NCBI GenBank assembly: GCA_030643695.1
Contig: DAOWKM010000072.1
Span: 1-29,347, forward strand
Direction of reading: 5' to 3'
DNA: 29,347 nucleotides
Source of the DNA: Dehalococcoidia bacterium
Lineage (GTDB): Bacteria; Chloroflexota; Dehalococcoidia; Dehalococcoidales; DAOWKM01
Below, in pieces: positions 1 through 29,347 of the stretch. A program made the translations under genes and the position numbers. Every line of letters begins with the position of its first letter. Position 1 is the first letter of the stretch. A model generated the notes under the pieces. That model was given only the letters and a program-made list of their open reading frames with translations. It was not told where the DNA came from and searched no databases.

Positions 1-110
1 AATAAAGTTAAGAGATTTTAGGTGACCTATCCCCCTCTCATTCAAATGAGCTTTGTATCATAACTGCCTACTGTATTAAAAGTCGGGCAGTTGTATCAAA
101 AGTATGTCTG

Positions 111-332
111 CTATTTTCTAATGTAGGGAGCGAGTATCATGAGGGTAAGTCCTGCAAGGAACGTAAATAAAATCGCCCAAGTATCGGCTTTTATTGCGAG
201 AAGTGCTAAAGAACCAATCACACCAGCAAAACCGAAATTATATACCCATTGAATATCTGCCCTTCTTTGTGCCCTTGTGAGTAGTGCCTTTATCTCAGAT
301 AATTCTTTTAAGACCTTATCATCTTGAGCCAT
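111..332 (-). CDS. Small hypothetical membrane protein (73 aa, two predicted TM segments)
   Basis: ATG at 332 is preceded on the minus strand by a strong RBS (AAAGGAGG; + strand acctccttt near 343-351). The C-terminal half has two hydrophobic stretches. No family recognised. Confidence 0.7.
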   Translation of the reverse strand: MAQDDKVLKELSEIKALLTRAQRRADIQWVYNFGFAGVIGSLALLAIKADTWAILFTFLAGLTLMILAPYIRK

Positions 333-418
333 TATTGATAACCTCCTTTCCGTTTCGTTTGGCTTTACCTTAGAACTGCCACTTGCCCCAAAAGGATATA
401 AATATGATTGCTATGACT

Positions 419-673
419 CTACTTATGTGTTTCATGCCCGAATAATTTCCTGACTAAATGCCAGAGTAACCCTATAGGCAACACAAGTAAGATATACAAA
501 CCATACAATACATGAATAGGATTGAAATCGAACGTTCGGTCTTCAGGTCTTACTTTGCACTTCTGCAATATCGCTCTAATTCTCTCTTTTTCTTCATCAC
601 TAACCCAATTGTCATTTAATTTGTTGCGCAGTTTTTTAATCTCAATTTCAGGTAAGAATAATTCATCTCTCAC
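419..673 (-). CDS. Small hypothetical protein with C-terminal TM helix (84 aa)
   Basis: GTG start with GGGGGTGG upstream. The N-terminus is charged and helical, followed by the hydrophobic VLYGLYILLVLPIGLLW segment. It lies downstream of a good sigma70 promoter. Confidence 0.6.
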   Translation of the reverse strand: MRDELFLPEIEIKKLRNKLNDNWVSDEEKERIRAILQKCKVRPEDRTFDFNPIHVLYGLYILLVLPIGLLWHLVRKLFGHETHK

Positions 674-731
674 AGTTCCACCCCCAATTCAGACTGTGGC
701 ATTGAAGATTGACCCGTGTTTTAGTGTTAGA

Positions 732-760
732 ACTCTACTCTGTTACCTGGCTTTTGTCAA
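732..760 (-). promoter_or_regulatory. Sigma70-type promoter for the 84-aa/73-aa ORFs
   Basis: Minus strand reads TTGACA (760-755), N17, TAGAGT (737-732). Confidence 0.55.
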
Positions 761-773
761 TGGCTTAAGTCGG

Positions 774-880
774 CTAAGAGGGCGTCTAAGAGGGGCGTTA
801 GCCCCTCTTTTTAGTATCCTCCCCCCTCATGATAGGAATATATATCCATATCATGGAGAGGGGGACTTAAGGGGGTGAGG
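774..880. repeat. REP-like palindromic unit 1 (short hairpin + long hairpin + G-rich tail)
   Basis: Perfect stem AAGAGGGGC(788-796)-GTTA-GCCCCTCTT(801-809), preceded by an imperfect tandem CTAAGAGGG(G)CG duplication. A long imperfect hairpin spans about 819-865, followed by the tail CTTAAGGGGGTGAGG. Confidence 0.7.
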
Positions 881-924
881 TAGACAATATACTATTCTTC
901 TTGGGCATGGATTATAAGGGAAAG

Positions 925-1003
925 TTTGAAGGGGCTCCGCCCCTTCAAAAACCATAAGTCCCCTTCCCCTTGATAAGGGGAAGGGGATAAAGGGGATAGG
1001 GTT
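925..1003. repeat. REP-like palindromic unit 2 (short hairpin + long hairpin + G-rich tail)
   Basis: Perfect 11-bp stem TTTGAAGGGGC(925-935)-TCC-GCCCCTTCAAA(939-949). Perfect 13-bp stem TCCCCTTCCCCTT(959-971)-GAT-AAGGGGAAGGGGA(975-987). Tail TAAAGGGGATAGGGTT. Confidence 0.7.
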
Positions 1004-1100
1004 AATATTAATAAAAGCCTCTATTCTTTTTAGCCTTGATAGGGTAAAATCTGGATAGAAGCCAAAGAAAAATCTGAAAAATTAAGGAGGGGATGGAAAA

Positions 1101-1640
1101 ATGAACTGTTGGATACTTCAATGCAATCCTAATAAGTGGTGTTGGTTTGATGCAGTGAGAGATTATGGCAATAAGCCAGATACCTGGGGGATTAGCCAAT
1201 ATGTTAATGAAGTTAAGCTAAGCGATACAGCCTTTGTTTGGTTATCAAATGAGTATGAACCTAAAACCCAGATGATTTACAACCCACAGATAAAGAGGTT
1301 TGAGAAGTTGCTAGATAAGCATGAACGAACTAGTAAGGTAATAAGACCTCGTGGAATTTATGCAATGGCTAAGATAACAGGGGTGCCTGACGAGCAACGG
1401 AAGCGCTTTGATTGGGAATATCAATACCGGGTAGATAAGGAGGAGATGGAGCGTCTTAGTTCATTACCTAGATTAGAGCTAAAATATACCAAATTTTTGA
1501 TTGATACACCCTTAGTGGTAGATGACCTAAAAGCTGCAAATCTAAATGGCTTGCTCATTTTGCGGATGCCTCACGAAGGTATATATAACCTTACACCGCA
1601 AGAATGTGAGATTATTAAGAGCCTAATAGGAAATCGTTAA
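1101..1640 (+). CDS. EVE (PUA-like) domain protein, stand-alone
   Basis: N-terminal CWILQCNP...W pattern, DTAFVW and RGIYAMAKITG segments are typical of EVE domains. RBS AAGGAGG lies upstream. Confidence 0.65.
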   Translation: MNCWILQCNPNKWCWFDAVRDYGNKPDTWGISQYVNEVKLSDTAFVWLSNEYEPKTQMIYNPQIKRFEKLLDKHERTSKVIRPRGIYAMAKITGVPDEQRKRFDWEYQYRVDKEEMERLSSLPRLELKYTKFLIDTPLVVDDLKAANLNGLLILRMPHEGIYNLTPQECEIIKSLIGNR

Positions 1641-1653
1641 AGGAATTAAACTT

Positions 1654-2352
1654 TTGAGAATTCTGGCTATCATAGCTAAGTGGCTGTTTATTCTCTGTCT
1701 GCCTGTCCTGCTGCTGTCGGCGAGCATTGGCTGGGCAGCCAATAGCCTCTGGCTGTATAAGTATGGTGTTCAGGAATATGATGTCAGTCAGACCTTATCT
1801 GATTATGGACTGGAGCTATCTGATTCAGAGCTAGAGGGGATATACGCTGGGCTAATCAGCTATTTTAACTCCGATGAGGAGTATATCAGCCTTACCGTGG
1901 TCAAGGATGGCAAACCAGTTAACCTGTTTACTCCTGAGGAGGTTATCCACTTCAGGGATGTCAAGGGATTAATCTGGCTAGATTACCGGATTTTATTGGG
2001 GACATTGGTTTATACCCTGGGCTATGCCGGGGTTAGTCTCTTGTGGCGGAGGAGGAGATATTGGCGGCAGTTAGCCTGGGGAGTAGTTGCTGGGAGTAGC
2101 ATTACCTTGGTGGTGATGCTGGGTCTGGGATTATTAGATACACTCGTTGGTTTTCATCAGCTGTTTTACCAGTTTCATCTCCTGTTCTTCAGCAATGAAT
2201 TCTGGTCAGCCGAAGGTTATATGCTCCTGCTCTTTCCTGAGGACTTTTTCTCGGTTGCTGCTATATTCTGCGCTGGCATAACTGCTGGTCTGGCTATAGT
2301 TTTGGGTGGGGTGAGTGGGGTATACTTAAAGAGGAAAAGGCAAACCGTCTAA
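1654..2352 (+). CDS. TIGR01906/DUF1461 membrane protein, lipoprotein intramolecular transacylase (Lit)-like
   Basis: Four-TM topology with an extracytoplasmic loop, and two His-containing motifs EVIHFRDVK and FYQFHLLFF as in the Lit family. TTG start. Confidence 0.75.
   Translation: MRILAIIAKWLFILCLPVLLLSASIGWAANSLWLYKYGVQEYDVSQTLSDYGLELSDSELEGIYAGLISYFNSDEEYISLTVVKDGKPVNLFTPEEVIHFRDVKGLIWLDYRILLGTLVYTLGYAGVSLLWRRRRYWRQLAWGVVAGSSITLVVMLGLGLLDTLVGFHQLFYQFHLLFFSNEFWSAEGYMLLLFPEDFFSVAAIFCAGITAGLAIVLGGVSGVYLKRKRQTV
2299..2320 (+). repeat. 22-bp direct repeat, copy 1 (inside 3' end of lit-like gene)
   Basis: GTTTTGGGTGGGGTGAGTGGGG, identical to 2589-2610. Confidence 0.95.
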
Positions 2353-2365
2353 AGGGGCTATATTT

Positions 2366-2566
2366 ATGAAAGCAAAAAGGGAATTTGGAGAGGCGAAAGC
2401 CAGGGGAGTGATACTGGCTATATGCCCAGTATGCAAGGGGGCAGGAATAGTAACAAAGGAACTCCCCTTTCGGGCTAACCCCAAGGCACCGGCAACTCGT
2501 GCTGACCGACTGGGCTTTAAAACCTGCCCGAGATGTAACGGCAGCGGCCGAGTTAGTACGGGATAG
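2366..2566 (+). CDS. Small DnaJ-type zinc-finger protein (two CxxCxGxG motifs)
   Basis: CPVCKGAG and CPRCNGSG motifs; ATG start with GGGG upstream. Confidence 0.7.
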   Translation: MKAKREFGEAKARGVILAICPVCKGAGIVTKELPFRANPKAPATRADRLGFKTCPRCNGSGRVSTG

Positions 2567-2588
2567 GCATTATCAAGTTTTAACTCTG

Positions 2589-2610
2589 GTTTTGGGTGGG
2601 GTGAGTGGGG
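2589..2610 (+). repeat. 22-bp direct repeat, copy 2 (displaced original 3' end of lit-like gene)
   Basis: Identical to 2299-2320. It translates LVLGGVSGGYLLFSRRR, versus IVLGGVSGVYLKRKR in copy 1. Confidence 0.95.
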
Positions 2611-2651
2611 GGTATCTGCTATTTAGCAGAAGAAGGTTAAGTCCTGGGTGC

Positions 2652-2885
2652 CTATCTAACATATTTACGATAGAAAAGCAAGGCGAGTAATATAGCAATC
2701 GGGTAAGATGCCAGTGTTTCAACAATTGTGACTTCTGTTGGAACCACGAATAGAATCAGTCTTGCTAAAGCTTCATCAAGTGTAATCGATTCGAATATAG
2801 CAAACTGACAAAACAAGATTAATACTTTGATGAAAAACAGAATTAAGAGAAATACAGCGATAAATCTTCCAATTTTCTTTAACAT
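2652..2885 (-). CDS. Small hypothetical membrane protein (77 aa)
   Basis: Highly hydrophobic AT-rich ORF with a basic N-terminus; no family recognised. Confidence 0.5.
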   Translation of the reverse strand: MLKKIGRFIAVFLLILFFIKVLILFCQFAIFESITLDEALARLILFVVPTEVTIVETLASYPIAILLALLFYRKYVR

Positions 2886-2952
2886 ACTATTTACTGTCCT
2901 ATTTCAAGATATGAAGCTAACCTCATCTGCTTTCCCCCAAGCTGAATTTGCA

Positions 2953-4052
2953 CTACAATCTTATCAACCTGTTTAACCTATTCATCGCCTCCTTCTTCTC
3001 TCTCAAGCCCAGTTTAGTCTTGTTTATGGCTTTGCTCAATAGCTCAATTGACTGGTCATAGGTTTTTCGGTCAACAGGGTAGGGATAGCCGTCCTTGCCA
3101 CCGTGGGCGAAGCTGTAACGGGCGGGGTCTTGGTAGCTGGGGGCTACCCCATAGACTAACTCAGAAATCAGGCTCAGGGCACGAATGGTCTTGGGACCGA
3201 CCCCTTGTAGTCCCAGTAGCTGCTCAAAGTCGTTTGGCTGGCGGTCATAGGTGCTTAACAGAATCTTACTCAGACTATCAGGATGGAGGTCACCGGTGCT
3301 TAGGTAGTGATGTGAAGGCAGGTCTAAAGTTTTTAATCTTTTTAGTTCAGCTAAGACACTCTGCGGCTTTTCATTGGTGGCGATACCAGTGATAGTGGTT
3401 CGGGCTGAGGCACTTTCGCTGGCAATCAGGTTTAGTGCCTGTCCCCTTGTTTCAGATAGAATGGCGGAATGGGGCTCGTTGACAAAGTCGGTTACTTTTT
3501 CACCCAGCCAGTGATAGCGGCGGGCATAGCGGGTAGCTTCGTTCATACCCTGCTGAATAACTATCCACGAACCGCTGAGGGTGAACAGGAAGGCATGATG
3601 GTAAAGCTGGTAGCCGTCCTGAATGGCAGAGCTATCTACCTTGGCTGACATTCGGCTGGCATATACCAGTGGCGCCGGGTTTACCGAGACCGAGTTTCCC
3701 CAGCGTTCTATTTCAAGTGGAGTTTGCCGTGAAGCCCTACCCTTACCGCCAGCAATAAACAAAAGCCCAGGTCTCTCTCCAGCCCCTTTATTCCTTCTTT
3801 GAGAGCACCACACAGGGTAGTGGTAACACCACTTGAGTGCCAGTCATAGCCCAAGATGCAGCCGAAAGCCTGAAACCAGTAGGGGTGTGATAGCCGCCTT
3901 AGCATCTCTTCAGCGCCAAAGTCAGCCACAATGGCAATAGTAATCTCCCGAGCCAGCCGAACCATGCGGTCAAATAGCCAGGGTGGCACCTTACCATAGT
4001 GGAGGGGTAGGTTAGCCATACCGGTTCGTCTAGGGATAATAGAGGCTGACAT
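2953..4052 (-). pseudogene. DUF763 family protein split by a frameshift near 3761-3764
   Basis: ORF 3708-4052 carries the N-terminal DUF763 motifs ([32 protein letters not shown]). ORF 2953-3813 carries the rest (FIAGGKG, QQGMN, HhH-like GVGPKTIRAL, YSFAHGGKDG). The frames switch at GGCTTTTGTTT. Confidence 0.8.
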
Positions 4053-4064
4053 ACCTCACCCCAA

Positions 4065-4295
4065 TCAGAGATTGCAGGTATCGCAGCTGGTGGCACTACA
4101 GCCAGCACAGGGGTTACTGGCTGAGGGAACAGTCAGACCAAAATCATTCTCCGAGCGGGAAACAAAAGTGGAGAATATCCGTTCAGCACCATTATGGCAC
4201 TGAGGGCAGGAAGCCCCCTCTTTAGACTGGCTTAATGAGCGCAATAACTCAAACTTTAAACCACAAGCAGGACAAGTATATTCATAAATCGGCAT
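4065..4295 (-). CDS. FmdB-family zinc ribbon (CxxC_CxxC) putative regulatory protein
   Basis: MPIYEYTCPACG...CPQC...ERIFS signature, plus a Cys-rich C-terminal tail. Confidence 0.9.
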   Translation of the reverse strand: MPIYEYTCPACGLKFELLRSLSQSKEGASCPQCHNGAERIFSTFVSRSENDFGLTVPSASNPCAGCSATSCDTCNL

Positions 4296-4306
4296 TTTCT
4301 ATAATT

Positions 4307-4335
4307 ATTTTAATCATTTTTAGGGTAGAAGTCAA
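4307..4335 (-). promoter_or_regulatory. Sigma70-type promoter for the FmdB/DUF763 genes
   Basis: Minus strand TTGACT (4335-4330), N17, TAAAAT (4312-4307). Confidence 0.55.
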
Positions 4336-4344
4336 ACCTACCCT

Positions 4345-4373
4345 TTGACCAAGTAGTGGCTGGATAGTATACT
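4345..4373 (+). promoter_or_regulatory. Sigma70-type promoter for nadE
   Basis: TTGACC (4345-4350), N17, TATACT (4368-4373). Confidence 0.65.
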
Positions 4374-4404
4374 ACCGGTGTTTGGCTTACGATGGAGATT
4401 TAGC

Positions 4405-5139
4405 ATGAATACAGAGCAGCTAGCTGACAGGCTAGCCTTATGGATAAGGGATAAGGTATTGGTTGCCGGGTGTAAGGGGGTGGTGGTAGGCATGAGTGGC
4501 GGGCTTGACTCCTCGGTATTAGCGGTATTATGCTGTCGTGCTTTTCCGCAGGGTACACTGGGGGTGCTTATGCCTTGCTACAATAGCCGGGAGGATATGG
4601 AGCATGCCCTGATTGTGGCTGGTCAGTTCTCCATTCTTACTAAAACAGTAGTCCTTGATGCCGTTTTTGATACCCTGCTCCAGGCATTACCTGGTGATAG
4701 GGTGGAGCCTGGTGCCAACCAGCTAGCTGAAGCCAACCTCAAGGTTAGGTTAAGGATGCTCACCCTTTACTACTTTGCCAACCAGCTTAAGTATATGGTG
4801 GCTGGGTCAGGTAATAGGAGCGAGCTTTCGGTGGGCTACTTTACCAAGTATGGGGATGGTGGGGTAGATATTCTGCCATTAGGCAATCTGGTCAAAGGAC
4901 AGGTAAGGGAACTGGCTGGCTTCCTGGGCATTCCTCAGCAAATTATAGAAAAGCCCCCCTCAGCTGGTTTGTGGGAGGGGCAAACCGATGAAGGTGAGCT
5001 GGGACTCAGCTATGAGGAACTTGACTGCTATTTGATTACCGGTCAAGCCTCAACTGAACTGAGGGAAAAGATTGAGTCTATGATAGCGGCTAGTAGCCAT
5101 AAGCGCTTGCCACCTCCAGTGGCTGGCTTTCAAGATTAG
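4405..5139 (+). CDS. nadE: NH3-dependent NAD+ synthetase
   Basis: SGGLDS, NLKVRLRM, FTKYGDGG and PPSAGLWEGQTDE motifs; no glutaminase domain. Start placed at ATG 4405 (GGAG at 4394-4397). Confidence 0.95.
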   Translation: MNTEQLADRLALWIRDKVLVAGCKGVVVGMSGGLDSSVLAVLCCRAFPQGTLGVLMPCYNSREDMEHALIVAGQFSILTKTVVLDAVFDTLLQALPGDRVEPGANQLAEANLKVRLRMLTLYYFANQLKYMVAGSGNRSELSVGYFTKYGDGGVDILPLGNLVKGQVRELAGFLGIPQQIIEKPPSAGLWEGQTDEGELGLSYEELDCYLITGQASTELREKIESMIAASSHKRLPPPVAGFQD

Positions 5140-5160
5140 CCAAAAACTAATCACATCCCC

Positions 5161-5189
5161 TTGTTTTGATAGAGTGTTTGTGTTATGAT
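5161..5189 (+). promoter_or_regulatory. Extended -10 promoter for recA
   Basis: TTGTTT (5161-5166), N17, TATGAT (5184-5189), with TG at 5181-5182. Confidence 0.5.
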
Positions 5190-5204
5190 GCAGGTAAGGC
5201 GAAG

Positions 5205-6203
5205 ATGACCACAGAGAGAGAGAAGGCGCTGGGGTTAGCTATTGACCAGATTGAAAAGCGATTTGGTAAAGGCTCAATCATGAAGCTGGGGGAATCGCCA
5301 GCTATGTCATCAGTAGAAGCTATTCCCAGTGGCTCACTGGCGCTGGATATTGCTCTAGGTGTGGGGGGTATTCCCAGGGGACGAATTACAGAAATATTTG
5401 GTCCCGAGGCATCAGGGAAGACTACCTTAGGTCAGCATATAATTGCTGAAGCGCAAAAACGAGGAGGTATGGCTGCCTATATTGATGTGGAGCATGCCCT
5501 AGACCCTACCTATGCTGCCGATTGCGGTGTTAACGTTGACGAGTTGCTTATCTCTCAGCCTGATACTGGGGAGCAGGCTCTGGAGATTACTGAGGCACTG
5601 GTCAGGAGTGGGGCTATTGATGTAATCGTAATTGACAGCGTAGCTGCTTTAGTACCTCAGGCTGAAATTGAGGGGGAAATGGGAGATGTTCATGTTGGCT
5701 TGCAGGCTCGCCTAATGTCGCAAGCATTGAGAAAGCTAGCTGCCGCTATCGGTAGGTCAGGGACATCGGTAGTATTCATCAACCAGCTACGGGAAAAGGT
5801 TGGCATCATCTTTGGTAATCCTGAGGTGACACCTGGCGGCAGGGCGTTGAAATTCTATAGTTCAATAAGGATAGACCTGAGGCGAGTTGAAACAATCAAG
5901 CGGGGGAATGAGGCTATAGGTAGCCAAATTAGGGCTAGGGTAGTCAAAAATAAGGTTGCCCCTCCCTTCAAAACTGCTATGTTTGACATTATGTTTGACC
6001 ATGGGATAAGCAGTGAGGGCAATCTTGTTGACCTAGGTGCGGAGCTAGGGCTGGTGAAGAAGGTAGGCACCTTTTTCTCCTATGGTGATGTTCGTCTGGG
6101 GCAAGGTAGGGAGAATGCCAAGCAATACTTGAGTCAGAATCCTGAGCTTGCCGGTGAGATTGAGCAGCAAATTAGAGCCTCAGCTACACCCGTGACCTTT
6201 TAA
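5205..6203 (+). CDS. recA: Recombinase A
   Basis: GPEASGKTT Walker [28 protein letters not shown] and GGRALKFY motifs. Start set at ATG 5205. Confidence 0.99.
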
Positions 6204-6253
6204 TGAGTGACTAATGTTGCTTTAAGCAGATAGGTAATAGTTAGTAAGGTTAG

Positions 6254-6283
6254 ATAAGGCTGAGGCTGATGCTTTAGCCTTAT
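6254..6283 (+). terminator. Stem-loop between recA and recX (possible attenuator or transcript-stabilising hairpin)
   Basis: ATAAGGCT-GAGGC-TGAT-GCTTT-AGCCTTAT forms a 13-bp stem with G-U pairs; no clear U-tract. Confidence 0.3.
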
Positions 6284-6309
6284 GTTATTAAAGGGGGTAT
6301 GACAAGTTA

Positions 6310-6966
6310 GTGGGGAGGATTACTGCTATCCGTGATGGGAGGGGTCGGGGAAGGCGGGTAAATGTATTCTTAGACGGCAAGTTTGCCTTTAGCTTGGAGG
6401 CTGAACTAGCCGTAAAAGAAAGCTTACAGGTGGGACAAGAGCTATTCACCAGTCAGATTGGAGCACTGGCTAGGTTTGACCACTTCCACCGTTGTCTTAA
6501 TGCTGCTGCTCACTACCTTGGCTATCGACCTCGCAGTGAGTCTGAACTAAGGGAGAGACTCCACCGTCGTGGTTTTGATGGTGATAGTGTAGAGGCAGTA
6601 ATAGCCAGGCTAAAGGAGCAGGGGTTGGTGGATGATATGGCTTTTGCTCAATTCTGGAGGGATAACCGGGAATCATTTAGCCCGCGTAGCCAGTGGCTAA
6701 CTAGATTAGAGCTGAGGCAAAAGGGGGTAGCTGGTGACATTATAGACCAAGTGGTTGATGCTATTGATGATGACGATAGTGCCTATCGGGCGGCCCGGAA
6801 TAAAGCCCGTAGTTTACTCCAGTGCGACTATCAGACCTTCCGTCACCGGTTAGGTGACTATCTCAAGCGGCGCGGCTTTAGCTACGGGGTGATAAATCAT
6901 GTTGTGGAACGGATGTGGCAGGAACAGGGGAATGGGTCTAGGCCACTAAACCAGCAGAATGAGTAG
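6310..6966 (+). CDS. recX: RecX family regulatory protein
   Basis: Directly after recA. Motifs YLGYRPRSESEL, GLVDDMAFA, ELRQKG and YLKRRGFSY. GTG start. Confidence 0.92.
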   Translation: MGRITAIRDGRGRGRRVNVFLDGKFAFSLEAELAVKESLQVGQELFTSQIGALARFDHFHRCLNAAAHYLGYRPRSESELRERLHRRGFDGDSVEAVIARLKEQGLVDDMAFAQFWRDNRESFSPRSQWLTRLELRQKGVAGDIIDQVVDAIDDDDSAYRAARNKARSLLQCDYQTFRHRLGDYLKRRGFSYGVINHVVERMWQEQGNGSRPLNQQNE

Positions 6967-7027
6967 TATTAGCTATCTATAGTCTACCCCTATATCGGGA
7001 AAGTTGCATAATAAAGGGGGGTTAACA

Positions 7028-8566
7028 ATGGGAATAGATATAGTTCTCGCTATTTTCTTTAGTTTTGTCATAGGTGTTGTCTTTGGTGGTATGGGTGCCT
7101 TTCTTTTCCGGCGAACGATGATTGGTCGGCAAATACGAATTGCTGAGAGGAAAGCAGCTAGGATGGTGGCTGAAGCCAGACTTGAGTCCAAGGATATACT
7201 TCATCAGGCAAAGGATGAGGCAGGAAAGATTAGTTCAGCCACCGAAGCAGAGTATCGGGAACGGCGCTCTGAACTACAGCGTCAGGAGAGCCGTCTGTTT
7301 CAAAAGGCCGAAGCCCTGGAGCACAAGTTAGACGGGGTGGAGCATCGGGAGCGCAGTCTGGCTGATAGGGAAAAGGAGGTAGAGTCTGTCCGCACCCGCC
7401 TTGAGGAGCTTAGAGGCAGGCAGTTAAAGCAACTAGAGCTGATTTCGGGCTTGTCCAGTGCCGAGGCAAAGCAGATGCTGGTTGAGAGTATGGAGGTTGA
7501 GATGCAGGAGGAAGCCTCTCGGCGCCTTCGGGAGTGGGAAGCTAGGTTAAAGGAAGAAGCTGATGAGAAAGCCAGGGAGATTTTGTCTCAGACTATCCAG
7601 CGCTGCGCCTCTGAGGTGGTATCTGAGACCACAGTGGCTGTTGTTCCCTTACCCAGCGATGAGATGAAGGGTCGGCTTATCGGGCGAGAGGGTCGTAATA
7701 TTAGAGCTTTAGAGCAGGCTACTGGTGTTGACCTAATTGTTGATGATACCCCTGAGGCGGTAATTCTGTCTAGTTTTGACCCGGTGCGACGAGAGGTGGC
7801 TCGTCTAGCCTTAACCAAGCTTATCCTTGATGGTCGTATCCATCCCGCCCGCATTGAAGAGATAGTAGCCAAAACTAAGGAAGAAGTGGATGCTACTATT
7901 TATAGTGCTGGGGAGCAGGCAGCATATCAGGCAGGGGTGCATGGATTACGCCCTGAGTTAGTTAGACTGCTTGGGCGTCTTAAGTATCGCACTAGTTATG
8001 GTCAGAACGTATTAGGGCATAGTGTTGAGGTTGCCCATCTAGCTGGTATGATTGCTTCTGAACTGGGAGCCAATGTTGCTACAGCTAAGAAAGCAGGACT
8101 GCTTCACGATATTGGTAAGGGGGTAGACCAGGAGGTAGAAGGCACCCACGCTGCTATCGGGGCTGACCTGGTTAAGCAATGGGATAAATCCCCGGAGGTA
8201 GTTCAGGGTGTCGCTGAGCACCACGGGGAGACTGGCACTACTAGCATGTGGGGCTATATCATCTCAGCAGCTGATGCTATCAGTAGCGCCAGGCCAGGGG
8301 CAAGGCGTGAGTCATTGGAGGGTTACCTCAAGCGGCTAAAGGCATTGGAGGATATAGCTAATGGCTTCAAGGGGGTGGAGAAGTCCTTTGCTATTCAAGC
8401 CGGTCGTGAAATCCGTATTCTAGTCAAGCCAGAGGCGATTGATGATTTGGGAGCAATGAGACTGGCTCGAGATATCGTTAAGAAAATAGAGGAAGGACTG
8501 GAGTATCCCGGTCAAATAAAGGTTACTGTGCTCAGGGAAACAAGAGCTGTAGACTATGCTAGATAG
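7028..8566 (+). CDS. rny: Ribonuclease Y
   Basis: N-terminal TM, coiled coil, KH domain ([13 protein letters not shown]), HD domain (LLHDIGK), and C-terminal AIQAGREIR. Start ATG 7028 after AAAGGGGG. Confidence 0.97.
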
Positions 8567-8574
8567 GGGGGCTA

Positions 8575-9342
8575 GTGTTAATATTAGCCGTTGGTGATGT
8601 AATTGGTCGGCCGGGTAGGCAGGCACTAAAGGAGCTTTTGCCACCCCTGCGACAGCAATACGGGATTGACCTAGTTATGGTTAATGCTGAGAATGCTGCT
8701 GGGGGTTTAGGTTTAACCCCGGCTACCGCTGAGGAACTACTCAATGCGGGGGCTGATGTATTGACCTCGGGTAATCATATATGGGCTCAAAGGGAGATTA
8801 TTCCATACCTTAGTGGTGAAATGCCTATCCTTCGCCCGTTAAATTATCCCCCTAGCGTACCGGGTAGGGGTTACATTGTCGGTAGCCAGGCGGTGGTGGT
8901 TAATTTGATAGGGAGAACCTTTATGAGTAATTTTGATTGCCCGTTTAGAGCTATGGATGAATTACTGGCTGAGCTTAAGCCCAAGCCCCCAGTTATTATT
9001 GTTGATTTTCACGCCGAGGCAACATCGGAGAAGATGGCGATGGGGCGATACCTGGATGGCCGAGTCAGCGCTGTGCTCGGCACCCATACTCATGTGGGGA
9101 CTATTGATGCCCAATTACTTCCTCAGGGTACTGCCTATGTCACTGATATTGGCATGACGGGACCGGTTGATTCAATTATAGGTGATGATACTGAGGCAGT
9201 GCTCTATCGTTTTCTAACCATAATACCCCGTCGCTTATCGGTAGGGAAGGGTAAAACAGTGTTTAACGCAGTCCTGGTTAGAGTAGATGACGACAGTGGT
9301 CGGGCAATAAGCATTGACCGAATCTGTCAGGAGGTGGAGTAG
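8575..9342 (+). CDS. ymdB: TIGR00282/YmdB metallophosphoesterase
   Basis: GDVIGRPG, NAENAAGG, SGNH, DFHAEATSEK, GTHTH and TDIGMTG motifs; downstream of rny as is typical. Confidence 0.92.
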   Translation: MLILAVGDVIGRPGRQALKELLPPLRQQYGIDLVMVNAENAAGGLGLTPATAEELLNAGADVLTSGNHIWAQREIIPYLSGEMPILRPLNYPPSVPGRGYIVGSQAVVVNLIGRTFMSNFDCPFRAMDELLAELKPKPPVIIVDFHAEATSEKMAMGRYLDGRVSAVLGTHTHVGTIDAQLLPQGTAYVTDIGMTGPVDSIIGDDTEAVLYRFLTIIPRRLSVGKGKTVFNAVLVRVDDDSGRAISIDRICQEVE

Positions 9343-9343
9343 G

Positions 9344-10168
9344 GTGGCTGGGGTAGACCTCCATATCCACTCCACTGCCTCTGATGGCCGACTCAGTCCG
9401 GTAGAGATTGTCCGTAAAGCCGGGGAAAAGGGGCTAATCGTTATTGCTCTGGCTGACCATGATACGGTAAACGGGATTGCTTCAGCTCAGGCAGCGGCTG
9501 AAGCCTTCCCTTGGCTGAGAGTTATCCCCTGTGTGGAAATTAGCACCGATGTCCCCGGGGGTGAGGTTCATATTCTGGGCTACTTTATAGATTATACTGC
9601 CCCTGAGCTAAAAGCCAGCCTGGAGAGGATGCGGGATTCTCGGCGGGGGCGGGCTCAAGGGATGATTACTAAATTGGCTAATTTGGGCATTCATATTGAG
9701 TGGCAGCGAGTCCAGGAGATAGCCGGCAGTGGCACTGTGGGGCGTCCTCACCTCGCTCAGGCTATGTTGGAGAAGGGTTATATCGCCTCAATCAAGGAGG
9801 CATTTACTAAATATATAAGTCGGGATGGACCGGCCTATGTTGAGCGGGAGAAGACAACTCCGCAGGAGGCGGTAAAACTGATATTGCGGGCTAACGGACT
9901 ACCAGTGCTGGCACACCCGTTAACTGTTAACGACCCTGAAGCGATGGTTGTTGAGCTAAGGGCAGCAGGGCTGGTAGGTATTGAAGCCTACTACGATAGC
10001 TATACTGCTGATGAAATCAACGGGTTAGTTAGCCTAGCTAATAAGTATAATCTTATTGCCACTGGTGGCAGTGATTACCATGGTCTGGATGCTGACATTG
10101 AGACTGTGATTGGTGGTGTAGATGTGCCTATGGAAGCAGTAGAGCGGCTTATGGCTCTGGCAAAATAG
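9344..10168 (+). CDS. PHP domain phosphoesterase (TrpH-like)
   Basis: DLHIHSTASDG, LADHDT, HILGY, RPH, LAHP and GGSDYHG motifs. GTG 9344 chosen because of AGGAGG/GGAG upstream. Confidence 0.9.
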   Translation: MAGVDLHIHSTASDGRLSPVEIVRKAGEKGLIVIALADHDTVNGIASAQAAAEAFPWLRVIPCVEISTDVPGGEVHILGYFIDYTAPELKASLERMRDSRRGRAQGMITKLANLGIHIEWQRVQEIAGSGTVGRPHLAQAMLEKGYIASIKEAFTKYISRDGPAYVEREKTTPQEAVKLILRANGLPVLAHPLTVNDPEAMVVELRAAGLVGIEAYYDSYTADEINGLVSLANKYNLIATGGSDYHGLDADIETVIGGVDVPMEAVERLMALAK

Positions 10169-10191
10169 TCAGTGCTGAAGAAAGAGAACTT

Positions 10192-10890
10192 ATGGCTATT
10201 GAGTTTGTATTATTAGTGCTGGGTGCCTACCTTTTGGGTTCGGTGCCAGCTGCCTATTTAGTTACCAAGTGGTCTCGGGGAATAGACATTAGACAATACG
10301 GCAGTGGCAATGTTGGCGCGGCAAATGTAGTAACTGTTGCTTCCAAACGGTGGGCGGTTCCGGTAATTATTTTTGATTTAGGTAAGGGGATGGTGATGGT
10401 TTGGGTAGCTCAACTGGTGGGACTGGGTATTGCTCAGCAGGTGGCAGTGGGCTTGGCGGCAATTATTGGCCATAACTGGCCCGTTTTTCTCCACTTTAAT
10501 GGTGGTAGGGGGGGTCTAACTCTTACTGGCGTCGCCCTTATTTTAGCACCAAAGCTGACGCTGATATTACTACTCTTTGTTTTCCTTTCCACTATATTCA
10601 GGCAGATGGCTTTGGGGGTGGTGGTGGCGGTGGCAGCCTTGCCCATATTGAGCTGGTTTCTTAGTCAGCCATTGGGCATTAAAGAGCCGCTACCAGTTAG
10701 TCTGGGTTTCTTGGCTATATTTCTAATTACGGTGCTCAGACGATTAACAGCTCCACGAACTTCAGTTACTGCCTCGGTAAGTCCAAGGCAGCTGTTAGTT
10801 AACCGTCTATTTTTTGACCGGGACATAAGGGATAGAGAGGCCTGGATGCATCGTGCCCCTGAACAACAAGAGAAGCAGAAGAAAGGTTAA
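10192..10890 (+). CDS. plsY: Glycerol-3-phosphate acyltransferase PlsY-family protein (atypical C-terminal motif)
   Basis: GSVP, DIRQYGSGNVGAAN, DLGKG and GHNWPVFLHFNGGRG motifs; multi-TM. Confidence 0.85.
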   Translation: MAIEFVLLVLGAYLLGSVPAAYLVTKWSRGIDIRQYGSGNVGAANVVTVASKRWAVPVIIFDLGKGMVMVWVAQLVGLGIAQQVAVGLAAIIGHNWPVFLHFNGGRGGLTLTGVALILAPKLTLILLLFVFLSTIFRQMALGVVVAVAALPILSWFLSQPLGIKEPLPVSLGFLAIFLITVLRRLTAPRTSVTASVSPRQLLVNRLFFDRDIRDREAWMHRAPEQQEKQKKG

Positions 10891-10900
10891 TTATAATGCG

Positions 10901-11374
10901 ATGAAATGTGCTTATCACCCTGATGTTGAAACTAACCTGAGGTGCGGTAAGTGCGGTAAGCCAATATGCCCTAAGTGCCTGGTGCAGACGCCAGTGGGAG
11001 CCAGATGCCCAGATTGCGCCCGACTTTATAAGCTACCTACCTATCGGGTTTCTACTAAATACTACCTGAGGGCGATGGGGACAGGGTTAGGTATGGCTAT
11101 TGCTGGTGGCCTTGCCTGGGCGGCGGTAACGGGTTTGGTGTCTTTCCTTTACCTCAACCTCCTTTTGGCTCCTGGCATTGGTTATGCTATTGGGCAAGTA
11201 GTCAGCCTTTCGGTTAACCGCAAACGCAGCACGGGATTAGCCGTTGTTGCTGGCATTGCCGTAGTGATAAGCTACTTGGTTAGTATCCTTTGCCCTTGGG
11301 GATTTCCTTTTAGGCTTCTTGACCTATTAGCCCTGGCTCTGGGTATTTTTGTAGCTACTATCTACTTACGCTAA
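10901..11374 (+). CDS. B-box-type zinc finger plus 3-4 TM membrane protein
   Basis: CAYHPDVETNLRCGKCGKPICPKC...PVGARCPDC resembles the zinc-binding N-terminus seen on some rhomboid-associated proteins, but no rhomboid catalytic motif follows. Confidence 0.8.
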   Translation: MKCAYHPDVETNLRCGKCGKPICPKCLVQTPVGARCPDCARLYKLPTYRVSTKYYLRAMGTGLGMAIAGGLAWAAVTGLVSFLYLNLLLAPGIGYAIGQVVSLSVNRKRSTGLAVVAGIAVVISYLVSILCPWGFPFRLLDLLALALGIFVATIYLR

Positions 11375-11406
11375 AACAAGTTTTACACTGAGAAGGAGAC
11401 AAGGTG

Positions 11407-13494
11407 ATGGTTCCCCAACGGGAAATATTCTGGAATATTCTATATGGCGACTTAATACTTTACCCGTTAGCCGTTATTGTAGTTGGCATCTTTATCTATG
11501 CCATATACCGCCGCTATAAATTATGGCGATTAGGCACGCCAGATAACAGGTTTGCCCACCTGGATAGGAGACTATGGGCATTTATAGTTACCGGGGTTGT
11601 TGATGGTGTATTGCACCGGAGATTCTTTGGTGTCGGCGATAACCTAGGACATAGGTCCTTTTCCATCAAAGATTTTCTACCCAAGGAGCTTTACCCCGGA
11701 GTAATGCACTTCCTCATCTTTGTGGGCTGTATTGTATTGCTTCTAGGCGCATTTGTAGACTTTATTAGTCATTATCTCTTCCACTTTATGCACGGTGGTT
11801 TCTACCTGGGCTACTCAGTGGTTGTTGATGCCTTTGGCATACTGGTTCTAGTCGGGGCAACCCTGGCTATTGTCAGGCGCTATGTTCAAAAACCAGATAG
11901 ACTGGATAGTACTAATGAGGACTTGATTGCCCTCATCCTAATCGGTGTGGTGGTATTTACCGGCTTTATTGTTGAGGGATTTCGTATTGCGGCTACCGAG
12001 CTAAAGACAACCCCTAGTTGGGCACTATGGTCTCCTGGTGGCTTTATCCTGGCTCGGGCTTTTAGCGGTTTAGGTGAACAGACACTGCTGCTGTGGCACC
12101 GGATTACTTGGTGGGCGCACATGGTTATTGCCCTGGGGGCGATTACTTATGTTTCTCTCTACTGGAATAAATTATGGCATATAATTGTTTCCCCGTTGAA
12201 TGTATTCTTCAGGTCTCTGGAGCCCAGGGGAGCCCTGGTGCCCATCGACTTGGAGACCGCCGAGAGCTTTGGTGCTGCCAAGATTGAAGACTTTACCTGG
12301 AAGCAATTGATGGATTTGGATGCCTGCACTCGCTGTGGTCGGTGTCAGGATATCTGCCCGGCTTATTCCAGCGGAAAGCCATTGAGCCCGAAGAAGATTA
12401 CCCAGGACCTTAGAGGTAGTTTGCTGGAGCGGACACGCAATCCCGGGAATAGTAATCGGGCTCTTATCGGCGATGTGGTAACCAAGGATGAGATATGGGC
12501 TTGCACTACCTGTCGTGCCTGCCAGGAGGTATGCCCCGTCTATGTAGAGCATATTGGTAAGATTATTGACCTGAGGCGGAATCTGGTATTGGAGCAGGCT
12601 TCAATCCCGGAGACGGCTGAAAGGGCGCTCCGAAGCATTGAGAATAGAGGGCACCCGTGGCGAGGAACCACATTAACCAGAACTGGCTGGGCTCAGGGGC
12701 TTGATATTAAGACCCTGGCTGAGGATAGTGATATAGATATCCTGTATTGGGTTGGCTGCACCGAGGCCCTGGTAGATAGGAGTATGAAGACAGCTCAGGC
12801 TATGGGTAGGCTATTAAAGCAAGCTGGAGTTAAATTTGGTATCCTCGGCGATGAGGAGAGCTGCTGCGGTGACCCCGCCCGGCGCCTGGGTAATGAATAC
12901 CTCTTCCAGATTCAGGCTGAGAAAAATATTGAGTTGCTGAAGAGATATAATGTGAAGAAGATAGTTACTGCTTGTCCTCACTGCTATAACACTCTAAAGA
13001 ATGAATACCCCCAGTTCGGAGGAGAGTTTGAAGTTCTCCACCACACCGAGCTTATTGCCAGCTTGCTCAGAGAAGGTAGACTGAAAATTATCAAAGGCAG
13101 CAGGGGGGTAATAACCTATCACGATTCCTGTTACCTGGGGAGATATAATGATATTTATGAGCCACCGAGGCAGATTTTAAATAATATGCCTGATATTGAG
13201 GTTGTTGAGATGGAGCGGAATCGGGAAAGAAGCTTCTGCTGTGGTGCTGGCGGTGGTAATATGTGGATGGAAGAGCATATTGGCAGGAGAATCAGTGAGA
13301 TGCGCATTGAGCAGGTAATGGAGACCGGAGCTCAGGTGGTGGCTACTGCCTGTCCCTTCTGCCTTCAGATGCTGGATGATGCCATAAGGGCAAAAGCTGC
13401 CGAAGAATCGCTTAAGGTTATGGATGTTGCCGAGCTATTAGCCGGGTCGGCAATATATCGCCCTTATTCCGGGGCTGAAATGGTGAGAGAGTAG
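11407..13494 (+). CDS. Membrane-anchored heterodisulfide-reductase-like Fe-S oxidoreductase (TM domain + 2x[4Fe-4S] + two CCG domains)
   Basis: N-terminal multi-TM region with His residues, CTRCGRCQDICP, CTTCRACQEVCP, ESCCGDP, TACPHC, YHDSCYLGR, SFCCGAGGG and TACPFC. RBS AAGGAG. Confidence 0.9.
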   Translation: MVPQREIFWNILYGDLILYPLAVIVVGIFIYAIYRRYKLWRLGTPDNRFAHLDRRLWAFIVTGVVDGVLHRRFFGVGDNLGHRSFSIKDFLPKELYPGVMHFLIFVGCIVLLLGAFVDFISHYLFHFMHGGFYLGYSVVVDAFGILVLVGATLAIVRRYVQKPDRLDSTNEDLIALILIGVVVFTGFIVEGFRIAATELKTTPSWALWSPGGFILARAFSGLGEQTLLLWHRITWWAHMVIALGAITYVSLYWNKLWHIIVSPLNVFFRSLEPRGALVPIDLETAESFGAAKIEDFTWKQLMDLDACTRCGRCQDICPAYSSGKPLSPKKITQDLRGSLLERTRNPGNSNRALIGDVVTKDEIWACTTCRACQEVCPVYVEHIGKIIDLRRNLVLEQASIPETAERALRSIENRGHPWRGTTLTRTGWAQGLDIKTLAEDSDIDILYWVGCTEALVDRSMKTAQAMGRLLKQAGVKFGILGDEESCCGDPARRLGNEYLFQIQAEKNIELLKRYNVKKIVTACPHCYNTLKNEYPQFGGEFEVLHHTELIASLLREGRLKIIKGSRGVITYHDSCYLGRYNDIYEPPRQILNNMPDIEVVEMERNRERSFCCGAGGGNMWMEEHIGRRISEMRIEQVMETGAQVVATACPFCLQMLDDAIRAKAAEESLKVMDVAELLAGSAIYRPYSGAEMVRE

Positions 13495-13497
13495 ATT

Positions 13498-14835
13498 ATG
13501 ACCAATGAGAAAAAGAGAACAATAAACCGGCTGAAGACAATGTACCCCCTCCGGGCGCTGCTGGATGAAATGTATAAGGGAAATATTGAAGCTAGCAAGG
13601 CGGGGAAACCCACTGCCTGGTGCATGGTTACCTTTTGGGAGGGTGATGTTATTCTCAAGGCTATGGATGTAGAATCAGTCTATCCGGAAAATTATGGCGC
13701 TGTCTGTGCTGCCTTTGGAGCGGCTCCGGCTTATCTTGATCGTTCTGATGCCGATGGATTTCCGACCCATATGTGTGGCTATGCCCGAAACTGCCTCGGC
13801 TACACGGCTAGAATGATGGATTTGGGAGAAATACCGCCAGGGGCACCTATGGGGGGAATGCCCAAGCCGATACTATTGCTGAGCTCAGGCAGTTTGTGTG
13901 ATGCTCACTATAAGTGGTTCCAGGCACTAGGGCGCTACTTAGATGCTCCAGTGTGGACAATGGAGCTTCCTCTTCCCGGGGTGAAAGAGAGCCGGATAGA
14001 AGGTGCCTATGAGCACAATATTGGTTTCATGGTTGCCGAGCTAAGGGAGTTTGTTACCTTTCTGGAACGCCTATTGAGCAAGAAGATGGACTGGGATAAA
14101 TTAGATGAGCTGATAGACGACATGATAGAGATGAACCGGGTATGGTATGAGATTAATGAGCTGCGTAAGGCAAGACCTTGCCCTATGCACTCCCGGGACT
14201 TTTGGAGCAGTATGAGTGGCTCTCTTTATCCATCGGGAGACCTCAAGGTATCGGTGGATTTATATCGGAAGATGTATGATGAGGTAAAGTACAGGGTAGA
14301 TAACAATATAGGAGCTCTGCCTATTGAGGAGAAATATAGATTGCTGTTTCTTGAACTTCCGCCATGGCACAGCTTGGGTTTTTTCAATCAATTAGCCGAG
14401 AGGGGCTGGAATTTTGTGGTTGAGAGCTGGAGCTATCATCCGCCCCAACCTATAGATTTAACTAAAGTCAGCGACCCACTGGAGCGCATTGCTAGGTTCA
14501 CCTATCAATGGCTTACTGGCCGCTTCCCCGATGCCTTCAACGCTGGGGAGTGGGGGGGATATTCCGCTTATCCCTACCTGGAGTATGCCCAGGATTACCA
14601 ATGTGATGGGGCGCTCCTTCACCCCCTCGTTACCTGCCGCACCGCTACCAACCACTTGATGCTGGTTCAGGACCGGCTGATGAAAAAGCTGAAGATTCCT
14701 TCCTTGGTAGTGGAGGGAGATATTGTCGACCTCAAACTTTTTGACCCTGTTGATGCCTTGAGGAAGGCAGAGACATTTGAGGAAACTATGAACCATTATA
14801 AGAAGGTGCGGCGGCAAGAAGGACTGGAATGGTAA
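13498..14835 (+). CDS. 2-hydroxyacyl-CoA dehydratase / benzoyl-CoA reductase family catalytic subunit (HgdA/BcrB-like)
   Basis: PENYGAVC, CGYARNC, SLCD and LVTCR Cys ligands; C-terminal LVVEGD...ETFEE pattern of the HGD-D family. Confidence 0.85.
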   Translation: MTNEKKRTINRLKTMYPLRALLDEMYKGNIEASKAGKPTAWCMVTFWEGDVILKAMDVESVYPENYGAVCAAFGAAPAYLDRSDADGFPTHMCGYARNCLGYTARMMDLGEIPPGAPMGGMPKPILLLSSGSLCDAHYKWFQALGRYLDAPVWTMELPLPGVKESRIEGAYEHNIGFMVAELREFVTFLERLLSKKMDWDKLDELIDDMIEMNRVWYEINELRKARPCPMHSRDFWSSMSGSLYPSGDLKVSVDLYRKMYDEVKYRVDNNIGALPIEEKYRLLFLELPPWHSLGFFNQLAERGWNFVVESWSYHPPQPIDLTKVSDPLERIARFTYQWLTGRFPDAFNAGEWGGYSAYPYLEYAQDYQCDGALLHPLVTCRTATNHLMLVQDRLMKKLKIPSLVVEGDIVDLKLFDPVDALRKAETFEETMNHYKKVRRQEGLEW

Positions 14836-15995
14836 TGGAGAGTCAGGGGTTAGCCAGAGTGAGAGAAATTTATCATGACCGGTCTCATCGAGTTAAACAG
14901 CTTAAGGCAGCCGGGGAGAAAGTAATCGGTTATTTTTGTGTCTATCCTGTTTTGGAGATGTTGACTGCTCTTAACCTGGTCCCCTATAGGGTATTTGGTG
15001 ATATGAGGGAACCGATAACCAAAGCCGACTCTTGCCTGCCTACAGTGGTTTGTCCCTTTATTCGTAGCGCCTTGGACCTGGGATTGAAAGGTAAGTATGA
15101 CTTCTTAGACGGGGTAGTAATGGCTCATGTTTGTGAGGTTGGAGAGAAGACAGCTCACATCTGGAATCTCTATCTGAACCCTCCTTATTTCCATTTTATA
15201 GATACTCCTCACACTGTACATAAGGCAGCCCAGAAGCAGCATAAGGAGTTGCTGAAGGACTTTGAAAAAACCCTGGAGTTGTTTACCGGAAAGGAGCTTT
15301 CTCCAGGAAGGCTCAGGGAAGCCATTGAAGCCCATAATCAGCAGCGGGCACTGGTGCGGGAATTATATAACTTAAGGAAGCCTGACCCACCCCTTATCTC
15401 AGGGACAGAAACTCTTCAGGTAATGGTGGCGTTGATGAGCCTCCCCGTGGAGGAGGGTAATAAGCTGTTGAGGCAGGTTATAAATGAGGTTAAGGGGCGC
15501 AAAGATGGTCTGCAGAAGAAAACAAGGCTTCTTATCTGGGGCAGCATTATAGATGATGTGGCTCTTATTGAGATGATTGAAGGGCTTGGCGCCAACCTGG
15601 TTATGGATGATACCTGCGTAGGCAGCCGGTTCTATTTCCCTGATGTAGAGCTTACCGATGACCCCTTAGACGGTTTAGCCTATCGCTATCTGGTGGAACT
15701 CAAGTGCCCTCGCACCTTCAGGGAAGCCGTCTTCGGCGAGACCAAGAAGGATTATATGGCTGACCTGGACAGTCGGTTTAGCTATCTGAAGGAATACGCT
15801 AGGGAATGGAATGTCAACGGGGTAATCCTTCAGTCGGTAAGGTATTGCGATATTCATGGCTACGAGGTGCCCCAGGTTAAGGATTATCTTGACAGCATCG
15901 GCTTGCCCAGCATATACCTGGAGCATGATTATAGTGAGGCGGCTTTGGCACCATTAAGGACGAGGGTTCAGGCTTTCCTTGAGGTAATCAGCTAA
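14829..15995 (+). CDS. 2-hydroxyacyl-CoA dehydratase / benzoyl-CoA reductase family catalytic subunit (HgdB/BcrC-like)
   Basis: GYFCVYPVLEML, VCPF, DDTCVGSR, RYCDIHG and LEHDY...LRTRVQAFLE motifs. Confidence 0.85.
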   Translation: MVMESQGLARVREIYHDRSHRVKQLKAAGEKVIGYFCVYPVLEMLTALNLVPYRVFGDMREPITKADSCLPTVVCPFIRSALDLGLKGKYDFLDGVVMAHVCEVGEKTAHIWNLYLNPPYFHFIDTPHTVHKAAQKQHKELLKDFEKTLELFTGKELSPGRLREAIEAHNQQRALVRELYNLRKPDPPLISGTETLQVMVALMSLPVEEGNKLLRQVINEVKGRKDGLQKKTRLLIWGSIIDDVALIEMIEGLGANLVMDDTCVGSRFYFPDVELTDDPLDGLAYRYLVELKCPRTFREAVFGETKKDYMADLDSRFSYLKEYAREWNVNGVILQSVRYCDIHGYEVPQVKDYLDSIGLPSIYLEHDYSEAALAPLRTRVQAFLEVIS

Positions 15996-16010
15996 AAAAG
16001 GAGATTTAAT

Positions 16011-16853
16011 ATTTATTTTGCTGGAATTGACCTAGGTTCCACCATGACCAAGGTGGTAATTATGGATGTGGACGGCGGGATTTGCGCTCGTGTTGTCGGT
16101 CCCACCGGTGCTGAGCACCGCCGGCTGGCTAACAGGGTAATGGAGGAGGCACTGGAGCAGGCTAATCTATCTTTTGATGAAATATCCTATGTGATAGCCA
16201 CCGGCTACGGCAGGCTCAATGTTCCCTTTGCCGACCGCCAGATAACGGAATTAACCTGCCACGCTAGGGGGGTGGTCAGCCTCTTCCCTGCCGTCAGAAT
16301 AGCCATTGATATTGGGGGACAGGATGCCAAGGGGCTCAAGATTAAAGAGGGGAAGCTAATTGACTTTGTTATGAATGACAAGTGTGCTGCCGGAACCGGC
16401 AGGTTTCTGGAGGTCATCGCTGCTGCCCTTGGCGTCAAGCTAGAGGAACTGGGAGAAATTTCATTAAAGTCTACCAATAAGGTTAAGATTAGCAATACCT
16501 GCACTATTTTTGCCCAGCAGGAGGTAATATCTTATATCTCTAAGGGGATACCATTGGAGGACATCGTGGCTGGGCTTCATGATGCTATCACCAGCCGGGT
16601 AGTCAAAATGGTGCGAAGGCTGAAGATAGAGCCTGATGTGGTGTTTACCGGGGGTGTGGCTAAGAATATCGGAGTAGTTTATGCTATGAAGGAGAACCTG
16701 GGATGCGAGGTTCTTGTTCCTGAGGAACCACTTTTCACTGGGGCAATAGGTGCTGCTATATTAGGCAAGGAACTCACCCTGGGAGCCATGTCCAAGGGTG
16801 AGCCTATTCCGAGGAAGGAGCGTCGTCTGGAGGAGATTACCTTCTTCAGCTAG
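16011..16853 (+). CDS. ATP-dependent [4Fe-4S] activase subunit 1 (BadF/BadG/BcrA/BcrD, HgdC-like); probable ATT start
   Basis: GIDLGSTMTK, ATGYGR, DIGGQD, NDKCAAGTG, NTCTIF and GGVAKN motifs. The phosphate-1 loop lies upstream of the first ATG (16044), so the start is placed at ATT 16011. Confidence 0.85.
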   Translation: MYFAGIDLGSTMTKVVIMDVDGGICARVVGPTGAEHRRLANRVMEEALEQANLSFDEISYVIATGYGRLNVPFADRQITELTCHARGVVSLFPAVRIAIDIGGQDAKGLKIKEGKLIDFVMNDKCAAGTGRFLEVIAAALGVKLEELGEISLKSTNKVKISNTCTIFAQQEVISYISKGIPLEDIVAGLHDAITSRVVKMVRRLKIEPDVVFTGGVAKNIGVVYAMKENLGCEVLVPEEPLFTGAIGAAILGKELTLGAMSKGEPIPRKERRLEEITFFS

Positions 16854-16866
16854 AGGGCAATTAAAT

Positions 16867-17652
16867 ATGGCTTGGTTTATGGGCATTGACATTGGCTCAG
16901 TAACTAGCAAGGGAGCTATAACTAAAGATGGTAAGCTTTTAGTGGCTTATCATCTGCTTCCTTCCGGGGCTAATTACCGGGCAGTAGCCCAAAGGTTGAG
17001 GGAAGAGCTTTTGGCAAGGGCGGGACTGTCCCCACAGGAGATAACCTATACTATAGCCACCGGCTACGGGGCGGGCAGCGTTTCCTTTAGCGATGAACAG
17101 GTGGCTGATATCCGCTGCTGTGCCCGGGGAACGAGCAGCCTTTTTCCCTCGGCAAGAACAGTCATTGATATACAGGGGATGTCTAGCCAGGTGATTCGCC
17201 TTGATGAGGAGGGGCAAGTGACCAACTTTGTGGTCAGTGAGAAGTGTGCCGCCGGCAGCGGGCGCTTTCTTGAGATTATTGCCAATGTCCTCAGGATAAA
17301 CCTCAACGATATTGGTCCTCTTTCCCTCAAGTCTAAAAATCCCATCACCTTCACTACCGGGTGTGCCGTTTTTGGAGAATCAGAGGCTATCTCCAGGGTA
17401 GCCGAAGGCATCTCCAAGGAGGATATTCTGGCTGGGGTTCATATGGCGCTGGCTAGTAAGCTCTCTGCCCTCATTGATAGGGTTGGGCTGGAAGAGCAAT
17501 GCGCCATTAGTGGTGGCGGTGGCGTTAATGTTGGGCTTATCAGAAGTTTGGAAGAGAAGCTGGGAATTCAGTTATTGGTGCCCCCTCAGCCCCAGCTCAT
17601 TACCGCCTTAGGCGCGGCTATAATGGCTGAAGAAAAGCAAAAAGGGATTTAG
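16867..17652 (+). CDS. ATP-dependent activase subunit 2 (BcrA/BcrD family, divergent motifs)
   Basis: GIDIGSVTSK, ATGYGA, DIQGMS, EKCAAGSG and TGCAVF motifs. Start ATG 16867. Confidence 0.85.
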   Translation: MAWFMGIDIGSVTSKGAITKDGKLLVAYHLLPSGANYRAVAQRLREELLARAGLSPQEITYTIATGYGAGSVSFSDEQVADIRCCARGTSSLFPSARTVIDIQGMSSQVIRLDEEGQVTNFVVSEKCAAGSGRFLEIIANVLRINLNDIGPLSLKSKNPITFTTGCAVFGESEAISRVAEGISKEDILAGVHMALASKLSALIDRVGLEEQCAISGGGGVNVGLIRSLEEKLGIQLLVPPQPQLITALGAAIMAEEKQKGI

Positions 17653-17665
17653 TAAGCAGTGCCCC

Positions 17666-18454
17666 CTAATTAACCGCCAATTTTTCCTTTACCCGTTTTA
17701 TTATCCTTGGCGTTATCTCCCCAGCTTTAGCTCTAATCAGGACGGTAGCCTTCTCGTCCATAGGGGTGGGGCTGAGATTGATAATAACTAATTTGGCTCC
17801 TGAGTTGGTGGCGTAGATAGGCATATAGGCGGCGGGGTAAACAACCAGGGTTGAGCCAACCACAATAAACAGGTCAGAGCTACAGGAGCGTGATGTTGCC
17901 TCGTCTAGCACCTTCACTGGCAGCGGCTCGCCGAAGAGGACAACATCTGGTTTCAGCATGCCGTGGCATGCCTCACAGTCTGGAATTTCCTCCCCCTTAT
18001 CCAGCCTGGCTTTAATCTGGTCAGAGGGATAACGCCTACCACAGCTTAGGCATACTATCCACTGCATATTGCCGTGGAGCTCAAACACCTTGTTATCAGG
18101 CACCCCCGCCTTTTGGTGGAGGTTATCTATATTTTGGGTAATGACACAGTCCAGCTTACCCAACCTGTCTAAATCAGCAATAGCATAGTGAGCCAGGTTT
18201 GGTTTAGCCTCAGTGGTTAAGCTTCCTTCCTGAAGCAACTGCCACTGCTTCCTTCTGGATTTAGGGTCGCTAATAAACTTTTGATAGGTGAAATCATTCG
18301 GGTCGAACCTGTCCCAGATTCCCCCCGGACTGCGGAAGTCAGGGATTCCTGACTCGGTGCTGACCCCGGCACCAGTAAAGACTACTATCCTTTTGGCATT
18401 AATAATTAGGTCAGCTACTCTGTCAGTAAGGGCATCTAAATTCTGGTTTTCCAT
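17666..18454 (-). CDS. cobB: NAD-dependent protein deacylase, Sir2 family
   Basis: TGAGVSTESGIPDFR, ITQNIDNLH, LHG, CxxC...CxxC, GSTLVVYPAA and IINLSPT motifs. Confidence 0.95.
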   Translation of the reverse strand: MENQNLDALTDRVADLIINAKRIVVFTGAGVSTESGIPDFRSPGGIWDRFDPNDFTYQKFISDPKSRRKQWQLLQEGSLTTEAKPNLAHYAIADLDRLGKLDCVITQNIDNLHQKAGVPDNKVFELHGNMQWIVCLSCGRRYPSDQIKARLDKGEEIPDCEACHGMLKPDVVLFGEPLPVKVLDEATSRSCSSDLFIVVGSTLVVYPAAYMPIYATNSGAKLVIINLSPTPMDEKATVLIRAKAGEITPRIIKRVKEKLAVN

Positions 18455-18462
18455 CTTCGCTT

Positions 18463-18491
18463 ATATTAGCTGGCTAGGCTACTAGCGTCAA
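18463..18491 (-). promoter_or_regulatory. Sigma70-type promoter for cobB (very short leader)
   Basis: Minus strand TTGACG (18491-18486), N17, TAATAT (18468-18463); the ATG lies 9 nt past the -10. Confidence 0.55.
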
Positions 18492-18547
18492 GGTTTATAT
18501 GGGAAAGGTCGTTTGGTAATCCTAAAACTTCATTGGCTGGGGACTAC

Positions 18548-18576
18548 TTGTTGAGGAGACCTTGGCTGGTTATAAT
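18548..18576 (+). promoter_or_regulatory. Sigma70-type promoter for the ArsA-family gene
   Basis: TTGTTG (18548-18553), N17, TATAAT (18571-18576). Confidence 0.5.
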
Positions 18577-18596
18577 TAGGTATGGAGGGATGAGGG

Positions 18597-19805
18597 ATGA
18601 GGGTTATTCTATATATGGGGAAGGGTGGGGTAGGCAAAACCAGTGTGGCGGCGGCTACTGCCCTGCGTTCAGCACAGTTGGGTTACCGAACCATTATCCT
18701 CAGCACTGATAGTGCTCATAGCCTTGCTGATTCCTTTGACCTTGCTCTGGGGAGTGAGCCCCAGCCTATCCTCCCTAACCTGTGGGGGCAGGAGCCGGAG
18801 GTATCCCGAACGATAGGGGCCCGCTGGGGCACTGTCCAAGAGTGGATGTCAGCTCTCTTAGCCTGGCGGGGTATGGATGAAATGGTTGCCAGTGAGATGG
18901 CTATTCTTCCCGGGATGGAGGAGCTAGCCAACCTGTTGTATATCATTGACTATTCTCGGAGCGGGAAATATGATGTCATCATTGTTGATTGTGCTCCTAC
19001 CGGGGAGACATTGCGTTTCCTGGCTTTCCCTGAAGTATTGCACTGGTGGATGGACAGGATGTTTCCTATTGGGCGCAAAGCGGCTAGTCTGGTGCACCCC
19101 CTAGTTAGCCGGCTGACCAGCATACCCGTGCCTGATGATGAAGTCTTCGCCTCAGTAGAGAGCCTGTTTTCCGAGCTTGATGAAATACAGTCTCTCCTCA
19201 CTAATCAGGATGAAGCCTCAGTGCGTCTGGTGGTCAACCCCGAGAAGATGGTAATCAAGGAAGCACAGCGCACCTTCACCTACCTCAACCTCTATGGTTA
19301 TCTTACCGACCTCATCATCTGCAATCGCCTCATCCCTGATAAGGTGGATGACCGGTATTTTAGCTTTTGGAAGAAGAGCCAGAGCCAATATTCCACAATG
19401 ATTGAGGAGAGCTTTGCTCCTCTGCCTATCTCCAGTGTTCCCCTTCTGGAACAAGAGGTAGTGGGAATTCCTATGCTCAAGGTTATGGCTGATGCCCTTT
19501 ACGGAGGTGACGACCCCACTAAGGTCTTCTTTCGGGGACAGATTCAACAGTTCCATGAAGAAGACGAGCACTACATTCTTACCCTGGCTCTCCCGTTCAC
19601 TGAGAAGGGAGATATCTCGCTAGTGCAGAACGGTGACGAACTCATTATTCGGGTGGGGAACTTCAAACGGAATATTATACTTCCCCGCGCCTTGGTTGGT
19701 TTGGCTGCCACCGAGGCGAGATTTGACAGGGGTAGGTTGAGAATCCAGTTTTATCAAAGGGAAGAAAAAAAAGGAGGTGAGAAGCATGGCAGAGAAGCTC
19801 TTTGA
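18597..19805 (+). CDS. ArsA/Get3-family ATPase with C-terminal HSP20-like domain (Get3d type)
   Basis: GKGGVGKTS deviant Walker A, STDSAHSL, DCAPTG and PEKMV motifs; beta-rich C-terminal alpha-crystallin-like segment. Single ATPase domain, so not the tandem arsenite-pump ArsA. Confidence 0.88.
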   Translation: MRVILYMGKGGVGKTSVAAATALRSAQLGYRTIILSTDSAHSLADSFDLALGSEPQPILPNLWGQEPEVSRTIGARWGTVQEWMSALLAWRGMDEMVASEMAILPGMEELANLLYIIDYSRSGKYDVIIVDCAPTGETLRFLAFPEVLHWWMDRMFPIGRKAASLVHPLVSRLTSIPVPDDEVFASVESLFSELDEIQSLLTNQDEASVRLVVNPEKMVIKEAQRTFTYLNLYGYLTDLIICNRLIPDKVDDRYFSFWKKSQSQYSTMIEESFAPLPISSVPLLEQEVVGIPMLKVMADALYGGDDPTKVFFRGQIQQFHEEDEHYILTLALPFTEKGDISLVQNGDELIIRVGNFKRNIILPRALVGLAATEARFDRGRLRIQFYQREEKKGGEKHGREAL

Positions 19806-20013
19806 AATTGAGCATCAACCGGGAGGGGAGGTAGTCTTGCGCTTCAAATTGCCTGGGCTTGCCATTATGCCTGAGGCAACCAAGGGGCATTTCAGGACGG
19901 CGCGCAAGGAGGTCTTGTTAGCCATTCGCAGTGTGCTTGATAAAGCAATTGAGCGAGCTGAGAAAGCCGAGGAGGCAAAGACAAAGAAGAGAACCAAGAT
20001 AGAAGTTCAGTAA
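19786..20013 (+). CDS. Small hypothetical protein coupled to the ArsA-family gene
   Basis: Strong RBS AAGGAGGTGA at 19771-19780; overlaps the ATPase 3' end; amphipathic HFRTARKEVLLAIRSVLDKAIE helix. Confidence 0.8.
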   Translation: MAEKLFEIEHQPGGEVVLRFKLPGLAIMPEATKGHFRTARKEVLLAIRSVLDKAIERAEKAEEAKTKKRTKIEVQ

Positions 20014-20693
20014 GTTTTATTGCTGCACTGGCAAACATTGTTGAGGCAGCACCGGTGGCAAAGGGGATGGTTGCGGCAGACATTCTTAGCCAGGCAGACG
20101 AGTAGGGCGTGGTATTCATTGAATAGCCTGGCATCAGTGGGTAGATTATCCGTAAAAAGGGTCTGGTAGGCAGCATAGCTGTTACCATTCGGTGTCAGCC
20201 CAATGCGGTTGATGATGCGGCGGGTATAGGCATCAATAACAAAAATTGGCTTATTGGCAGCATACAGTATTATGGAATCGGCCGTCTCTTGCCCAATACC
20301 ATGGATGGAAAGAAGCTGTTGGCGGAGATGGTCAGTATTATTGGCAAACAGCTTATTGAGGTTATCATCATAGTTTTCTCCCAGCCAGTAAGCAAAGGAC
20401 TTAAGCTTTAGTGCCTTGGCATTATAGTAACCAGAGGGGTGGATAAGCGCCGCCACTTCAGGCGGGCTGAGGTGGCGTAAGACCTCTGGTGATAGCGCTT
20501 TGGCTGCTCTTAGATTGGCTATAGCCCTCTCTACATTACCCCAGGCGGCTGATTGAGTAAGGATAGCGCCAACTATTACCTCAAAAGGCTCCTGTGCTGG
20601 CCACCAGTGTTGAGGTCCATAGCAGTCCATAAGCTGATGGTAGATACTTAGTAATGTTTGGCTTATTGATTGGTTCTCCATTCTGCTGACCAT
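20007..20693 (-). CDS. Endonuclease III-like HhH-GPD DNA glycosylase
   Basis: GPQHWWP, GAILTQ, IHGIGQETADSIILYA, VIDAYTRRI, YHALLV and C-terminal CxxxxxxCxxCxxxxxC Fe-S motif. The start could be 20693 or 20681. Confidence 0.9.
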   Translation of the reverse strand: MVSRMENQSISQTLLSIYHQLMDCYGPQHWWPAQEPFEVIVGAILTQSAAWGNVERAIANLRAAKALSPEVLRHLSPPEVAALIHPSGYYNAKALKLKSFAYWLGENYDDNLNKLFANNTDHLRQQLLSIHGIGQETADSIILYAANKPIFVIDAYTRRIINRIGLTPNGNSYAAYQTLFTDNLPTDARLFNEYHALLVCLAKNVCRNHPLCHRCCLNNVCQCSNKTY

Positions 20694-20744
20694 AATAACA
20701 TAGATTTAATCCCTTTGATAAGCTGTTAATTATGGACTAGGGGC

Positions 20745-20773
20745 TTGACAAATACTACATATTGTGGTATCTT
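20745..20773 (+). promoter_or_regulatory. Sigma70 promoter of nrdR-nrdJ
   Basis: TTGACA (20745-20750), N17, TATCTT (20768-20773). Confidence 0.7.
20752..20767 (+). promoter_or_regulatory. NrdR box 1
   Basis: ATACTACATATTGTGG fits acaCwAtATaTwGtgt and lies in the promoter spacer. Confidence 0.85.
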
Positions 20774-20782
20774 AGTTTTACT

Positions 20783-20798
20783 ACCCTATATAATGTAG
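20783..20798 (+). promoter_or_regulatory. NrdR box 2
   Basis: ACCCTATATAATGTAG, starting 31 bp after box 1, which is the known tandem NrdR-box spacing. Confidence 0.75.
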
Positions 20799-20804
20799 AG
20801 TTTT

Positions 20805-21347
20805 ATGATGAACTGTCCTTATTGCGGATACCCTGACTCCAAGGTTATTGATTCTCGTGATGTGAATGAGGGCATACGCCGTCGTCGGCAGTGCTTAAAC
20901 TGTGGCTCTCGTTTCACTACCTACGAACGACTGCAACCAGCTAGTCTCTTCGTGATTAAGAAAGATGAAAGGCGTGAGGAATTTAATAGGAATAAGCTAC
21001 TAACCGGTATTCACAAGGCTTGTGAAAAACGACCACTACCTACCGGGACAGTTGATAAGCTTGTTGATGATATAGAAGCTGAGCTTTATCACCTGGGTAA
21101 GGCGGAGATACCCAGTACCGTCATTGGTGATATGGTAATGAACAGGCTAAAGAGCCTGGACCATGTTGCCTATATCCGCTTTGCTAGTGTCTACCGGGAG
21201 TTTACTGACATTACCACTCTAAAACAGGAGGTGGACACTCTGCTCAGTGCTGAAGCTGAGGCATCTCAGTCAGCTAGTCAACTGCCCCTACTTCCTACCG
21301 AGCCATCAGCAGGATTAGCTAAGAGTCATCGGAGGAGTCGCCAATGA
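20805..21347 (+). CDS. nrdR: Transcriptional repressor NrdR
   Basis: CPYC...SKVIDSR...RRRRQCLNC...FTTYE zinc ribbon, ATP cone, and [12 protein letters not shown] motif. Confidence 0.97.
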
Positions 21348-23932
21348 ACACAGCTAATGAGTCACCGGGTGAACAATTAACCCCAATCAATCGCACCCGG
21401 ATTGCCAAGGCTATCTTTGCTGCTGCTGAATCTATGGGCATGCCTGATAGACATCAAATAGAGCAGCTCACCGCTCAGGTGATTGGACGTCTGGAACAGC
21501 AGCAAACCCTGCCTGGAATGGAGCATCTGGTGCCAAAACGCCGTCAGCGAAAACATCAACCTGCTGATTCTGAAATTGAAGCCATGGTGAGAGAAATCTT
21601 GACCACTGAAGAGCTAACCAAGCAAGAGGAGGTCCAGCCTAAGATGAAATCAACCACTATAGTCAAACCAAAGGTTCAGCCTGCTCCCGGCATCACTCTT
21701 ACTGAGAATGCCCTCCGTGTTCTGGAAAGAAGGTATCTCAAAAAAGATAAACGGGGGCAGGTTATTGAGACACCAGAGGAGATGTTCCGTCGCGTGGCGC
21801 AGGCTATTGCCTCTGCCGAGCTCACCTACGACCCTAAGGCAGATGTTAGGGCGAGGGAAGAAGAATTCTATCAGGTAATGGCAAATCTTGAATTCCTGCC
21901 TAACTCCCCTACCCTGATGAACGCAGGGAGGGAGCTAGGGCAACTGTCAGCTTGCTTTGTCCTTCCCGTTGAGGATTCGATGGAGTCCATCTTTAATGCG
22001 GTAAAATATACTGCGCTCATCCACAAAAGTGGCGGCGGGACTGGGTTTTCCTTCTCTAAACTGAGACCAGAAAAGGATAGGGTTGGCTCTACTGGGGGGG
22101 TAGCCAGTGGTCCAGTTTCCTTTATGAGAGCCTTTGACACTGCTACTGATGTCATCAAACAGGGGGGGATGCGCCGTGGGGCAAATATGGCTATCCTCAA
22201 TGTTGACCACCCCGATATTATGAAGTTCATAGTAGCCAAGGAGGACCCTACTGCCTTTACTAACTTCAATCTTTCAGTAGCGGTAACTAGCGAATTTATG
22301 GAAAAAGTTGAGGCTGGCAGTGACTATAATCTAATAAATCCACGCACTAAAGAGGTAGAGGGTAAGCTCAATGCCAAAGAGGTGTTTGATAAGATAGTAG
22401 ATATGGCTTGGGAAACAGGCGACCCGGGCATTGTCTTCATTGACCGAATAAATCAAGGTAATCCCACTCCGCAACTAGGTAAGATTGAGAGCACCAACCC
22501 TTGTGGCGAGCAGCCGCTGCTTGCCTATGAGTCATGTAATCTGGGCTCTATCAATCTAAGCAGGATGTTACGAACCATAAATGGAACTACTGAGATTGAT
22601 TATCCCAAGCTAGCTGAGACAGTGAAAATTGCCGTGAGATTCCTGGACAATGTCATTGAGGTTAATAAGTTCCCCCTGCCCGAAATAGCTGAAGCGACCA
22701 GGGAATCCAGGAAGATAGGGCTGGGGGTGATGGGATTTGCCGATATGTTAATCCAGCTCGGCATCTCTTATGACTCAGAGGAGGCGCTACAGATTGCCGC
22801 CGACATTATGCATTTTATAAATGAAGAGGCGTGTAACGCCTCAGTGGAGCTAGCTAAGCAGCGTGGCATCTTCCCTGCTTTCAACGGCAGCATCTATGAT
22901 ACCCCTGATGGTCTCAGGCTGAGGAATGCATCTTGCACCACCATTGCTCCCACCGGCACCCTGAGCATAATTGCTGGCTGTTCTAGCGGCATCGAGCCCC
23001 TCTTTGCCTTGAGCTATGTAAGAAACATCCTGGATGGCGCTCAACTAATAGAGGTGAATCCCTACTTTGAGGAAGCAGCTAGGGATGGGGGTTTCTATTC
23101 CGAAGAACTTATGCAGCAGCTAGCCGATGGAGCAAGACTCCATGATATGGACAAAGTCCCTGACGACATCAAACGGCTGTTCGTTACCGCCCATGAGATA
23201 AGCCCTGAGTGGCATGTCAGGATGCAGGCTGCCTTCCAGAGGTCTACCAATAATGCTGTTTCCAAGACGGTTAACTTCCCTCAGGAGGCTACCCGGGAAG
23301 ACATAGCTAAGGTCTATATGCTGGCTTACCGGGAGGGGTTAAAGGGGATAACTATTTACCGGGATAGAAGCCGCCATGCCCAGGTATTAACCACGGGCAA
23401 GATAGAGGGGGTTGAAGGTGGGGTGCTTACCCCCAGGAAGAGGTCAAAAATAACCACCGGAATAACCGAAAGAGTAACTACCGGCTGTGGATATATCTAT
23501 GTAACGGTAAACTCTGATGAGCGAGGCATATGCGAGGTCTTCTCCACCCTGGGCAAAGCCGGCGGCTGTGCCTCAGCCCAGCTTGAAGCCACCTGCCGAC
23601 TCATCTCCTTAGCGTTAAGGTCTGGGGTGGATGTCGCCTCGGTGGTGAGACAGCTTCGTGGTATTCGCTGTCCCTCCATTGCCTGGGAAGGAGGCAAGTC
23701 TATTCTCTCCTGTGCTGATGCCATTGCCAGCGTTCTGGAGAAACACATAAGCTCTGATAGCGGTCATGGTGAGGAAAGCTCAAAACTTGAGGCGGCTCCA
23801 AGCAGTGAGGATAGCGGTCATGGCGTAGATACCGCCAGAAATATAGTGGGGCAGTGCCCTGACTGCGGCGGTTTGCTCGTCTATCAGGAGGGCTGCTTTA
23901 TCTGCCCCAGCTGTGGTTATACCAAGTGCTAA
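21344..23932 (+). CDS. nrdJ: Class II (adenosylcobalamin-dependent) ribonucleotide reductase
   Basis: [48 protein letters not shown] and KGITIYRD motifs; TSCPD domain; C-terminal CPDC...CPSC zinc ribbon. Confidence 0.97.
23756..23823 (+). repeat. 14-bp direct repeat in the NrdJ C-terminal linker
   Basis: GATAGCGGTCATGG at 23756-23769 and 23810-23823 (54 bp apart, DSGHG twice). Confidence 0.85.
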
Positions 23933-23970
23933 ATATAGTATAGAATCTAAAGAGCAGAAGGAGGGAAAAT

Positions 23971-24270
23971 ATGAGTGAAAAGGCTACTCAGCGGGAAGTG
24001 CAGGTTGTCTTTCCCGACAATCTTAAAGGCGGTGCATATTCAAATTTGATGGTCGTTACCCATACCAAAGAGGAGTTTGTCCTAGATTATTTAATGGTCA
24101 CGCCTCCCGTCGGTTCCGTGACTGCAAGAGTCGTTATTAGTCCAGGACATATGAAAAGGATGATTTCTGCACTTACAGAAAACTTGAATAAATACGAGTT
24201 TAAGTTTGGCAAATTGACTGCAGCAGAAGAGCCGCCTAGGGCACTTGGATTCCAGCCCCCAGCAAAATAG
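23971..24270 (+). CDS. DUF3467 family protein
   Basis: GAYSN...HTKEEFVLDY...ARVVISPGHMKRMISAL..N...YE.KFG pattern; RBS AAGGAGG. Confidence 0.85.
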   Translation: MSEKATQREVQVVFPDNLKGGAYSNLMVVTHTKEEFVLDYLMVTPPVGSVTARVVISPGHMKRMISALTENLNKYEFKFGKLTAAEEPPRALGFQPPAK

Positions 24271-24275
24271 GGAGA

Positions 24276-24599
24276 TTGAAAGTGCAATTTGACCTGCTAT
24301 CATGGGGAATCGGTATTCCCACTGGCATTAGTGTGAATTGGTTGTCCATGTGGTTATACAATAGATTTTGGAGGAAAAGGCGAACAAGGGGTGATTACTT
24401 CACTGCAACCTATTCAGGTGGTGATATCGATTTTGAAGGTCGTGTTAAGACACGTATTTCAGTAGAAGAAATATTCCAGAATCTGCTGAAATCAGTACCA
24501 AAGGCTGAGCATAAAGAAGCTGCAAGACGCTTAAGACAACGCAAAACAGGCCTGATGAACTACCAAGGCAAGATCATAAAACCATCGACTAGGAAATAA
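24276..24599 (+). CDS. Hypothetical protein with N-terminal membrane anchor
   Basis: LLSWGIGIPTGISVNWLSMWLY followed by a basic RKRR stretch; start TTG 24276 or GTG 24282. Confidence 0.55.
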   Translation: MKVQFDLLSWGIGIPTGISVNWLSMWLYNRFWRKRRTRGDYFTATYSGGDIDFEGRVKTRISVEEIFQNLLKSVPKAEHKEAARRLRQRKTGLMNYQGKIIKPSTRK

Positions 24600-24611
24600 A
24601 CAAAGTAACTC

Positions 24612-24640
24612 TTGACAAAATACACGGAAGCGTGTATAAT
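24612..24640 (+). promoter_or_regulatory. Consensus sigma70 promoter of the methyltransferase with an embedded palindrome
   Basis: TTGACA (24612-24617), N17, TATAAT (24635-24640); inverted repeat TACACG-GAAG-CGTGTA at 24621-24636. Confidence 0.85.
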
Positions 24641-24678
24641 AAAAGAGCTATTTGATGAAGTGAACAGGGGGGAGGTAA

Positions 24679-25581
24679 ATGATTCAAGTTGAAGAAATTA
24701 CTCAACCGCTGAAAATAGGTTACGAAAGAATCTGTCAATGCCCTGCTAATCATATCAACTGCTTGACACCCAAAGAATGGATTCGTTCGCAAGTAGCAAT
24801 ATGGGAATTATCTTACGAAAAGAGGGATATACGAGACAAGAAAATTCATCCAGCCGTTTTCCCAATTGCGTTGCCAGCGAAGTGTATAAAGCTATTTACA
24901 CACGAAGGAGAGTTAGTCCTTGATCCATTTGTAGGAATTGGAACTACTTTACTAGCTGCTCAAGACCTCAATAGAAATGCTGTTGGGTTTGACTTGAAAG
25001 AGGAATATCTAGAGGTTACTCAGTCCAGACTTTCACAAGGTAGACTCCTTAACGATACAAAGCAAATAGCAATACAGGATGATGCACGAAACATACCACA
25101 GTATTTAAAAGAGGAAACAGTAGCACTGGCAGTTGCGTCACCTCCTTACTCAAGATTTCTTGATAAACCTCGACTAAACAAGAGTATGAGAGGTGATTTA
25201 AGACAGAATGAGCACTATTTGACGATACAGCAATATTCGAATGACCCTAACGATATAGGCAACTTAGAGCCCATCGCATTCAGTAAAGCTTTGGGTGAAA
25301 TCTATCGGGGTATATTACCACTCTTGAAGACGAAAGCACATTGTGTAATCAACTTAAATGACTTATGGTGGGAAAACAAGCGGGTACCCACTCATATCTA
25401 CGTTGTAGAGGCAATGATGGAAGTTGGCTATGAGCTACGCAATATCCTGATTTGGGATAGAAGGAATCTTGTTAATCGAGTAGGTATTTTTGGATGGCCT
25501 AACAACTACATAAAACTAGGAACTACTTTTGAATATATCTTAGATTTTTGGAAACCACCACATCAAAAAACACGTTCATAG
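24679..25581 (+). CDS. Amino (N4-C/N6-A) DNA methyltransferase, motif I before motif IV
   Basis: HPAVFP, VLDPFVGIGTT (SAM binding), SPPY (catalytic), IWDRR...FEYILDFWK. RBS GGAGG. Confidence 0.92.
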   Translation: MIQVEEITQPLKIGYERICQCPANHINCLTPKEWIRSQVAIWELSYEKRDIRDKKIHPAVFPIALPAKCIKLFTHEGELVLDPFVGIGTTLLAAQDLNRNAVGFDLKEEYLEVTQSRLSQGRLLNDTKQIAIQDDARNIPQYLKEETVALAVASPPYSRFLDKPRLNKSMRGDLRQNEHYLTIQQYSNDPNDIGNLEPIAFSKALGEIYRGILPLLKTKAHCVINLNDLWWENKRVPTHIYVVEAMMEVGYELRNILIWDRRNLVNRVGIFGWPNNYIKLGTTFEYILDFWKPPHQKTRS

Positions 25582-26270
25582 CTATCAAAAAGCTGTAGAA
25601 AGTCTCCCTTGCTCATTCTGAATCCAGTCCCGTGGTCGTGATACTGTCCTTTCCGTTTACCACTTCTGAATACACCAATACGAATATCTACTTTAAGCTT
25701 GTCATTCTCAATTGATGATCTGAACTTGTTCCTGTTTAAATTAGAGAGTAAGTAACCCTCAATATAGTGAAACCTTTCGTTTGCGGAGTTCCTTTCTCCT
25801 TTTGTCTCAGCAAACACGAGCAAAGTCTTGTCTGATTTAAAAGTCAAAACATCATCCAATATAGTGGAGATTAACCAGTAGCATTCAATATTGTTCTTGT
25901 TATGAAGTACTAATCTATCATTCTCAAAGGCTACTCTGAAATACTGGGGATTATACCTTGAGCCATAACAAGTTGAATGTAGGTTATAGTAACCTTCATC
26001 ATCTAAGTATTTATAGTTTTCAAATAACACTCGGTTTACTCCCTTTGGCTCCGGAGACTTCGTGACGAGGGTCAACATACTTGCCGATTCAATCCTCTTA
26101 GTCTTCAGTTCTATCTCACCAATATCTGGCAATCTAAAGTTATTCTCCTTTAAACCTAACAAATCCTCTAACGTCTTACCTATTCCTGTATCGCCCGCTC
26201 TGTGAGTTTTTATATACCCCATATCTCTAATTACTAAGAGCTTTTGTTTAATTTCTTCAAGGCTTTTCAT
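25563..26270 (-). CDS. MvaI/BcnI-family type II restriction endonuclease
   Basis: GDTGIGKTLEDLLG..ENN...PD...ELKTKR...LTL and C-terminal HDHGTGFR motifs. Convergent with the MTase (19-bp overlap). ATG 26270 has GGAGG upstream. Confidence 0.88.
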   Translation of the reverse strand: MKSLEEIKQKLLVIRDMGYIKTHRAGDTGIGKTLEDLLGLKENNFRLPDIGEIELKTKRIESASMLTLVTKSPEPKGVNRVLFENYKYLDDEGYYNLHSTCYGSRYNPQYFRVAFENDRLVLHNKNNIECYWLISTILDDVLTFKSDKTLLVFAETKGERNSANERFHYIEGYLLSNLNRNKFRSSIENDKLKVDIRIGVFRSGKRKGQYHDHGTGFRMSKGDFLQLFDSYERVF

Positions 26271-26423
26271 TGCCAATCCTCCACTCGCCAGTAAGGTCAG
26301 TATAGCCTGTGAGTGAGACATTTGGCAATAACATCATATAGCCCCCATTCGCAATTTCATCCCCTAGGCTATATAATTGATTTAGTAAACATAATGAAGA
26401 ATAGTTCGGAAAGGAGGTGATAT

Positions 26424-26963
26424 ATGGGGGATAGTGCAGATAGGACAATGATATTCATTGACGGCAGTAATCTCTACCATTCTCTTAAGGGTTTTTTTAA
26501 ACGAACTGATACAGACATTGGCAAGCTGTGTAATAAGCTCCTGGAAAAACGCCGTTTAGTCAGAATCTATTACTATAATGCTAAGGTAGGACTCAAGGAA
26601 GAACCGGAGCGATACCGAAGCCAACAGGCATTCTTTGCCGGTGTGAATGCCATACCTTACTGCGAGCTGCGTTTGGGGCGTCTCGTTTACAATAACTGGC
26701 CAAATAGCCCTCCCTACGAAAAGGGAGTTGATATTCAATTGGCTACTGATATGATAACTCACAGCTTTAAGAACAATTATGATGTTGCCGTTCTCGTTGC
26801 TGGCGATAATGATTATGTGGGCGCCCTCCAGGCAGTTAAGGATAACGGGAAGAATGTAGAGGTTGCCTTGTTTGGTAAGGAGCGGTCTTCCTATCGGTTA
26901 AGGGTGGTAGCAGATAGAGTAATAACCATAAACGCTCGGTTTCTCAGGGGCTGCTGGAAATAA
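26424..26963 (+). CDS. NYN domain (LabA/DUF88, PIN-like) putative ribonuclease
   Basis: FIDGSN, EKGVDIQLATD and VAGDNDY acidic motifs intact; RBS AGGAGGT. Confidence 0.92.
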   Translation: MGDSADRTMIFIDGSNLYHSLKGFFKRTDTDIGKLCNKLLEKRRLVRIYYYNAKVGLKEEPERYRSQQAFFAGVNAIPYCELRLGRLVYNNWPNSPPYEKGVDIQLATDMITHSFKNNYDVAVLVAGDNDYVGALQAVKDNGKNVEVALFGKERSSYRLRVVADRVITINARFLRGCWK

Positions 26964-26982
26964 AAACAAGGACAGAATATCT

Positions 26983-28359
26983 ATGCCGCACATTGAGGCT
27001 GTTGGTCACCAGCTAGCTGAAACACTTAAGAAATATAGCGCCGATTATATAGAGGCTCGCCTTGAGGAAAGCCAGTCCAGTCATATTACCTACCGAGGAA
27101 GGAAGTTAGAGTCTATTGGCAGGTCAACTGCCATCGGGGGGAATGTGCGGGCTCTGGTAAGGGGTGGCTGGGGCTTCGTCAGCTTTAATGAACTTGATGA
27201 GCTGCCAGGCAGGGTGGAACTGGCCGTGAAGCAGGCTCAACTTGCTGGTAATAAAGAGAGTAAGCTAGCTCCGGTGGAACCAGTGGTTGATATGGTGGCA
27301 GCTGAGGTAGGTAAAAATCCAGTGGCGATGCCCTTAGCTGAAAAGAAGCAGCTACTGGATGAATATAACGATATTATCTGGCGCACTCCAAAGCTTCAGA
27401 CCTCAACTATTGGCTACAATGATGGCCATAAGAAGGTTATTTTTTTAAGTTCGTCAGGTAGTTATATTGAGCAGGAAAAGACAGGCATTACCCTGCGCCT
27501 GGCGGCTGTTGCCACCAAAGGCAACGAGGTGCAGCAAGTAGGATTGAGCCTGGGCAGCAGTGGTGATTTCAGCTTGCTCCAGGGTCTCCATCAGCAAGTA
27601 GAGCGAATGGCAAACCACGCTGTAGAGCTACTATCAGCTCCACAGATAACGGGAGGAGAATACACTGTGGTATTAGACCCGGTTCTGGCTGGCGTCTTTA
27701 CCCATGAAGCCTTCGGCCACCTATCAGAGGCTGACTTTGTTTATGAGAATGACCGACTTCGTGAAATTATGACCCTGGGTAAAAAATTCGGCGGTAAATA
27801 CCTTAATATTGTTGATAGTGCCGCTATACCCAAACTGCGAGGTAGCTATAAGTATGATGATGAAGGGGTGCCAGCAACTAAGACCTATCTTATCAGGGAG
27901 GGTAAATTGGTCGGCAGGCTTCATTCCAGGGAAACTGCTGCCAGAATGAAGGAACAGCCTACAGGTAATGCTAGAGCTATTAACTATCATTATCCGCCTA
28001 TTGTCCGGATGACCAATACCTATATTGAGCCAGGGTCAGTCTCATTTGAGGATATAATAGGCGACATCAAGGACGGGGTATATGCCAAAAACTGGTATGG
28101 TGGCACTACCAGCATGGAGATGTTTACCTTCTCTGCCGGTGAAGCCTATATGATTCGTAATGGCAAACTGGCTGAGGCACTGCGCCCGGTAGTGCTTACC
28201 GGCAATGTGTTTACCACTTTAATGAACATAGATGCTATCGGTAATGACCTGGAGATGAACCAGGGTGGTGGCTGTGGCAAGGGAGGGCAGGCGCCCCTAT
28301 CGGTTTCTAATGGCAGTCCTCACATCAGAATCCGCCACTGCTTACTTGGAGGCAGGTGA
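26983..28359 (+). CDS. tldD: TldD family metalloprotease
   Basis: HEAFGHLSEAD (HExxxH), DDEG, TGNAR and RMTNTYI motifs. Confidence 0.93.
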   Translation: MPHIEAVGHQLAETLKKYSADYIEARLEESQSSHITYRGRKLESIGRSTAIGGNVRALVRGGWGFVSFNELDELPGRVELAVKQAQLAGNKESKLAPVEPVVDMVAAEVGKNPVAMPLAEKKQLLDEYNDIIWRTPKLQTSTIGYNDGHKKVIFLSSSGSYIEQEKTGITLRLAAVATKGNEVQQVGLSLGSSGDFSLLQGLHQQVERMANHAVELLSAPQITGGEYTVVLDPVLAGVFTHEAFGHLSEADFVYENDRLREIMTLGKKFGGKYLNIVDSAAIPKLRGSYKYDDEGVPATKTYLIREGKLVGRLHSRETAARMKEQPTGNARAINYHYPPIVRMTNTYIEPGSVSFEDIIGDIKDGVYAKNWYGGTTSMEMFTFSAGEAYMIRNGKLAEALRPVVLTGNVFTTLMNIDAIGNDLEMNQGGGCGKGGQAPLSVSNGSPHIRIRHCLLGGR

Positions 28360-29347
28360 GTGGAGAATATTCTGGCTCAAGCTAAAAGGGTAGCCGAGGA
28401 GGCTGAGGTCTTTATGGTCTCCTCGGAGGAGACTCCCGTCCAGTTCGAGGCTAACCGCCTGAAGCACATCCAGAGCAAGCAGGGCAGCTATGTGGCGCTG
28501 CGTGTTATCAAACAAGGCAGGATTGGCTACGCCTCTACTACTGGATTAGGTGATAGCCAGAATTTGGTCAATATGGCAGTAGAAACAGCCCAGTTCGGTA
28601 TGCCAGTCAAGTTTGAACTTCCTTCCCTGACCACCTATCCCCAGGTTGAGGTCTTTGACCCTAATGTAGAGTCGGTATCTGTGGAGGAGATGGTTCAGCT
28701 TGGTGAAGAACTCATTGACATAGTTAGAGGTCATACTCCAGATATTGTGTGTGAGGCAGAAGTGGCTAAGGCTGTCGGTTCAGTCCGGATTATAAATTCT
28801 CGTGGTGGGCAGGCAAATTATCGGCAGAGCGCCTTTAGCCTGGGCATTGAGGGTAGTCTGATTCATAACACTGATATGCTCTTCGTTGGTGAAGGTCAGA
28901 GTTCCTGCCATCCGCTGACCGAGCCTAAGGTGGTAACCGAGGTGGTGCTTTACCAGCTTGAGCTAGCCCGGAACCGGGCTTCAGTATCAACTCAATCGCT
29001 ACCGGTAATTTTTACCCCTCGTGGGGTAGCTAGCGCCTTAATCTCGTCCTTGATGGCCGCTTTCAATGGCAAGGTAGTTCTGGAAGGGGCTTCCCCGATA
29101 GGTAATCGGCTGGGTCAGCCGGTTTTTGATAAAAAGCTGTGGCTGTGGGACGACCCTACAATAGCCTACCGCCCTGAAAGCCGTCCCTGCGATGATGAGG
29201 GTATGCCCAGTCAGCGCACCCCCCTTATTGAACAGGGAAGTATAGCCAACTTTCTTTACGACCGGCAAACCGCCTCTCTGGCTCACACCCGGAGCACCGG
29301 TAATGGTAGCAGAAATGGCGGATTGCCTGCGCCTTCACCCAGTGCCT
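28360..29347 (+). CDS. pmbA: PmbA/TldE family protein (partial, runs off the window end; absent from the ORF track)
   Basis: I translated it manually from GTG 28360: MENILAQAKRVAEEAEVF...RVIKQGRIGYAST...DDEG...STGNG. No stop codon up to 29347. Confidence 0.9.
   Translation, partial: MENILAQAKRVAEEAEVFMVSSEETPVQFEANRLKHIQSKQGSYVALRVIKQGRIGYASTTGLGDSQNLVNMAVETAQFGMPVKFELPSLTTYPQVEVFDPNVESVSVEEMVQLGEELIDIVRGHTPDIVCEAEVAKAVGSVRIINSRGGQANYRQSAFSLGIEGSLIHNTDMLFVGEGQSSCHPLTEPKVVTEVVLYQLELARNRASVSTQSLPVIFTPRGVASALISSLMAAFNGKVVLEGASPIGNRLGQPVFDKKLWLWDDPTIAYRPESRPCDDEGMPSQRTPLIEQGSIANFLYDRQTASLAHTRSTGNGSRNGGLPAPSPSA

What the first reader, a model, noticed from the sequence alone, without database searches (positions are those of the whole stretch)
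10192..17652. Candidate new pathway: atypical PlsY + membrane Hdr-like electron donor + four-subunit BCR/HAD radical enzyme in one operon
Seen: seven co-oriented genes with gaps of about 30 bp or less and no terminator. No CoA ligase or transferase, ring-cleavage (dch/had/oah), acyl-CoA dehydrogenase or ETF genes are in the window. Known: two catalytic plus two activase subunits is the class I benzoyl-CoA reductase layout. The same superfamily, with two tandem activase domains, also includes the anaerobic plasmalogen synthase PlsA/PlsR and the glycerol ester reductase Ger, which reduce lipid esters. Inference: linkage to a glycerolipid acyltransferase homologue and a membrane Fe-S/CCG oxidoreductase suggests a split, membrane-fed reductase acting on lipids or a non-benzoyl thioester. 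Aromatic reduction or amino-acid fermentation remain alternatives.
Basis: partly seen in the sequence, partly recalled or inferred. Interest (0 to 1): 0.7.

Follow-up and report, generated by a model that had tools for sequence, protein, structure and literature searches.

The report
Radical acyl-CoA enzyme beside unrelated neighbours
The seven genes are real, but they are three separate units placed side by side by conserved gene order and a recent deletion: a spare lipid-acyltransferase copy, a known type of membrane enzyme that passes fatty-acid-oxidation electrons to quinone, and an unstudied ATP-driven iron-sulfur enzyme that most likely acts on acyl-CoA compounds rather than on lipids.

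Summary
Seven co-oriented, tightly packed genes lie at 10192-17652, with no CoA-pathway genes in the window.

The one-pathway reading does not hold:
- **The "Hdr-like" gene is an EtfD/EMO-type ETF:menaquinone oxidoreductase.** It matches PDB 9OJN at E 3e-110 and keeps every cofactor ligand. This enzyme type passes electrons to quinone; it is not a low-potential donor.
- **PlsY, a small zinc-ribbon gene and EtfD belong to a conserved backbone.** In relatives, RNase Y-YmdB-PHP-PlsY-small-EtfD persists without the radical enzyme. The enzyme also occurs without EtfD or PlsY.
[quoted passage not shown] It scores below every NCBIfam cut-off.
- **In 19 of 22 orthologous loci, thiolase and DUF35 lie directly upstream.** MaoC usually follows, facing an acyl-CoA mutase, ACAD, MeaB and CoA ligase. 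This points to an acyl-CoA substrate.

This lineage has lost all those partners, as independent cold-seep and marine-sediment contigs confirm. It keeps the enzyme under purifying selection and carries Arg137His at an otherwise invariant active-site residue.

Whether the enzyme reduces or dehydrates its substrate is unresolved. The scan has already reported related four-subunit enzymes on other genomes.

The parts
10192..10890 (+). PlsY-family paralog (232 aa), one of seven in the genome. It belongs to the NCBIfam PRK14417 'membrane protein' equivalog and is not the canonical PlsY.
   Evidence: PF02660 at 138 bits. PRK14417 at 301.7, above the cut-off of 249. TIGR00023 at 120, below the cut-off of 137.2. 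The canonical copy lies on contig C105 (155.2 > 137.2). The SGNxGxxN, DxxKG and GHxxP...GGxG motifs are intact. It lies next to PHP in nearly all relatives, with or without the enzyme.
10901..11374 (+). Small protein (157 aa from ATG 10901; the ORF is open from GTG 10853). It has an N-terminal four-Cys B-box-like zinc ribbon and a hydrophobic C-terminal half. Function unknown.
   Evidence: Translation. Weak zf-B_box hit, 22.9 bits, below cut-off. Orthologs of 55-66% identity follow PlsY in L026, L031, L048, L053, L059, L063, L068 and L158. Membrane helices were judged by eye only.
11404..13494 (+). EtfD/EMO-type membrane ETF:(mena)quinone oxidoreductase (696 aa): a heme-b transmembrane domain, two cubane [4Fe-4S] sites and two CCG domains.
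   Evidence: PDB 9ojn_A (M. smegmatis EtfD), E 3.4e-110, 372.6 bits. The alignment keeps His78/His241, Cys301/304/307/422, Cys311/412/415/418, Cys503/538/581/584 and the second CCG set (PMC13083937). Pfam finds CCG x2 and Fer4. It is the only full-length copy in the genome. The genome has two complete EtfAB pairs plus a fragment, and six ACADs.
13498..14835 (+). catA: the alpha-type (substrate-binding) HGD-D subunit (445 aa), with three Cys for a [4Fe-4S] cluster that has one open iron site.
   Evidence: PF06050 at 158 bits. PDB scores: HadB 91.8, MbdO 83.3, BzdO 69.8 bits. The equivalents of BzdO Cys95/128/380, Trp46, Glu65 and Tyr97 are present. The AlphaFold model has pLDDT 90.9 and TM 0.79-0.82 to MbdO, HadB, BzdO, BcrB, FldB and HgdA alike.
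13906..13908 (+). Codon 137 of catA: CAC, His. This is the position of BzdO His131, three residues after the cluster ligand Cys134. It is Arg in 61 of 62 homologs.
   Evidence: Column counts and local alignment. The same His occurs in the independent contig L157.
14829..15995 (+). catB: the beta-type HGD-D subunit (388 aa), predicted to bind a double-cubane [8Fe-9S] cluster.
   Evidence: PF06050 at 268.9 bits. NCBIfam: double_cubane 194 (cut-off 350), BzdN 191.5 (453.8), BcrC 153 and HadC 137, all below cut-off. PDB BzdN 8s02_B at 188.6 bits. All six BzdN ligands (Cys36/73/100/263/293/327) plus Arg53, Arg267 and His330 are aligned and conserved (PMC11971306).
16011..16853 (+). act1: a BcrAD/HgdC-type ATPase (280 aa if started at ATT 16011; the first ATG at 16044 would cut off the phosphate-1 loop).
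   Evidence: PF01869 at 205.8 bits and TIGR00241 at 263. AAGGAG lies 7 nt before the ATT. Four orthologs start with ATC or ATT at the same codon, and one with ATG. Both cluster Cys residues are conserved.
16867..17652 (+). act2: a second, distinct BcrAD/HgdC-type ATPase (261 aa), 41% identical to act1.
   Evidence: PF01869 at 173 bits. ATG at 16867 matches the orthologs' start. Both cluster Cys residues are conserved. pN/pS is 0.04 against L157.

Best explanation
The stretch holds three separate units, not one pathway.

**1. PlsY paralog and zinc-ribbon protein.** Together with the small membrane protein, the PRK14417-type PlsY paralog belongs to a conserved Dehalococcoidales backbone: RecA-RecX-RNase Y-YmdB-PHP-PlsY-small.

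**2. EtfD/EMO homolog.** The 696-aa membrane iron-sulfur protein takes electrons from reduced ETF, which is loaded by acyl-CoA dehydrogenases encoded elsewhere in the genome. It passes them through two CCG-bound clusters, two cubane clusters and heme b to a membrane quinone. Family membership is shown; the electron path is inferred by homology.

**3. [quoted passage not shown] Reduced ferredoxin loads the [4Fe-4S] cluster bridging act1 and act2. ATP hydrolysis then drives the electron to a double-cubane cluster in catB and on to the [4Fe-4S] cluster with an open iron site in catA, where the acyl group of a CoA thioester is reduced or dehydrated by a radical route. The ligands are shown; the electron path is inferred from BzdNOPQ and DCCP.

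- The substrate is most likely an aliphatic or alicyclic acyl-CoA, not benzoyl-CoA and not a glycerolipid.
- The cofactor set favours a reductase (about 0.5) over a 2-hydroxyacyl-CoA-type dehydratase (about 0.35).

In this lineage the enzyme's usual partner genes (thiolase/DUF35, MaoC, acyl-CoA mutase, ACAD, MeaB, ligase) have been deleted. That deletion is why the enzyme now sits 3 bp after etfD.
For: **EtfD**
- Matches 9ojn_A at E 3e-110 with all heme and cluster ligands conserved (PMC13083937; EMO preprint 10.64898/2026.08.18.745454).
- ETF and ACAD genes are present in the genome.
- It is the only full-length copy in the genome.

**The units are separable**
- The backbone with EtfD but without the enzyme occurs in L048, L053, L055, L056 and L059. 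Their genomes G022, G027 and G039 have no catB match, and G003 and G038 have only distant ones.
- The enzyme occurs with PlsY but no EtfD in L064, L068, L079 and L158, and in other contexts in L024, L028, L062 and L065.
- At genome level, full-length EtfD is present in 6 of 10 genomes with the enzyme and about 15 of 31 without it.

**Acyl-CoA context**
- Thiolase plus DUF35 lie directly upstream of catA in 19 of 22 orthologous loci.
- MaoC follows in 15 of 18 informative loci.
- A convergent mutase/ACAD/MeaB/ligase block is present in 13 loci. CoA-transferase III lies upstream in L027.

**Cofactors**
- Six-Cys BzdN signature in catB.
- Three Cys plus Glu65, Tyr97 and Trp46 equivalents in catA.
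- Two cluster Cys in each activase.

**The stripped layout is real**
- It recurs in the independent contig L157.
- Contigs in runs from three to four studies bridge both junctions.
- pN/pS is 0.04-0.23 for the four genes, like the flanking genes.
- The window and L157 are sister to L158, which carries the full island.
Against: - No experiment exists on any member of this clade, so substrate and chemistry are inferred from neighbours in other genomes.
- In this genome those neighbours are missing: no ortholog of thiolase/DUF35, MaoC, mutase or MeaB was found (genome 81% complete). The enzyme here may therefore have a changed role.
- The Arg137His change at an otherwise invariant active-site residue points the same way.
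- EtfD does sit next to the island in 7 loci, so a looser functional tie is possible, for example through the island's ACAD.
- A menaquinone route is not established: the best MenA-like hit scores 81.7, below the cut-off of 102.
- catA's best sequence matches are dehydratase alpha subunits.
- The sister clade sits beside a GlcD/GlcF-type hydroxyacid dehydrogenase and a CoA-transferase. This weakens the reductase lean.
Confidence: 0.65

Rival explanations
1. One reading: all seven genes form one pathway. A split PlsA/Ger-like reductase, fed with electrons by the membrane Hdr-like protein, modifies glycerolipids made by the atypical PlsY, for example by forming ether or vinyl-ether bonds.
For: - The genes are tightly packed with no terminator.
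- PlsY-small-EtfD-island synteny recurs in 7 relatives.
- PlsA/PlsR and Ger belong to the same superfamily (PMC12838417).
- This lineage has lost every CoA-pathway neighbour and still keeps the enzyme under selection, 3 bp after etfD.
- The genome holds seven PlsY paralogs.
Against: - The Hdr-like protein is an EtfD/EMO homolog with all ligands conserved. Its known role is ETF to quinone, and menaquinol is far too positive a donor for a BCR-type enzyme.
- The PlsY-small-EtfD block persists without the enzyme, and the enzyme occurs without the block.
- The ancestral context is thiolase/DUF35/MaoC/mutase/ACAD/ligase, which is acyl-CoA chemistry.
- The enzyme consists of four separate proteins of 445, 388, 280 and 261 aa, not the fused Act1-Act2-Red1 form of about 128 kDa described for PlsA (PMC12838417).
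- The co-oriented string also includes recA, recX, rny and ymdB, so packing alone carries no functional signal here.
Confidence: 0.07
2. It is a true class I aryl-CoA (benzoyl-CoA-type) reductase, as database labels on relatives say ('bzd-type benzoyl-CoA reductase N subunit'). The rest of the aromatic pathway would lie elsewhere.
For: - Four-subunit Bzd-like composition.
- The six-Cys double-cubane signature in catB, with BzdN as the best PDB hit at 188.6 bits.
- catA keeps the BzdO Trp46, Glu65 and Tyr97 equivalents, and here even a His at the His131 position.
- Source databases label some relatives as BCR subunits.
- Class I BCRs have been reported in marine Chloroflexi (PMC5736913).
Against: - All four NCBIfam Bcr/Bzd equivalogs score far below cut-off: 191 against 454, 78 against 449, 153 against 421 and 52 against 487.
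- The gene order is O-N-type, not bzdNOPQ.
- No Oah ortholog: best hit 62.5 bits against a cut-off of 464.
- No dch/had/oah-like genes lie in the window or in the relatives' islands.
- The clade's consensus residue at the BzdO His131 position is Arg, not His.
- The neighbours are thiolase/DUF35, MaoC and an acyl-CoA mutase, not ring-cleavage enzymes.
Confidence: 0.1
3. It is a 2-hydroxyacyl-CoA dehydratase. It uses ATP only catalytically to form an enoyl-CoA, which MaoC hydratase, a dehydrogenase and thiolase/DUF35 then process. This would give alpha-hydroxy acids an entry into beta-oxidation.
For: - catA's best sequence matches are HadB (NCBIfam 110.8 bits; PDB 91.8 bits).
- By structure, FldB and HadB rank equal with the reductases.
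- CoA-transferase III lies directly upstream in L027.
- MaoC, SDR and thiolase neighbours would consume an enoyl-CoA.
- The sister clade 2 is flanked by CoA-transferase III and a GlcD-like FAD oxidase plus an FeS/CCG protein.
- The island ACAD resembles acryloyl-CoA reductase AcrC: 503 bits, cut-off 640.
Against: - Characterised dehydratases have lost the double cubane (PMC11971306), whereas catB keeps all six ligands and the Arg/His surroundings.
- There are two distinct activase genes rather than one homodimeric activator.
- HadB and HadC equivalog scores are far below cut-off: 111 against 750 and 137 against 700.
- No 2-hydroxyacid dehydrogenase lies in clade-1 islands.
Confidence: 0.3

Closest known systems
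BzdNOPQ, Bzd-type class I benzoyl-CoA reductase (Aromatoleum sp. CIB; BzdNO structures 8S02/8S1T/8S2R; PMC11971306), and MbdONPQ (9G87/9GAI)
   Same: Four subunits: two HGD-D subunits and two different BcrAD ATPases. catB aligns with all six Cys of the BzdN [8Fe-9S] cluster plus Arg53, Arg267 and His330. catA keeps the three Cys of the [4Fe-4S]-OH2 cluster and the Trp46, Glu65 and Tyr97 equivalents. TM is 0.81-0.82 to BzdO and MbdO.
   Different: - Identity is only about 20-22% for catA, and catB scores 189 bits.
- Every NCBIfam equivalog score is less than half of its cut-off.
- Gene order is alpha-beta, not N-O.
- The clade has Arg where BzdO has His131.
- Glu381 is Arg.
- There are no ferredoxin, dch, had or oah neighbours. 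Instead the neighbours are thiolase/DUF35, MaoC and an acyl-CoA mutase.
(R)-2-hydroxyacyl-CoA dehydratases HadBC/HadI, FldBC/FldI, HgdAB/HgdC and LcdAB (3O3M)
   Same: The same alpha/beta HGD-D fold, with TM 0.79-0.81. HadB is the best sequence match for catA. The activase family is HgdC-type. Some relatives have a CoA-transferase III neighbour.
   Different: - catB retains the full double-cubane ligand set, which the dehydratases have lost.
- There are two distinct activase genes.
- No 2-hydroxyacid dehydrogenase is linked.
- Scores are far below the HadB and HadC cut-offs.
DCCP/DCCP-R double-cubane cluster protein (6ENO, 7YYL) and E. coli YjiM/YjiL
   Same: catB's top NCBIfam hit is the double_cubane model (194 bits), with conserved six-Cys ligands.
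   Different: DCCP is a homodimer with a single activase. Here a heterodimer pairs a double-cubane subunit with a three-Cys catalytic subunit. The score is below the cut-off of 350.
Anaerobic plasmalogen synthase PlsA/PlsR and glycerol ester reductase Ger
   Same: The same BCR/HAD superfamily, and two activase modules plus two reductase/dehydratase modules (PMC12838417).
   Different: PlsA fuses Act1-Act2-Red1 into one protein of about 128 kDa, or all four modules into one ORF. Here there are four separate genes. The ancestral neighbours are acyl-CoA enzymes, and the PlsY link is separable. No direct sequence comparison could be made because no reference sequence was available.
EtfD (M. smegmatis MSMEG_0690 / M. 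tuberculosis Rv0338c; 9OJN) and EMO of Syntrophus aciditrophicus
   Same: The same domain order: heme-b transmembrane domain, two cubane [4Fe-4S] clusters and two CCG domains. All ligands are conserved. The score is 372.6 bits and E 3e-110. ETF and ACAD genes are present in the genome.
   Different: It lacks the roughly 265-residue disordered C-terminal tail of mycobacterial EtfD. It keeps a full CCG (Cys-Cys-Gly) in the first CCG domain, where EtfD has Cys-Thr-Gly. It is not adjacent to etfAB. The quinone of this organism is not established.
PlsY, acyl-phosphate:glycerol-3-phosphate acyltransferase (TIGR00023)
   Same: PF02660 domain with all three conserved motifs.
   Different: It scores below the TIGR00023 cut-off and instead matches the PRK14417 'membrane protein' equivalog. 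It is one of seven paralogs, and the canonical copy lies on another contig.

Membership tests
Class I benzoyl-CoA reductase (Bcr/Bzd/Mbd) | Two HGD-D subunits plus two distinct BcrAD-type ATPase subunits encoded together | tested here: met
   Pfam PF06050 x2 and PF01869 x2 in four adjacent genes. act1 and act2 are 41% identical, and each has two cluster Cys residues.
Class I benzoyl-CoA reductase (Bcr/Bzd/Mbd) | Six-Cys [8Fe-9S] ligands in the N/C-type subunit and three-Cys [4Fe-4S] ligands in the O/B-type subunit | tested here: met
   Alignments to 8s02_B and 8s02_A. Residue numbers are from PMC11971306.
Class I benzoyl-CoA reductase (Bcr/Bzd/Mbd) | Scores above the curated equivalog cut-offs (TIGR03190/03191/02263/02260/03192/02259/02261) | tested here: not met
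   191.5/453.8, 77.9/448.6, 153.4/421, 51.8/486.6, 153/380, 158/578 and 126/313.
Class I benzoyl-CoA reductase (Bcr/Bzd/Mbd) | Acid/base pair Glu65 + His131 at the water ligand (BzdO) | tested here: inconclusive
   Glu is invariant. The window and L157 have His, but 61 of 62 homologs have Arg. MbdO, itself a reductase, also lacks His in the phmmer alignment.
Class I benzoyl-CoA reductase (Bcr/Bzd/Mbd) | Downstream dienoyl-CoA pathway (Dch/Had/Oah) in the genome or locus | tested here: not met
   The best Oah (TIGR03200) hit is 62.5 bits against a cut-off of 464 in the own genome, which is 81% complete. None is present in the window or the relatives' islands. Dch and Had were not searched separately.
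2-hydroxyacyl-CoA dehydratases (Had/Hgd/Fld/Lcd) | Alpha/beta HGD-D heterodimer scoring above the HadB/HadC equivalog cut-offs | tested here: not met
   110.8/750 and 136.7/700. The fold is shared, with TM about 0.8.
2-hydroxyacyl-CoA dehydratases (Had/Hgd/Fld/Lcd) | A single homodimeric activator, and a beta subunit without the second cubane | tested here: not met
   There are two different activase genes. catB keeps Cys263 and the other five ligands, whereas HadC has Ala at that column.
2-hydroxyacyl-CoA dehydratases (Had/Hgd/Fld/Lcd) | Linked CoA-transferase and 2-hydroxyacid dehydrogenase | tested here: inconclusive
   None in the window. CoA-transferase III is present only in L027 of clade 1. 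Both genes are present in sister clade 2.
PlsA/PlsR plasmalogen synthase and Ger | Fused Act1-Act2-Red1 polypeptide (with or without Red2) | tested here: not met
   Four separate ORFs of 445, 388, 280 and 261 aa. The architecture of PlsA is taken from PMC12838417.
PlsA/PlsR plasmalogen synthase and Ger | Sequence clustering with PlsA/PlsR/Ger rather than with other BCR/HAD clades | not testable with these tools
   No PlsA, PlsR or Ger reference sequence could be obtained as a file. The plasmid and genome scans returned none.
EtfD/EMO (ETF:menaquinone oxidoreductase) | Heme-b transmembrane domain with two His ligands, two cubane [4Fe-4S] sites and two CCG domains | tested here: met
   All ligands align with 9ojn_A. 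Pfam finds CCG x2 and Fer4, plus a weak NarI-like hit.
EtfD/EMO (ETF:menaquinone oxidoreductase) | ETF and acyl-CoA dehydrogenases present as electron donors | tested here: met
   Five PF01012 hits, which make up two EtfAB pairs and a fragment, and six PF00441 hits in the genome.
EtfD/EMO (ETF:menaquinone oxidoreductase) | Menaquinone as electron acceptor | tested here: inconclusive
   Two UbiA-family genes are present. The best MenA hit scores 81.7 bits, below the cut-off of 102. The genome is 81% complete.
PlsY (TIGR00023) | Score above the equivalog cut-off | tested here: not met
   120 < 137.2. It matches PRK14417 instead, at 301.7 > 249. The paralog on C105 passes at 155.2.

The most novel reading that the evidence does not exclude
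This cold-seep and marine-sediment lineage has deleted every acyl-CoA partner gene: thiolase/DUF35, MaoC, mutase, ACAD, MeaB and ligase. It nevertheless keeps the four-subunit radical enzyme under purifying selection, now directly behind etfD. It has also fixed Arg137His at an otherwise invariant residue next to the catalytic cluster, the position of BzdO His131. The enzyme may therefore have taken on a new substrate or role here.
Probability: 0.1. Interest if true: 0.7.

Novelty: new member of a known kind. Interest (0 to 1): 0.4.

Why it matters
Source databases label genes of this clade 'benzoyl-CoA reductase' or '2-hydroxyacyl-CoA dehydratase'. Class I BCR annotations have been used to infer aromatic degradation in subseafloor Chloroflexi (PMC5736913). 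The evidence here indicates that this abundant Dehalococcoidales clade is neither of those enzymes.

The clade belongs to a conserved acyl-CoA island: thiolase/DUF35, MaoC, an unusual acyl-CoA mutase, ACAD and a ligase. The substrate of that island is unknown, so one piece of carbon metabolism in widespread marine-sediment bacteria remains unassigned.

The finding also shows that tight gene packing in small, streamlined genomes can mimic an operon. Identifying the 'Hdr-like' gene as EtfD gives these organisms a specific candidate for the link between beta-oxidation and the membrane. The proposed new lipid pathway is not supported.

Tried and rejected
- **Named-reference phylogeny.** No Bcr, Bzd, Hgd, Had, PlsA or Ger sequences could be obtained as files. 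The genome-contig scan returned only MAGs. The plasmid search returned YjiM-type and unnamed homologs. I used HMM cut-offs, PDB scores and a tree without named references instead.
- **Structure search of catA.** TM is about 0.8 to reductase and dehydratase alpha subunits alike, so it does not discriminate.
- **Expression.** No RNA holder was listed for this stretch, so co-transcription could not be examined. Only DNA contigs were laid.
- **Promoter and terminator scan.** Counts were at chance level.
- **Rfam and tRNA scans.** Nothing was found.
- **Island mutase as 2-hydroxyisobutyryl-CoA mutase.** HcmA is the best PDB hit (376 bits against 341 for MCM). However, the Ile90 and Asp117 positions, as I recall them and with the residue numbering inferred, are Leu and Ala. 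An MCM-like Arg is also present, so the specificity is not assignable.
- **Link to acetone- and ketone-induced BCR/HAD subunits of sulfate reducers** (lead from an earlier scan note). The papers confirm that such proteins are induced together with a B12 mutase. Orthology to this clade could not be tested.
- **Second-tier homologs (46-47% identity).** They are not bona fide BzdN/O either.
- **Literature.** No paper combined Dehalococcoidia with hydroxyacyl-CoA dehydratase, and none covered the thiolase/DUF35/MaoC/mutase combination.

Full report
**Observation.** The window is contig C112 of a 0.9-Mb metagenome-assembled genome with 123 contigs, 81% complete. Record titles of close relatives place it in the Dehalococcoidales. 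ORF listing and family scans confirm seven co-oriented genes at 10192-17652:
- a PlsY-family protein
- a small ORF
- a 696-aa membrane FeS/CCG protein
- two HGD-D subunits, here called catA and catB
- two BcrAD-type ATPases, here called act1 and act2

After revising starts (small ORF ATG 10901, act1 ATT 16011, act2 ATG 16867), the spacings are 10, 29, 3, -7, 15 and 13 bp. Promoter- and terminator-like sites occur at chance level. No Rfam family or tRNA is present. The rest of the window holds no CoA ligase, CoA transferase, ACAD, ETF or crotonase. However, the co-oriented run really starts at nadE (4378) and includes recA, recX, rny, ymdB and a PHP gene. Tight packing is therefore the rule here and is not a sign of one pathway.

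**The 'Hdr-like' gene.** Its best solved relative is 9ojn_A, the cryo-EM structure of Mycobacterium smegmatis EtfD, at E 3.4e-110 and 372.6 bits. HdrB and HdrC score only about 30 bits. The alignment, read against the ligands listed in PMC13083937, conserves:
- both heme-b histidines
- all eight Cys of the two cubane clusters
- the four Cys of cluster D1
- the second CCG set

EtfD and the Syntrophus EMO (preprint 10.64898/2026.08.18.745454) oxidise reduced ETF and reduce menaquinone. The genome has two EtfAB pairs plus a fragment and six acyl-CoA dehydrogenases. This is its only full-length EtfD. A shorter CCG protein on C25 sits in an EtfBA/GlcD-like module of the lactate-dehydrogenase type. 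The protein is therefore a member of a known family whose electron flow runs into the quinone pool. This is the opposite of what a low-potential ATP-driven reductase needs. The quinone itself is not established.

**PlsY.** The genome has seven PF02660 genes. Only the C105 copy passes the PlsY equivalog TIGR00023 (155 > 137). The window's copy scores 120 on that model and instead fits the PRK14417 'membrane protein' equivalog (302 > 249), with its catalytic motifs intact. 'Atypical PlsY' is a fair description. PlsX was not found.

**Synteny test.** Orthologs of catB at 68% identity or more form a supported clade of 23 rows, all Chloroflexota (SH-aLRT 97). I examined 22 loci other than the window.
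- The backbone RNase Y-YmdB-PHP-PlsY-(small)-EtfD occurs without the enzyme in L048, L053, L055, L056 and L059. Their genomes have no catB match or only distant ones.
- The enzyme follows PlsY-(small) with no EtfD in L064, L068, L079 and L158. It lies in other neighbourhoods in L024, L028, L062 and L065.
- Among 41 order-level genomes, full-length EtfD is present in 6 of 10 with the enzyme and about 15 of 31 without it.
- In L059 and L048 an acyl-CoA-ligase-like ORF, judged from its N-terminal sequence and not scanned, lies right after EtfD. In L059 it lies between EtfD and Sir2, which marks this interval as a gain-and-loss spot.

**What travels with the enzyme.**
- Directly upstream of catA, 19 of 22 loci carry an SCP-x-type thiolase and a DUF35 (ChsH2-type OB/zinc-ribbon) protein. 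L027 has a family III CoA-transferase there instead.
- A MaoC hydratase follows act2 in 15 of 18 informative loci.
- Thirteen loci carry, on the opposite strand, a B12-binding small subunit, a 586-aa acyl-CoA mutase, an ACAD, MeaB and an acyl-CoA ligase, ending at the same Sir2 gene that follows act2 in the window.
- The ACAD is most like acryloyl-CoA reductase AcrC: 503 bits, below the cut-off of 640.
- L062 has Ptb-Buk, a thiolase and an SDR instead.
- The mutase is nearest to HcmA but has its own specificity residues.

All of this is acyl-CoA chemistry, and none of it concerns glycerolipids.

**The enzyme itself.**
- catB aligns with all six Cys ligands of the BzdN [8Fe-9S] double cubane, and with Arg53, Arg267 and His330 around it (PMC11971306).
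- Both activases keep the two Cys of the bridging cluster.
- Every curated NCBIfam equivalog is missed by a wide margin, including Bzd, Bcr, Had and DCCP.
- PDB scores are mixed. For catB: BzdN 189, HadC 118, DCCP 113. For catA: HadB 92, MbdO 83, BzdO 70.
- A confident model of catA (pLDDT 90.9) is equally close, at TM about 0.8, to MbdO, BzdO and BcrB and to HadB, FldB, HgdA and LcdA.
- No Oah ortholog exists in the genome.

**Reductase or dehydratase.** The double-cubane signature and the two activase genes favour a reductase. Three points favour a dehydratase: the HadB-like catA; the enoyl-CoA-consuming neighbours; and the sister clade 2. That clade shows 42-48% identity and is widespread in Dehalococcoidales, Thermodesulfobacteriota, Syntrophorhabdus and Acidobacteriota. 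It is flanked by a CoA-transferase III, a GlcD-like FAD oxidase and an FeS/CCG protein. I put reductase at about 0.5 and dehydratase at about 0.35.

**This lineage is a stripped version.**
- Between EtfD and Sir2 the window has only catA-catB-act1-act2.
- The genome has no ortholog of the island's thiolase/DUF35, MaoC, mutase or MeaB. It has only paralogs of about 35% identity of the thiolase, ACAD and ligase.
- The same layout occurs in an independent assembly, L157, with catB 98% identical.
- Contigs from other studies bridge both junctions: EtfD-catA in X4 and X9, and act2-Sir2 in X2, X4, X9 and X14. These runs are cold-seep and marine-sediment metagenomes.
- The nearest outgroup, L158 (87% identity), has the full island. 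The loss is therefore recent.
- The four genes remain under purifying selection, with pN/pS 0.04-0.23 against L157, like their neighbours at 0-0.28.
- Both stripped genomes carry His at catA residue 137, the position of BzdO His131. There, 61 of 62 homologs across three clades have Arg.

This leaves a small chance that the enzyme has a changed role here.

**Verdict.** The finding is real as an observation but ordinary as a pathway claim. [quoted passage not shown] Related four-subunit enzymes have already been reported by this scan on other genomes.

Noticed in passing
window 15998-16046; L023, L024, L028, L029, L027: act1 starts at ATT, 7 nt after AAGGAG. Orthologs use ATC or ATT at the same codon after a GGAG(G) site in four loci, ATG in one, and an upstream ATG in two. 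A conserved non-AUG start on one activase subunit suggests translational throttling.
   Followed up: partly
window 13906-13908 (catA codon 137); L157: His (CAC) stands where 61 of 62 homologs have Arg, three residues after the cluster ligand Cys134, at the position of BzdO His131. It is fixed in both assemblies of the lineage that lost the acyl-CoA island.
   Followed up: partly
own genome contigs C105, C3, C121, C85, C75, C117 and window 10192-10890: A 0.9-Mb genome holds seven PlsY-family paralogs. Only one passes the PlsY equivalog, and PlsX was not found at 81% completeness. The roles of the extra copies are unknown.
   Followed up: partly
L067:7191-8951 (- strand), and orthologs in L023, L024, L025, L030, L063-L068, L158: The acyl-CoA mutase linked to the enzyme in relatives is closest to 2-hydroxyisobutyryl-CoA mutase HcmA (376 bits). 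However, it has Leu, Ala and Arg at the positions that distinguish HCM, ICM and MCM, so it may have a new specificity. The residue roles are recalled from memory and the numbering offset is inferred.
   Followed up: partly
L089:3543-12847, and similar loci L087, L094, L099, L102, L117: The sister clade has the gene order CoA-transferase III, MBL-fold protein, beta subunit, alpha subunit, two activases, GlcD-like FAD oxidase, FeS/CCG protein. In this clade an Hdr-like CCG protein really is linked to a BCR/HAD-type enzyme, probably as part of a hydroxyacid dehydrogenase.
   Followed up: partly
own genome contig C25, about 8570-13130 (L060:4566-9125): An EtfB-EtfA-GlcD-like-FeS/CCG cluster resembles electron-confurcating lactate dehydrogenase/Etf modules. 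The GlcD-like call was made by eye and not scanned.
   Followed up: no
window 24679-26321: A DNA methylase fragment and an MvaI/BcnI-type restriction endonuclease lie in a low-GC stretch (GC 0.38-0.42 against about 0.49). This is probably an acquired restriction-modification unit.
   Followed up: no
L030 (G016:C31): In this relative catA-catB are followed directly by MaoC, with no activase genes at the locus. The activases must be encoded elsewhere or shared with another system in that genome.
   Followed up: no
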